The notes under the pieces are model-generated. The model was not told the origin of the DNA, did not search any database, and worked only from the letters and a program-made list of their open reading frames with translations. A stretch of DNA of 64,000 nt, taken from assembly GCA_964016885.1 (NCBI GenBank), contig OZ024748.1:8184001-8248000 (forward strand). The letters are read 5' to 3'. Shown piece by piece: positions 1 through 64,000 of the stretch. This stretch comes from Eledone cirrhosa (lineage: Eukaryota). The translations under genes were made by a program, and so were the position numbers. Each line of letters opens with the position of its first letter. Within the stretch, counting starts at the first letter, position 1.

Positions 1-200
1 TAAGATGTGTCTTTGTATATTAAGATATGTCTTTATATGTTAAGATGTGTCTTTGTATGTTAAGATGTAACTCTGCATGTAAAGATGTATCTTTGTATGT
101 TAAGATGTGAATCTACATGTTATGATGTGTCTCTACATGTTAAGACGTAACTCTACATGTAAAGATGTGTCTTTGTATGTTAAGATGTGTCTTTGTGTGT
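1..200. repeat. 20-bp minisatellite (TAAGATGTGTCTTTGTATGT-like), ~10 units, truncated by window start
   Basis: Direct 20-nt periodicity visible in the sequence. Confidence 0.9.
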
Positions 201-2574
201 ATATATATATATATATCGTTGATGGAGTTTCATTCTCATGAATCATTTCCTCTTTAGTTCAACCATTTAACACGAAGAAGTATTTGTTTCTCCATCAATA
301 TCTTAGAGATTATAGGGCCTTAAATACGACACATCGTTTGTTTTTTGATGGAGAGCATTGAGTTAAGCTTCCCTGTTAAATGTAACATGGCTGACACGGA
401 CGATACTGGAGAAAGCTTCTAAACAAACCAAGGTGTCGACATAAACATCTTATAATGAAGCTTAAATAGAAGATAATTGATTATTTTCGTTTGTTTCTTT
501 TGTTTTGTGTTGTTATTTTTATAAGTTCATTCTTAGCAGTAAATGTAAACAAGCAACTAAATTAGATTTAAGAAGACAAAAATAAAAATAAAAAAATTTG
601 GAAATTTCCCCAAGGCATATTGAAAAATGTTTGGTTAAGAATTGTTAATGCCTAGAAAGGAAAAAATATGTGAAAAATTTATTTCTATTCGCCACGAGAT
701 TTAAATATCAGCGTCACCACTGAGATCAGAGTCTCCCTTAAGCATAATAAATATTCCTTTATAATTTATTCATAGTTTCTTGAAATTAGCGACTCACAAA
801 AATCTTCGAGTGTCGCTAACGATAGCCGCTAGGTTTTTACTTTCTTTCTCTAACTAATATTCGTTTTTCTTTTTATTGACACCTACTCCAGTTATTTTAA
901 TCCATACCATGTCATTGTCCTATTTGAATTATTTCCCTTGAATCAATTTTCTTTCAATGTTATTAGTTTTCTTCTGTAAGTAGTTTAAATGTGAGAAGGA
1001 TTTTCTCGCAGCTTCCTTTCAACTTTCAATCAGAAACTATGATAAAGCCTCTTAAACTGAACACTCATAACCAAACTGTAAACTTGTTTGTCTACTTCAC
1101 AAGATAAATCTCACGCATGCTCAATACTGATAATTCTTATTTACAATGGGGAAAATCTTTAATTTTTTTTTACATTCCAAAAATAATTCCTCTTCTCGAA
1201 AGTCGACTAAATAGTTTCGTCAGCTGAAATATCAATTCTATTGCTATAAATAGAACTGCTACAATGCGGATCTATGTATTGAACAAATGTATATCAATGT
1301 TTTGTAAATGTAGATCTCTTTTCAAAACGCTAAGATATTTTTGTGAGTTTTATAGCGAATGATAATAATATTCGATTCGTTTGCAAGCAAACAGCCTCGT
1401 TATTTTATGTGTTTTAGACGACTACGTCATCCTTTTGTTCTATCGATGGCATAGAAAGACAGACAGACAGATAGACAGACTGAAAGAAAGAGAGAGAGAG
1501 ATTGAGATTATTCTCACAATTTCAAACCCGAATCTCTTTTTGTGGGTGCTTTGGTGATTAATAGTGAGCAAGGGTGAGTACCCTTCTAGCCTTGGCTGAT
1601 CTAAGCTTTTGGAACAGTTTGAAGCATTGCAATAAGAGTGGACCTTGTTTATAAGTCAACGGACATCTACCTTTCCTCTTCTACATTGAAAGTAATAACC
1701 TGAGAAACATGACCTTTCATCTAATTATAATGTTCTTTCTTGCAATAAAGTACAGCGAATGCCCTAATTTAAAAACTTAATTTTAATTCACTATTGCTCA
1801 GAAGCCTTAGTGTATTGCTTTACCTGTGTGCCTCAAGTATTCTTAAGATGACAAACTCTGGTATTATTGGATTCTTAATGTTTATACAACGTGGCTGTAT
1901 AAACAATATTATGTTTGCTGCTACACGTAGTTTGTAGAACATTAAATGTATTTCATGATGAAAATATTTCCTTGATTCTAGAGAAATAAAACCAATACAT
2001 ATAATCTCTAGGCTTCTAAGTAATTTAAGCTGGTTTGTTAAAGACAGAGACAGAGTTTCTGTTGAGAAATATCTATGATAATCATAATTACTGTCATTTT
2101 GTTTTCAATATCAAGACTGAAACATAATTTGATTTAGTGGTTTCAACAGTCTGACAAAGAGATTCATAGTTCTTTGTTTTAGATTAATAGTAATTGACGT
2201 GTGAGACTAAAAATAGCAAAACACTGCTTTTCAATGTTTCTTAAAGGCGGGAGGACGGATGCTATACGTCGTACATAAAAACCAGAAATATTATAATAAA
2301 TGTTTTTTTTATATTTTTCATTAATTGATTTTAAATTCTAGAAATATAATGTGAGAAATACGAAACCTCTCTCTTATACATCAATGTTTCTTAATGGTGT
2401 GAGGAGGGATACCAGATGTCGTACATCAGAACCAGAAGTAGGTATTACAGAAAAAGATTGTCATTAATTGCTTTAAATTTCGAGAAATATAATACGAAGT
2501 CTCTATCTTATACATTGGGTTTGTTTTCTGAGCATAAAAAATGGTGTTTAAGGTTTTGAATTTCATTAATTTTC

Positions 2575-2905
2575 TCTTAACTCGGAAAACGATGAGAATT
2601 GACCGTCTTTACTCGGGGAATTGTGACAACCTACTTTCTTAACTCGGGGAATGATAACAACTTAGCTTCCTAACTCGGGGAATGATAACAACTTACGTCT
2701 TTACTCGGAGAACGATGACAACATATCTTTAACTCAGAGGACAATGAAAACCTACTGCCTTAACTCGGGGAATGATGAAAACCTACCGCCTTAACTCGGG
2801 GAATGATGAAAACCTACTGCCTTAACTCGGAGACTTATGACAACTTACATTCTTAACTCGGGGAATGATGACAACCTGGTGTCTTAGCTCGTGGAATAAT
2901 GACAC
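2575..2905. repeat. ~30-bp degenerate minisatellite (CTTAACTCGGGGAATGATGACAAC core), ~11 units
   Basis: Core recurs every 29-31 nt. Confidence 0.85.
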
Positions 2906-3669
2906 CAAAGATGGTATATTTTCTTTATAATTAATCCTGTTCTTAAGGTTTCATTATGTAAACTAGTTGTTAATTGATTTCAAAGTAATAATACCCTTTC
3001 AGATATTACGATTAAGCCATGTTATAGAAATGGCATCTGGTTTCTATATTTAGTTTTTAATAATAGCTGTACGAGTGTAATTTATTCAGAGATTCAGCAC
3101 GGCATCACGGTCTATGATAGTAATAATCATGCGCCACAAATATATATATACATGGTGGCTGCCAACTCTGAACGAGTGTGGCTTTTTAGTCCAGCCAGCG
3201 ACTTAAAAACTCTGGTACAAACACTACACTTGTGACAATTACTGACACATAGTGCTGGGCCCATGGTACCATGTGACGACAAGTGCAGAGAGATCTCCAG
3301 ATATAAAGCAATGCATGTGCCGTGAAGCTTTTATAGTGAGCAAAGGCACTGCACAATGCCAGTCCCACTCTCTTAACCAAGATGACATTTACCAAAAAGA
3401 AGAATAAGTCAACATCATTGGATACCATCAGAGTTGCAGGTGTTATATCAGAGTTTTCCTTCTCCTAGAATTCTGCCTTGACAAAGGCTAAGGGGTCATC
3501 TCTCCCGGATATATATATATATATATATATATAAATATATGCATACATACATACATACACACACACCCCCACACACACACACACACACATATATATATTG
3601 ATACATACATGCATATGTATGTGTGTGTGTGTGTGTGTGTGTATGCAAATATATGTGTGTGTATATGTG

Positions 3670-3734
<65 letters not shown>

Positions 3735-4065
3735 TTATTTATATATATATATATACACATAATTTCATTGAAACAGTATTTCTTTTAGTTCTTTCAATTC
3801 TTTTATATTCCTGTATCGATTCCTCAATCTTGTTCATATTGAATTATCTCTTTGATCCTTTCCCTAAAGCTTTTACACACTTCTTCACATTCCATCTTCA
3901 GAGTCCCACCTTCTTTTTTCATCTTCATTACCTTAAATGTTTCCTGACACAACTTTTCTCCTATAGTATGTTCCTTTCTCCATGTTACCTTTAATGCAGT
4001 GTTTTTGATATTGCCAACCAGTTCACACTGTCAATCTACTCCTCTATTTGGTTATCTCTTTCATT

Positions 4066-4250
4066 GTGGATTGGCAGTATCGGTAGAGGGTCGGACGCCA
4101 TGCTTTCCAGCATAGTTACGTCCCTTTACGATCTGAGTTCAAATCCCACCGAGGTTGACTTTGCCTTTCATCCTTACGGGGTCGATAAAATAAAGTACCA
4201 GTAATGCACTGAGTAATTGCTGGCCTTGTGCCTAAAGTAGAAACAATTAT
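4066..4250 (+). mobile_element. tRNA-derived SINE, family A (the most abundant family in the window)
   Basis: Box A-like GGATTGGCAGTATCGG, box B GAGTTCAAATCC, body GCCTTTCATCCTTACGGGGTCGATAAAATAAAGTACCAG, tail GGCCTTGTGCCTAAAGTAGAAACAATTA; more than 15 copies in the window. Confidence 0.85.
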
Positions 4251-4389
4251 TTACTACTTCAAATCTATTCTGTATTTCAATATCATCTCCATATTTCTAT
4301 TTGATATTCATTGGAGGAACATGTTGTAAACGATAGTGATGAAATCACTCCTAGTTTAGAGGTATTTTATAACGATGACTACTCAAATA

Positions 4390-5093
4390 AGAGACATCAT
4401 GCTTTCTCATGGACTTCAGTGTCTGCCCCAATCGATATAAATATATGTCAAGATCTACGAAAAGTTAGACAAATACAAAGATCTTGAAATAGAAATTGGC
4501 AGAATGTCGAAACTCATGACTAGAACAATACCTATGGCTGCAAGAACCTTAGGAACAATAGCAAGGGTGGGGCAGAGGCGAGGCAGGGCTGATTATTACC
4601 CATCTCAAATTCTAAAAAATCCCAAAATGGAAGAAATTCAGAAAATATTACTCATGAAGTCTGCTGATATCCTACGAAATATACCGTCTATGTAACTCAA
4701 AACATGGAGTCTACTGATATCCTACGAAATATACCGTCTATGTAACTCAAAACAACTTGTTTTTAACATACCGAAAGTACTTTTAAATATATATAATAGC
4801 TAATTACCTTTTTTGTCATATTATCATTCTGGTGCCAAGCAATTATTTCTAAATAAACTTCTTAATTTTCTTCTATTTTGACATATTTTCTAGAACAATA
4901 GTTCTTACCAACCCAAGATACACAATTAAAATATAAATTCCTATCATCGAACTATCATAGATTCCTCGCCAAAATAATGGCAGGTATCAATCAATCATTT
5001 TTGCTATGATGTCCACCACTTGAACTTTTTTACTTGAGGTCAGGTCTTTATGTGGAAACTTTGTACAAATAACACAAAGCAAAATACAAACAT

Positions 5094-5135
<42 letters not shown>
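4390..5135 (+). mobile_element. 3' remnant of an R4/Dong-like (restriction-like endonuclease) non-LTR retrotransposon
   Basis: Translation KLDKYKDLEIEIGRM..TIP....LGTI resembles the RLE C-terminus; region ends in (CAA)n; internal ~41-bp duplication at 4664/4714. Confidence 0.6.
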
Positions 5136-5174
5136 AAGAAGAAGAAATATAAATGCTTTATTGTTATCGGGTGG

Positions 5175-5295
5175 GTGATGGTGGTGGTGATGGTGATGGT
5201 GATGGTGATGATGATGGTGATGGTGATGATGATGATGATGGTGATGATGATGGTGATGGTGATGATGATGGTGATGATGATGGTGATGGTGATGG
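5175..5295. repeat. (GAT/GGT)n trinucleotide microsatellite
   Basis: Direct reading. Confidence 0.95.
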
Positions 5296-5568
5296 ATTAG
5301 AATGTATTACAAGGCTTTTCCATATTTACTTTAAATAACTTACAATAGATATTTCCACAGTTCCATAAATAATCAATAAACACAAATAAAGGCGAATATT
5401 TGATCAGTTAATACTTAGGGGAGTTTATCTCTATAAATAACACAATGATTGATTCTCGTGTTTTTTACTTCTTTTGTCTTTGTTTTTGTTTTATATATTT
5501 GTTGTTTTTGGTGTTTGGTATTTGTGGTTGGCGGGGCGGGGGTTTGCCTTTATTATTCCTCTAATCCG

Positions 5569-5812
5569 CATCATCATCATAATCATCACCAATAACATCA
5601 AAATCATTATCATCGTCATCATCCTCATCATCATCATCATCAACATCATCATCACCACCATCATGATTATCATCATCATCAACATCATCATCACCATCAA
5701 CATCATTATCAACATCATCAACAACTTTATCATCATCATCATCATCATCATCAAAATCATCATCATCATCAACATCATCATCAACAACAACGTCGTCGTC
5801 GTCGTCGTCACG

Positions 5813-5849
<37 letters not shown>

Positions 5850-5905
5850 CCACAATCATCATCACCACCATCATCACCATCACCACCATCATCATCATCA
5901 CCACC

Positions 5906-5984
<79 letters not shown>

Positions 5985-6075
5985 CCATCACCAACATCAC
6001 CACCATCATCAACATCACCACCATCACCATCATCACCATCACCATCACCACCACCACCATCATCATCATCATCAA
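5569..6075. repeat. ~500-bp compound (CAT/CAC/CAA)n trinucleotide microsatellite
   Basis: Direct reading; accounts for the poly-I, poly-M and poly-D ORFs in the track. Confidence 0.95.
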
Positions 6076-6669
6076 TTAAACATCCCCCTGTATACAATAT
6101 AAAGTAAGAACCCTCACCATTCCAGACTCAACTATGTTCCTCCTGTATTTTTTCGTTAATTTTTCTCTCAAAAATATTTCTCTTGCCTGAAGAAACACGA
6201 AAATAGAGGAATATTTGTTTCCAAGACAAAGGTGAGTTTTTGTTAGCCTTCTTCCTAAGTGTAGTGACAGTCTTTCTTCGTGTCTATAGTGACTGACTGC
6301 CAACAAGACCAGTTCACATCCATACAACTATTCACTAGTCAATAAGAAGTGTTTTCGTGAATATAACAAAAATATGTCTGAATAGGTTAGAAAGTAAGTT
6401 CTTTACAGTGTACTCTTCAGCCATTCCTGTTTGTTCTGATGAAAAGATGCAACTTTGCTTAGCTTTTCAAATCAACGTTTTTTTTGTTTTTTGCTTGTTT
6501 TGGGGGGTAAAAGCGAAAAAAAAAAAGAAAGAAAACGGAAATGGTTTTCTTCTTCTTTAACAAAACTGATCTTCGTGGTTATCAATAAAAAAGAAAGGAA
6601 TCTGTATCCATTATTTTTCTCTATCAACACACACGCAAGACGTAGAAAATATACACACAATATATAACG

Positions 6670-7160
6670 GCTTCTTATATAGGCACAAGGCCAGCAATTT
6701 TGGGGGAGGGGAAAGTCGATTAAATCGACACCAGTACATTACTGGTACTTTATTTTATCGACCCCGTAAGGATGAAAGGCAAAGTTAACCTCGGCGGGAT
6801 TTGAACTCAGAACATAAAGGGTCATAAAGGGCCAATCCACTATATAATTGTTTATACTTTAGGCACAAGGCCAGCAATTTGAACTCAGACTGTAAAGGGA
6901 CGTAACTATGCTAGAAAGCATGGCGTCCAACCCTCTACCGATACTGCCAATCCACTATATATAATTGTTTCTACTTTTGGCACAAGGCCAGCAAATCACC
7001 CAGAACATTACTGGTACTTTATTTTATCGACCCTGTAAGGATGAAAGGCAAAGTTAACCTTGGCGGGATTTGAACTCAGAATGGCAAGGGTCGTAACTCT
7101 ATGAGTCAAAGCATGGCGTTCGACCCGCTACCGATACTGCCAATCCACTGCCAATCCACT
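6670..7160 (-). mobile_element. Three tandem or nested copies of SINE family A
   Basis: GGCACAAGGCCAGCAA tail and GGATTTGAACTC (reverse box B) occur three times. Confidence 0.85.
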
Positions 7161-7789
7161 ATATAATGATAGATAGGCTTTCTTTACAATAATTAGAAGT
7201 TATAACCTCTGGAGGAGGTTATAACTAGCTTCAAATAATTTCCTAGTTATAACCGCTAATCAGTTTATTACGTATGAATCTAATTAATTTAAACTATATT
7301 AGGTATTTACTACAATTAATTAACTCATCCGGGAAATGTAAGTCGGGTGGTCTGGTAGAAGAAAATTAATGTTATCGTGTGCGAAGCTTTATAGAGGGGG
7401 GGTGAAGGTGTGGTTCACCTTGTCACTGTAGTTCCTGGTAATGTCATAAGGGGGCGCTGCAAAGAGATATATGGTGTTTCTTAGGGTATTTTAAGACCTT
7501 CAAGTCTGAATACAGCAGGTTTCTTGCCCAGAAGGAAGAGGGGGAGAGGAGGGAGAGAGGAGGAAGAGCAGGGGGAGGAGGAGGAAGAGGGAGAGAGGAG
7601 GAAGAGTGAGGGGTGAAGGAGGAGTATATATTAGACATAATTCTCAAGTAAAGATATATACTTAGTTAACACGAATTAGAGACGATATTAAATCATTCCA
7701 TATATTTAAAGGAAAAGCTTAGAATTAACACAGATTAGAGACGGCATTAAAATGTTCCATATATTTTCTATCAGGTAAAACGTATATAG

Positions 7790-8750
7790 GTAATACAGAT
7801 TAAAGACGGTATTAATATATATATATATTTCTCAGGTAAACCAACGTAGGTAACACAGATTAAAGACGGTATTAATATATATATATTTGTCAGGTAAACC
7901 AACGTAGGTAACACAGATTAAAGACGGTATTAATATATATATATATTTGTCAGGTAAACCAACGTAGGTAACACAGATTAAAGACGGTATTAATATATAT
8001 ATATTTCTCAGGTAAACCAACGTAGGTAACACAGATTAAAGACGGTATTAATATATATATATATTTGTCAGGTAAACCAACGTAGGTAACACAGATTAAA
8101 GACGGTATTAATATATATATATATTTGTCAGGTAAACCAACGTAGGTAACACAGATTAAAGACGGTATTAATATATATATATTTCTCAGGTAAACCAACG
8201 TAGGTAACACAGATTAAAGACGGTATTAATATATATATATTTCTCAGGTAAACCAACGTAGGTAACACAGATTAAAGACGGTATTAATATATATATATTT
8301 CTCAGGTAAACCAACGTAGGTAATACAGATTAAAGACGGTATTAATATATATATATTTCTCAGGTAAACCAACGTAGGTAACACAGATTAAAGACGGTAT
8401 TAATATATATATATTTCTCAGGTAAACCAACGTAGTTAACACAGGTTAAAGACGGTATTAATATATATATATTTCTCAGGTAAACCAACGTAGGTAACAC
8501 AGATTAAAGACGGTATTAATATATATATATTTCTCAGGTAAACCAACGTAGGTAACACAGATTAAAGACGGTATTAATATATATATATTTCTCAGGTAAA
8601 CCAACGTAGGTAACACAGATTAAAGACGGTATTAATATATATATATTTCTCAGGTAAACCAACGTAGGTAACACAGATTAAAGACGGTATTAATATATAT
8701 ATATATATTTCTCAGGTAAACCAACGTAGTTAACACAGGTTAGAGACGCC
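7790..8750. repeat. 58/60-bp minisatellite, ~16 near-identical units with an internal (AT)n
   Basis: Unit AGGTAAACCAACGTAGGTAACACAGATTAAAGACGGTATTAATATATATATATTTCTC. Confidence 0.95.
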
Positions 8751-9739
8751 TCGTTAGAAAAATATGCCAGAGATAGAACCAAAAAGATTTTAGTTTTTTT
8801 AATGAAGGAAGTGTTAATATAAAGCAGATAGAAGAGATCAGATAAACATTAACAAGATTAAAAGACACAAAAATATCTAACACTATTGGCCATTTTACAA
8901 ACAACAGTTTGGCAGTAAATTAAAGAAATGTTACTAAATATATCTGCCCGTTTCCAATGGTAGAAACCACATTAGACATTAGATATTGATGTTTTAAAAC
9001 ACTTACATAGATATTTACAGATTGAAGTTAATATTAAGGTAATAAAGTCCAAACATGTTTTGAGATATAAATACCAACCAATACACCTGATATTTATATT
9101 TACTACTTCAAGATATTCTATTTAATCGATTATTTTGAATACGTGCCAAACCAGATTATTGGTTATGTGCCATATCAATGTTTTGCAATTTAAAAGTATC
9201 CTCGAATACAATAGCTGTTAAAGACTTTTGACACCGAGAATGTTGGATTTTCAGGAAACCAGATTTGACGTTGATGAAAACAGGTCGGCTTTTCAAACAA
9301 TGAAGGTTTTGTTTTGTTTTTTCTCTATCTGACGAAATAGTACGTTTCCGTATCAGACAACTCTCGGATCTCAAATTTCTTCCACCAGCACCCCACCACG
9401 CGCTTTTATTCCACCACCCACCGCCCACTTATTAGATTTTATTAATCTATCTCCGGCGAAATTTTATTTTTAAGTGGTAACCTTCTTACGACAGTTAATT
9501 TTCTTTAGATATTAAAAAACATTTTACATGACAAAAAAGTACATTACTAGAAATCCTATTCGTTACAAATTAAATAAGATGGGTCGGGGTCTCAATATGT
9601 AAACTAAACGACTAATTCTGTTTTGTTTTTTTTAAATCAATGGAGACAACCTAGAAAAATTACGGATTTTTCAATGACATCCAATGACAAGCCAATATAA
9701 GAAGATAACAGGACAGTTACGAGAATAACATGTGTCATT

Positions 9740-10050
9740 GTGAGTTCAAATCCCGTCGAGGTTAACTTTGCCTTTCATCCTTACGGGGCTCGATAAAATA
9801 AAGTAACAGTAACGCACTTGGGGCGATTAATCTACTTTTCCGTCCCCACAAAAAATGTTATTTTGGGTCGATAAAATAAAGTACCAGTCACACACTGGAG
9901 TCAATTTAATCTACTTTCCCCTCACCCTCAAAAATTGTTGTTTGAGTTCGATAAAATAAAGTACTAGTCACACACTGGGGTCTATTTAATCTACTTTCCC
10001 CTCTCCCAAAATAATTGTCGTTGGCCCTGTACCTAAACCAGAAACCATTA
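9740..10050 (+). mobile_element. SINE family A with an internally triplicated body segment
   Basis: GAGTTCAAATCC followed by three TCGATAAAATAAAGTA...TTAATCTACTTT blocks. Confidence 0.75.
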
Positions 10051-10775
10051 GTCAGAACCGATGACTAGTAAGTGTTAATATATTTTCTATTATTGTTTAG
10101 TTATGTAGTGTTAACTAAGTATTAAAAAGTATTTTAAAATAAGTATTAAAAATCATGGGTCATTAAACATAAAAATAATAGGAAACTTTAATTGGATATA
10201 AGACAGCAAGAGTTCGAGGAACCAACACTGGTACACAGACATGCTTCTAGCTATAAAACATAAAGTGCCATGACTACCATGTGTCAGGCTAAAGATGGTT
10301 TTCTGTTTGTTTTTTCTTTTCTGTTTTTGTTATTGAATTCCTGATCTATGAGAGTCTCTGGATTATTATCGCTAAAGTTATTAACATTCTTTATTTTCTT
10401 TCTTTGTTTTTATTTTTTATTTCCACTCAACATACTCGGGTTTAATGTGAATAAGAGTTGATTGAAATATTTTCAACTGACTGAAGATTTTCTAGAAAAT
10501 CATGGACTTCTAGTCATCTCTTATATGAGCTTCAGAAATGAAAAAGTTGCAGTAATTTCTAATTTGTATTTCAGTTTCTTTTTATGGCTGATTTATGACT
10601 TTCAATTGCTTCATTTCGAATCTCGATGTTTTCTTATTTTATTGAGAACAGAATTCAGAAAACTAAACGTAAAAACATTTCTGGTGACGAAGAAACTAAC
10701 TAATAATGTTTTTAGTTCAGAAACTAGAAATAAGTCCAACCATATATAATACGCCATTATATATGTATGTGTGTG

Positions 10776-10857
<82 letters not shown>

Positions 10858-11045
10858 CATATATATATATATACATATATATATACATATATATATAAAT
10901 GCATATATATATATATTGTTATACTTTGGGAGGGTCATGTTGCCAATAAGAAACACGCATAAGTATAACAATATCGGTTTCAACACACGTTTTCAGATAA
11001 AGAATCTTGCTAAACAAATTCAGAAACGACATATATATATAAATT

Positions 11046-11134
<89 letters not shown>

Positions 11135-11995
11135 GTAAAACACAGGGAGGTTATATCCGTAGTAAGTATAAAGGACGAGTTCGTTATAAAGTTAGTTACA
11201 CAACAAATTAGCAAACCATACTCGAGGACGACATATTTCTGCTTTGGATCCCTTCTCAGACTCCATAAGTGTAAATTCTTAATGAAGCTACATCCTGCAT
11301 CACTTTTATATAACCCCTTCTTTATATTCTTTCCATTGTGCATTAGTAATACCTCCTTCCTTCTTATCTTGTTCATTTTTATCTTCTAGAAACTTACAAG
11401 TCATTTATTTTGTCTTCTTCAAATGTTTCTAGTCCTTCCTTTCTCTTGCTTTCTCCTGCAATTTTACATTCCTATTCCAAATAATTGCCTTTATTTTCTT
11501 ATGGATGCACGTTGCAGTTCTTCATCCAACCATAATTTATTAATTGGTTTTTGCCTGCCGCAGTTCTGCCACAGTTTATAATTTTATTGTTAAATCCATT
11601 TTGTATTCTAAGATTCTTCATTTTTTAAAAGGATTTCTTGCCTTAGTTCTTCAGGATATCTGTCAAAATAATTAACGCTACGTGTTCTGTTCCACATGAA
11701 ACCACATTAGCAAGTCATTCTTTGAACAACACAGCACATCATTATCACTACAGCTTATTAAATATTAAAATTTACTGCACAATTTCACAGCAATTTGTCC
11801 ACTATTAAAGATACTATAAAAACAAAAATGTGGAGATAATATTTGTAGTAAGTCCAGAGGACGAGTTCGGTATAGAGTTAGTTACACAACATATTAACCA
11901 ACCGTACTCGAGAACAATTCATGGCGAAAGACCTTGAAAATGTTTTTCAGATAAATCCCGTTTATTAGTCAATGTACACAGACACGCACGCACAC

Positions 11996-12097
<102 letters not shown>

Positions 12098-12409
12098 TAG
12101 TGCCAACTAACACACACACATATATATATATATATTAGTGCCAACCTGACTAGTCTTAAGATAATAAATTTATGATAGAAAGTGTGGTTCTGTTGTAAAT
12201 GTAGAAGCATAATCAGTGGCAGACTAGTCTCAATATTGGTTAGCAGGAGATGAAGGGCACACCTATATATAGAATGCTATCATTTAATTTTTGTAATGAA
12301 TAAATAACATTTTCGAAAAATACATAATTGGAAACAAAACAGTGCAATCAAATATCTTACCTTCTTCAATAAAAAATATGTATTTTTGCGAAATCCAGAA
12401 ACTTTCAAC

Positions 12410-12880
12410 AATGACCAGAAGTCGACCCTAAATATTACTATTAGTTCTAGGAAAGCCATGAACGACACTACATCTTTTTAAGTTTCATTTTGAAAGTAGG
12501 TTTATAATTATCAATTTTCATTATACTTACGTAGTTGTCTCTGTGGCCTACTTGGAGGAGTCATAGAATGTGGTGATCCTGGTCTGAAGTTCGATCCTGG
12601 TCGAGAGTAGGGTTCTCGGTAAACCTTTTCAGTTTTTTTTCTATGGGTTGTAAAATAAACACTGAAAAAAAGGTTACATGTACCTCTTGAGCAGGATTGA
12701 ACCTAAGACCAGCATTTCCACCGTCTCTAGTACGTACCGCTAGGCCACAGAGACAACTACGAAAATCTTTTGAAAATTCGTACTTATAAACCTACTTTCA
12801 AAATTTTCAAAACAAAGTGTTGTGGTGTCGTTCATGTCTTTCTTAATGTTATTGCTCCTACTTAAGGTCGACTTCTAAAT
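12410..12880. mobile_element. Foldback element: two inverted copies, each with a tRNA-like Pol III unit
   Basis: GTAGTTGTCTCTGTGGCCTA (~12531) versus TAGGCCACAGAGACAACTAC (12741), plus further inverted matches outward. Confidence 0.7.
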
Positions 12881-13612
12881 AATTTGGGTGTTCCATAAAC
12901 TACATCCTCGTTTTGTTTCTCATCTATCTAGACTATATTTTAACCTGCAATCCATGTTTCATTTCTATTGCACTGCATTTCTCCCCTCCCCCCTCTCTCT
13001 CTTTAAAAAAATTTATTCTTTCAGGTATTTTTTGAAAGCAAGCATTGGCCCCTAAAATACTACAGTGGGTCCTGCAATGCTACTGTGGACTCTTGCAATG
13101 CTACCGTGGGTCCCTTGGGGCCCACTTGCCATTGGACAACCTTGCCAATCCTCCACTGGGTATAGTATAAATCTATTAGTACATTTCTATTCACACCAAA
13201 AGACCAGATACAATTGCAGTTGTTGACAATATGTACTCTAGTTTGTAATAAAATGTAAGTCTAAATCAATGTATCAATGTACTACTTGAAGAATATTTGT
13301 ATTTTTTAAGCTTCCCTTAATAATGGATAAATCAAATTGATTGAGATAGATTATATGTGTGTACTAAAATACTCCCTAAAATATCTATGCTGTCTTTCGT
13401 ACATTCACCTATCGATTTTGTGCCAAGTCAGCATATAAAAACAACAATATATAAAAATACAAATAAAATTGTTATTGCTTAATGCGATAAGTCAAAGTAA
13501 ACATAGAATCGTGTTTTGCCTAAATTAATTTGGTTTAACTGCATTGAAGCTGCAGATAAGTGTAGGAAAGGGCAGATAGATTATAATAATGATAGACAAT
13601 GGTATGAAACAT

Positions 13613-13645
<33 letters not shown>

Positions 13646-13650
13646 ATATA

Positions 13651-13960
<310 letters not shown>

Positions 13961-14003
13961 ATATATATATATATATATGTGTATATATATATGTATATAT
14001 GTA

Positions 14004-14075
<72 letters not shown>

Positions 14076-15042
14076 TATATAAATTTGTATATATATATAT
14101 TTGTGCGTGTGTGTGTGCATGAGCATGTAATTGTGTGCATGTGGTTATATGTGTATGTATATATATATATGTGTGTGTGTGTGCGTGTGTATGTGTATGT
14201 GTGTGTGTGTGTACAGTACATGTAGTGTAGCCATTTATTATGAGAAATATTAAAACCTGGATTTATCTAATGAAAGAAACGAAGTAGAACCAGTATCATA
14301 CCTCTTTCCCATTCAATTCACATGGTGAGAGTAAACCTAACAATCTGGCAGACATTGTTCTCGGGATAAGGTCATTAATCCTTTCTTTGATTATATATGT
14401 TTAAAAGAAAAGCTATTATGATTAGACCTTCAATTGATTTGTCAGTTAATTATAAGAAGCTATGGGTAAGACCTTATGGAGTGTGGTAGTTCTAGTTGAG
14501 GATAATTTCTAATCTTACAACACACGAGATTACATCAGACTAATAAAAATATATTAAAAGACAAGATAAAAATTTTCCAGACATTATGACTGCAATTAAT
14601 TGATACGAACCAGCAATGTTGTGTCTTCATGGTCAATAGATATGTTAAAAATGGCAACCAAATCTTCCCTCAATCACTCCCTGCTGTCATGAACAAGGAA
14701 TTATAGTGTAGCTGTAAATTTGCAAAGCTCTAGAGAGTGATAATGGATGTTCTAATCATGACCATCCCTGTATAACATCAATAACTGTAACAACAATCAA
14801 TATATGTATTTATACATCCTTTTTCTCTCACAATCACAGCCACATGATAATAATAATGATGATAATGAAAATGATTGTGTACAGTGCTCAGGTGCACTAC
14901 AACTCATTAAAGGTGCATGTAAAGTACATAGAATAATGTAAAAATGTCAGGAAAGGGAACAGTGTATGAGTCATGATATAGACACAGACACACACACATC
15001 ACACATACATCACACCACACCACAACACACACACACATGTCC

Positions 15043-16115
15043 CGACAGCTAACAACTGATGCAGGTAGTTTGTTCCATGGAAGTGTTGAAGGATGCAGTG
15101 TCTCGACAGCTAACAACTGATGCAGGTAGTTTGTTCCATGGAGGTTTTAAAGGATGCAGTGTCTCGACAGCTAACAACTGATGCAGGTAGTTTGTTCTAT
15201 GGAAGTGTTGAAGGATGCAGTGTCTCGACAGCTAACAACTGATGCAGGTAGTTTGTTCTATGGAAGCGTTGAAGGATGCAGTGTCTCGACAGCTAACAAC
15301 TGATGCAGGTAGTTTGTTCTATGGAAGCGTTGAAGGATGCAGTGTCTCGACAGCTAACAACTGATGCAGGTAGTTTGTTCTATGGAAGCGTTGAAGGATG
15401 CAGTGTCTCGACAGCTAACAACTGATGCAGGTAGTTTGTTCTATGGAAGCGTTGAAGGATGCAGTGTCTCGACAGCTAACAACTGATGCAGGTAGTTTGT
15501 TCCATGGAAGTGTTGAAGGATGCAGTGTCTCGACAGCTAACAACTGATGCAGGTAGTTTGTTCTATGGAAGCGTTGAAGGATGCAGTGTCTCGACAGCTA
15601 ACAACTGATGCAGGTAATTTGTTCCATGGAAGTGTTGAAGGATGCAGTGTCTCGACAGCTAACAACTGATGCAGGTAGTTTGTTCTATGGAAGCGTTGAA
15701 GGATGCAGTGTCTCGACAGCTAACAACTGATGCAGGTAGTTTGTTCCATGGAGGTTTTAAAGGATGCAATGTCCCGACAGCTAACAACTGATGCAGGTAA
15801 TTTGTTCCATGGAAGTGTTGAAGGATGCAGTGTCTCGACAGCTAACAACTGATGCAGGTAGTTTGTTCTATGGAAGCGTTGAAGGATGCAGTGTCTCGAC
15901 AACTAACAACTGATGCAGGTAGTTTGTTCTATGGAAGCGTTGAAGGATGCAGTGTCCCGACAGCTAACAACTGATGCAGGTAGTTTGTTCCATGGAAGTG
16001 TTGAAGGATGCAGTGTCTCGACAGCTAACAACTGATGCAGGTAGTTTGTTCCATGGAGGTTTTAAAGGATGCAGTGTCCCGACAGCTAACAACTGATGCA
16101 GGTAATTTGTTCTAT
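15043..16115. repeat. 61-bp minisatellite, ~17.5 units, derived from the CR1 ORF2 end
   Basis: Unit CGACAGCTAACAACTGATGCAGGTAGTTTGTTCCATGGAAGTGTTGAAGGATGCAGTGTCT. Confidence 0.95.
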
Positions 16116-16198
16116 GCTTCAGCAACTCTGAGCATGAAAACTTTTTCCAAAAGTCATGGAAGCTGTACTGTTTTCTGATTTTGTAAGCATGTCTACAG

Positions 16199-16331
16199 GT
16201 GTTAGACACATGTAGTCCATGGGTGTTAGACACATGTAGTCCATGGGTGTTAGACGCATGTAGTCCATGGGTGTTAGATGCATGTAGTCCATGGGTGTTA
16301 GATGCATGTAGTCCATGGGTGTTAGACACAT
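16199..16331. repeat. 24-bp tandem repeat, ~5.5 units
   Basis: GTGTTAGACACATGTAGTCCATGG repeated. Confidence 0.9.
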
Positions 16332-17467
16332 GGAATTTTTTTTCAATTAGACCAGTGGTTCCATAACAATGTAGTAAAGGTGATTTCGATTAAAAGAGCC
16401 TGGGGGAATTATAAAGTTTGATCTATTTTGAATATATGTTCTTACTTCATTTCAATCTGCACAAATTTTAGATTTGCAACTTAAACTGTTCATATGATTT
16501 TGTAAATTTATGCAGGTTTCTTTATGTAAAAATCTTTTATCCCAAAAATATTTCAATTCACTTTTCTACTTTTATATTCGTTGTAAGTAAAAATATGAAT
16601 AAATTATCATATTTACTGAAATCTTCAACAAAATGTTCATTGATGGTTGAAAAAACATTTCTCTTGATAAGAATTAATTATGTATCTGCTTAGTTATAGA
16701 ATTAGCAATTTCAAAAGATAGAATTTCAAGGAACCCAAGTGTTTAAAGATTAGAATTCGTTTTTGGTTCATTCCTTTTACACTCAGAAATCGTTATCTTT
16801 TAAATAATACCGAGTCAATGTGACTACAGTATCTAATGTTGCTTTTCTTTTTTTAAAAAGTAGTGTGTAGTTTGAAGGCACCAAATGGTGTGGGTGTTGG
16901 ACTTCAGAGATTTGATTCCTTGACTGTGATGTGGGCAAAATACTTCATTTCATGCTGCTCCAGCATACACAGCTGAAAATAAGAACCAGTAATAGCTGGG
17001 GGTTTGACCCTGTGATAGACTGGTGTCCTGCCCAGGAGAAGGGGGATGTCTTACACTCACAGTTGCTTAATGCCAGGAAAACAGAGATAAGCACTTCGAG
17101 GCAGACTTTAAACTAGTTTACGGAAAATTTGGCTGCTATTTTTAACAGGTTAGAGGACCACATCTTTGGCTCATGTAGTTGAGAAAGATATTGATGCATC
17201 ATTTTTTTGTTCGTGTATTCCATAAGTTTATAGCAGAAAACTCACAAATATACAGGCAAGAGTGTAAACAGTTCAAACAACACAAAATAAAAGTGTAGTA
17301 TTGATTCTATCAACCCCTGAATTAATACAAATATAATTTACCTCAGTTAGATTGAAATATATTTTATTAAAATTACTCTTGAAATGAAGAGAAAACTCAA
17401 CAGAATTAATGATAATTCTTGTGAAAAATGCAAGAGAGACATCTCAGGAAACTAAATTAATTAGCAA

Positions 17468-17722
17468 TTAAATGGATTCATAGATTGGAAATTCTTTTCC
17501 ACATCGTTTCACATAATAATCAGTTTTACAGGTTATCAATCTTTTACAGTGATCTGCTTCTAGAAAAATATTGTTCTTTCTTTTGACACAGTTCATTAAT
17601 GATAATATTCTGTCAGCATATTGATGTGACAGGATTGTTAAATTAGTCATAAAATTAGATAACAAATAATATTTTGAATCATAAAGTTCGTCTCTGATGT
17701 CAAATAAAAGACCAAACTTCAT
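17468..17722 (-). pseudogene. Degenerate hAT-like transposase C-terminal (dimerisation) remnant
   Basis: KYYLLS..TILSH..ADRILSLMNCVK resembles the hAT C-terminal motif LPHSNA..ERIFS.MN.IK. Confidence 0.45.
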
Positions 17723-19051
17723 TATTCAAGATATGGTTTGTTATTTAATTTATCTCTATTCTGTCTCCTGGGGTGACAGGGTCGCCACCAGGTAGGCCCC
17801 CATTTGCTTATAATAGTGAGAGATGGGGAGAGCAAGGGAGACAGTGACAAAGGAAAGTTGATTCTATTATGTTCAGTCCTTGTTAGGAACTTGTATAGCC
17901 CTCTTGACCTCCATAGAACATTTAGAACTATTTTCTGAAAAGGTCGACAAATTGTGTGCTTACTGTAAAACAATGACTTCTCTGTTGATCATTTTTTACA
18001 GCCCCCCTCGGTCCCTAATAACAAAGGTTTTGCACCTAGAAGGTTTCCCTCCGAGGCGCAAGCCTGGGTAAGGTTTGTTTGTAGAAGACCAGCAGTCACC
18101 CATACATACCAGTCTCCCCTCTCTACGCCACCGATGTTGTCCAAGGGAAAGGCAATGGCTAATACGGCTTGGCACCAGTGACATTGCAACTCATTTTTAC
18201 AGCTAAATAAACTGAATCAACATGAAATAAAGTGTCTTGCTCAAGGGCACAATGCATCACCCAGTCCAAGAATCAAACTTACAACCTTATGATTGCAAGC
18301 CCAATGCTCTAACCACGGCGCCAGTGCGTTACTGGTACTTTATTTTATCAACCCTGTAAGGATGAAAGGCAAAGCTAACCTCAGAGGGATTTGAACTCTG
18401 AATGTAAAGGGCCGTAACTCTATGCTGCAAACACGTTGTCTGACGCTCTACTGATTACTGTTAATCCACTGCCCTTACACCGAATTAATAACAAGAAAGA
18501 TATATTACTAAATACGGTAAGGAAATGGTTACGGTTATTTAGATTGCTTTCTGGTACAATAGAAGTGAGCAGCTGGTGGAAGGGGAGGCACAAGAGATAT
18601 GTTGGAATCATGAACTATATTTAGGTGTAATATCTTTAGATTAACAAACCTTTCTTCTTTAAATACAAAGTTCCACTGGGAACCTCAAACAATCAGCTTT
18701 TTTTAATCATCTCACACAGCTTTCATCTTCAAAAAGACCAGTAATTAAATGTTTGTTGTCTTTCCTCTAAGATAAACATAATTAATATTTTGTAGATACT
18801 CTAATTGATTTGAGCAATTATTGATAATCATAATTATCAAATCACTTGATTTTCTTTACTAAAGATGGGTTACTGGTTTTTGCATTAGAATGGTATCATT
18901 GAATACTCTCAGTGCAACCTGGAAATATTCAGATTGGAATTTAATATCCAATAAATTCACCTTATATAGCACACAGTGAAGGCAATGTTAAATAGGCCTA
19001 TTTCAGCAATTGCTGAATGTCAAACGTTATTCTGGTGTCATTAATTGTTGT

Positions 19052-19412
19052 AGTATCGGTAGAGGGTCGGACGCCATGCTTTCTAGCATAGTTACGTCCC
19101 TTTACGATCTGAGTTCAAATCCCGCCGAGGTTGACTTTGCCTTTCATCCTTACGGGGTCGATAAAATAAAGTACCAGTGAGGCACTGGGTAGTTGCTGGC
19201 CTTGTGCCTAAAGTAGAAACAATTAATTGTTTCTACTTTTGGCACAAGGCCAGCAATTAACCAGTGCATTACTGGTACTTTATTTTATCAACCCCGTAAG
19301 GATGAAAGGCAAAGTTAACCTCGGCGGGATTTGAACTCAGAATGGCAAGGGCCGTAACTCTATGCTGCAAAGCATGGTGTCCGACCCTCTACCGATACTG
19401 CCAATCCACCTT
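19052..19412. mobile_element. Tail-to-tail inverted pair of SINE A copies
   Basis: Plus copy 19052-19224 and minus copy 19225-19412; junction GTAGAAACAATTAATTGTTTCTAC; flanked by ~25-bp direct repeats. Confidence 0.85.
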
Positions 19413-19974
19413 CCGTTATTCTGGTGTCATTAATGTTGACAACTTTGAATTCACTTTGCTAACCCAAACATTCTCTCATCTTCCATTACAAAACGAATGT
19501 ATGGCTTCTTCAGCTTCAGTTGACTGAAGGATTGTTCTCTAACTACAATAATGTGTGTGTGTGTGTAGTGTGGTAAATAAATATATACATATACACCAAG
19601 TCCGGACACAGAGGAACCAAACTCCCACTGTCACTGCCTCCGTCTCTCCTGCACTCCCCATCTCTCATTGGTAAAGTTAGAAAAATGCAGTATAATGTGA
19701 ACAGGCAAAGATAAATGTAAAACTTGTCATTGGTAACTATAAATTTAGATAGATTAACGACTGTCAGTTGCTACTAATGCTCATTAAATCTTTATAGGTG
19801 TCTTTGAATCACAGATTTTCTGTTGATACTGATGCTCATTAGATCTTTCTAATGAAAGATGATCAGTTGCCCATTTGATCTTTATACGATTTCAGATTAA
19901 CTATCTCATTGGAGATCAACAGAAAATTCTAATTTGTTCGCAATATCCACCTTATTAAACAGCTTTGGATTTCT

Positions 19975-20470
19975 TCTTCTTCTTCTTCTTCTTCTTCGCC
20001 CACATATTCCTGGGAGGGTCGTGTGGGGGCAGAGTTTTCAAACACTCCCTCCAGCAGCTCCTGTCAGAAGCAACCATCTCCAACTGATCCAGCTGGATCT
20101 CCAAGTGTGACCAGCCAAGCTCATGGATGTTATCTTGCTCGGGGTCTATCCCTGGGTCTCCTGCTGGTTGGTTTTGCCTGTCAAATCTATCCAGGGATCC
20201 TTTCCTGAGACATTCTAACTACATGTCCATAGTATCAGAGCTGTGATCTTTCATTTGGAGAAGTAGCGGCTCTACTTGGAGTGTCACTCTGATCGCCAAG
20301 CATTCTATCGAGTAATGTTACTCCACAGACCATTCGGAGGAATCAGCCACTTCTATTCACAATCATATTCTTTCAGTCATAACTTAAGATTCATGACCAT
20401 AGGTAAGTCTTGGCACAATAACCAAATTGAAGTGGCCAGGTCTTCTAGAAGCTCCACTTTCACTGCTTAT
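19975..20470 (-). mobile_element. Degenerate RTE-type LINE 3' fragment with (GAA)n tail
   Basis: Minus strand has remnants of the RTE C-terminal region (GHV.RM, RPRGRP-like); homologous to the + strand fragment at 26225-26800. Confidence 0.55.
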
Positions 20471-23449
20471 GATATCACATTAACTAGGGTACTGTTACCA
20501 GTCCCTAAATTGAAAGTAAGCTCTAGAAAATCTTTAGAGGGTTGTGTCTAGGGTGCAACCCAAACAGTCTGGGTATCATTTCCTGTGATGGGAGTAGACA
20601 TTAAGTTTTCAAAGGATCCATCTCTGGTTCAGTCTGTGATATGTGCAAACCAAATAAAAATGAAGTGTCTAATCTCTGATTTCTTGAAGTCTTTTCTTGA
20701 TTTGCAACTTCCCTCATCTTCTTTCTGTTTCATCCAAATTCCTTTTATTGCTTTTTACTTTGGAATTCATTATCAGGAAAAACATTAACATGTTCTTTTC
20801 TTTTTCTTTTTTTCAGACATGATAAAACACACAGTCCACACTGTAATGTGGCCGTGTAGGTAACACGGTAAAAACCTCCCAGTCCACACTGTAAACCTAG
20901 TTGGTGTTAGGAAGGGCCTCCAGCCGTAGAAAACCCGCCAGACAGTCCTATGCGAGCAAGACAACCACTCTTGCCTCAAGTGGGAAAACTCCCGTCCAAA
21001 CCCATGCAAGCGTGGAAGATGGACGTTAAACGATGATGATGATAAAACACTGTCAGAATAAAACAGAAAAGTAACTTTAACTTACCTGTGCCATAAATAA
21101 TTGTTTCTACTTTTGGTACAAGACCATCAATTACCCAGTGCATTACTGGTACTTTATTTTATCGACCCCCTTTAGGATGAAAGGCAAAGTTAACTTCAGC
21201 GGGATTTGAACTAAAATCGTGCCAATCCACCGCATTAAAAGAATTTAATAATATCAGTTTTAGTTGTTTTTTGCTGTGTTTTCAGGTATTCTTGGGTGTT
21301 GGACATCAATTACTATTTATTAGACTTCAATAAAGTTTGTTTTGATGTTCACAAGAAGGAATTGGATATTTGTTGACTGGTTGAAATGAGTTTGCTCTTG
21401 TTTAGGATTGTTGTATGGTAGTGGTGAATAATATGAAATTTCATCATACAACATAAACCACAGTAGTTTGGCTGACCTGTCAACTCTCCCCATTCGACAG
21501 GGAGATCTCCCTCCCACTTTGGGGTGTGTGAGAGATGTCTTCTCTTATGAAAATGGATATAGCTTTCCTTGTGTAAAATCTCCCCATTTTGCCTCATTTC
21601 TCATGCCTCTTTTTTTATGGTACTCCTTGTTTGGGTTTTTAGAAGTTGGCAGGTCTGGTTTGGTGATTTGTCTAATGTTGTCCATCCATCGGAAATGAAG
21701 CAGACATGCTCCAATAGGTGTACAATATTAATGTGTGTGGATGAAAAAGTATGGCTGAGCTGCAAGAAAAGCTGAATATAAGAGGAATCAGATGTAGTGT
21801 GTAGGAAAGATGATGCTAAGAAATCCCAGTGGAAGGAAGCTACAGAAGAGGAAGGCCAAGGAAGACCTGATCAAAGGTTGTATGAGCTGATCTCAAATCA
21901 ATTAATCTCACAGCTGAGTTGGCAAAGTGGAGGATAATTAAAAATTAATCCAAGTTTCACTATTCAATACACACAAATAATTAAATAGAATAACTACCAA
22001 CACTAACCACAAAAAAAATTAGAAAATTTAAAACTTATGAATTCGATTGAGTAAATTATGAAATACAGGCAAAATTTTAGAGTATTAAGATTAATAGCTT
22101 ATTTTCAGTTTAAAATGGTGACCAACAAAGTATTAGTTCAGGGGAGATAACTGACAGATATCAAATATTTCTTTCTGTAATCATTTGGAAAGTACAAACT
22201 TGCAAGAGATACTAAATCGCCTGTCTTTCTACAACGCTAAACTATTTATTTTTAATCATTTATATTTATCTAAATGCCTTCTATAATAATCTTATGTAAG
22301 TTATGCTCCAATAACTAGTTTAATAATAAGAAAGTTAGTTGTATTATTAAATTTCTCCAAGGGTGGTGGATTGTCAGTGTCAGTAGAGCGTCGGGTATGC
22401 TTTGCGGCATAGAGTTATGGTCCTTTATGGTTAGCTTTGCCTTTCATCCTTACAAGGTCGATAAAATAAAGTTCCAGTAATGCACTGGTCTCGATTTAAT
22501 CAACCTTTCCCTCTCGTAAAACTCTTGACCTTGTGTCTAAATCAAAAACCATATTAAATCTCTCCAAATTCTTGATCCTTATGAGATCGATAAAATAAAA
22601 GTACTAGTATTGCACTGGATTCGACTTAAATATCTTTTTCTTCTCCTGGAACTGTTGGTCTTCTGCCTAAATCAGAAACTATTATTAAATCTCTCCAAAT
22701 TCTTGATAATTTTAAAAATCATAGGCAGTGTCTTTCATTAAAAATAAGATAACAGAGTTAAACTGACCATAGTATATTACTGGTATTATTTTATAAACTC
22801 AATAACACCAGATAAGTCATCCTTATGATTTAAACTTCAACTATAAAGACTTACAATTTATTATACAATCTGGCACCCAACCATTTTTGTTATTTAACTT
22901 CCCTTTCTTTCATTACATTGATTTCTACATTGGCATAGATACAGACTATTGTATAGGAAAATATAATCGATTGAACCGACTCTATTTCTGATGTTTCATT
23001 GATTTCAAAGAATATAAGACAAAGTAGATATAAATCAGTAAACCAAGGAACTATGACTGATACAACCATTTCTTGAGAGCAGGTGGATGGTCTGCCAGAA
23101 CACTTTATTTGCTGTTCTGAAGTCAGATTCCAGCTTAAACCCAAAGTCCTCCCATGTATTAACCTGCTGGAAGAAGTGTTTGAAGAAAAAGAAGACAGCC
23201 ATTTCTTTTCTTCTAAACAACACCATTGAACTATTGATGTAGTAAATATCTATATGAACCCATAACTCCTGGTGAATTACAATGCTTCTTCGGTATTTTT
23301 TAAAACCCGGTGGAGCGCAGTAGAGTGAGAGAAAGCGATATAGAGGAAGAATTTACCCCAGTACTGCACTGGTACATGTTTTAATTTTTTTCATCTGATA
23401 CAACACAATAAAGACTAAAGTGTTTAAAAAATAAAAATAAATAAAATAA

Positions 23450-23760
23450 AATTGATGTTCTATTTAGGACTAGTCTGAGTTTAATGATTTTTGTATTCAC
23501 TCTATTTACAGAGATTACCTTATCTACCCATTTGTCAGCTAATAAAATACCAACTCTCTCCAGCCTGTTATCATTTCTCACCCAGGAAAATTTGTAGCAG
23601 TTTTTTGCCTCTAAGGAGTTTAGCTGACTCTCTTCTCCATCTAGTATCTTGCACACAGAATACATGAATTTTTTTCCACTCTAGTATCTCTACAATTTCT
23701 CCTGTTCTTCCTTTCATTGAGCTCACATTGATGGTGCCAATTCGGAAGTTCGGGTATTTG
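23450..23760 (-). mobile_element. RTE-type LINE N-terminal APE endonuclease fragment
   Basis: Minus translation includes RIGTINVSSMKGRTGEIVE and VGILLADKWVDKVISVNRVN..IIKLRL. Confidence 0.7.
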
Positions 23761-24867
23761 CTGTCAATAGTAGAGGAGGATATCTGCAGGGGTTGGGACG
23801 GGTGTATGCTTTCTGTATCTGAAATAAAGGTTCATATGGTCGCCTGGAAATGTGTTAATTCATACTTGTATTTTGGGTTGTTCCATTTCAGCCTGTTCAC
23901 AATGAATGAAAATCTCCCAGAACAGAAAAGATAGTAGCAGTAGCTGTTAGCAGTTATTGCCACAGATAGTGGGTATCTTTGTATTGTTGTTGTTTGATTG
24001 GTCTAAAATGGTAAGGTGGTATGTGGGAGGGAAACGGAAAGGTAAATGAGTGCTTCAGCTGACTAGAATCTTAGAACAAACTAAAAATGAAATAAATAAA
24101 TAGCCATTGTTGATAGAGTATATGGGATAGGATAGATCTGTTGTTTATAGTAAGCTGTGTTCATTTCATGAACATTTATTTAAAGAAAAAATTAGCAGGT
24201 ATCATCTGATGTATTTTTATTTTTTAATGATTCCTTGATTTTCTAAGTTATGTAAATACAGAGCAGGGAGAAATAGTTTAACACGAATTCTTAGGTAATT
24301 CTAGTTAAAAACCAGCTAATTACTTGTTCTAAGATTGTGTGATTACTTTGGAAATAAGCAAAAATAATTAGCAGTAATGAATAATTGATAGTTTAAGGCT
24401 TATTATATTCACAAATTGTAAAAATTAAACTGCAAAATAGATTAAACCAGGTGTAGAGAACAGGAGAGTTATGTAAGCTGAAAATTGATTTATAAACTGT
24501 CACTATAGTGTGTTATGCAGTGAGCGGAGGTTAGATTAAGAAAGACATTTAAACACGAGAGATATTGAACTAGTTTATACTATTGAGAGTGATTTGTTAT
24601 TTATGACTAACATCGACTGTAACAAAAGATTTACCAACTGTCACAATTAAAACACTGAAAGAGATTATAAATACTTTAAAACATTTTTCAGCTTTTTATT
24701 AACAAATACAACTACATTGAGAATAAAATCTTCATTTCTTTCAGAAAATAATTGTATGTTTTATAAATATATTGAGTTTACTTTTTATATCTTTTTTTTT
24801 TTCTGAAGTTATTAAATCTCACATGGTAATAAATTCTGAGCTTTTCAATCTTAATGTGTGAAGATCA

Positions 24868-25011
24868 TTATCTCTTGAATGGTGATCTAGAAGAATTGTC
24901 GTAAAGCTGTCTGGTGCTGAATAGTGAAACACCAAAACCGAAGAGAGATAAGAAAATAGCAGCTGGTACGATGAACTGGTCAACTTTACTACTGCTCGTC
25001 GAACCCTCCGC
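24868..25011 (-). CDS. 80-aa putative mitochondrial single-pass microprotein, last coding exon (AEGSTSSSKVDQFIVPAAIFLSLFGFGVSLFSTRQLYDNSSRSPFKR*)
   Basis: Acceptor tttatacag|, phase 0 matching the upstream exon, ~21-aa hydrophobic segment, TAA at 24870-24868, AATAAA at ~24700. Confidence 0.7.
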   Translation of the reverse strand, partial: AEGSTSSSKVDQFIVPAAIFLSLFGFGVSLFSTRQLYDNSSRSPFKR

Positions 25012-25789
25012 CTGTATAAAAAAAATTACATTTAGTTAAGAGAAAACCAAACAATTTTTAAATTTACAGTCAATATCACATAATTACCAACATTACTGCA
25101 TATAAGTGACTTTCCATTATCCCTCTAGCATATAACAATAGTCAACTGAAGAATGAACCTTGTACCACAACAGAGATAAGCCAACAGTTCTATATATTAG
25201 CACTATTAGAAGTCTACTTTTCTATTGTAAACACTGACAGATGTGGAACAATTTTTACTGATTTTTTTTTTTTTTTTTTAAATGGTCTCTGGCATTTATT
25301 TTATTTCACATCTAAATTTATAATTATTTTGTTATCAAGGACAGCAGCAGATTGGTAGAATTGTCAAAACATTGGATAACATGCTTTGGGCATATATGAT
25401 AGTTACAGCCTTTTATGTTCTGAGTTCAAATCCCACCAAAGTTAACTTTGCCTTCAGCCTTGCAGGATCGACTTTCCCCTTCCCTTCAAATTGGTGCAAT
25501 TTATATCAATTCTCCATCCTATAATTTTGGTAAACTTGGATACTGGCATATTTGTTAAAGAAAACTATTTTTGCAGCCAGATGAGAAAGATGAAAACGGT
25601 TGCTGTTTAGTCTCAAATTAGCCTAAAGAAACAAGAATTATGGTTGAAGCCATTCCTGATTATCCTATCTTTTTGAATACCTTAGACTATATTGTCCCAC
25701 ATTTCCATCCATTTTCTATACAATAGGGTGAATTTAAAACCAAGAGATTTAAAAACAAAAGGAAAACTGTTAATCTTTTCAACACTGAC

Positions 25790-25888
25790 CTGTGATATTT
25801 TTAATAATGGCAGAGCTGTTCGTGAAAACGATCGATAGAGAATGGAGCTTTTTCTCATCAACATGTTTGATCCCATTGCAGAAGCCAT
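25790..25888 (-). CDS. 80-aa putative mitochondrial microprotein, first coding exon (MASAMGSNMLMRKSSILYRSFSRTALPLLKISQ)
   Basis: Acceptor ttctattacag| with exon starting 25899, ATG at 25888, donor CAG|gtcagt; R/S/L-rich with no acidic residues, like a presequence. Confidence 0.7.
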
Positions 25889-26224
25889 TGAAGATATACC
25901 TGTAATAGAAATAAAACAACTGAATTTGAAGATTTTATAGCAATTTATTTCTGACAAGGAATATATTTTATAACAATATTGAATAAATACCAAATACGCA
26001 GGGTGTTTCTCCAGGGTGGCAATTGGTGACTAAACAGGCAACCCCACCAAGCTTAGTGAGGAGGGTGATTTTAGGACACCCTGCAGGATGAAAAATTGAT
26101 CCTGTTGAAGGATCAAGGAACTCAGGAGAATCAACAGTCATCCAATAGCATGTAAAAAGAAAAAAACCTACAGACATGCACTTGATAAGTCTTGTTGCTG
26201 AGTGCTGCACAGTAGGAAGGAAAA

Positions 26225-26800
26225 TCAGTGCTGCAAAGACTGAGACACTAGACTTCTATAAATGGAGGTTCTACTGAAGCAGATGGAGAAATTCAAGTAT
26301 CTCAGGGCTGTGTTCACAAGTGATGGAAGGCAGGAAACTGAATTAAGTGCAAGAATTGCAGGAGCTGGTGTAGTAATCTGCCAGCATCAACATTCAGTAA
26401 TCAGAAGGAAGGTAAGAATAAAAGCCGAACACACTATCTTTTAATTCAGTATTTGTGCCAACCCTTACCTATGGTAATGAATTTTGGGTAATAAGCGAAA
26501 GTATACAATTGCGTCAGGATTCCAATGAAGGATCTTTGGCATAATGCGACTCAGTGCTTAGCTCAAAGATCAGAGTCACTCCAGGTAAAGCCACTACTTC
26601 TAACAGAGCTCATAGCTTCGATTTTACAGACAAAAACCAACCGACAAGAGACCTAGAGGTAGACCCTGAGCAAGATGGTTGGATAACATCCCTGAGCTCA
26701 GCTAGTATCACTTGTAGATCCAGCTGGATCAATTGGACGGTTGCTTCTGACGGGACCCCTCTGAAATGAGTGTTTGAGGACTCTACTCCACGACTTACTT
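26225..26800 (+). mobile_element. Degenerate RTE-type LINE 3' fragment
   Basis: KFKYLRAVFTSDGRQETELSARI motif; frameshifted. Confidence 0.65.
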
Positions 26801-27293
26801 TTAATTCTAAATAATAATAAATAAAATAAAAATAGAACAAGATTTTCCTGACATTTGTACATTATTCTATGTACTATACATGCACCTTTGATGAGTTGTA
26901 GTGCACCTGAGCACTGTACACAATAATTTCATTATTATTATATGTCGATTTGACAGAAATATTTGGTGATAATTTAAAATAAAAACAATTCTAAATGAGG
27001 CAAAAATGGAAAAATTTTATTATTTTTGTCGAATGAATTCTATAGCATGGAACACCTTACAATAGTTTTAACCCTTTCAATACCAAACTGCCTTAAAAAC
27101 AGGTCCTGATTCTTCAATACAAAACTCTGTTTTCGAGCGCTTATCTAAATACTTTACGTCATAATTTTGTTATGCTCCAAATAGCAACTTAATTATGAGA
27201 AAGATATGCCATTACTAAACCTCTCCAATTTTCTGTTTAAAACATTCATTATATAAGGAAGGAGATGTGAAAAGGAATAAAAGAGTAACATAC

Positions 27294-27535
27294 TTAATCC
27301 AGCCAGGATTAACACATCCACGTGGAGTCAAGTATGTTACAAACATTGAAATCCAGTCTCTCTTCTAATAGGAAGAGGCTACGTAGCCGGTAACTGTAAA
27401 ATGGATTCCAAGACTATGTAGCTGGTAAGAGTGTCAGACACCATGTTTGTCTACTTTGTAAGGACCGGCTACGTAGCCTATTACCTTGTAATATATTTCG
27501 GAAATCCTAAGAAGGATCACCAATGCTGCCTTTCT
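27294..27535 (-). other. 5'UTR exon of the mitochondrial microprotein gene with two candidate donors (exon ends 27485 or 27294)
   Basis: Acceptor ttttcttcag|; donors AAG|gtaata and TAA|gtatgt. Confidence 0.5.
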
Positions 27536-28599
27536 CTGAAGAAAATAAATAACAAACATCGTAATTCGATGTTTGTTTAATTTAGTAATGAAAGGAAACA
27601 GTCTGAATTATTTACTACTTCACAAAACAACTGATAAGATGTTTTTATTTATTTACTCATTATATATATATATAAGGATGAGTATTTAGACTTTATTTTA
27701 TTTTGAGTTAAGGCTCTATTGATTTTTCCCTGGATTTCACAAAATTATGTGGGTGAATCTATGTCTTGATTCTTTTTGAATTGAGTTTGAATTATTTTCC
27801 CACATTTTACGTTAACTATTTTTCCATTTTGACGTTATAGTCACTTATATATTATGAAATACTGTTAGCTTCACGCTCACAATAATTTCTATACTTTTCA
27901 TATATATATATGGCTTTCTGCTACAATATTTTCTGTACCTTTCATTTATACATATATATATATATATACACACATAGAAGCAAACACATTTACAAATTGG
28001 GTCGTTAAATTTTTGTACTGAATTCTTGGTAGGCTAAAATAGTTTGGACAATATCAAATTATTTAACGTTATTAAATTTAAAACAAAATAATTTAACAGA
28101 TAAACATGTTGGCCCGCGTCACTGAAAATATACTAAAATTACTGAAGAAAATAAATAACTATTTTAAAAGATAGTTGGCAATGAATATATATTTTGTACG
28201 ATATAGTTCTGTTATAAGAAATGGTAATATAGTCGATCAATTTAACGGCTAGAATATTGGTAGTAAATATAATCGATATTGAAATATGGAGTGATAGGTT
28301 TTGTGACAGAATATTTGGTATGTTCTTCCGAAAGAATTGAGAGCGATATATATTATTGTTTATACATTTGTAATGTTATTTATACAACTGTGAATAAAAT
28401 ATTTATTTATCAATAAGACAGAACGGGGGTAGCAGTTTCTGAGTTAATGAACCAAACACCTTTTAATATTTGGAATGATTTTAATCACCACAGGTCTACA
28501 TAAAAGATAGGCCGTGTTTTAAACTATTAAGTCGGTTCCAAAAATGTATACATATATTTATTAGAATGCTGCTGAAGTGTGTATACATATTTTTTCGGA

Positions 28600-28810
28600 C
28601 ACTAGGATAGAACTAAATTGGAACTGATTAGATCATTACTCAACAGAGTACACGATACTCGGGGTAGTAGAGTATGCTTATATTATAAAGAGTCGAGACC
28701 CGACGGCTGAGCTCTTACCGTTTCAACAGCTAGTTCCAGCTGGAATTAACTGTTGAAACGGCAAGAGCTCAGCCGTCTGGTCCCGACTCTTTATAATATA
28801 TATATATATA
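28600..28810. mobile_element. Penelope-like palindromic element (118-bp hairpin 28681-28798) next to (TA)n
   Basis: Near-perfect inverted repeat; homologous to 36741-36935 in the opposite orientation. Confidence 0.7.
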
Positions 28811-29224
28811 TAAAACTAGAAACTATGCAAAATATCTCCAAAATTCCTTAAATAACACCAATATACATAGACGCGATATTGTATATAAAACCATATCAAA
28901 GCATATGATACTATATAAAACTATATCTAACCACATAAAACAATATAAAAGCATATAAAACTATATCTAACCACATAAAACAATATAAAGGCATATAAAA
29001 CTATATGTAACCATGTGGAGTATTGATTTCCTCAAAGGTGCCCGGAACGATTTGTAAGGTGAAGGTCAGGAGACGACGATAACCGTTGATATACAGTGTT
29101 AGAAATGTCATTTAAGATTAAACCATACGTTGTTAATTACCTGATACAATATAAATACTTAATAAGATGTAGTTAATTAATTATATTAATTATATACAGG
29201 TAAAATAATAAGGAAATAACTTAC

Positions 29225-29280
29225 TACGCTGCTGCTGCTGGAAACGAGCGGCTCTGTTGATGTTTCTTACAGAGAAAGCT
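29225..29280 (-). other. Probable first non-coding exon of the mitochondrial microprotein gene
   Basis: Donor GTA|gtaagt at 29224, CpG-containing, directly downstream of the NRF1 motif; TSS approximate. Confidence 0.5.
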
Positions 29281-29282
29281 CT

Positions 29283-29294
29283 GGCGCATGCGCA
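29283..29294. promoter_or_regulatory. NRF1-type palindrome (TGCGCATGCGCC on minus strand)
   Basis: Matches the YGCGCAYGCGC consensus in otherwise CpG-poor DNA. Confidence 0.65.
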
Positions 29295-29399
29295 CAATAT
29301 TCATACATACGTACACACATACACATAGTCACACACACACATATATATATACATACAACACATTCACATATATGTAACAAAACGTCAGAGTGGCAGAAT

Positions 29400-30170
29400 G
29401 TACCCTGGGGGTAGGACATTACTTTGGGTAACCAGCCTGACAGGGTGACCTTGTGGTAGAACATTACTGTGAATAAAACCATTAAGGCCAAGAGACAATA
29501 AAGTAGCAGCCTGACAGAGGGTGCCCTGGGGGTAGAACATTACTGTAGAACCATTAAGGCCAAGAGACAGCAAAGTAGCAGCCTGATAGATGGTGACCTT
29601 GTGGTAGGACATAACTCTAGATAGAGCCCCTAGGGTCAAGAAACAGCAAAGTAGCAGTCTGATAGATGGTGACCTTGTGGTAGGACATTACTCTAGATAG
29701 AGCCACTAGGGCCAAGAAACAGCAAAGTAGCAGTCTGATAGATGGTGACCTTGTGGTAGGACATAACTCTAGATAGAGCCACTAGGGCCAAGAAACAGCA
29801 AAGTAGCAGTCTGATAGATGGTGACCTTGTGGTAGGACATTACTATAGATAGAGCCACTAGGGCCAAGAAACAGCAAAGTAGCAGTCTGATAGATGGTGA
29901 CCTTGTGGTAGGACATAACTCTAGATAGAGCCACTAGGGCCAAGAAACAGCAAAGTAGCAGTCTGATAGATGGTGACCTTGTGGTAGGACATTACTATAG
30001 ATAGAGCCCCTAGGGTCAAAAGACAGCAAAGTAGCAGCCTGACAGAAGGTGCTCTGAGGGTATGACATTACTGTAGATAGAGCTTTTAAGGCCAAGAGAC
30101 AAAGTAGCAGCCTGACAGAAGGTGCCCTGGGGGTAGAACGTTACTGTAGCGCCATTAAGGCCAAGAAACA
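29400..30170. repeat. 76-bp minisatellite, ~10 units
   Basis: AGAGCCACTAGGGCCAAGAAAC recurs at 29699, 29775, 29851 and 29927. Confidence 0.95.
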
Positions 30171-31269
30171 GGCACGGAAAGACTGGATAAATAAAGGCAG
30201 CAAAGATTAATACCAAAGAAGAGAAACTAGACAACAGGTCAAAGAGGCTGGAAGCAGAAGGTTTACCAATGTTCTGCAATGTGAGAAGTGAGAATCAAAG
30301 ACATGAGGTGTTTTATCCAGTGCATTACTGGTACTTTATTCTATCGACCCCGTAAGGATGAAAGGCAAAGTCAACCTCGGCAAAAAAATAATGGAGCAAG
30401 GGAGGTAACCTACTTTCGGTCATAACACAAACGTTACGACTTCTCTCAGAAGTTTTCTACGGTATGTTTATAAACGTGGAATTTCTGTTTTTATTTTTCA
30501 AATATATATTCTGTTTCACATATATTTTTCGCAACCACTCCATACCGTTAGTTAAATAGCAAATCTTAAATATGCTCTGGACAAGATGACAAAAACGATG
30601 TGACAAAGAACAGCCAGCGATATCTGTTGTACCAGCCACTGCACCTGATAAACCTCGTTCTTTGTGCCAACAAGTTGGCAGAGGAGAGCGGTATTTAGGA
30701 ACCAACAACATGGGAAAACTCATCAGTAATATATTTTGTCGTTAATGACTGGTATTTATTTTTTATCTATTGTTTTTTTTTTTGCAGGAGTAACTCTTTG
30801 AATAATGGTCGAAACTATAAAGTTTGCATCCTAAACTAATTCACTTCCTATGTCACTTTCCTGACATTTGTACTTTATTCTTGCATGCACATTTGATGAG
30901 TTGTAGTGCACCTGAGCACTGTACACAATACTTTCATTATTATTATTATAATTGTCCTAACACTAAGGTCAAGTTTTAGGAGGGGTGGAAACCATTGTGT
31001 CCAGTGTAATACGATCATATGAAGCAGAGGTGTTTTGGTGTTATTCAATCTGTGGCTAACATTTGAAACTGTACCAATTGTACCAATCCATTTCTTGGCG
31101 GCACCTGTTTAGCTTCTGATAATAATATTCTCAGTATAAATATATAAAGCTAAGTTTATTATGTAACAACAGTCAGGTAATGTTTACTATTACTTAGTGA
31201 ATACTAACAGAAGTAGTTGTTTAGAGTTGATAGTTTTAACATGCTTGGAATAACTAGGACGGATATAAT

Positions 31270-31710
31270 CTCTCTCTCTCTGACACACTCAGTCTCTCCC
31301 TCCCTCTCTCACATACACACTCAGTCTCTCCCTCCCTCCCTCTCTCCCTCTCTAACATACACACTCAGTCTCTCCCTCCCTCCCTCTCATGCACACTCAG
31401 TCTCTCCCTCCCTCTCTCTCATACACACTCAGTCTCTCCCTCCCTCTCTCTCATACACACTCAGTCTCTCTCTCTCTTACATACATTCTCAGTTTCTACC
31501 TTTCTCCCACTAACGCTCTCAGACACACACATGCTCAATCTCTACCTTTCACTCACTATCAGACTCTCTATCTCTCTCCCACCTACACAATCACTCTCTA
31601 TCTTTCTCTCTTATTCTTTCTTTCTCTTTTAGATTATCCCCCTCCACTATCTCTCTCTCACTCTTTCTATCTCTTTATTTGTTCTCTCTTTCATTTTATC
31701 TCTCCCTCTC
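31270..31710. repeat. CT-rich low-complexity region with ~30-bp degenerate units
   Basis: CACACTCAGTCTCTCCCTCCCTCTCTC recurs. Confidence 0.8.
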
Positions 31711-32114
31711 TGTTTTGGCTCAAGACTGTTCTTTAAAAAACTTGGCCTTCACTAATGAATAACTTGATAATTTGCCCAAATAGAAGAAGTAGCTTAGTTG
31801 CATCTTAGATATATTCACTCTTTAAACGTTTTGATACTAAACCATCTGAAACCAGCCTTGATTTTATGACACAAAGCTGTTTATTTTAAAGTGTTTATAT
31901 TTATCTAAAATCCCTCATCATAATTTTATGTAAGAACCTTTGTTAAGTTATATTCCAAACACCCCTGGTTCTATCATACAAAACTGCTTATTTCAAAGTG
32001 TTTATATTTATCTAAAAACCCTCCATCATAATTTTATGTAAGAACCTTGATTAAGTTATGTTCCAAATATCAGTTTGAAATTAATTCTAATTTTGACACA
32101 AGGCCAGTAATTTG

Positions 32115-32375
32115 TGGAGGGGTGTGGCCTAGTGGTAAGAGTGTTGGACTTACAATCATCATGCCTTGGGTTTGATTCCTGGACAGAGTTGTGTATTGCA
32201 TTCTTGAGCAAAACATTTCATTTCATGTTGCTCCAGTATACTCAGTTGAAAATAAGTACCAGCAATAGCTGGGAGTTTAACCCTGCAATGGACTGGTGTC
32301 CTGTCCAGGGGGTGTCTTGTATTCTCAGTCACTTCATGTCATGAAACTGGGATAAACACTGGCATAAGGCAGACT
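32115..32375 (+). mobile_element. tRNA-derived SINE, family B (also ~16870-17110, 45215-45470, 53378-53500; minus copies ~18200-18320 and 61605-61700)
   Basis: Box A TGGCCTAGTGG, box B-like GGTTTGATTCC, body TTGCTCCAGTATACTCAGTTGAAAATAAGTACCAG. Confidence 0.75.
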
Positions 32376-33127
32376 TTAGATCTTAGATCAGTAATTTGGG
32401 AGGATGGGAAAGTCTATTAAATCACCTCAGTACTTGACTGATATTTTATTTAACCCAGCAATGAACTGGTGTCCTATCCAGGAGGTATGTCTTCTACTCT
32501 TCGTCACATAACATGAAGGAAGGAAACTGGGAGAGCATCGGGCTTGAGATAGACTAGGTAGGGCTTTAAATTTTAATATAGATTACAAAAGCATATTTAC
32601 ACAGCTGATACTGGAACCAATCAAACATGAATTAAAATTAAACAAAAATAACAGGTACTGAATTAAAATAAGTTTATTATAACCAAATCTTTTTATACAA
32701 AAATATCATATAGAAACATTACAATGTTGTAAAATATGGACTTAATAATTTCGTAAATTCTTTTTTAATATTTCAAAACTGAAAAAATAAAAATTAGGTA
32801 AGTTTAAAGCTTGGAATATTTATTCATTTACAATATTTTTTTTTTATTGGACTAAAATACCAACATTTTAAACTCATATAGTTGACAGCATTTCATTTAC
32901 TGATTTATGACATAAAATATTGAAGAAAAATAACCTAAATGTGTAGAGAAGGAATTGGTTTTCTTGCAAGGAGTTCAAATCTATGACTCATATTTTGCTG
33001 TATTTCTGGACAGAATATATCACCCACATTGCTTCAGTTCACCCAGCACTAGGAAACAGATACAGGTTACCCAGTAGTACTCAACCACAGTATAGAGTCC
33101 ATTAAACAACTCAGTCTACCTTTCTAA

Positions 33128-33430
33128 TAATTGTTTCTACATTTGGCACAAGGCCAGCAATTTTAGGGGAGGAGAAAATCGATTAAGTCAACCCCAGTGC
33201 ATTACTGGTACTTTATTTTATCGACCTTGTAAGGATGAAAAGCAAAGCTAACCTCGGTGGGATTTGAAATCAGAACATAAAGGGCCGTAACTCTATGCTG
33301 CAAAGCACGGTGTCCGATGCTCTACTAATAATTGTTTCTATTTTAGGCACAAGGCCAACAATTACCCAGTGCATTACTGGTACTTTATTTTATCGACCCC
33401 GTAAGGATGAAAGGCAAAGTCAACCTCGGA
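33128..33430 (-). mobile_element. Two tandem SINE A copies
   Basis: Family A body and tail motifs occur twice. Confidence 0.8.
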
Positions 33431-33689
33431 ATGATGACTAGCTGATTTTATAGAAAATTCATCACAAAAGAGGGTTATCGCTCAGCAAATGGAGGTCTTC
33501 CTCAGACACAAGAGATTCCTAATCCTACCATATATAATAAGTAGAGACCTTAATGATCATAACAACAACAATTATTAATGTTGTTGTTGTAGGGCTGACA
33601 TCTTCTAAACAATAAAATTTGGTGATTCAAATCCATTACAATTTCAATTCTAATTCAAAAATGCTTTACTAATTATTCTTTAAAACCCT

Positions 33690-33902
33690 AATCGTTTAGC
33701 ATTTAAACTGGCCATATCCGGCCAGAATTCTCTCACATCTTTTTGTTCAAACCAGATATATCCGGCTGCTCATATTAATGTTCTCAACATAAATATCAAA
33801 ATCTCATAGATTCCATATTATGTGAGATAATTAAATAAGGTAAGGTGTTTACCGTGAAAATACAATAATAAGTATAGAATAATGTAAACGCTAAAGGGTT
33901 AA
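33690..33902. mobile_element. TTAA-flanked MITE (piggyBac-like ends)
   Basis: TTTAGCATTTAAAC...GTAAACGCTAAAGGGTTAA; homologous copies at 34309, 50383 and 53933. Confidence 0.7.
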
Positions 33903-34308
33903 TACCTTAATAAAATCATTTAACAACACAACTTGTAATATTTAAATAAAAAAAAGAAAAACATTGTTATGGCTGTTATTTTTTAATTGGATAGTTGGGA
34001 GTGTATTTAAACTTCTCAGTTAACAATAGAGATGAGAGAAAGGAATGCTTTATTGTAAAATAGGTTAGTGGAACAAATAAATATATGCCTGTTGGAGAAT
34101 AAACATCAACAAAGTATATGTCAAATCAAACTGTTATACTATTGAAATACGAGGTCAACTTTACATAACAGGTAGAAAGAAATACTGTGTTGAATAAGAG
34201 TATGTTTCACACTTGAAACTAACATGGTATTTTAAGCTCTGTTAACCATTTTAGGGTATCACCACACTTATAAAACAAACTTAATGGACTCTTTATAAGA
34301 TAATAAAC

Positions 34309-34522
34309 TTAACCTATTAGCATTTAAACCAACTGAATCCGACCAGAATTCTCTCACCTCTTTCTATTCAAACCGGCCGTAACTGGCCACTCATGCTGAT
34401 GTTAAGGTATTGTTCTCAAAATAAATAATATCAAAATCTCATAGATTCGATACTATGAGATAAAGACTTTACCATGAAAATATAATAGTAAATATAGAGT
34501 AATGTAAATGCTAAAGGGTTAA
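34309..34522. mobile_element. TTAA-flanked MITE (piggyBac-like ends)
   Basis: TTAACCTATTAGCATTTA ... TAAATGCTAAAGGGTTAA terminal inverted repeats. Confidence 0.75.
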
Positions 34523-34931
34523 AAGAAAAAAGGGTTCCTAAAAGTAAAACCACTTTAGGGAACCTAATATCATTCCACTTCTATTATAAAATACTTCTGT
34601 ACCACATGAATGGGTATTATTAACAAAAGGTTGAAAAATATTAAACAGTACTGCATTACATTAAAAATTAAAGTCTTTACTCTTATACTTTCACATTTTC
34701 ACAATGATCAGTCCACTAGTAAAGACACTATAAACATTTGAATTAACAGATCTGCTTTTCCATATTTTCTATTAAACTATTACAGGATGTTAAGTATTAA
34801 AATGCAGCAAAATCTCTTTATATAAAATGTCAAGTAACATGTCTCTCCTTTGCTGGTTTCCAGCTTTCAGTCATGCTATAGGAACATGGGGGAGAGAAGA
34901 GAAATCAGTGGCTGTGCTGAGAGAGGTGAAA

Positions 34932-34980
<49 letters not shown>

Positions 34981-36083
34981 ATAGTTACTCACCAAGCAGA
35001 CAAAAGGACATACACAAAGAAAATGAAGGATAGAAGTAGAGAGATTTAAAATTACAGAAATAAATCTATCATTTTTTCATAGATATATTTCTACACTAGT
35101 ATGTTCATAATAAACAAGAGGACATCATCATCATCATCGTTTAACATACATTTTCCATACTAGCATGGGTAGGACGGGCTGTCCCTTTGTGAGAGATCAG
35201 GTCAGAGGGCCATGTTTCACTCACATAGAACTGATTTAGGCTTGGTTTCTACAGACGGATGCCCTTCCTAATGCCAACCACATTTATAGGACAGATCATG
35301 AAATTTAGTGGTACATTTTATAAATCTATACTGTTTTAAAAAAATAGAGTATCTAATTACTAGAGGTTACTAGAGTGATTATGAATTAGAAGATTATTAG
35401 AGGTGTGAAGGGTTATATAGTTAACAGGCTGCATATTACTAAGACTTTAAGATACTATAAACTATAGGTTACACAACTTCTGTAACAAACATATCACAAT
35501 CACTTGGGTATCAATAAATATGACCAATATCAAGGATTGTGGTTGGAAATGTCACAAAAACTATGAATTAAACAAATGATGCAACCAAAATTCCTTAAAT
35601 TCTAAAAAAATCTATTTTCATTATGAAAAATTACTTCAACATCTTTTTTCTAATACTTAATTTAACAATCTATAACAAATATTTATAGATTAATGTTATA
35701 ATTTATTGATTAATGTTATGAAAGTACTTTAAGAGTATGTTAAAGAAGAGTATTATTTTAAAGTAATGAATATTGGCTTAGAAGTTATTTTAAAGTAGAT
35801 TAATGTGAGAGTTTGTCTTAAGATGACTATAGTAAACTTCAATTGGTACAGAACAAATTACAACTATTTCAAATTTCAATAATTCAAAACAAAGGGATTT
35901 TTTCTTCATATTTTTTTTTAACTTGCTTTTTCCTTAAAAAGAAAAAATAGTAAACCTGATCACAGAATATGAATTGTTTTTTAAAACAGCCCCAAATCAG
36001 AATCAAATCTTGAAAAAGAATTAACTTCCAAGATTTCATCTTATAAGTGTCTTTCTTGTCGGATGTTTCCATGAGGCAAACAC

Positions 36084-36143
36084 TTAGCTTCGTATGCTTT
36101 CACGAAACTCCCGAAGTACTCGTTCTTCCAAATTAAAGTCATA
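36084..36143 (-). CDS. UMA-domain microprotein, last coding exon (YDFNLEERVLREFRESIRS*)
   Basis: Acceptor ttttttcag|; YDF.LE..VL is the UMA C-terminal motif of UBAP1/UMAD1; TAA at 36086-36084. Confidence 0.8.
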   Translation of the reverse strand, partial: YDFNLEERVLREFRESIRS

Positions 36144-36559
36144 CTGAAAAAAAAACAAAGAATAAACACGTGAAATGAAGCAGAGAACAATTTATTTAAC
36201 AGTAAAATAGATCAGGAATGAACCAAACCTCTACAGTTAGGGTATCCAGGGTTCCTAAAGGTAACTTCTATCTCCTAATAACCAACAGTCCAACCAGGAT
36301 ACTTATCTATCTAATTAAAGTCTTTACTCTAATACTGTTTTAGATTATTTTAAATCCCTACCTAATCTCCTCAGTTTAGGCTACTACGATAAGACATACT
36401 TCAAGATTAAGAAATGTCTTATTTCTCACCTTGTTAACGTCAAAGCAACCCGAAGCTGTTCAATAGTTTTAAAACATTCTAAATCTAAAAATAATGAACC
36501 ACAAGAAGCAACATAGATTAAAATTCTCTGTAAAATAAATTACAAATAAATAAACTTAC

Positions 36560-36613
36560 CTTGAATTTCTCCATAATCTTATTCCTGTCCAGCTTTATAT
36601 GAGGAACATTCAA
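36560..36613 (-). CDS. UMA-domain microprotein, coding exon 3 (LNVPHIKLDRNKIMEKFK)
   Basis: ttttcag| ... AAG|gtaagt; 54 nt, phase 0-0. Confidence 0.8.
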
Positions 36614-36740
36614 CTGAAAATAAACACAGACTGTCAATGACCAATCATTGTAAGATCAATACCATAACCACTAGGCCACACACAAACTCCTTAAACCACG
36701 TCTCTCTCTCTCTCTCTCTCTTTACATATATATATATATA

Positions 36741-36933
36741 TAGGAAAAAGTATGACCCCGACAGCAGAGCTCAAGCCGTTTCGATAGCTATTTCTAGTCC
36801 AGAAATAGCCGTCGAAACGGCTTGAGCTCTGCCGTCGGGGATCATACTTTTTCCTATTACCCACTCTACTACCCTAAGTATTGAGTACTCTGGTGCGTTA
36901 TGGTCCATCTGGTTCCTTACCACAATTCCTTCG

Positions 36934-36935
<2 letters not shown>
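36741..36935. mobile_element. Penelope-like palindromic element (116-bp hairpin 36741-36856) between (TA)n arrays
   Basis: Near-perfect inverted repeat; homolog of 28600-28810. Confidence 0.7.
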
Positions 36936-36975
<40 letters not shown>

Positions 36976-37338
36976 CACTCAGCCCACACTGTAAAGTGGC
37001 CGTGTGGGAATCATAACAAAATGCACCCAGTACACACTGTAAATATGTTTGGCATTAGGAAGAGCATCCAGTTGCAGAAACCTAGCCAGAAACAGTTTTA
37101 TATGAGCAAGACATGGTCATCCATCCCAACTTGCCTCTAATGGGATGACCCGTCTAACCAATGCTAGCCTTACATTGTCCAACAAAGACCAATACAATAT
37201 GTACCAGATAACTGAAAGATGTAAATAAATAACCAAATCTTCTACATCAGTAATAGAACGTCTTTCCCACACATTCTACAAACTGTCATGAGATCAGATG
37301 AAACCTAAGAGAGAAAGAGATTTCACAGTTTAACTTAC

Positions 37339-37412
37339 TTTGGGGTACTCTGTTTGGTTGTTTACAATCTTAATTGTAACACCTCCTAAATCTCGAAGCC
37401 ATCCTGTTCGGC
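37339..37412 (-). CDS. UMA-domain microprotein, coding exon 2 (GRTGWLRDLGGVTIKIVNNQTEYPK)
   Basis: cttttccag| (phase 1) ... AAA|gtaagt; LGGVTIKI aligns with the UMA N-terminal LDDVPFK motif. Confidence 0.75.
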
Positions 37413-38640
37413 CTGGAAAAGACATTGAATGGAACAAATGGTAGATTTTATTCACAATTGTATAAATAATATTACAAATAAAAAAAGATAAGGAAAAGAA
37501 AGGGGGCAAAACACACACATTTTGGACCACACATCAAAAGGGGTGGACAAACGAACCACTGCCAAAGGATAATGATATCGTGAGGAGCCTGGAGCCTCTA
37601 CTAGGACAACTAATTTGTCTCTTGTTTTAAAATAGGGCATACATTGTTTTTTTCTTCTATTGTTTTAAATCATTCCAATAGATTCGTGTATTTAATTAAT
37701 CTACAGAAGAATGTTGAGTTGAGAATGGAGTAAGTTGACACAGATTTGAAGTGTATAATGGTTTCCGATTTTAACACAAGGCCAGCAATTTGGGGGTAGG
37801 GGAATGTCAATTAAATCGACTACAGTGCATTACTGGTACTTTATTTTATCGACCCCGTAAGGATGAAAATTAAAGCTCGTGCAAATAATAGAATTAGGTG
37901 AACCCTCCAACGATACAGTAATTATATAAAAGTGAATATATATATATAGCGGCGATGTAGTTGTTTTGCAAGGTTTTTTTTTTTTTATATGAAATCGTGT
38001 TGAAATATAAAAATATACTGAAGTGAAAACCAAACCAAACCAAACAGTAGGTATGTTTTACTATATTTTTCTGGTAATATTAGGACAACATGACACTCCC
38101 CAAATATGAAAATATTGTTATATTTGGGGAGGGTCATGTCATAATATTGTTATATTTGGGGAGGGTCATGTCACAATATTGCCAAAAAATATATAACAGA
38201 AAAAGATATTTCTACCTTATCTTTTATTTTTATATACAGGAAAAATACTTCTAAACATTATAATAAATGATATTTTATTCACATTTGTATAAATAACATT
38301 ACAAGGCAACATAATATCGTATTTTTGTGGTGTGGTCAGTCTTTGAGGTAAATATTTAAATACTGCTACTTTAAAAATATGAAAAATTAACGAAGAATTC
38401 TGAAGACAAACAAGAGAATAACGCTGAGAAAAAACCGTATTTTCTTAGATACATACAAAGGTTACCTATTGATATAGTAAATTACTAGTACTAATTAAAT
38501 ATGAAGTGAAAGTGTCTTAAAAGGAAGTTTATTGTAAACAATAACAGCGGTGGATGTTGTCCAAGACGGAAATAACACCATTAACGAGTGATAATATATA
38601 TAAAAAGAATCATGATAGAGGAAAAGATAAAATAAATTTC

Positions 38641-38678
<38 letters not shown>

Positions 38679-38816
38679 ATAATGATTACGAAGACCAAAA
38701 CAACCCGAAGGGGCTCGATAAGGATTGTATATTTATAAGTATATATATATACCAGTAGAGCAAATATTTATTATTAGTACAGATTAAAGTATTTCTTCTT
38801 TCACCTATTACGGGGT

Positions 38817-38857
<41 letters not shown>

Positions 38858-39381
38858 ATAGAGAGAGGGAATTACACATGTATACACATACATGTGAGTA
38901 TATATATATATATATGTATATATGATGATGATAAACTGCCCTCAAGATACAATAATAAAGTGTTATTACAACAATGAAAGGACGAGAATAAAAGGAATAA
39001 TTATTCCATATTAAAGGTGAAGATATTCCTCTCTAATAACGAAATCTATTGTGAAATGGTCGAAACTAAATACTTAATATATCTAATAATTGTTATAAAA
39101 CTGACATCGCTTTGTTCTATTATAACGATCCAAATATGTTTTATATTTTAGGTTAGACATACAGGGTTACTAATATAGTCTTTATTAATCAAATATTAAA
39201 GTATAATTCCACCTTTTTATATATATAAACCTAGTCTATTAACTTTACACAAGGTACTACACTATACAGGAACAACTTCTGGCGAATAATTTAACAATAC
39301 ATATATAATTTAACAACAAAAACTCCCCTTTAATTATTGATAGATTAACTTTATAGGAAGACAGAAGATTAAGGAACCTAC

Positions 39382-39424
39382 CAAGAGTAGTGACATGTCG
39401 ATATGCTGTGCTGTCTTCGTACAT
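39382..39424 (-). CDS. UMA-domain microprotein, coding exon 1 (MYEDSTAYRHVTTL+G)
   Basis: Acceptor tttgtaacag| with exon starting 39479, ATG at 39424, donor G|gtaggt in phase 1, matching the next exon. Confidence 0.6.
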
Positions 39425-39699
39425 GATATCAGGAATCAATTTTTAGTCAATAAAAATATAAGATATCACCAAATGTTAACTGTTACAAATGAGAGTAGTA
39501 AGAGTTATCTACCCTTGATTGATTAACACACACACACACACACACACTCTCTCTCTCTCTCAAGGCTAATTAAAAGTTTATTGTGATTCGACGGCTGATT
39601 GATTAAATGGATCTATAGTCAACCTAAACCATGTGTGTGCGAAGAGGAACAGATTAAAAAAGAAATGTTCTATTGAGGTCAAGAGGGTCATAAAAAAGT

Positions 39700-40150
39700 T
39701 TCTAACAAGGGCTGAACACAATAGAATCAAATCCCATTGTCACTGCGCCCGTCTCTCTCGCTCACCCCATCTGTCACTATATTTGTTTCTACTTTAGGCA
39801 CAAGGCCAGCAATTCCCCAGTTCATTACTGGTACTTTATTTTATCGACCCCGTAAGGATGAAAGGCAAAGTCAACCTCGGCGGGATTTGAACTCAGATCG
39901 TAAAGGGACGTAACTATGCTGGAAAGCATGGCATTTGTCACTATATTAAGCTATGGACACCCACGCATTGGTGACAGAATAGACAAGGAATTTCCCCAGA
40001 GGATGGTGAGGGAGACGTGTTGGAAGAACAGCCATTCCAGCTGGCGAAGTTCACACCTGCGGGTAGTCAACTCCGTGCCGATGGTGGTGAATAAGGAGGT
40101 GATCCTAGGGCCATGGACACCAGAAGTCTCCACTGCTACGGGCTCGACCG
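39700..40150 (+). mobile_element. Interspersed repeat (copies at ~17755-17890, 19597-19670, 44255-44540) interrupted by a minus-strand SINE A (39784-39935)
   Basis: TGTCACTATATT target-site duplication at 39772 and 39936. Confidence 0.7.
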
Positions 40151-41698
40151 CAAACCCTTCGGAGAGCGATCGATATTTGGAGAGTTTACCTTTCTCGGCC
40201 CGAACTGCCGATGGAGGTTTTACTACTAATGGTTCTGATTTCTATTGAATGTAAGTATTACGAATGTGTTGTCACTGTTGCCTTAAATACCAAAAGTGTG
40301 CTCAAACATCGCTCTACGCTAGTGATACGACCCCGGGTGGTGTGTGTGTGTGGGGGGGGGGGCTCTCTGGCGGATAGGACCCCAGGTGCTGGCCACCTGA
40401 TCGTCCCAGCGCATAAAATAAAATAAGTGTAGCCCCCTGAGGATGGCGAGAGGAGGAAGTGTGGTACTGATGATTATAGGAGAATTGACGGTCCTTCGTC
40501 GGTTTGGACGATGAGTGTTCCTCATTAAATCCGGCTCTGGTCAAGAGTACTCATGTCTGTGGAATACCCTGGCCGCTTAACACGTTATTTCATGAGCAAG
40601 CTATTCCGTTGTATTGATTGAACAACTGCAATACACATCATAAAAACAGACAAATATCTGTCTATCTATCTATCTATCGAAAGATCGATCGATCGATATA
40701 TACACATATGTATTCACATGTGTATCAATTACAATAGATGTGATGCCGTAATCGATAGGGTGTTTCCCGATCTATTTTTAGACTGTTATCGAAAGCGAGA
40801 CTTGGCACCAGGGGCAACGTGGCTTTACGTCACAGTATCCATCTTTGACAATTCCCACACTGGTAAACAAGAATCTTTTTAACGTTTCTCATCCTTTATA
40901 ATTAATTTTATTATAACAACTTGTATCTTTGACTGTCTTTATGTCGACGTGTATATAATGTATATATAAATATATATATATATCTGTCTGTTGGTGTGTA
41001 TATGTCGGTGTCTGTAGAAGCACTGTTAATTATTGTATAATAATTCTTACACACATTTACGTATATATTTGTTTACTGCATGTAATGTACATTACTAAAA
41101 ACATGCTTTTAACTAAATATTTTTAACTAATTAAATAGTTGTTTGTTCATAACTAACTACAATACATTTATTTCCAACCTCATCACAAGTCATTCTATTT
41201 TAAATAAAAAGTAATTTATACTTTAGAAAGCAAACATCTATAAGAAATGTGTCTTATTGTCAAGATATATTTTATGTTGTGTAAAAAATCTTACGATATT
41301 TATCAGCTGTAATGTAATATTTTATTTAAAACTATCAACATTTTTGACATTACATTTCATCAATCTTTCTCTCTATTATTTCTTAACTTCACAAAACTGA
41401 TATATTCTTAAATAAAAGAACAAGCAACAATTCGCCCTTTGTATGTGTAGCCTGCAATTAAATGTCTACGTTTTCTCCTGTTGTTTTTCCTCTTCCTCTT
41501 CTCAGTATAGATTATTATATATTGTAGTCTGATATAATATATAAGTGTTGATTCATCGATAAATATAATATTAGACCTACAACTAATAAATATAATATTA
41601 GACCTACAAGTTAAAATGTTTCCATGTTTGTCAACTCTATGTATTTACAATATTAGTAAGCCCTGCCACTGACTTCTTGTTGCTTATGTGGCACTTAC

Positions 41699-41766
41699 TG
41701 AAAAACCTGTCGTCCCACTTTAACTGCAGTGCACAGTTTATCTTGAGAAGTAAACTTTAAAGTTCT
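41699..41766 (-). other. Candidate 5'UTR exon of the UMA gene
   Basis: ccactacag| ... TCA|gtaagt; contains no ATG; an upstream donor AAT|gtaagg lies at 42399. Confidence 0.35.
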
Positions 41767-41778
41767 CTGTAGTGGAAG

Positions 41779-41844
<66 letters not shown>

Positions 41845-42022
41845 ATAATAATTGTAGCACACTATAAGCTTTAGCCCCCTCACCAGATAGCCTCAAGTAG
41901 ACCGAATAGTCAGCACTTGAGGGCGACCGGCTAAAGTGGAAGATGCTAGATGGTCGGTCGTCCTCCGGTCTTTGATTTTCAGCCCCATGGATTTTATGTT
42001 ACATTCATTTATTATATTTCGA

Positions 42023-42080
42023 ATACCTGATGATATCACCGGATTCATACGGAACCCGGTCATTGAAATGATCATAGTAT
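42023..42080 (+). ncRNA. Minimal type-I hammerhead ribozyme motif in a (TA)n-flanked Penelope-like element (~41850-42275)
   Basis: AUAC-CUGAUGA-stem II (ACCGG/CCGGU)-GAAA-U gauc A-UA^GUAU, followed by AATAAA. Confidence 0.65.
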
Positions 42081-43229
42081 AATAAACCTTTCAAGGATTT
42101 ACACAAGTCCAGCCTCCTGTCATTTTATTATAATATTTAACTCCATACTAGCACCACCAACTACAAAAACGAAGACGGTTGAACTGCTTTACGTTGAGTA
42201 CTCTCTATATTATTACATTAAGATTGACCATACGGAATTGACCAGCTCTATCCAGTGGTGAACCTTCACACCTGAATATATATATATATAATATCAACTC
42301 GTCCTATGGCCTGAGTGCTCTTACCCTCGGATATTTCTACCAAAGCATACTACAGTATATATATATATATATAATATGGACGAGGTGTCAAATTTTCCTT
42401 ACATTTATTGAGGTGTGACGCACGTTTCGCGATTGTGTCAGCTTAAGGTTCGATCTGTGTCTATCGCGCACGACTCTGGAATCAAAAGCTCATCAAACTT
42501 CTGTTAGCGTAATGACATACATACATACAAACATATACATCTATTTGTATATATACATACATACATACATATATATATATATGTGTGTGTATACATGAAT
42601 GATATAATTTAAATGAAAGGAATAAAGATTGAGTCATGAGATTCAACATGTGATATCATGGTGAGTTGGTGATGTGGGTAAGGATGGTTGAAGTTAAACA
42701 GTAGTTTGAATTAATTGAGAGCACCTTGCGAGTGCTTTGAAAACCCTTTATTTCACACACACACACACACACACACACTCCTGTCATCTTTCAGGCATGG
42801 AAAAATTATAGCTAGGATAGTAGGTGTAAATTAAAATGACTTTAGTAACAATCAAAATTATTTAAGAGAGGAAGGTTTGATATTTCGAGCTTTGTCCTTC
42901 GTCTGAGAAGTAAGGATTTTAGTATATAAGAGGTAACCAAGTTTATAATAGTCCTTTGTTAATGTTTGTGAAATTGGTACACAGCTTCTATTACATTATA
43001 CGAGGTAATTTAAATGGTGTTTATAAACAAATGTTAGGTAATTTAATTTTATTTGAATATACCGCCACAGTCCAAAGTCTTATTCTGACTAGTCTTAAGT
43101 GGAACCTCTTGAAATGACTTCAGGCAGCGAATCATTTTTTTTCTCTTTTAGCGAGACTATTAGTTACCAAGTAACATGTCTTCTTCTTTGCCCACTTATT
43201 CCTGAGGGTACTGTCAAAAGCCCTTTCCT

Positions 43230-43340
43230 GATGATTTCCTTCGAATGAAACAGTTTTAGTCCTGTAGAAGCCATTTCTATATTAAATTTGATGTTTACAC
43301 TCTACTACCTTACTCTGGGTATTCTCGATTGAACCCAGGA
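43230..43340 (+). mobile_element. Penelope-like terminal fragment with a hammerhead core lacking stem I
   Basis: CTGATGA-tttc cttc gaat-GAAAC agtttta GTC; abuts (CA)n/(TA)n. Confidence 0.5.
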
Positions 43341-43512
43341 CTCACACACACACATATATATATATATGTGTGTGTATATTTATATTTATATATATATATA
43401 TATATGTGTGTGTATATTTATATATTTATTTATGTTAGTAGTTAGAATAAATCTAAAATTCTTAGTTTTCAGTTTTGGTAGCCAATTGTCTGTGTAGATC
43501 TGATGGTCCAAG

Positions 43513-43624
43513 ATGATGGAAGAAGTGTTTACTGATCAACAAGCAGAGATTCTGGAGAAGCTGGAATCTTCTGCCCAAATTGCTCACCAACTTCAAGAGG
43601 CAGCACAGACAGATGTTATTTCCT
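43513..43624 (+). CDS. PRRC1: PRRC1 coding exon 1 (MMEEVFTDQQAEILEKLE...)
   Basis: Acceptor ttttcag| at 43482, MMEE start as in PRRC1 orthologs, donor T|gtaagt. Confidence 0.8.
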
Positions 43625-44061
43625 GTAAGTAATTAATATTATCTTATTTACTTAGTAAGGATGTTATATTAGCCGAAGCAGTAGAGCATCGGATAAAATA
43701 CTGTTGCAGTAATATAGTCACGACTTACTATGTTCTGAGTTCAAATCCCACCGAGGTCAATTTTACCTTTCATTCTTCCAGGGTTGATAGAATAAAGTAC
43801 CAGTTAAGTACTGGGGTTGATTTAATCAACTTTGCTAAACATTCTTGAAAAGTACAAAACACTATGAAGGAATCAGATTATAAATTTAAGTTTTAACTGC
43901 AAATTTTTCCAACAATCTGTCCACTAGTAAAGATACTGTAAACATTTGAATTAAACCTATTTTGGGATATTTTCTGCTGTATCACTAAGATATTAAGAAT
44001 TAAGACGACAATTATTGCATCATCCTAGAACTGTTCTTTAATAATCTGATTTATCTTTCAG

Positions 44062-44186
44062 CTGCCAATGGAAATGGTAATAGCAGCGGTAACGGAAGTT
44101 CAGCTTCACCTATGTTATCTTCTTTTAGTTCTTCCCTTTCCAGTAGTTTTACAGATGGATCAACAATTTTCCAAACTACAGCTGAT
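44062..44186 (+). CDS. PRRC1: PRRC1 coding exon 2 (Ser-rich)
   Basis: ctttcag| ... GAT|gtgagt; phases 1-0 consistent. Confidence 0.75.
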
Positions 44187-44641
44187 GTGAGTTCTTTTGA
44201 TAAATTTCTTTACATTTTTGTCTTTAACTTTTAACGTCCAGTAAATACAATTGCCTGAAGCAGTGGAGACTTCTGGTGTCCTTGGCCCTAGGGCCACCTC
44301 CCTACTCACCACCATCAGCACAGTTGGTTACCCGCAGGTGTGAGCCTCATGAGCTGGGATGGCTCTTCCAGTGCATCTCCCTCACCATCCTCCAAGGAAA
44401 TCCCTTCTCTATTCTGTCCACCAGGTCCATGGGGTAACCAGTGCGTGGCTCCCATTTGCTCATAATAGTCAGAGATGGAAAGAGCAGGAGAGGCAGTGAC
44501 AGTGGAAGTTTGGTTCCTTTGTGTTTGGACCTGGTGTATATGAGAGATGGGGTGGTTTGGGGCAGGTTTGTAACAAAAGGGTTAACATTCATAAAAATTT
44601 GAAGACCTCAAACATCAATTTTATTTTTCTTTCTTTTCCAG

Positions 44642-44679
44642 GCTTCTTCATCCCCCATCCCAACACTAGGAACTCCAAG
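44642..44679 (+). CDS. PRRC1: PRRC1 coding exon 3
   Basis: ttttccag| ... AG|gtaatt; phases 0-2. Confidence 0.7.
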
Positions 44680-45025
44680 GTAATTACTTTGAGAATTTGT
44701 TTCTGTTTTTATGTCTGTGTTTCTTTGAATCATTTTCTAGTTGTTAAATATACAACTACAGTACAACATTCATACTGATGTTATGGTATTGTTCTCAAAA
44801 TAAATATCGCAATTTCATAAATTCAGTATTATGCGAGATAAAGTCTTTACTATAAAAATACAATAGTAAATATAGAGTAATGTAAATGGTAAAGAGTTAA
44901 ATTATATACAATGCTGTTTTATAGGAGTCAGTAATTTATTAATTAGACTTTCACCTCATTATTGTTTTATATTTGTAACTGTTATTATGAAAGGAAGGAA
45001 ACATTATAACCATTTTATGTTCCAG

Positions 45026-45135
45026 CATGACTATGGTCAGTTCTTTGATGACAGAAAATAATCAAATTGATACTTCAATGTCCAATTTAACCTTATCTCA
45101 ACCAGCTTCCATTCAAGACTTAACTTCCACTTCAG
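45026..45135 (+). CDS. PRRC1: PRRC1 coding exon 4
   Basis: ttccag| ... G|gtgagt; phases 2-1; open frame. Confidence 0.75.
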
Positions 45136-45552
45136 GTGAGTCAACATTTTAATTTTGGTTTATTTTTGCTGTTTAAAGTTCATCAAATTGAACCATTTCA
45201 ACAATTCTTTTCATATTGCTCCAGTATACTCAGCTGTAAATAAGTACCAGTAATAGCTGGGGGTTTAATCTTGCGATGGTTTAATCTGGCATCCTGTCCA
45301 GGGGGAAGTCTTGTACTCTCTGTTGCTTTATGCCATGAAACCGGGATAAGCACTGGTGTAATGAGCCTTCTGGCTTAAAACAGACTTTAACTCTGCGGTG
45401 GACTGGCTTCCTGGCCAGTAGGAGTCTTGTACTCTCAGGCTTAACGAGCCTCTGAGCTTGAGACAGACTTAGATGATTCAGTAGAAAAAAATTTAAATAA
45501 CACCATTTCTCTGTTTCTGTGATATGTTGAACTAATCTATTTCTAACATTAG

Positions 45553-45686
45553 ATCATGTAGAAACTCCAATAATACCCAGAACTGAAATATCCACTCTAC
45601 AACATGACACAACACAGGCACATGGAAGTTTGTTTGGTTGGTTTTCTGGAAGCAGTTTCGTTTCCCGTGTTGTTGAGAAGACTAAG
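45553..45686 (+). CDS. PRRC1: PRRC1 coding exon 5 (..GSLFGWFSGSSFVSRVVEKTK)
   Basis: Resembles the PRRC1 GIWGF...VLDKTK segment; donor AAG|gtaatt. Confidence 0.85.
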
Positions 45687-45843
45687 GTAATTTCATGTTT
45701 GTGTCATCATCACCACCATCATCATCATTACCATCATTATCATTTGTCCATTTTCCTTTCAAGGGATGGGCTCATTCTCAGTTCAGAGAAAGAAAACTTT
45801 TTTTATTTACTTAACATATTTCTATATATATTTCTTTCTACAG

Positions 45844-45898
45844 AGTTCTGTTGAAAGTGTGATTACAACTTTGGATCCTCAGATGAAAGAATATATAA
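45844..45898 (+). CDS. PRRC1: PRRC1 coding exon 6 (SSVESVITTLDPQMKEYI)
   Basis: SVES.ITTLDP.M..YI signature. Confidence 0.9.
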
Positions 45899-45974
45899 GT
45901 AAGTATTCAGTGAAAGTTTATTTTGATTAGAGGATACATATTTATTTTACAAACTTAATTATGGAGGAATTGTC

Positions 45975-46235
45975 CAACCCACACTGTAAAGTGGTCTTGT
46001 AGGTGACACAACAAAAAGCTCCCAATCCACACTGTAAAGCGGTCATGTAGTTGTCATAACAAAAGGTACCCAGCCCACACTGTGAAGTGGTCGTGTAGGT
46101 GACACAATAAAAAGCACCCAGTCGACTCTGTAAAGGGGTTGTGTAGGTGTCACGACAATAAGTGCCCAGCCCACTGTGTAAAGAAGCTGTTATGACAAAA
46201 AGCTCCCAGTCTACACTGTGAAGTGGTCATGTATG
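45975..46235. repeat. ~48-bp tandem repeat (~5 units) inside a SINE
   Basis: CCCAGCCCACACTGTAAAGTGGT...ACAAAAAGCA unit, the same as at 55925-56560. Confidence 0.8.
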
Positions 46236-46544
46236 AAATAACTAAAATTACTAGACAGATTTGATCAAATTAGAAATATAAGCGAGATGCAACCCCTTCC
46301 CCATCTGAGAGGCCTGTAACACTGATTAAGGACTGACTTGGTCTATGACAACCCATCTAGCCTCTGTTAGCAGCGAAAACATACATTAAATGATGATGAT
46401 GGTGCTGATTTGGCACGATTTCTATAACTGGATGACCTTCCTATCACTGCCCTTTTTGTAAGACACCTTCATCAAAGAAATTTGCTTTTTTTTGGTAGTC
46501 TAAATATCTTCCAGTGTGTGTGTATATATATATATATACTTATA

Positions 46545-46580
<36 letters not shown>

Positions 46581-46610
46581 CTTATATATGTGTGTGTATA
46601 TATATATACT

Positions 46611-46644
<34 letters not shown>

Positions 46645-46704
46645 CTTATATATGTGTGTGTGTGTGTATATATATATACTTATATATTACATTATAGTTG
46701 ACAG

Positions 46705-46925
46705 TCATCATCATCATCATCATCACCGTTTTACGTCCGTTCTTCCATGCTAGCACGGGTTAGACGGGTTGTCCTGTTGTGAGCAGTGTCTGGTCGGCTG
46801 ACCATGCCTTGCTCATACAGGAACTGATTTTGGCTTGATTTCTACAGCTGGATGCCCTTCCTAACACCAACCTCATTTACAGTGTGGGCTGGGTGCTTTT
46901 TTGCCGTGGCACCTCCACGACCGCT
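46705..46925 (-). mobile_element. SINE with an RTE-LINE-like 3' tail and (TGA)n end
   Basis: Tail TTTTACGTC..CCATGCTAGCACGGGTTAGACGGG resembles the adjacent LINE 3' end. Confidence 0.7.
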
Positions 46926-47003
46926 TTGCAGTGGGAGGGTGTGGGGGCATATTGTCTATATGCTATGACAGTTACATAGATAAAACACCCATGCAACATG
47001 TAT

Positions 47004-49856
47004 TCATCATCATCATCATCATTTTACGTCAGCTTTTCCTTGCTTGCAAGGGTGGGACGGGTCTTATTCAACACAGCATCTCTCCACTTGTCACGGTCCT
47101 TCGTCATATCCACCATGAGCTTCAGCGATCTGAGGTCTGTTCTCACCACCTCCGCCCATGTTTTTCGTGGTCTACCTCTACCACGTCTTCCTTCAACTGG
47201 CATTTCCTGGCACTTCTTCACCCATCGGTCATCCTCCATGCGCATCACATGTCCATACCACCTCAGTCTCCTCTCCTGTACACTACATTCTATCCCTCTC
47301 AGACACAGTTTCTCTCTCAACACATTCATGCTGGGTCGTTCACAACATTGACACTGCATATCCAACGGAGCATGCTTGCCTCATTTCTCTCCAGCCGTCG
47401 CATATCCTCTGCAGTTGCTGCCCATGTCTCACTACCATGCAGCATCGCGCTCCTCACACAGGCATCATATAACTGGCCTTTCGTACGCGGGGAGAAACCC
47501 TTCTTCATCAGCAGAGGAAGCAGCTCCCTAAACTTCTTCCAACCATCCTTATTCTAGATACTATGGCCTCGGAACACCCCCCTCCCATGCTAATCTGATC
47601 TCCTAGGTACCGGAAGCTATCCACCACTTCTATAGCACCCGCCTGCATTTGAAAAATGTGTCTATCAATGCGACTTTTACTATCTAATTTCCCTGTACAT
47701 CTACTGCATACATATTTCTCCCTACCTGTCAGTTTACCTGCTATCCCGCTACATCTCTTGTGTACCCAGGATCTGCATTGTGTGCATTTTATAGAATTTA
47801 TGCCAGTTCCTTTTCTGCATATTGAACATCGCCATTTCCCTGATGGAATCAGAGTTTTGTCTTCTTTTCTACTCATCAACACTTTTGTCTTAGCTAGGTT
47901 CACTCTCAGTCCTCTTGCTTCCAACTGCTGTTTCCATAGCCAGAATTTATTCTCTAGCTCCTCTACTGATTCTGCTATAAGAACCAGATCGTCAGCATAG
48001 AGAAGTTCCCATGGAAAGCCAGTCTTAAACTCCTCTGTTATGGCTTGGAGGACTATAATGAACAAGAGCGGGCTGAAGACCGAACCTTGATGTACTCCTA
48101 CCTGTATCTGGAACTCCTCACTAAACTCCATTCCTACCCTGACTTTACTGACAGTACCTCTGTACAAAGTTTGCACTGTCCTCACAAGCCGTTCCTCAAC
48201 ACCTAGTTTCCTTAGGGACCACCAGATGACAGATTGGGGTACCCTATCAAAGGCCTTCTCTGGGTCAACAAAGGCTAAGTATAGTGGCTTATTTTTCTCT
48301 AAGAACCTCTCTTGCAATTGTCTCACCAAGAAGAGGGCATCTGTTGTACTCTTCCCAGGCACAAAACCAAACTGTATCTCATCTAGTTTGACCCTTTCTC
48401 TAATTAGTTGTGCTAATATCCTTTCTGCCACTTTCATAACCTGATCCATCAGTTTTATACCCCCTATAATTGCTCCTCTCCAGAGCATCCCCTTTACCTT
48501 TGTAGCAATTTATGAGAATACTGCTGCACCAGTCTTTGGGTATGATACCACCATATATAGCCTGATTGATGATGCGTGCAACCAGTTTAGTGCCTACGTC
48601 CCCTGATGCCTTCAGCATCTCAGCAACTATTCCCGATGGTCCAGCAGCCTTACCATTTTTCATTTCTTTAATTGCCTCTTGGACCCTATATTCGTCAATC
48701 TCAATAGCTGGTCCCTCTGTTGGATCTACTGAAGGTAATTTCTCTCTCTCTAATTCGTTCTCCACATTCATCAGTGTCTCATAATGACATTTCCAGGCCT
48801 CCTTTTTCTGATCATTCGTGACATTAAGTACACCGACATCATTCCGGACACATTTATCTCCAACAACATCCTGATTTGCATTGACACATTGCCTTGCAAT
48901 GTGGAACACCGCACGCCTCTGATCTTCCCATCGCAGAACATTGGCAAACCTCCTACTCTCAGCCTCCCTGCATGCTAAGTACACCTGACGTCTAGCTTCT
49001 CTCTTAGAGGCTGTATATTCTTCCCTACTCCCACCCTTTTTCCAAGCCTTCCATGCTAGTCTTTTGTCTCTAATGGCCTTATCTACTGTGCTGTTCCACC
49101 ACCAGGTCACTCTGTCTGGTTGGAGCTCTGCTCCAGCCACAAGTTTCATCAGTAGCCTGCAGTAAGTTGTCACGTAAGAAATTCCAGTTATTATCTATGT
49201 CATACGTCTCTAAACCGTCTTCTTTTTCGTCATACACATCTTGAAGGGCTTTCCTAAATTTGTATTTTAGTGAAAGCTCTTTTAGCTTCCAGACCTTTCT
49301 TCTCCACACTTTCCTGTATGTCTCATTCCATCTCTTGCTTACTGAGATATCACTAATGACTAACCTATGCTGTGGGGTACATTCTTCCCCAGGGTATGCC
49401 TTGGTATTAGACACTATCTGCCTGTCCCGCTGCCTAACTAGTAAGAAGTCAATCTGGCTTATGTGCTCGCCAGATTTGTAGGTTATTAGGTGGTTGGCAG
49501 GTTTCTGGAAGTTTGTGTTGCAAATAGTCAGTGTACTTGCATCACAAAATTCAAGAAGTCTCAATCCTTCATTTCTTGAGCCGTAACCACGCCCACCATG
49601 TACCCCAGTGTAACCATCCTGGAGCTGTCCAACATGACCATTGAAGTCCCCTGCTAGCATAACGATGTCTCCGTCCTCTGTCATTGCGGTTGTTTGTAAA
49701 AGTTGTTCGTAAAAGCAGTCTTTCTCATCTTTGCCTAGGCCTGCTTGGGGAGCATAGGCAGAGATGATTGTCAGTAGTCTCCTGCCTACAATTAATCTAA
49801 GCTTTAATTATTCAATTACTAACTCGAACTACCTCTATTGTCTTATTGATCCATCT
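47004..49856 (-). mobile_element. 5'-truncated, frameshifted RTE-type LINE (APE endonuclease, reverse transcriptase, Cys-rich finger) in PRRC1 intron 6
   Basis: GDFNGHVG, SQIDFLLV, QHRLV (APE); QFGFVPGKSTTDA, GVHQGSVFSP, LYADD (RT); RLRWYGHVMRM; (TGA)n tail; reading frame split across several ORFs. Confidence 0.95.
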
Positions 49857-49905
49857 CATATATTTTATTTGTTTAGTTGTCAAAATAATTATTTTTCTTC
49901 TTAAG

Positions 49906-50015
49906 AGAGTGGTGGTGACATTGATATTATTGTGGCATCAACGAAAGAGGTAAAAATTGGACCTATACGTGAAGCTATGCAACAGGCTTTTGGTCGGGCA
50001 ACAGTTACAGGGAGA
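49906..50015 (+). CDS. PRRC1: PRRC1 coding exon 7 (KSGGDIDIIVASTKEVKIGPIREAMQQAFGRATVTGR)
   Basis: Start of the NTPase-like domain; ttaag| ... AGA|gtaagt. Confidence 0.9.
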
Positions 50016-50382
50016 GTAAGTGTTATTTCAACTAATTTTGTATTTATAATAATTGTTTCTACTTTTGACACAAGGCCAGCAATTACCCAGTACATTACTG
50101 GTACTTTATTTTATCGACTCTGTAAGGATGAAAGGCAAAGTTAACCTCGGCAGAATTTGAACTCAGACTGTAAAGGGACGTAACTATGCTAGAAAGCATG
50201 GCGTCCAACCCTCTACCGATACTGCCAATTCACCGAATGAAGGTTAATCAACATTTTCATTGATAATGTATTTTTAAAAACGTTTTTTTTTCTCATTCCA
50301 AATATACCAAATATAGACATTGATATATTTTTTATTATTGCTGATACAACTGTATTCATACAATCAGATAAATACATACATT

Positions 50383-50870
50383 TTAACCCTTTAGCATTTA
50401 AACTGGCTGTAACCGGCAACTCATCAAGGTGTTGTTCTAAAAATAAATAACCTCAATATTTCATAGATTCGATATTATGTGAGGTAAAGCCTTTACCATG
50501 AAAATACAATAGTATATATAGAGTAATGTAAATGTTATGTGAGATATTACGTGAGATAAAGCCTTTACCATGAAAATACAATAGTATATATAGAGTAATG
50601 TAAATGTTATGTGAGATATTACGTGAGGTAAAGCCTTTACCATGAAAATACAATAGTAAATATAGAGTAATGTAAATGTTATGTGAGGTAAAGCCTTTAC
50701 CATGAAAATACAATAGTAAATATAGAGTAATGTAAATGTTATGTGAGGTAAAGCCTTTACTGTGAAAATACAATAGTAAATATAGAGTAATGTAAATGTT
50801 ATGTGAGGTAAAGCCTTTACTGTGAAAATACAATAGTAAATATAGAGTAATGTAAATGATAAAAGGTTAA
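50383..50870. mobile_element. TTAA MITE whose 3' segment is amplified as a 60-bp tandem array (50475-50860, ~6 units)
   Basis: TTAACCCTTTAGCATTTA left end, AAAAGGTTAA right end; lines 50641-50821 repeat with a 60-nt period. Confidence 0.85.
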
Positions 50871-50959
50871 TATTCACTTTATAATGTTGATACAATTAAA
50901 TATTGTCTGATTCTAAATAAATGGTAGAGTGATGTTATTTTGTTTCTATATTTCTTTAG

Positions 50960-51117
50960 AACAGTGAGACCAGTACTGCAGCACAACCTGTTGGCTACAC
51001 TGCCGCTCTTAGAGGAGCTCAAGAAAGAATATCTCGTTTGCGTCAACAGGATGATATTAATGAGAAACAAGCAGTTGTTGCTATTGAAGGTTTCATTGTA
51101 GAACTTCAAGCTGATGG
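50960..51117 (+). CDS. PRRC1: PRRC1 coding exon 8 (..AAQPVGYTAALRGAQERI..)
   Basis: QPVGY...GAQERI signature; phases 0-2. Confidence 0.9.
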
Positions 51118-51249
51118 GTAATGTTTCTAATTATTTATATTAAACTTGTATAAATAATTACTATTTTGATAGGAAGAGCATCTAATTGTAAAAGATTTTA
51201 TTATATGTTTACCAGTCTAAATTCTATGTTATTTCTTTTTTTCTAACAG

Positions 51250-51565
51250 ATGGTTCGAGATGAGTTGTTTACATCTTCAAGATCCTGCCCATAATATCAC
51301 TGTAACAACATATTCTCAGCCAACCCCAGTTCCAACACCATATGTATTGACCGCTCAAGACCGAACACCCTCGGATTACCCATTGCGCTGGTCAGGCCTT
51401 GCTGTAACAATTGGACAAGTAGTAGAAGAGGCCCAACCTCATATTCGCCGCACGAATTGGCAGCTAGCTTTAGCTGGTGTCAGTCGTTACCAGAGTTTAA
51501 GTTTAGCTGCCCAAGTATTGGCCTACCTTTATAAACAACAGTTTCCCACATCATATATTTCTTGA
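51250..51565 (+). CDS. PRRC1: PRRC1 coding exon 9 ([12 protein letters not shown]...[14 protein letters not shown]...)
   Basis: TP.DY.LRWSGL.VT.G signature; TGA at 51563-51565; total CDS 1158 nt (385 aa); AATAAA at ~52134. Confidence 0.92.
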
Positions 51566-51584
51566 ACATTATATATACATATAC

Positions 51585-51667
<83 letters not shown>

Positions 51668-53043
51668 TCATATATATATATACACACACATCATATATAT
51701 ATATATATATACACACATATATATTTATATATACACATATATATGTATATATACACATATATATGTATATGGTTGTGGGGAAAATCACAGAGGTAAAGAT
51801 GTTGATGTTCAATATTTCATTTCTTAATAATTTTAACACGTGTTCCAATACAGCATAATGTTTTTGGCCTATGAAACCTGAATTGTTATACAATTGATTA
51901 CTTCATACTGCCGGGGAATATTGTTATTGCATCTCATCAGAGAAAATATAATTATTATCTGTGTGGGCAAGAAAATGATATACATATACATACATACATA
52001 TATATGTATATATGTGTGTATGTTAAAGGTAAACAGAAATATATATATATATTAGAATTTATTAAAGAACTCTAAATATTACAACCCCCATCTCTCTATT
52101 TTGAAATTTTGAAAATGCAATTGTTTGTATTTGAATAAAATAAAACTTTGTAACTGACTGGTGATAAAATATTCCAAACTTGAAGCAACAAATAACTAAT
52201 AATATTTAAAACAAATACAAAATATTCCTAAAATATTTCCTGGTTTATTAAACTGTCAAAGTCAGCTATACTGACATTTGAAACATATCTTTCATTCCTG
52301 TGATTTGTTTTCAAAACAATTCATTGTGTTTATCTTAGTGAAAATTATTGTGTACAGTGCTCAGGTGCATTACAACTCATCAAAGGTGCTTGTATAGTAC
52401 ATAGAATAATGTACAAATGTCAGGAAAGTGAACAGTGTATGAGTCATGATAGACACACACACGTTTATTTTTCTACATTTAACAAAACAACACAGTTTTC
52501 TGTTTAGTCTTACAGACTGCATTTAATCTTAATTCTTTTATATTAACTTTTCACTTGTATTTGATATTTAAGCTGTTAAATGTTCACTAGGATATTTAAT
52601 GTCATACACAGTAGTTGATATGACTCTCTCTTCCTCTCTCTATATGTGTGTGTTTGTGCATAGAACAATGAAAAAAACCCCAGAAGTCAGAGGTAGGTAG
52701 TTAACTAATTAACTTCCTAACTCTGAGTTCTGTCTTTTTTTTTATTGTTCTATGTACAAACACATATATATAAATGACTGTAACCTGAACAGGTCTTCTT
52801 TAAGAAAACTTTAAGCAGTGATCACCTACAACAAAAACTACTGGTCACACTGCCTAATCTTGCTGCAACAATCTTTCCAAGGACACATTAAGTTCTAACA
52901 TTATCAGCCCCACCACAACCAGGTGGAATACGGTATATATATATATATATATATGTAGGAGGTGAGTTTTATTGTAGTACAATAAAGCAATGCAGATATC
53001 AGATAAGAAGCACTCTACAGTTTGTAGTACTGGAGTATAAATA

Positions 53044-53351
53044 ATATAAGATCAAAAGATGGTTAAAAGAGTTCCATGTATTTTATTATGCGCATTTCAA
53101 AAACAAATATCATCATGTAATAACATTTGGAGACATGATATGAAGGTTAAAACACACTTGTGAATAGTGCAGTTTTAAATCAACATATGTTGATTTAAAA
53201 CTGCACTATTCACAAGTGTGTTTCAACCTTCATATCATGTCTCTCTCTTTTATCTGACGAAAACGCAAATGTTATTGCATGATGATATTTGTTTTTGAAA
53301 TGCGCATAATAAAATACATGGAATTCTTTTAACCATCTTTTGATCTTATAT
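53044..53351. repeat. ~300-bp loopless palindrome (centre CATATG ~53187) in a (TA)n-flanked Penelope-like element
   Basis: Arms are reverse complements apart from a ~20-nt segment present only in the right arm and a few mismatches. Confidence 0.9.
53248..53314 (+). ncRNA. Minimal type-I hammerhead ribozyme motif
   Basis: UUUUAU-CUGACGA-16-bp stem II-GAAA-U gcgc A-UA^AUAAAA: 6-bp stem I, palindromic stem III. Confidence 0.7.
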
Positions 53352-53932
53352 ATATATATATATATTTATATATACTAGTGAAGGCGTCTGGCTGAGTGGT
53401 TAGAGAATTGGATTCACAATCTTGAGGTTATGAGTTTGATTCCTGGACCGGGCGATGCGTTATGTCCTTGAGCAAGACTCTATTTCACGTTGCTCCTTCT
53501 ACCTGGAGTTGCGACCGATAGATAGTACTAGCAACTGAAAGACAAAGTCGATCGATCCTTTTATATATATACAAGCATTTAAAGATAAATTTCACTGCTA
53601 AAGCAGGGGTTAACCCTGCAGGTGCATGACAAGTTTCATATTATTCATCATGGTATCCTCTCTGAGGCAATATTTTGTAAAAGTTACACACCCTTCTTAT
53701 TCTTTTAGTTGTCTCTTATGACATTCAGTGATATGTTGTACTTATTCTAAACTAGATATACACTGTCAATAATATGGAAATATCCTGCAAATAACAGAAG
53801 ACATATTTTCCTGATGTTGTTTCAGCTGTGATTCCTTTGTTTTATTTTGGTTATTACACTTCAATGTTTTGGAATTGAAAACATTTTATACAATTATTTC
53901 ATATGTACATTTTATATTTAACTTTTTCATTT

Positions 53933-54148
53933 CACTCTTTAGCATTTAAACCGGTCATATCCAGCCAGAATTCTCTCACCTCTTTCTGTTCAAACCGGCC
54001 ATAACTGGCTGCTCATACTGACGTTAAGGTTTTGTTCTCAAATAAATAATATAAAAATCTTGTAGATTTGATATTATGTGAGATAAAATGTTTACTGTGA
54101 AAATACAATAGTAAAAAAAATAGAGTAATGTAAATACTAAAGCGTTAA
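53933..54148. mobile_element. TTAA MITE copy
   Basis: CTTTAGCATTTAAAC...GTAAATACTAAAGCGTTAA. Confidence 0.7.
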
Positions 54149-55924
54149 AGAAGAAGCAGCAAAATTGGAGATTGTTGGGTAAATATTTTAGACTGAGGTT
54201 TAATATGGAACTAATCTAATAATGGACTTGAGAGAGATATAAAGGTTAGGGGTGATATTTGTTTCTGTTTAGCACAATACTGGTATTTATATCACAAAAC
54301 ACTGTTTTTGTTAAACCCTTTTTTTTTTTACTATAGTTCTAATGAAAGGCACTGCCTTTGATTTACAATTACTTTTGCAAATAATCAATTATTTAAAAGG
54401 GTTTGATAATATTAATGTTCTCATTATCACATTGATGTGTTTTGGAACATAACTTAAGAAAGGGTTTTACATCAAATTATGATGGAAGGTTTTTACATAA
54501 ATATTAAAAGAAAGTTTTATATCATAGATGTAATGGCAGTTTTAGGTGGCTTGCTTTCGAAAGGGTTACAATTTTTTCTCAATAAATATAGAATATTGAC
54601 ATTATTTTAACATGCAATTTAACTGGGAATTACATTCAATATTATTTTAATTATTTTTTTTTTTACATTTAAAATAATTCTGTACAAAATAAGAAACAAT
54701 TTGAAATAAATCAACTGTTTGATAACTATTTTGTTTTCATAAACACACACGTGTGTATATAAAATATATATATATATACATACATATGGAGGCATAACTA
54801 GTAAAAATAGCACCTATGGCAAGCAATGAAATTGTACCCCTGCCCAACACTGTATTTTTTTACCTATGGAGGCCTAATAATTTATATAAATGGTTTAATG
54901 ATCCAACCACCATAGTGTTCTCACCCATGATAGAGACAGATCATACATCTGAAGGAGTTTCTTTTTTCACTCTCTGACGAGGCTTATTTGACTTTAACGT
55001 GCTCTTAGTCCATGTGGTGCCCAAGGCACATGCCATGCTTGCCATACCTTAGTTATGCTTCTGTATGTATATATATTTTATGTATCTTATAATGTTTTCT
55101 TTCAGGCACAAATATTTAAACCCTTATATTTTCTTGTGGTTTAATATGATATAGTTAAAAATGGGAAGATATTCAACACATTTCATTAAACTTTCTCTAA
55201 TGTCTTGACACTTCATCAGATATTTCTCTATTTACCTGAAATAAACTGAAAGATATTTGACAATTTGGGAATTTCTTTTCCTTTTATTGAGTCTGAATCT
55301 GACAGTGCCACAGTTTTTTGTCTACCACTGAATAACTCATTTATCTGGTATAGCAAGCACTTGAATTATCTGGTATAGTAAACACATGAGTTATCTGGTG
55401 AAAACCTTACTCTCACTCATCTTCTATAGCTACACTTCAGTTATCTGGTGAATGATAATTGGTGTTAAGATAATCTAAAAATTTGGATAAATGATGCATG
55501 TATCATTATCATTATCATCATCATTGTTCAACATCTATTTTTCATGCTAGCATGGGTTAGATGGTATATGAACAGAATGTTACATGGTAGTAGGATCTGG
55601 GCACTGTGTACAGAGGCCCCTGAAGATTGGAGAGAAATGAAGCTTCCATGCTTCTATAGATGTGTAATACATGAACAGCAAAGTACAAATAAACAGAGAG
55701 AAACTGGGAATAAGAGGGATCAGATGCAGTGTGCAGGAGACCTCTGAAAGGCAATGACACAGGACTTTGATCTCTGGCGTTATGCAGTAATACAGAAGAC
55801 TCAACTTTCCAAGTGCACGGGGTTGAGGTATACAACTAGTATGTACCACCTTCCCCTCCCTCCATACACGTCCTAACACCCCACCCCTCACTCATGCCCC
55901 TAGATCTACCTCCTTCACACAAGT

Positions 55925-56560
55925 CCCCAGTCAACACTGTAAACTGGTTGTTTTTGGTGCCACAAGGAGCGCCAAGTCCAGTGTAAGGTGGTTGTGTAGG
56001 TGTCACGACAAAAAGCACCCAGTCCACACTGTAGAGTGGTCATGAAGGTGTCACAACAAAAGGCACCCAGCCCACACTGTAAAGTGGTTATGTAGGTGTC
56101 ACGACAAAAAGCACCCAGTCCACACTGTAGAGTGGTCATGAAGGTGTCACAACAATAGGCACCCAGCCCACACTGTAAAGTGGTTGTGTAGGTGTCACGA
56201 CAAAAAACATCCAGTCCACACTGTAGAGTGGTCGTGAAGTGTCACGACAAAAGGCACCCAGCCCACACTGTAAAGTGGTTGTGTAGGTGTCACGACAAAA
56301 AACATCCAGTCCACACTGTAAAGTGGTCGTGAAGTGTCACGACAAAAGGCACCCAGCCCACACTGTAAAGTGGTTGTGTTGGTGTCACGACAAAAAGCAC
56401 CCAGTCCACACTGTAAAGTGGTCGTGAAGTGTCACGACAAAAGGCACCCAGCCTACACTGTAAAGTGGTTGTGTTGGTGTCACGACAAAAAGCACCCAGT
56501 CCACACTGTAAAGTGGTTGTGTAGGTGTCATGACAAAAGGCACCCAGTACTCACTATAAA
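55925..56560. repeat. 46-48-bp minisatellite (~13 units, alternating A/B variants) inside a SINE that continues to ~56712
   Basis: CCCAGTCCACACTGTAGAGTGGTC.. alternates with CCCAGCCCACACTGTAAAGTGGTT.. Confidence 0.9.
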
Positions 56561-57451
56561 TGAGGTTGGCATTAAGAAGGGCATCCAGCCGTAGAAACCA
56601 AGCCAAAATCAGTTGTTTAAGCAAGATATGGTCATCCAACCCAGCTTGATTCACAACAGGACAGATCGTCTAACCCATGCTAGCATTGAAAATGGGCGTT
56701 AAACGGTGATGACGGTTGTTAATATTTAGCAGCATTAAATGTTTATAGTATAATACTTCATTTACTGGTTCCAATCATTAGACTGCAGGTATGCTAGGGC
56801 ACCACCTTCGTTTTCTAAGTATTAATAATAGTTGTTATAATTCATGACATTCATTTGATTCGGATCCTCCTGTATAAACACCCAATTAAATTAAAAGATT
56901 GTTGTACTTGTACTGTTTATAGGTCGGGATATCCCATTATAAGGTTTTATTGACCTCTGAGTCAAATATCTGAGATCTAGTTATTGTAATTAGAGTATAA
57001 TTACCAGTCCAGAGAGAAAAAGTAAAAAAAAATCATGCATAACTAAAATTCGATGACTTTAACAGTCAAAGGGAAATAAATCTTGAAGGCCTATATGAAT
57101 TATCTCCCATTGATTGTTATTCGAAAAGTTCTACAACGAAAACATGTCTCCATTTGGGCGCTCTGCTGGTTAAAAATACCTTAAAAAATAATAAATAAAT
57201 GAATAAAATCAGACCAAGAAACACCCAAAATATTCGCCCATATAATATTCACAACTCAATAAGATATTGCTAGTGAAAAAGAACGAAGAAAACGTAAATT
57301 TCGTCTAAAATGTTATAATAACTCGTAGTTGTTTGGGCTTTCTCCTCGGCTGGTCAATATTTTATTCGCAGTTGTATAAATAACATTACAAATGCGTAAA
57401 TCACATTATAAATTGCTCGCAATTCTTTCAGAAGAACATTACAAATATAAT

Positions 57452-57574
57452 TGTTTCTACTTTTGGCACAAGGCCAGCAAATACCCAGTACATTACTGGT
57501 ACTTTATTTTATCGACCCCGTAAGGATGAAAGGCAAAGTTAACCTCGACGGGATTTGAACTCAGACCGTAAAGG
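57452..57574 (-). mobile_element. 5'-truncated SINE A with an 18-bp target-site duplication
   Basis: GAACATTACAAATATAAT at 57434 and 57575. Confidence 0.85.
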
Positions 57575-58173
57575 GAACATTACAAATATAATATCGTTGA
57601 TAAACACAAATATAAACGGATAAAAAGGGAAAGGTAGGGGGAGTAACCTGTATTTAGTGTATGGTATATAGTATATAATATATAGAGTATGGGATATAGT
57701 ATATATGACATGGAAAGTAACTTACGAAATGTTTAGAAATTCATTATAAACTTAGTTGTATAAAAAAATCAGACATTCACTGCGGAACTAAAGAAATTAA
57801 ATGTTTATATTCAATTAAACGATATTTAGTGAATGTAAATAAATTATTTTGAAAAGAAAAAAATTATTATATATAATCTAATTTTTGTATCAAATAATAA
57901 ATAAAACATATTCTTTCAAAACAATTTTTATAATTTTATCCAATGAGAATCGTCGGCTGTATTTTCCTCTCGGGCTTAAACCACCATTTCAATATTTGTG
58001 CTTGTCATGCCGGCTGACTTATAAACTATTGATAATTAGTTAATTAGACCTACATTTATATGTTTTATAGTTCTTCTTTCTGTTAATATATTCCATATTG
58101 AAAGTTAAACAACTGTTTAAACGGTGAAATTTGGATTAACAAGTGGGATACTTTGAACAGAAGTAAGTTAAAA

Positions 58174-58300
58174 ATGGTGAAAAGATTTGTGACTGATGTT
58201 GAGATGAAAGACGTGTCGAGCCCGAATAGTACAACTGGTACTGTTAATGGTGTGGAGAAAGAAGAAGTTAAAAAAGACCCTGATTTACTAACATTGGAAG
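58174..58300 (+). CDS. PSMD3: 26S proteasome non-ATPase regulatory subunit 3 (Rpn3), exon 1
   Basis: MVKRFVTDVEMKD...KKDPDLLTLE; donor G|gttcgt in phase 1. Confidence 0.85.
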
Positions 58301-58861
58301 GTTCGTTGTTTTTATTATTCAATATGTTTTTGTTTCTAATGATGTTTAACAAACATTTTATTACACAGTAAATATGTTACTCTCAGTTTATTTCAAAACA
58401 ACCAGGAAATTACTAACTTTTTGCTCCATAACTCTAAATATATATATTTATTATATGTTGATTGTCTCTGTTAACCTCTCACTACTAATCTCTGTCCTCT
58501 AGCAATGAGTTTTCTCATCTTTATATGTATTTATTATTATTTCGTTGTGAATCAACATTTCCGGTCTTACAGCATAGCCACCTCTTATGTAAAAAAATTA
58601 ATATAAGTAAGACAATAATATAATCCAAACTAATGTATTCCAAATTAGGTTTAAGTGTTAGGTTTAATTCATGTTTTTTATTTGTAGATTTAAGGTTAGA
58701 TGTTACGACCAAGGTTAAAGTTAAGTGTTAAGACTAAAATTAGGGTTACGGTTTGGTATTAGGGCTAGAGATAAGTAAGTGTTAGGACTAGGGTTAGGGT
58801 TAATTCAGGTTTTCTATCGATCAAATTCTTTAAGAAGGTAGTGCTTGAGTCTCGATAAATG

Positions 58862-59876
58862 TTCCCAGTAGATGCTATGAAATGGTTGGCATTAGGAAGG
58901 GCATCTAGCTAAAGATACAATGCTCCCAGTACATGTAAAGTGGTTGGTGTTAGGAAGGACATCCAGCCATAGAAGCCATGCTCCCAGTACATGCTGTAAA
59001 GTGGTTGGCATTAGGAAGGGCATCTGGCCATAGAAACTATATTCCCTGCACATGCTGGAAAGTGGTTGGTGTTAGGAAGGGCATCTGGCCATAGAAACCA
59101 TGCTCCCAGTACATGCTGGAAAGTGGTTAGCATTAGGAAGGACATCTGGCCATAGAAACCATGCTTCCAGTACATGCTGTGAAGTGGTTGGCATTAGGAA
59201 GGGCATCTGGCCATAGAAACCATGCTTCCAGTACATGCTGTGAAGTGGTTGGCATTAGGAAGGGCATCTGGCCATAGAAACCATGCTCCCAGTACATGCT
59301 GTGAAGTGGTTGGCATTAGGAAGGACATCTGGCCATAGAAACCATGCTCCCAGTACATGCTGTGAAGTGGTTAGCATTAGGAAGGACATCTGGCCATAGA
59401 AACCATGCTCCCAGTACATGCTGTGAAGTGGTTGGCATTAGGAAGGGCATCTGGCCATAGAAACCATGCTCCCAGTACATGCTGGAAAGTGGTTGGCATT
59501 AGGAAGGACATCCAGCCATAGAAACTATACTCCTTGTACATGCTGGAAAGTGGTTGGTGTTAGGAAGGGCATCTGGCCATAGAAACCATGCTCCCAGTAC
59601 ATGCTGGAAAGTGGTTGGCATTAGGAAGGACATCCAGCCATAGAAACTATACTCCTTGTACATGCTGTGAAGTGGTTAGCATTAGGAAGGGCATCTGGCC
59701 ATAGAAACCATGCTTCCAGTACATGCTGTGAAGTGGTTGGCATTAGGAAGGGCATCTGGCCATAGAAACCATGCTCCCAGTACATGCTGTGAAGTGGTTA
59801 GCATCAGGAAGGGCATCCAGCCATAGAAACTATACTCCTTGTACATGCTGGAAAGTGGTTGGTGTTAGGAAGGGCA
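58862..59876. repeat. 61-bp minisatellite (~16.5 units) derived from a SINE segment, in PSMD3 intron 1
   Basis: Unit TGCTCCCAGTACATGCTGTGAAGTGGTTGGCATTAGGAAGGGCATCTGGCCATAGAAACCA. Confidence 0.95.
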
Positions 59877-60213
59877 AATTTTGTCTGAGTACACTTTTTC
59901 TTTAACAATTTGTCATTAGCTTAACAGTATTTAAATTCATTATTACATGTTATACATACCTCTATATACTGTATATATAATACATCATTCATATGGAAAC
60001 CTGCAGTATCAATGTCACATATATAGTCTTACTGGTACATACTGTGTTAGACGATCAACTAACGAACGAGTTCTTGGAATGGAACTCGTTCATAAGTTAG
60101 GGACTTACAATGCTGTATATATTTTCTGAATTTTCTTGTTTCTAATTTTTATCCTTTATTTTTGTTCTTTAACTTTGTCCCCTGAAAGTAAGTGTCTATT
60201 ATATTTATTTCAG

Positions 60214-60401
60214 ATATTAAAGACCAAGTGAAACACATTGAAAAGGCCGTTCTTACAAAAGAACCACGTTTCATGTACCGTGTAATACGAGCTTTGGTGT
60301 CAATCCGTAAGAGAATTAATTCTTCAGTCTTAAGACGTTTACTGACAGCCTATCTTGGCAACCAACCTGCTGCGAAGGAGTTATGTTCTTTCCTTGAAGA
60401 G
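60214..60401 (+). CDS. PSMD3: PSMD3 exon 2 (DIKDQVKHIEKAVLTKEPRFMYRVIRAL...); gene continues beyond the window
   Basis: DIK....EKAV..KEPRF..R..R signature; tttcag| ... GAG|gttaga. Confidence 0.92.
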
Positions 60402-61069
60402 GTTAGATACATTTACAGTACAACAAAGATATTTCCATATTTTGTTGAAGTTTCTAAACGGTTTTTGTTTATTTAGCATGATGTGTAGAAATTCAGATAT
60501 CTCAGATGCTTAGTAAATATGCGATGAACAGTTATAACATGAGTGTATGTATGTAGGTAGGTATGTATGCATCCAATGATGTTGACCAGTTCTACTTTTT
60601 GGGTATCACTTGATATGTGATATTTTCTGCGATGCATGGCATTGCTGGCCATAGGCAAGTCCCTAGCAAGACTAAAAAGCCACATACGTGACGTTCATAC
60701 TTAAGTATCAAGCGATGGCATTACTCGAAATAGAGTTGCAGCCATCATGTAAGTATGCACATATATATATATGTATGTAGGTATGCACATATGTATGCAT
60801 GCACTCAATTAGAAAGACAACCTACATTTGGTTGTTTTATTAGCTTCAGTAATCTCTTCTATAGCATGAAAGTATTCACTTGATTTCCAGCAACCCATGA
60901 GACCAACAAACTGGATATTTCATGTTTTGTTCTGTAATATTTCACTATGTGAGACCAGGAGAATACTTTTGACTTAGTTTCTCCAGAGCTTTTGGTTGTG
61001 AATATTGTCATGAATTATGTCCCCTTGCATGTATAAAGTGTCATCTCAGCTAGATTTTCCTGTTAGTCT

Positions 61070-61510
61070 ACCTGTTATCCCACTACATTTCTTGTGTATT
61101 CAAAATTTACATTGTGTACATCATATAGAGTTTATACCGTCTCCTTTTCTACATAGTGAGCAGGGTCCTATCCTCTTTCCTACTTACTAGCACTTTAGTT
61201 TTGGCTAAGTTTACGCTCAGTTCTTTTGATTCCAAATTCTGTTTCCACAGTCAAAACTTAATCTCTGGCTCTACCATAGTTTCAACTATGAGGACCAGAT
61301 CATCAGCATACAGAACTATATGACCTGGAGAACTATAATGAACAGAAGTGAGCTGGGGACTGACCCCTGATGAACTCCTACCTGTACCTTGAATTCCTCA
61401 CTTTACTGCTCTCACAAGACACTTTTCTAATGCTAGTTTTCTTAGGGACTACCAGATGACAGATTGAGCTAAATCTAGTGGCTTACTCTTGGCTAGGAAC
61501 TTCTCTTATA
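61070..61510 (-). mobile_element. Old degenerate RTE-type LINE RT fragment
   Basis: Homologous to 47700-48310 (LYADD and GVHQGS regions) with deletions. Confidence 0.7.
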
Positions 61511-63263
61511 GATAATAATGATGAGCTCACAGTTATGTAGATTTAGTTGACCTCATATAATATAGTTTCTCTTAAAAGGGGTTGCAGCACTATCATGAAA
61601 AGCAACATGAAATAAAGTGTCTTGCTCAAGAACACAATGCGGTTGCCTGGTCTAGATATTGAACCCAGAACCATATGATTGTAACCCAACACTCTAACCA
61701 CTGAAGAGATCCTCCTAGAAACAACCTAATGAGATAGAAGATGAGCTAATCAAGCAGGTGTGAGCCCAAGAAATGACCTAATACAAGCTGATAGGAGGTG
61801 AGCTAAACATGCAGGTGTGAGCCATAACAACTCAAAACTGCCAATATGGGAAATAGTACAGTTTTAGTGTATCCAAGGTGGTAAATTAGCAGATTTGTTA
61901 AAATATAGGATAGCATGCCTTTATGGTATTCATTCTTGATGTCTGCACTCCTCCCTGAGTTCAATTCCCACCAAAGTCAACTTTGCCTTTCATCTTTCGA
62001 AGGCAATAAAAAAAATGTACCAGTCAAATACTGAGGTTGATTCTCTCTCTCTGCAAGAGATCAACTGTGAAGGATGGGCTTCCTCTGGAAGAAATCACCT
62101 GAAGAGGTATGGGCCCCACCAGGTTTAAAGATACCCAAGAAATGCTGTTTGTCACTATGGTGCCCCTTTCACCTGGAATTAGGGGTCCATACATACATTA
62201 CTACATCCATAACTTTATGCTTAACAAAAATAAGTTCTAGTTATTTTATCAACATAAAAGGGGAGCTGGCTTCCATTTATATAAAAATGCTTGAGTTTAC
62301 ATTTGTGTATGTATAAATAATGACATTTATATATGTATATAATGTATATATATGTATATAGATATTATGTATATAGATATGTGTGTGTGTGTGCTACAAC
62401 CACCACCATCATCATGTCCACTTTAACTATATCTTACTAATATATTTAATTAAGTTTAATTGCAATCTGGAAAGTTTAAACAACAATTCAAGTTTTAATT
62501 TTTACAATTTATTCAAAGCTGTAAACTTCTTTGAACTATTTTCCGTGGTTTCTTTCAACTTATTTGGCTTATTTAAAAAAACAACAAAAAACATGTTTTA
62601 TGTTCAAATAAATTTATTGTATGATGAAATGTAACTTCTGGTTTATTTTAGAGTGATAAAATTATGGTTTCCTAGTAACATTAATTCCTGAATTAGGTGT
62701 ATATTTTTCTTCTTTATGTTTTTCAACTTTAATTGAATTATTTCACATCATCCTTTGCTGATATTTTTCATGTTCTGATGATGATTATGGCTGTTGCATG
62801 GCTTGTTCCTCTAAGAAATTTCAATTTTGATTTAATTAATCAATTTATATTTGTTTTCTTATTTATAATCACACTGAAACAAATAATATTAATGTTTTTA
62901 GTAAGTTTTGCTTTTGCAGAATTAAATTTATCAAAATTTTCTAATAATTTTCATCTCATTTTTTTTTTTTTCAAAAAATATTTCATGTTTAGATAATTAC
63001 TACTTGCCTTCAAGTATGAAATATTCTTCAAACTCTCTAATTCTGGCATATTGTTGAGATTTCTCTTCTAGAATTACCATTTCAAGTGTATATGGTTTCT
63101 TGATAATCCATCCATAAGCTATGATGAACAATTTGGATACTCTCTGTTCGGCCTAATTTATATTAATGATATGCGTAATATAATTAACTAAAACAAAGAA
63201 TTACATTATTTTTCAGTTGACTACATTTTGTTTTCTGGTTTGTTTCATGTTGATACACACACA

Positions 63264-63299
<36 letters not shown>

Positions 63300-63639
63300 T
63301 TTATATTGAGGTAAAGTCATAATAGTTGTTTAAAACATACATGCATACCCTGTGAGGTAGCTGGTGGTAAGAAGGGCACGCCACTGTAGAAACCATGCTA
63401 AAAAGGGTTGAGAGGGCCCTACAGTTGTGACAAACTATATAGTGTTGGGGGATCTACATGATAACATCCAGAACGCAATATAAAGTGTCTGGTGATAGGA
63501 AGGGCATCCAGCCATAGAAAGCTTGTCAAACAGAGTTGGGAGGACCCTTCAGTTGTGTCAAAGACATAATGGCTTCTCTATTGCTGGTGTTATGGTAAAA
63601 TGTACTCGGTAGAGCGTGGGTCCATGTGTAAGCTGTGTA

Positions 63640-64000
63640 TGATAGAACTAAGGTTAGTTTCAGGTGGTTTGGTATCAAATGTGTTAATGACAACTATATA
63701 TATATGATAGAACCAAGGTTAGTCTCAGGTGGTTTGGTATCAAATGTGTTAATGACAACTATATATATATGATAGAACCAAGGTTGGTTAGTCGCAGGTG
63801 GTTTGGTATCAAATGTGTTAATGACAACTATATATATATGATAGAACCAAGGTTAGTCGCAGGTGGTTTGGTATCAAATGTGTTAATGACAACTATATAT
63901 ATATGATAGAACCAAGGTTAGTCGCAGGTGGTTTGGTATCAAATGTGTTAATGACAACTATATATATATGATAGAACCAAGGTTAGTCTCAGGTGGTTTG
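63640..64000. repeat. 65-bp minisatellite (at least 5.5 units, truncated by window end)
   Basis: Unit GATAGAACCAAGGTTAGTCTCAGGTGGTTTGGTATCAAATGTGTTAATGACAACTATATATATAT. Confidence 0.9.

What the first reader, a model, noticed from the sequence alone, without database searches (positions are those of the whole stretch)
24868..29294. Unannotated 80-aa mitochondrial membrane microprotein under an NRF1-type promoter
Seen: a four-exon model giving MASAMGSNMLMRKSSILYRSFSRTALPLLKISQ-AEGSTSSSKVDQFIVPAAIFLSLFGFGVSLFSTRQLYDNSSRSPFKR, with a presequence-like N-terminus, one TM helix and a short tail. GCGCATGCGC lies just upstream of exon 1. Established: NRF1 sites mark nuclear-encoded respiratory genes, and this layout is typical of small OXPHOS subunits. 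Inference (weak, from recalled sequences): the pattern VD-x9-L-x-L-x-G-x3-SL-aromatic resembles the COX7A helix, but the conserved PVHLKGG segment is absent. It may be a divergent or lineage-specific complex IV or supercomplex subunit.
Basis: partly seen in the sequence, partly recalled or inferred. Interest (0 to 1): 0.7.

Follow-up and report, generated by a model that had tools for sequence, protein, structure and literature searches.

The report
Octopus mitochondrial-type membrane microprotein
This is a real, spliced gene, conserved in octopuses and a more distant animal, for an 80-amino-acid protein of no known family that is predicted to be imported into mitochondria and anchored there by one membrane helix, likely as an extra helper of cytochrome c oxidase, although its ancestry could not be pinned down.

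Summary
The gene is real. The two coding exons (25888-25790, 25011-24868, minus strand) give 80 aa, and their junction is spliced in one public run. It is single-copy. Orthologs are annotated as uncharacterised in Octopus bimaculoides and O. vulgaris, and ~51%-identical forms occur in two unnamed assemblies. The basic N-terminus, an MPP/MIP-type cleavage motif and the single helix are all conserved. No Pfam or PDB match was found. COX7A descent is my best guess but is unproven: embedding neighbours and exon layout favour it, yet the COX7A matrix and linker motifs are missing. The genome has two ordinary COX7A genes and separate NDUFA4 and UQCR11 genes, so this is not a plain ortholog of those. 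The NRF1 argument fails: the word occurs over 10,000 times per strand, and 16 of 20 sampled copies lie in one repeat family. Exons 1-2 are unverified. Modest interest.

The parts
29284..29293 (.). GCGCATGCGC palindrome (NRF1-type word); possible promoter element, not diagnostic in this genome
   Evidence: CpG observed/expected about 1.0-1.1 over 27900-29400
29225..29290 (-). putative non-coding exon 1 (5' end approximate)
   Evidence: GTAAGT donor; low-depth unspliced X4 contig from 29248; junction not seen
27485..27535 (-). putative non-coding exon 2, 51 nt, with an in-frame stop ahead of the ATG
   Evidence: splice-site sequences; junction not seen
25790..25899 (-). exon 3: 11 nt of leader, ATG at 25888, residues 1-33 (predicted presequence and start of the mature chain)
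   Evidence: donor seen spliced; orthologous models change sequence at the same acceptor
25805..25834 (-). residues 19-28, RSFSRTALPL: matches the R-10 (MPP then MIP) cleavage consensus; conserved in all four orthologous sequences tested
   Evidence: consensus from PMC11626719 (passages)
24868..25011 (-). exon 4 coding part: residues 34-80 and TAA stop
   Evidence: 89% identical to the O. bimaculoides ortholog
24919..24975 (-). predicted transmembrane helix, residues 46-64
   Evidence: hydropathy; model helix 42-73, pLDDT 71-80 over residues 41-60
24670..24867 (-). 3' UTR with AATAAA at 24700-24695
   Evidence: X4 contig ends at 24670

Best explanation
The gene is spliced and encodes a conserved 80-residue protein that is predicted to be imported into mitochondria and anchored in the inner membrane by one helix, where it likely serves as an extra accessory subunit of cytochrome c oxidase, probably descended from a COX7A duplicate that lost the family's matrix motifs. 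Shown: gene, splice, single copy, conservation, one hydrophobic helix. Predicted from motifs: import by the basic N-terminus, cleavage by MPP after Ser20 (leaving 60 residues) and possibly by MIP after Leu28 (leaving 52), N-terminus in the matrix and tail in the intermembrane space. Inferred: that the helix takes the COX7A site on complex IV in some tissues or states, in place of one of the two ordinary COX7A proteins, and so tunes assembly, dimer or supercomplex formation. My odds per step: real protein 0.97, mitochondrial inner membrane 0.8, COX7A-derived complex IV subunit 0.35.
For: Splice and polyadenylation signal. Conservation is weak in residues 1-18 (6-8 of 18) and strong in 19-33 (15/15 in two octopuses, 11/15 in the distant forms) and in the helix (17/21, 13/21), as expected for a drifting presequence ahead of a constrained chain. 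The R-10 motif and a net charge of +5 to +6 with no acidic residue are kept in 4 of 4 orthologs. In both ESM Atlas searches the ten best hits that carry a Pfam family share COX7a or its clan (scores shown 0.79-0.82, leads only). The D-to-D register is the best of 22 offsets against both local COX7A genes (8.5, next -4.8; shuffle p 0.008-0.07). Exon layout matches COX7A gene A: a phase-0 intron, then one exon with linker, helix, tail and stop. The intron in gene A falls after the position of bovine chain residue 13; here it falls 13 residues after the predicted MPP cut, and 60 residues compares with 59 for the bovine chain. Drosophila has three tissue-specific COX7A isoforms (PMC10569793, PMC7394922; passages).
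Against: No Pfam hit at E<=10, while the matching exons of both local COX7A genes hit PF02238. No PDB sequence hit. HHalign probability 0.2%. The V-x-[DE]-L-Q-x-x-F segment and the DG-LLVWQK-RG linker of both local COX7A genes are absent, the linker is 4 residues shorter and is poorly conserved (2/10 in the distant forms). The helix register scores no higher for COX7A (9.0, 8.0) than for NDUFA4 gene 1 (12.5) or UQCR11 (8.5), and the window's own sequence fits NDUFA4 better (7 and 6 of 26 identical) than COX7A (4 of 28). The top three Atlas hits without filter are not COX7A clusters (0.90, 0.88, 0.87). The ATG shares an exon with the pre-intron segment here, whereas both COX7A genes appear to start in a further upstream exon that I did not locate. 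The scored region was chosen after seeing the pattern.
Confidence: 0.35

Rival explanations
1. A mitochondrial inner-membrane microprotein that is not descended from a complex IV subunit: either a relative of the vertebrate ZNF593OS-type microproteins or a cephalopod-born one, acting as an assembly factor or regulator of some inner-membrane complex.
For: The best unfiltered Atlas hit is the 'ZNF593 opposite strand' cluster (69 aa, mostly chordates; 0.90, 203 of 256 features shared), followed by two unnamed clusters. No family hit anywhere. Only 3 proteins at E<=0.001 among 1.84 billion representatives.
Against: Atlas scores of 0.9 arise for 4-10 in 100 shuffled proteins. No ZNF593-like motif (recalled pattern) in the window or 100 kb either side. 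All ten best named neighbours share COX7a or its clan. I had no ZNF593OS sequence to align.
Confidence: 0.3
2. A divergent NDUFA4/COXFA4 (B12D) paralog that gained a presequence and lost its C-terminal half; still a complex IV modulator.
For: Highest single helix score (12.5 against L050); proline at the helix start and up to 7 of 26 identities.
Against: Second NDUFA4 gene scores only 3.8; shuffle p 0.04-0.10; no PF06522 hit; the DV motif after the helix in both local genes is absent; their exon starts two codons before the proline and ends after the helix, unlike here; two NDUFA4 proteins are already listed for O. bimaculoides.
Confidence: 0.12
3. A second, divergent COX8: the same size, presequence and single helix.
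For: Architecture fits (recalled for COX8). PF02285 finds no credible COX8 in this genome, and COX8 was not found in 31 bivalve transcriptomes (PMC8136519, passages).
Against: Dataset EV1 of PMC9346487 lists a different O. bimaculoides protein (A0A0L8GG18) as COX8, not our ortholog A0A0L8GN32. No PF02285 hit for our protein. The genome blank is weak, since COX7C was also not cleanly found this way.
Confidence: 0.1
4. A real single-pass protein of another membrane (ER, Golgi, outer mitochondrial membrane); the basic N-terminus is not a presequence.
For: No targeting predictor or experiment was run; residues 19-33 are more conserved than presequences usually are, so they may be a binding motif instead.
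Against: R-10 motif, no acidic residue in residues 1-33 in 5 of 5 sequences, amphipathic moment 0.5-0.6 over residues 10-31.
Confidence: 0.1
5. A chance frame in a non-coding transcript.
For: Short; no family; no proteomic evidence seen.
Against: Frame, start and stop region conserved at about 51% identity in the distant forms and 89% in exon 4 among octopuses; in-frame splice.
Confidence: 0.02

Closest known systems
Uncharacterised protein LOC106875771 (XP_014779518/9, UniProt A0A0L8GN32) of Octopus bimaculoides; CAI9734966 of O. vulgaris
   Same: Orthologs: 89% identical over exon 4, 15/15 over residues 19-33.
   Different: Database models carry 9-33 extra N-terminal residues that are not conserved in the window or in the distant forms; the conserved start is the M-A-S methionine. 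No function is assigned.
COX7A family (PF02238; bovine COX7A1, mouse COX7A2 and COX7A2L in PDB; two genes in this genome)
   Same: Size, predicted presequence, one helix with D-x9-L-x3-G-x3-S spacing, phase-0 intron before a linker-helix-tail exon.
   Different: No Pfam or profile hit; matrix segment and DG..V..K.G linker absent; linker 4 residues shorter.
NDUFA4/COXFA4 (B12D, PF06522; two genes in this genome)
   Same: Proline-started helix with up to 7 of 26 identities.
   Different: Has a presequence-like extension, lacks the post-helix DV motif and C-terminal half, different exon borders.
ZNF593OS-type microproteins (ESM Atlas cluster, chordates)
   Same: Nearest cluster by language-model features (0.90), similar size (69 aa).
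   Different: No sequence alignment could be made; no synteny with a ZNF593-like motif found; that family's function is not described in the papers searched (one paper, listing only).
COX8 (PF02285)
   Same: Recalled architecture: presequence, short matrix stretch, one helix, short tail.
   Different: No Pfam hit; another O. bimaculoides protein is already assigned as COX8.

Membership tests
COX7A (PF02238) | Pfam hit above the 22.1-bit cut-off | tested here: not met
   No hit at E<=10 for exon pieces, orthologs or trimmed orthologs; local COX7A exons score 29.9 and 15.9 bits
COX7A (PF02238) | Matrix segment V-x-[DE]-x-Q-x-x-F just before the intron | tested here: not met
   Present in both local genes; residues 21-33 here have none of the four positions
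COX7A (PF02238) | Linker DG-x-x-V-x-x-K-x-G before the helix aspartate | tested here: not met
   Present in bovine and local genes; here only E-G-x5-K in octopods, 4 residues shorter, not kept in the distant forms
COX7A (PF02238) | Helix register D-x9-L-x3-G-x3-S | tested here: inconclusive
   Present and best of 22 offsets, but unrelated helices score as well; HHalign 0.2%
COX7A (PF02238) | Phase-0 intron after chain residue 13, then linker and helix in one exon (as in the local genes) | tested here: inconclusive
   Phase 0 and same exon content; 10 codons before the aspartate here, 14 in both local genes
COX7A (PF02238) | Physical part of complex IV | not testable with these tools
   Needs complexome profiling or structure
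NDUFA4/B12D (PF06522) | Pfam hit | tested here: not met
   locus not among 8 genome matches
NDUFA4/B12D (PF06522) | DV motif and C-terminal domain after the helix | tested here: not met
   Both local genes have DV after the helix; absent here
NDUFA4/B12D (PF06522) | Proline-started helix pattern | tested here: inconclusive
   Scores 12.5 and 3.8; shuffle p 0.04-0.10
COX8 (PF02285) | Pfam hit | tested here: not met
   locus not among genome matches
COX8 (PF02285) | Direct alignment to protostome COX8 sequences | not tested
UQCR11 (PF08997) | Aromatic-T-D-W motif and being the genome's only candidate | tested here: not met
   A separate gene scores E 7e-11 and has FTDW; motif absent here
ZNF593OS-type microprotein | Sequence similarity | tested here: inconclusive
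   Embedding score 0.90 only; no alignment possible
Matrix-targeted precursor (MPP/MIP substrate) | Basic, acid-free N-terminus with R-X-(F/L/I)-X-X-(T/S/G)-X4 motif | tested here: met
   5 of 5 sequences; consensus from PMC11626719. Motif match only; import not shown
NRF1-marked respiratory gene | The word marks respiratory-gene promoters in this genome | tested here: not met
   13,200 + 12,434 copies; 16 of 20 sampled in one repeat family; none in 40 kb upstream of the helix exon of either COX7A gene, whose first exons were not located

The most novel reading that the evidence does not exclude
Coleoid cephalopods carry their own extra respiratory-chain subunit, a remodelled single-helix protein that no profile recognises, which swaps into complex IV or bridges supercomplexes and suits the high, oxygen-limited metabolism of these animals.
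Probability: 0.3. Interest if true: 0.6.

Novelty: new member of a known kind. Interest (0 to 1): 0.33.

Why it matters
Small respiratory-chain subunits are often missed in invertebrates: fly COX7B was recognised only in 2022 (PMC9346487), and seven subunits were not found in 31 bivalve transcriptomes (PMC8136519). The published list of octopus complex IV subunits does not include this protein. If it sits in complex IV it adds a lineage-specific subunit and gives a named target for the first cephalopod complexome study (one search found no such paper). If it does not, it remains one more conserved, uncharacterised membrane microprotein.

Tried and rejected
No run was listed as RNA by its record; not used as evidence either way. 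Pfam scans and PDB sequence searches were blank. The first homology search at 25-83 residues was blank because the orthologs are annotated longer; the profile search with A2 added no new relative among 323 candidates. The AlphaFold model is low-confidence (pLDDT 55.7, pTM 0.25); Foldseek gave 0 matches and VIA-align only generic helices, best Z 4.5, none at 5 or more: uninformative. MAFFT put the exon out of register with the COX7A exons. A first hunt for the upstream COX7A exons that required a Gln before the donor failed; the exons end in Phe-Leu. I first took the genome-wide abundance of the NRF1 word to mean a general promoter mark; sampling showed it is mostly repeat-borne. 'The missing UQCR11' is rejected. 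'The missing NDUFC1' has no support: best genome match E 0.31, our locus not listed, and an uncertain candidate exon scores -3.5 against the family. Synteny with ZNF593 was not found (recalled motif, 264 kb). By-eye resemblances to recalled COX8, COX7C, NDUFC1 and ZNF593OS helices were all easy to see, which is why none is counted as evidence. No complex prediction was run, as no suitable partner sequence was at hand. Searches for the accessions found 0 papers; COX7A plus octopus found 2.
Full report
Observation. The minus strand carries an 80-codon frame from ATG 25888 to 25790 and from 25011 to TAA 24868. Two of four listed runs were laid. In run X4 one contig (depth 328.7) skips exactly this 778-base intron with GT..AG ends, and ends at 24670, just past AATAAA at 24700; run X1 covers the intron evenly and shows no such joint. 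X4 is not on record as RNA, so 'transcript' is my inference from this pattern. With exon 2 as modelled, an in-frame stop precedes the ATG. The exon-4 peptide has one match in the 3.0-Gb genome.

Conservation. The protein has orthologs in Octopus bimaculoides (LOC106875771, A0A0L8GN32) and O. vulgaris (CAI9734966), both uncharacterised, and in two unnamed Logan proteins about 51% identical to the O. vulgaris form; that these are squid or cuttlefish is a guess from the distance. Only 3 of 1.84 billion representatives matched at E<=0.001, and a profile search added none. All forms align from the same M-A-S start; the longer database N-termini are not found in the window. Identity to the window by segment (octopuses; distant forms): residues 1-18, 6-7/18 and 8/18; 19-33, 15/15 and 11/15; 34-43, 9/10 and 2/10; 44-64, 17/21 and 13/21; 65-77, 13/13 and 8/13.

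Anatomy. Residues 1-33 hold 5-6 basic and no acidic residues in all five sequences, and residues 19-28 match the R-10 consensus for MPP then MIP cleavage (consensus read in passages of PMC11626719). One hydrophobic stretch spans 46-64. The model has one helix, 42-73, and low confidence elsewhere. Import into mitochondria and a single inner-membrane pass are therefore predicted, not shown.

Family. Pfam and PDB sequence searches were blank and fold searches uninformative. The ESM Atlas put a chordate 'ZNF593 opposite strand' cluster first (0.90), two unnamed clusters next, and COX7a as the family of the best named hits (0.79-0.82); all are leads. The genome has two ordinary COX7A genes on contig C6, two NDUFA4 genes and UQCR11. 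Dataset EV1 of PMC9346487 (that file read whole; four other supplements not read and may bear on this) lists for O. bimaculoides two COX7A, two COX7B, one COX7C, one COX8 and two NDUFA4, none of them our ortholog. So the protein is not the listed ortholog of any of these subunits.

Against the two local COX7A exons the D-to-D register is the best of 22 offsets (8.5, next -4.8), with shuffle p of 0.008 to 0.07 depending on the null. The same test gives 8.2 for the NDUFA4 pair (p 0.04-0.10), and single-gene scores are COX7A 9.0 and 8.0, NDUFA4 12.5 and 3.8, UQCR11 8.5, an uncertain NDUFC1 candidate -3.5. The pattern does not discriminate. HHalign gives 0.2%. The COX7A matrix segment and linker, clear in both local genes, are absent. 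What still favours COX7A is the Atlas neighbourhood and the exon layout: a phase-0 intron followed by one exon with linker, helix and tail, placed 13 residues after the predicted MPP cut, where gene A has its intron after the equivalent of bovine residue 13; the predicted 60-residue product compares with 59 for bovine COX7A1. The NDUFA4 exons start at the helix and end after it. Drosophila has three COX7A isoforms with tissue-specific expression (passages of PMC10569793 and PMC7394922), so a third, divergent copy has precedent.

Promoter. The palindrome is at 29284-29293, in a CpG-retaining stretch and near the start of the low-depth contig, so a promoter role is possible. It says nothing about respiration: the 11-mer occurs 13,200 and 12,434 times on the two strands (about 37 per strand expected from a first-order model). 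Of 20 copies picked from the first 100 listed, 16 are one dispersed repeat, 3 lie in alternating purine-pyrimidine tracts and 1 is unique; the window's copy is not that repeat but has such a tract on its 5' side. The exact 10-mer was not found in 40 kb upstream of the helix exon of either COX7A gene.

Verdict. A real, conserved, uncharacterised single-pass microprotein with a predicted mitochondrial presequence. I commit to a COX7A-derived complex IV accessory subunit at 0.35, with an unrelated inner-membrane microprotein close behind at 0.3; it should not be filed as a COX7A member, since three defining features were tested and not met. No paper names the ortholog accessions, and none joins cephalopod with complexome and supercomplex. 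PMC8136519 was read in passages; other papers were seen as listings only, except those cited above.

Noticed in passing
P0007; G000:C8:26765011-26765106 and 26932389-26932661 (L048, L046), L058-L059: One distant ortholog is an in-frame chimera: its first 112 residues match exons 1-2 of GLI/Ci (SYGHLS motif and C2H2 fingers follow in L058-L059; family named from recalled motifs) and join at the microprotein's phase-1 acceptor. This suggests the microprotein gene lies downstream of GLI exon 2 in that animal. Here the two genes are 18.7 Mb apart on C8 and on opposite strands. One contig only.
   Followed up: partly
L014:7963-8139 and L007:1510-1647 (G000:C6:1308362-1310399): The second COX7A gene has a long (59-residue) pre-intron exon that recalls the extended N-terminus of COX7A2L/SCAF1, the supercomplex factor that PMC10569793 says has no homolog in Drosophila. 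The likeness is from memory; a PDB search with that exon was blank.
   Followed up: partly
   Followed up: yes
G000:C1, L085-L104: A dispersed repeat family carries a perfect TGCGCATGCGC in 16 of 20 sampled sites and may spread thousands of NRF1-type words through the genome.
   Followed up: partly
window 36000-36600, minus strand: Last exons of an upstream gene on the same strand, ending YDFNLEERVLRE...; resembles a UMA-domain protein (UMAD1/UBAP1) by recall.
   Followed up: no
window 29420-30140: A tandem array with a unit of about 60 bases lies just upstream of the palindrome.
   Followed up: no
window 30560-30730, plus strand: An open stretch of about 45 codons ending at a GT donor, followed by a good acceptor near 30790; possibly a divergent transcript about 1.3 kb from the palindrome.
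   Followed up: no
L023 (G000:C2:195996390-195996467, minus): A weak PF15088 match (E 3.65) that ends in a stop and could be a divergent NDUFC1 exon or chance.
   Followed up: no
window 47024-49807, minus strand: Broken LINE-type element with endonuclease-like and reverse-transcriptase-like frames (named by recall).
   Followed up: no
window 45531-45854, plus strand: Exon reading GSLFGWFSGSSFVSRVVEKTK, PRRC1-like by recall.
   Followed up: no

What the first reader, a model, noticed from the sequence alone, without database searches (positions are those of the whole stretch)
28681..28798. Palindromic half-hammerhead in intron 1 of the mitochondrial microprotein gene
Seen: a 118-bp hairpin. Each strand reads stem II-GAAAC-GG(C/T)-aagagctca-GCC-GTC, which is an intact GAAA core, a 5-bp stem III and a GUC cleavage triplet (28755-28777 on +). 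The CUGANGA half is missing and is replaced by the inverted copy of the 3' half. Established: Penelope-like element termini carry hammerheads and often form inverted repeats. Inference: template switching at stem II symmetrised the ribozyme. The product is a non-self-cleaving hairpin that could be a Dicer or ADAR substrate, or be cleaved in trans by a CUGANGA-bearing RNA of the parent element.
Basis: partly seen in the sequence, partly recalled or inferred. Interest (0 to 1): 0.7.

Follow-up and report, generated by a model that had tools for sequence, protein, structure and literature searches.

The report
Dead-end Penelope hairpin, half a ribozyme
This hairpin is one of many thousands of tiny back-to-back fragments of a Penelope-type jumping gene, each arm holding only the second half of the element's self-cutting RNA motif, likely because the element's capped RNA starts in the middle of that motif and the copying enzyme runs off its end, which would make an open question about how these elements copy themselves testable.

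Summary
The 118-bp hairpin is real (z -15) and is part of a ~196-bp insertion (28603-28798): two head-to-head arms plus a ~78-bp tail on one side, in TA-rich DNA. It is not a MITE. Such hairpins are made afresh: 39 different junctions in 40 sister copies, every one with exactly one tail. Arms end 5-24 nt upstream of GAAA, peaking at the A of a TCAGT/TTAGT motif, often with an extra G (264 palindromes with G on both arms, versus 7 with A and 46 with G one base further in), the mark of a copied mRNA cap. Best reading: two cDNAs, primed at the element's two internal start sites, ran off a capped RNA end lying inside the ribozyme and were joined. This replaces 'template switching at stem II'. Trans-cleavage is energetically unlikely; ADAR/Dicer action and 'intron 1'/'mitochondrial' are untested. 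This copy is a decayed passenger; the family pattern is the interesting part.

The parts
28740..28798 (+). Tail-less arm: 3' part of the PLE terminal repeat from 15 nt upstream of GAAA to end site 1; holds stem II 3' strand, GAAA (28755-28758), stem III, GUC (28775-28777), stem I 3' strand
   Evidence: (alignment to long copy L100)
28681..28739 (-). Tailed arm, inverted: same segment on the host gene's sense strand (GAAA 28724-28721, GUC 28704-28702)
28603..28680 (-). One-sided tail (sequence between end site 1 and end site 2 of the element); outer end decayed
   Evidence: same tail in long copies L085, L086, L100, L108
28799..28812 (.). (TA)n target remnant at the tail-less end
   Evidence: sequence
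36742..36936 (.). Second hairpin-plus-tail insertion of a sister subfamily (U3-A8 parent type), flanked by (TA)n on both sides
25789..25900 (-). Host gene coding exon downstream of the hairpin (5' boundary inferred from sequence)
24870..25010 (-). Host gene last coding exon (47 codons), spliced to the previous exon in an X3 contig

Best explanation
The hairpin is a dead insertion made of two short, head-to-head copies of the terminal repeat of a Hydra-clade Penelope-like retrotransposon, likely made when the element's reverse transcriptase extended both ends of a cut (TA)n site from its two internal start points and ran off a capped RNA end that is inferred to lie inside the hammerhead's loop II. 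Shown: parentage, complete ribozyme in long copies, one-sided tail, fresh junction at each insertion, sharp upstream limit of arms, extra G at that limit. Inferred: (1) transcription starts at the A of the TCAGT/TTAGT motif 18 nt upstream of GAAA, so the RNA 5' end carries only the 3' half of the ribozyme; (2) one cDNA starts at end site 1 (about 60 nt long), the other at end site 2 (about 140 nt); (3) their 3' ends are trimmed by 0 to about 13 nt and joined by microhomology or short filler, giving the palindrome; this copy lost 3 nt from each arm and shows no G; (4) in the host pre-mRNA it would fold into a 59-bp near-perfect duplex that cannot self-cleave and would at most be a passive ADAR substrate.
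For: Parent: long copies of the finding's own subfamily have core, stems I-III; 1.0-2.0 kb upstream they carry ORF remnants 55% identical to residues 352-640 of an intact 717-aa ORF (L115 vs L151) that shows RWR, DKT, RDD, CxCx5C, CxxC..E..N..CxH and no CCHH, the Hydra features in PMC8557442 section 11. Hammerhead pairing across 24 long copies plus the window arm: 84.8% of cells paired, slid controls 26-54%; C3-G8 (15) to U3-A8 (8) and a stem II A-U to G-C double change; the young copy folds as the three-way junction. Limit of arms: in a position-ordered sample, 76 of 88 arms of the finding's subfamily and 86 of 108 sister arms stop short, mode 17-18 nt upstream of GAAA. Extra G: 11 of 17 arms ending at -18 versus 7 of 37 at other ends, p 0.0017, and 0 of 40 long copies have G there; genome-wide 264 palindromes have G on both arms against 7 with A and 46 with G after ends one base further in. 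An extra G at full-length L1 5' junctions is attributed to the cap in PMC11702581 (passage). Template end, not length limit: all 7 of 33 inspected copies whose 3' end lies further downstream (+154 to +339) still start at -18 to -21, two exactly at -18 with G. Two primings: 40 of 40 distinct two-arm sister hairpins (41 rows, one locus twice) have exactly one tail, as do 11 of 11 kb-long head-to-head insertions with both outer ends in view; six insertions pair a tail-less arm with a tail-only partner (L200, 201, 219, 232, 234, 251). Two internal RT start sites explaining the tail, and cleavage of both strands, are shown in vitro for a Poseidon PLE (PMC11167929, main text parts 1-2). De novo origin: 39 distinct junctions in 40 hairpins, arms share subfamily variants (0.98 observed, 0.52 expected).
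Against: No RNA 5'-end data: no raw-read run was available, contigs cannot show starts. The local extra-G test is not significant in the sister sample (9 of 15 vs 22 of 50, p 0.38). Arm ends are spread (5-24 nt), many lie 1-6 nt upstream of the proposed start with parent-like bases, and this locus itself has no G. All 26 inspected copies that include a whole unit downstream pass through -18 and continue to -60 or beyond, and only 3 of 200 read-through repeats have G there: long copies therefore need a template without an end at this site (circle, multimer or efficient jump), which was not shown. The 3-8 covariation is one event between lineages and my patterns asked for such cores. Rfam hammerhead models match neither the hairpin nor five parent loci; two decayed parents do not fold into the hammerhead by MFE alone.
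Confidence: 0.7

Rival explanations
1. Structure-induced stop and fold-back: RT on a long RNA stalls at stem II of the intact hammerhead, the cDNA primes on itself and is copied back.
For: Stops cluster just 5' of the stem II 3' strand; snap-back is documented for R2 proteins (PMC11371274 passages); many junctions have short microhomology.
Against: A single folded-back cDNA cannot give both arms their terminal extra G (264 cases) nor a tail-less long arm with a tail-only partner; stalls would not add G at one specific position; kb-long arms pass stem II freely.
Confidence: 0.15
2. Self-priming on an antisense transcript, the published proposal for PLE head-to-head palindromes.
For: Proposed from rotifer Penelope structures (PMC3846280 discussion); explains head-to-head geometry.
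Against: Does not predict a sense-strand extra G at a fixed site, nor exactly one tail in 40 of 40 hairpins; in vitro RT of a PLE uses sense RNA with two internal starts (PMC11167929).
Confidence: 0.07
3. Ordinary MITE or other self-amplifying palindromic DNA element that only resembles a hammerhead.
For: Small, palindromic, TA-flanked, very high copy (2,197 candidates; 40,209 exact sister arms).
Against: Parent is an RT-GIY-YIG element with the full ribozyme; asymmetric tail; each copy has its own junction.
Confidence: 0.03
4. This copy is a co-opted regulatory RNA (miRNA-like precursor or trans-cleaved switch) of the host gene.
For: Near-perfect 59-bp duplex in a transcribed gene region; octopus and palindromic repeats are heavily edited (PMC5625713 passages).
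Against: Decayed like any other copy (about 10% from relatives); Rfam miRNA hits all far below gathering scores; trans duplex cannot outcompete the hairpin; no contig at 98% identity covers it in X3.
Confidence: 0.05

Closest known systems
Hydra clade of C-terminal EN+ Penelope-like elements (Craig et al. 2021, PMC8557442; abstract, section 11, passages and supplement hits read; includes Hydra-1_Obim)
   Same: ORF motifs, (TA)n targets, hammerhead in the terminal repeat, inverted 5'-truncated copy, one-sided tail
   Different: A different family from Hydra-1_Obim (its listed hammerhead has a short stem II and 4-bp stem III; my two 11-nt arm motifs were not found in the held supplement text); tail 78-83 nt rather than 30-40; most insertions are 60-140-nt arms ending at one site; no start site or cap signature described there in the passages read
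PLE hammerheads (Cervera and de la Pena 2014, PMC4209133; parts 1-2 of 4 read)
   Same: Type I, short stem I, long stem II, palindromic loop III, U3-A8 variant, pairs of motifs on opposite strands
   Different: Their inverted pairs are whole motifs 100-700 bp apart; here the arms keep only the 3' half, and stem III is a stable 5 bp
Poseidon_Ac internal RT initiation (Frangieh et al. 2024, PMC11167929; parts 1-2 of 4 read)
   Same: Two internal RT start sites define the tail; both target strands cut and extended; uncleaved RNA is the template
   Different: Different clade; there the ORF starts inside the ribozyme, here 213 nt downstream of GAAA; no 5' run-off hairpins reported in the parts read
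Minus-strand strong-stop DNA of LTR retroelements and cap-derived G at full-length L1 junctions (strong stop recalled; L1 G from PMC11702581 passage)
   Same: Short cDNA primed near the RNA 5' end and ending at the cap
   Different: Primed by nicked (TA)n DNA at two sites and integrated as a palindrome; no tRNA primer, no LTR integrase
Palindromic Harbinger MITE of Xenopus as ADAR target (PMC5625713 passages)
   Same: Self-folding repeat abundant in a highly editing animal
   Different: Retro-derived, made de novo; editing not shown here

Membership tests
Hydra-clade PLE (parent) | Single ORF, RT plus C-terminal GIY-YIG-type EN, under about 3 kb coding | tested here: met
   717-aa ORF in 3,531-bp tandem units; nearest clusters carry HTH_animal, GIY-YIG, RVT_1; local Pfam scan itself gave no hit
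Hydra-clade PLE (parent) | RWK-type and DKT motifs, CxCx5C linker, CxxC and CxH around E and N, no CCHH | tested here: met
   RWR 37, DKT 117, CNCPDRSIC 572, CNLCSEE 670, LLNK 687, CKH 698, no CCH/CCxH; list. No tree was built
Hydra-clade PLE (parent) | (TA)n insertion preference | tested here: met
Hydra-clade PLE (parent) | Finding's subfamily belongs to this lineage | tested here: met
   Same tail and arm in long copies; upstream ORF remnants 53-57% identical to the intact ORF (L113, L115); no intact ORF of this older subfamily was found
PLE insertion architecture | Inverted 5'-truncated copy head-to-head, tail on one side | tested here: met
Type I hammerhead (long parent copies) | C3/U3-U-G-A-N-G8/A8-A core, GAAA, UH, stems I-III | tested here: met
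   Rfam models do not match
Type I hammerhead (long parent copies) | Self-cleavage | not testable with these tools
   needs in vitro assay
Type I hammerhead (the hairpin itself) | CUGANGA half of the core and stem I 5' strand | tested here: not met
MITE | Amplifies as a unit with uniform internal junction and symmetric ends; DNA transposase parent | tested here: not met
   39 junctions in 40 copies, asymmetric tail, RT parent
Non-LTR retrozyme | Tandem monomers each with a complete hammerhead | tested here: not met
   single head-to-head unit, half motifs; definition from bioRxiv 10.64898/2026.07.22.740005 part 1
miRNA precursor | Known family match or processed small RNA | tested here: inconclusive
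   best Rfam score 44 bits against a cut-off of 91; no small-RNA data

The most novel reading that the evidence does not exclude
Hydra PLEs start transcription inside their own hammerhead, so the capped mRNA carries a harmless half ribozyme at its 5' end and a complete one at its 3' end; the 41 nt from start site to cut site form a retrovirus-like terminal redundancy. RT primes twice near the 5' end, makes strong-stop cDNAs, and either reaches a cap-free template (strand jump to the self-cleaved 3' end, or a ribozyme-made circle) to give long and tandem copies, or fails and leaves hairpins like this one, about four arms in five here. This one design would explain pseudo-LTRs, tails, inverted ends and the role of the ribozyme, and would make one element a source of some 10^4 intronic dsRNA hairpins in a heavily RNA-editing animal.
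Probability: 0.4. Interest if true: 0.8.

Novelty: new variant of a known kind. Interest (0 to 1): 0.55.

Why it matters
How Penelope-like elements, the closest retroelement relatives of telomerase, make their inverted ends and what their hammerheads do are open questions (PMC8557442 discussion passages; PMC3846280 discussion). The smallest insertions of this family record the RNA 5' end base by base, giving a precise predicted start site and a two-primer model that can be tested with 5' RACE and purified protein from an intact young family in the same genome. The single hairpin in this gene has no sign of function.

Tried and rejected
One search (CTGANGA within 6-36 nt of the arm; 46 hits, 30 viewed) gave centre insertions and joins to other elements, not the parent: the true spacing is longer. 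Rfam hammerhead models: no hit on hairpin or five parent loci. Pfam and PDB sequence searches of the ORF: no hit. The first extra-G count (11 of 11) was inflated by using several templates; replaced by the single-template test. 'Long' includes four sister arms that are asymmetric joins; partner-tail labels are unreliable for tailed anchors, so tail counts rest. Twelve of the 100 rows were not fetched. No RNA holder listed; run X3 behaves like RNA (spliced contig) but contigs show no starts, strands or editing. One fold (L085) was of the wrong strand, redone; one search was the wrong frame. Simple 'jump from cap to 3' end' for all templates is not supported as it stands. Lunse et al. 2017 was not held. 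Not-in-print claim rests on paper searches only; bioRxiv supplements are closed and the PMC8557442 supplement was only searched by terms.

Full report
Observation. The window is AT-rich animal DNA; the host gene's last exon is 89% identical to an uncharacterised octopus protein. The hairpin 28681-28798 is present, folds at z -15 to -20 and has five arm mismatches. Each strand carries GAAA, a 5-bp stem III with a palindromic loop and GUC, as reported; the CUGANGA half is absent. The hairpin lies upstream of two host exons on the minus strand that a contig of run X3 joins; the exon that would make this intron 1 was not seen joined, and nothing tested mitochondrial location.

It is a dispersed repeat. 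A genome search gave 2,197 candidates, 40 scored, all whole hairpins. Their flanks show a larger unit: two arms, a tail of about 78 bp on one side only, and (TA)n outside. A sister copy sits at 36742-36936. Exact arm words number 461 for the finding's subfamily (23-mer) and 40,209 for the sister subfamilies (22-mer); these are lower bounds.

The parent has the whole ribozyme. The first pattern (core within 36 nt) found only joins. A long-armed copy then showed the real spacing. For the finding's own subfamily 50 copies have a core 25-50 nt upstream of the arm (0 in the control); of 30 viewed, 23 read CTGANGA, 4 TTGATGA, and 20 have the same 63-nt span, with the 5' strands of stems I and II in place. 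Among long copies with a core at the expected place, the older subfamily has C3-G8 in 24 of 30 and the sister subfamilies U3-A8 in 51 of 55; U3-A8 is known from Schistosoma PLEs (PMC4209133). Pair counts on 24 long copies plus the window arm give 84.8% paired cells, against 26-54% for slid controls, with double changes at 3-8 and in stem II; these are few events between lineages. The young copy folds into the three-way junction. Rfam models miss it.

The parent is a Hydra-clade Penelope-like element. Upstream of the ribozyme lie ORF remnants; a protein search found 72,699 candidates including many identical young copies. One array has 3,531-bp units with a 717-aa ORF showing every Hydra motif listed in PMC8557442; homologous clusters carry GIY-YIG and RT families. 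Remnants upstream of the finding's subfamily are 53-57% identical to it. It differs from the published Hydra-1_Obim.

How the hairpin was made. In position-ordered samples, 55 of 88 arms of the finding's subfamily are head-to-head short, 21 solo and 12 long; for sisters 81, 5 and 22 of 108 (four of the 22 are asymmetric joins, a few arms counted twice). Forty distinct two-arm sister hairpins have 39 junctions, concordant subfamily variants and exactly one tail each; 11 of 11 kb-long inverted insertions also have one tail. So the hairpins are the smallest members of the known PLE inverted insertion, made anew each time. Two internal RT start sites and cutting of both strands, shown in vitro for another PLE (PMC11167929), account for the tail rule. 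Six insertions pair a tail-less arm with a tail-only partner, which a single folded-back cDNA cannot give.

Why half a ribozyme. Short arms end 5-24 nt upstream of GAAA with a peak at -17/-18, the A of TCAGT or TTAGT, an initiator-like motif (name recalled) in loop II. At that end an extra G follows in 11 of 17 arms of the finding's subfamily versus 7 of 37 elsewhere (p 0.0017), and in 0 of 40 long copies; the sister sample was not significant (9 of 15 vs 22 of 50). Genome-wide, 264 palindromes have G on both arms, 7 have A, and 46 have G after ends one base further in, most of these with longer fillers. For L1 such a G is read as the copied cap (PMC11702581). Copies primed further downstream stop at the same place (7 of 7), so the limit is a template end. 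I infer a capped RNA beginning inside the ribozyme. Against a simple picture: 26 of 26 viewed copies containing a whole unit pass this site, and 197 of 200 read-through repeats keep the parent base, so long copies need a circle, multimer or efficient jump. The finding's own arms both stop at -15 without a G, within the normal trimming range.

Function of this copy. On the host strand the complement is made before the half site, and opening the duplex costs 31-34 kcal/mol against 16-19 gained from a parent 5' half: trans-cleavage is unlikely. Palindromic repeats are strong ADAR targets and octopus has very high editing (PMC5625713), so passive editing is plausible but untested; no raw RNA reads were available.

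Comparison and verdict. Architecture and ribozyme are known PLE features (PMC8557442, PMC4209133, PMC3846280). The published explanation of the head-to-head palindromes is self-priming on antisense RNA. I did not find a start site inside the hammerhead, a cap signature or run-off hairpins in paper searches. Earlier notes of this scan on the same genome reach the two-sided priming reading, and one reaches the RNA-start reading; I formed mine before looking and they are not independent support. Verdict: new variant of a known kind; interest 0.55, carried by the family-wide mechanism, not by this copy.

Noticed in passing
L360 (G000:C2:356029786-356032023): Tandem array of about seven 299-bp units of the young family's terminal region, each with a complete U3-A8 hammerhead whose loop II is shortened by about 21 nt: a retrozyme-like derivative of the same PLE.
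   Followed up: partly
L361 (G000:C3:214146458-214148222) and L362 (G000:C1:27009448-27010174): Head-to-head insertions with 273-bp and 257-bp tandem units (-39 or -21 to +235) that lack the core: repeated copying of a short ribozyme-less RNA; in L361 alternate units share variants, as from a two-unit template.
   Followed up: partly
L151/L152 (G000:C1:437198500-437218000): Four and a half near-identical 3,531-bp units with intact ORFs; many identical 784-codon open frames elsewhere: a very young, possibly active Hydra family.
   Followed up: partly
L076, L079, L205: A sister lineage has a C3-A8 mismatch in the core in several copies, possibly an inactive ribozyme that still transposed or an intermediate between C3-G8 and U3-A8.
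   Followed up: no
L021, L027, L040, L045, L066: A different element with a minimal hammerhead (core, long stem II, GAAA-TATATA) recurs next to or joined with these arms.
   Followed up: no
window 47000-49800 (-): Frameshifted LINE (endonuclease and RT remnants).
   Followed up: no
window 29400-30180, 14916-16250, 58810-59965, 7760-8870: Minisatellites of 76, 61, 61 and 58 bp period.
   Followed up: no
window 27294-27536 (-) and 29223-29300 (-): Possible extra exon with good splice signals, and a candidate first exon with a GCGCATGCGC motif (NRF1-like, recalled); neither seen spliced.
   Followed up: partly

What the first reader, a model, noticed from the sequence alone, without database searches (positions are those of the whole stretch)
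53044..53351. Complete-looking hammerhead ribozyme inside a 300-bp palindrome downstream of PRRC1; the mirror arm lacks the catalytic strand
Seen: the right arm has stem I UUUUAU/AUAAAA, CUGACGA (53254), a 16-bp stem II, GAAA (53297), palindromic stem III AUGCGCAU and a predicted cut after A53308, overlapping AATAAA. The left arm is its reverse complement but lacks ~53245-53264, the segment holding CUGACGA, so only the + strand (PRRC1 sense) could be active. It lies ~1.1 kb past the first PRRC1 poly(A) signal. Inference: read-through RNA could either self-cleave (aiding termination or 3'-end formation) or fold into a ~140-bp dsRNA that masks the ribozyme and attracts ADAR or Dicer, a possible structure- or editing-dependent switch. 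Origin is most likely an inverted Penelope-like terminal repeat.
Basis: partly seen in the sequence, partly recalled or inferred. Interest (0 to 1): 0.75.

Follow-up and report, generated by a model that had tools for sequence, protein, structure and literature searches.

The report
Inverted Penelope stub carrying standard hammerhead
This mirror-image stretch is one of thousands of short leftovers of a young Penelope-type jumping gene, carrying that element's usual predicted self-cutting RNA motif, and the missing piece in one arm is a one-off deletion that is likely accidental rather than a switch for the nearby gene.

Summary
The motif, palindrome and deletion are real. The 67-nt hammerhead occurs 584 times letter for letter in this genome, and a 28-nt piece of the element's end 7,015 times. 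It is the pseudo-LTR ribozyme of a young Hydra-clade Penelope-like retrotransposon, whose RT + GIY-YIG parent I found. The insertion is larger than reported (52955-~53351): two pLTR stubs joined head-to-head in (TA)n, with an 89-nt tail on one arm. That is the family's usual form: at least 28 of 49 sampled insertions are inverted, 24 of 28 with the tail on one arm. The 22-nt deletion junction is unique to this locus, and deletions of 10 nt or more hit 3 of 119 other arms. Nothing supports co-option by PRRC1. Family copies suggest a fixed RNA start at 53185, conserved folding of stem II, and reverse transcription through an uncut ribozyme. Earlier scan notes report the same architecture on other DNA. 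Ordinary locus; modest family-level value.

The parts
52934..52954 (.). (TA)n target microsatellite, left flank
52955..53043 (-). 89-nt PLE 'tail' (5' UTR piece that lies between pLTR and ORF in full-length copies), on the left arm only
53044..53186 (-). Left arm: 5'-truncated pLTR stub with a private 22-nt deletion (junction near 53129/53130) that removes the 5' strand of stem I and CUGACGA
53184..53189 (.). Shared CATATG at the head-to-head junction; A53185 is the family's recurrent 5' end (inferred RNA start)
   Evidence: (table 5)
53187..53351 (+). Right arm: 5'-truncated pLTR stub, short (tail-less) 3' end running into (TA)n
53248..53314 (+). Type I hammerhead motif with long stem II and palindromic stem III; predicted cut after A53308; identical to 583 other genomic copies
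53347..53375 (.). (TA)n target microsatellite, right flank (boundary with the arm's own ATAT end is ambiguous)
51251..51565 (+). Context: last coding exon of PRRC1

Best explanation
The feature is a 0.4-kb head-to-head insertion of two short pseudo-LTR stubs of a young, multi-thousand-copy Hydra-clade Penelope-like retrotransposon in a (TA)n tract, carrying the element's own predicted hammerhead, with a private and likely neutral 22-nt deletion in the left arm. Shown: family membership, parent ORF, copy number, architecture, uniqueness of the deletion. Inferred mechanism: the element's RNA starts at A53185; its GIY-YIG endonuclease nicks both strands of (TA)n; reverse transcription starts internally at two sites 89 nt apart (tail end and short end); both cDNAs run through the folded but uncut hammerhead to the RNA's 5' end and are joined head-to-head at the CATATG microhomology. 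The deletion came later. Any read-through RNA would most likely form the ~140-bp hairpin and not cleave. The isolated motif is predicted to need a partner copy or the element's protein to cut.
For: Copy number: 584 exact 67-mers, control 0; 7,015 exact 28-mers; all 40 scored of 841 candidates 97-100% identical over 165 nt. Parent: RT (FDI, YRDD) plus C-terminal GIY-YIG-type ORF of about 800 aa, with the same pLTR on both sides 3.6-4.0 kb apart in 4 of 6 fetched long copies. Architecture: 28 of 49 distinct insertions have an inverted partner (lower bound); tail on exactly one arm in 24 of 28, neither in 4, both in 0; TA run of 12 nt or more within 150 nt of the end in 54 of 60 arms. Fixed 5' end at 53181-53187 in 14 of 30 arms picked by the hammerhead and 7 of 30 picked by the 3' end; 12 of the 15 joints shown in contigs of two DNA-like runs (one sample) involve 53185 or 53187. 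Deletion junction: 1 match in the genome; deletions of 10 nt or more in 3 of 119 other near-full arms; 11 head-to-head pairs with both hammerheads exact among the first 100 of 584 listed. Fold conserved at family level: all 8 common variants in the motif (minor allele in 9 or more of 64 arms) keep pairs and core, rough P=0.004. No peak of 5' ends at the predicted cut: about 52 per nt before, about 40 after removing the 7 of 30 indel cases, against 36-37 in flanking windows; about 113 per nt at the 3' base of stem II and 72 inside it. Literature: two internal RT start sites define the tail, both strands are cut and extended, uncut RNA is the dominant substrate, the HHR is protein-assisted (PMC11167929); inverted pLTR with one-sided tail (PMC3846280; PMC8557442); metazoan PLE hammerheads inactive as monomers and weak as dimers (PMC4209133).
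Against: No RNA data were available, so the RNA start, read-through and cleavage are unmeasured. The 5'-end hotspot coincides with a palindromic hexamer, which could itself favour fold-back; against that, many arms ending there are joined to partners that end elsewhere. The end-density comparison uses approximate pass probabilities and only five windows, and junctions favour AT microhomology. The 8 compatible variants are lineage-linked (15 haplotypes), partly at CpG, so the P value is optimistic. No tree was built for clade placement.
Confidence: 0.9

Rival explanations
1. Co-opted regulatory switch: PRRC1 read-through RNA either self-cleaves after A53308 or folds into dsRNA that masks the ribozyme, with ADAR or Dicer setting the balance; the deletion was kept because it leaves one active strand.
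For: The intact motif is on the PRRC1 sense strand, 1.1 kb past an AATAAA. It has no private change within 53248-53314. The deletion leaves the 22 nt with CUGACGA looped out of the hairpin.
Against: Orientation is a coin toss. With 4 changes in 159 nt, none in 67 nt is unremarkable. The full palindrome sequesters stems I, II and III. Even alone, the hammerhead fold (-4.3 kcal/mol) loses to a misfold (-11.1), and such motifs are reported inactive as monomers (PMC4209133). The partner needed for the stem III dimer is the arm that lost its core. With more than 7,000 arms, some will lie behind genes and some will carry such deletions.
Confidence: 0.03
2. The palindrome arises by fold-back self-priming of one nucleic-acid strand at CATATG (or from an antisense template, as proposed for rotifer Penelope), not from two cDNAs ending at the RNA start.
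For: Perfect palindrome with a shared self-complementary hexamer here and in L007, L100, L109/110. Other palindromic words such as the stem III octamer are also centres. Self-priming is proposed in PMC3846280 (passage).
Against: Most inverted pairs have arms ending at different places with filler bases between them, and the tail is on one arm only in 24 of 28; a plain fold-back copy would give identical arms.
Confidence: 0.15
3. The palindrome is itself a mobile unit (MITE-like or retrozyme-like) copied whole.
For: Short palindromic copies with similar centres recur.
Against: Junction sequences and arm lengths differ from locus to locus, the tail switches sides, and the deleted form is single-copy. 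No tandem monomer array at this locus.
Confidence: 0.03

Closest known systems
Hydra-clade Penelope-like elements, including Hydra-1_Obim of Octopus bimaculoides (Craig et al. 2021, PMC8557442; passages, section 11 and supplement rows seen)
   Same: Single ORF with RT and C-terminal GIY-YIG-type endonuclease, DKT, CxCX5C linker, CxxC and CxH around E and N, hammerhead near the end, (TA)n targets. The N-terminal and RT sequence lines up by eye with the Hydra-1_Obim row of the supplement.
   Different: RWK reads RWI; unit 3.6-4.0 kb with a ~1 kb 3' UTR and an N-rich linker insert against <3 kb; the hammerhead differs from that listed for Hydra-1_Obim (16-position stem II against 7 bp); clear pLTRs are present. 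A different family of the clade.
Inverted pLTR plus one-sided tail of EN+ PLE insertions (PMC3846280 passages; PMC8557442 Fig. 2 legend; PMC11167929 parts 1-2 of 4)
   Same: Head-to-head 5'-truncated pLTRs, palindromic junction, tail on one end only, AT-rich target.
   Different: The tail is 89 nt instead of 30-40 nt and lies upstream of the ORF start; the insertion consists of pLTR stubs only.
Minimal/atypical type I hammerheads of metazoan PLEs (Cervera and de la Pena 2014, PMC4209133; parts 1-2 of 4 read)
   Same: Type I topology, enlarged helix II, short palindromic helix III suited to a dimer, found dispersed and also as close opposite-strand pairs.
   Different: Helix II is longer (16 positions, four G-U) and closes with A-U (G-U in 9 of 64 arms) instead of the conserved G10.1-C11.1.
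Non-LTR retrozymes (bioRxiv 10.64898/2026.07.22.740005, part 1 of 5 read; PMC7229834 seen as search listing only)
   Same: Non-coding, type I hammerhead, PLE-derived.
   Different: No tandem monomer array; this is a truncated insertion of an autonomous family.

Membership tests
Hydra-clade EN+ Penelope-like element | Single ORF with RT and C-terminal GIY-YIG endonuclease | tested here: met
   FDI at 262, YRDD at 357, YFGST at 695 and RLYNH at 706 in one 784-aa frame (that copy is broken after the EN core); EN end intact in other copies. Pfam gave no hit, so the assignment is by motifs.
Hydra-clade EN+ Penelope-like element | DKG modified to DKT; RWK motif near the N-terminus | tested here: met
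   DKT at 123; RLRWI at 35, a variant of RWK (definition).
Hydra-clade EN+ Penelope-like element | CxCX5C linker; CxxC and CxH around conserved E and N; no CCHH | tested here: met
   CNCPVKNKC, CNLC..E..N..CLH in most EN copies; absence of CCHH judged by eye.
Hydra-clade EN+ Penelope-like element | Insertion into (TA)n and hammerhead in pLTR | tested here: met
Hydra-clade EN+ Penelope-like element | RT phylogeny groups with Hydra families | not tested
   Reference sequences were visible only as supplement text; compared by eye, no tree.
Hydra-clade EN+ Penelope-like element | Short (<3 kb) unit | tested here: not met
   pLTR-to-pLTR spacing 3,617-4,020 nt; the paper says 'generally' short, so this is not a strict criterion.
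Type I hammerhead ribozyme | Core CUGANGA, GAAA, NUH around three helices | tested here: met
   core positions 61-64 of 64 identical, only N7 commonly variable.
Type I hammerhead ribozyme | G10.1-C11.1 closing pair of helix II | tested here: not met
   A-U here, G-U in 9 of 64 arms.
Type I hammerhead ribozyme | Match to Rfam hammerhead models | tested here: not met
   No hammerhead family among 22 matches at E<=10.
Type I hammerhead ribozyme | Self-cleavage | not testable with these tools
   Indirect only: no peak of copy 5' ends at 53309.
Non-LTR retrozyme | Tandem monomers each with a hammerhead | tested here: not met
   One intact motif, inverted arrangement.

The most novel reading that the evidence does not exclude
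This copy has been co-opted at the 3' end of PRRC1: read-through RNA is cut at the hammerhead only when A-to-I editing or co-transcriptional folding opens the hairpin and a sister copy or the Hydra protein supplies the missing half, making a transposon-derived, editing-gated terminator.
Probability: 0.03. Interest if true: 0.7.

Novelty: new member of a known kind. Interest (0 to 1): 0.18.

Why it matters
The locus itself is ordinary: one insertion among thousands. The family is mildly useful. It is a young, high-copy Hydra-clade PLE whose stubs record a likely RNA start (53185), two likely RT start sites 89 nt apart, and passage of RT through a folded, uncut hammerhead. That extends to a second PLE clade, from genome copies alone, what PMC11167929 showed in vitro for a Poseidon element, and names exact coordinates for a test. 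If the switch reading were true it would be a rare case of a PLE ribozyme recruited for host 3'-end control, but nothing here points to it.

Tried and rejected
Rfam scan: only miRNA-hairpin matches below gathering scores, no hammerhead. Pfam on the parent ORF pieces and PDB sequence search on one: nothing useful. ESM Atlas on the PRRC1 exon: no usable hit. Expression: no RNA holder listed; the two guessed-RNA contig sets covered only a different repeat at 52335-52455, which is no evidence either way. DNA contigs covered the unique flanks but no listed piece bridges the insertion, so presence/absence polymorphism is untested. In vivo cleavage footprint: two copies (L020, L093) ending at or near 53309 suggested a hotspot; genome-wide counts showed none above neighbouring windows, so rejected. 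ADAR footprint in this copy: its private changes are T>C, C>T, A>C, C>T on the right arm and G>A on the left, no A>G skew, so rejected for this locus. Deleted palindrome as a subfamily: 1 match. Sequence look-up in earlier findings was blank. Paper searches: 'octopus, Penelope, hammerhead' and 'PRRC1, octopus' listed nothing on this locus or on a PRRC1 ribozyme; listings only, and the library lacks most subscription journals. One search used wrong coordinates and was not used.

Full report
Observation. The palindrome has 98% complementary arms and no spacer (z = -34). The left arm lacks 22 nt equivalent to 53244-53265. The upstream gene is PRRC1 (stop at 51565), and the downstream gene on the same strand is proteasome subunit PSMD3/RPN3. 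The first AATAAA after the PRRC1 stop is at 52134; ATTAAA occurs at 52061 and 52247. Rfam's hammerhead models do not match.

It is a repeat. The right arm matched 841 candidates in the own genome; the 40 scored were 97-100% identical. The 67-nt hammerhead occurs 584 times exactly (309 + 275; reversed control 0) and a 28-nt piece of the 3' end 7,015 times. Following long copies upstream led through about 1 kb of 3' UTR to a GIY-YIG-type domain and an RT. One copy holds a 784-aa frame from the start methionine with RLRWI, DKT, FDI, YRDD and YFGST; others show the CxCX5C linker and CxxC/CxH end. In 4 of 6 long copies fetched, the same pLTR stands on both sides of the ORF, 3,617-4,020 nt apart. 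These motifs and the (TA)n targets match the definition of the Hydra clade (PMC8557442 section 11). The supplement lists an octopus member, Hydra-1_Obim, whose protein lines up by eye but whose hammerhead differs. The nearest named PRRC1 relatives are cephalopod, so the host is probably an octopod; this was not tested further.

Anatomy of this insertion. The left arm continues to 52955 with 89 nt that in full-length copies lie between the upstream pLTR and the ORF start. This is the PLE 'tail'. The unit sits between TA runs at 52934-52954 and 53347-53375, so no target duplication can be read. I sampled 60 arms without regard to their 5' end (first 30 of 584 hammerhead matches, first 30 of 7,015 3'-end matches) and dropped 11 as second arms or repeats of an insertion already counted, leaving 49 insertions. 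28 of 49 have an inverted partner (a lower bound); the tail is on exactly one arm in 24 of 28, on neither in 4, on both in none. Inverted pLTRs with a one-sided tail are the described form of EN+ PLE insertions (PMC3846280 passages; PMC8557442).

Fixed 5' end. 14 of 30 and 7 of 30 arms in the two samples begin at 53181-53187, and 12 of the 15 joints shown from contigs of two runs of one sample involve 53185 or 53187 (70 more not shown). Many such arms are joined to partners that end elsewhere, so the site is not only a fold-back point. In the parent the base is the A of a TCA, a plausible initiator (recalled knowledge, inference). I read it as the RNA start. With the two 3' ends (short end, tail end) this fits the in vitro result for the anole Poseidon element: two internal RT start sites define the tail, and both target strands are cut and extended (PMC11167929 parts 1-2). 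The window copy is the case where both cDNAs reached the start and met at CATATG.

Is the ribozyme real? At family level, likely yes as a fold. Among 64 distinct arms picked by ORF or 3'-end sequence, core positions are nearly invariant and all 8 common variants fall at N7, the loop or wobble-compatible stem II positions. Only 35 of 67 positions would tolerate a transition, giving a rough P of 0.004, optimistic because the variants are lineage-linked. Stem II folds better on the + strand (-9.4 against -5.1 kcal/mol). The A/G variants opposite U could also be A-to-I edits fixed by reverse transcription, a lead taken from an earlier scan note and not resolved here. Against easy activity: helix II closes with A-U, and the monomer hammerhead fold (-4.3) loses to a misfold (-11.1), while two copies pair through the stem III palindrome. 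Metazoan PLE hammerheads were inactive as monomers and weak as dimers (PMC4209133 parts 1-2), and the anole one needed the element's protein.

Does it cut during transposition? I counted arms whose match to the family stops within short windows, using exclusion patterns: 132 (53284-88), 207 (53292-96), 53 (53300-03), 123 (53306-09, the cut site) and 54 (53320-23). After correcting for pattern pass rate and width these are about 72, 113, 36, 52 and 37 per nt. Of 30 loci checked, 7 at the cut site and 2 at 53292-96 were internal indels, not ends; the other three windows were not checked this way. So there is no clear peak at the cut, and a roughly threefold rise where RT would first meet stem II. 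This fits a folded but uncut template, as reported in vitro. It is weak evidence: five windows, approximate correction, microhomology bias.

The deletion and the switch idea. The deletion junction occurs once in the genome. Deletions of 10 nt or more occur in 3 of 119 other near-full arms, and 11 head-to-head pairs with both hammerheads exact are among the first 100 matches listed, so two intact, mutually masking motifs are a common state. The right arm has 4 private substitutions in 159 nt, as expected of a recent neutral copy, and the two arms show no A>G skew. In the full palindrome the pairs of stems I and II have predicted probability 0.0. No RNA run was available, so read-through is untested. 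Nothing found singles this copy out from the thousands of others.

Earlier findings. The scan has reported the same architecture several times, in this genome and others. These are unchecked AI notes. My Hydra, tail and RNA-start readings were noted before I looked (notes); the notes led me to PMC3846280 and to the editing check.

Verdict. A real feature, correctly described, and explained as an ordinary inverted stub insertion of a new family in a known PLE clade. Interest 0.18.

Noticed in passing
window 53379-53535: A tRNA-like short interspersed repeat directly after the right TA run; very high contig depth in DNA-like runs. SINE label is by resemblance, recalled.
   Followed up: no
window 52641-52772: An older imperfect inverted repeat (64-nt arms, 84% complementary, 4-nt spacer), between the PRRC1 poly(A)-like signal and the PLE stub; another potential dsRNA.
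   Followed up: no
window 52335-52460: Another high-copy short repeat; contig joints from its right end back to its left end (52451 to ~52340) suggest tandem or circular units.
   Followed up: no
window ~47000-49800 (minus strand): A broken LINE-like RT/endonuclease element inside a PRRC1 intron, seen by eye.
   Followed up: no
window 50412-50915, 55931-56572, ~58870-59870, ~63640-64000: Tandem arrays with units of about 60, 48, 45 and 52 nt.
   Followed up: no
L008 ~480-1100; L016 ~530-580: Hammerheads of other families (CUGAUGA...GAAA with short stem II), one in a similar head-to-head TA-flanked insertion next to a copy of this family.
   Followed up: no
L031 3003-3392 (-): GIY-YIG-type C-terminal fragment of a second, divergent Hydra-like family.
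   Followed up: no
family copies L059, L128, L135, L142, L182: Short stuttered duplications just around the predicted cut site and stem III, perhaps RT slippage at the folded ribozyme.
   Followed up: partly
family stem II, window 53261-53271: Four A/G polymorphisms all opposite U; could be A-to-I edits fixed in master copies or selection for wobble-compatible changes.
   Followed up: partly
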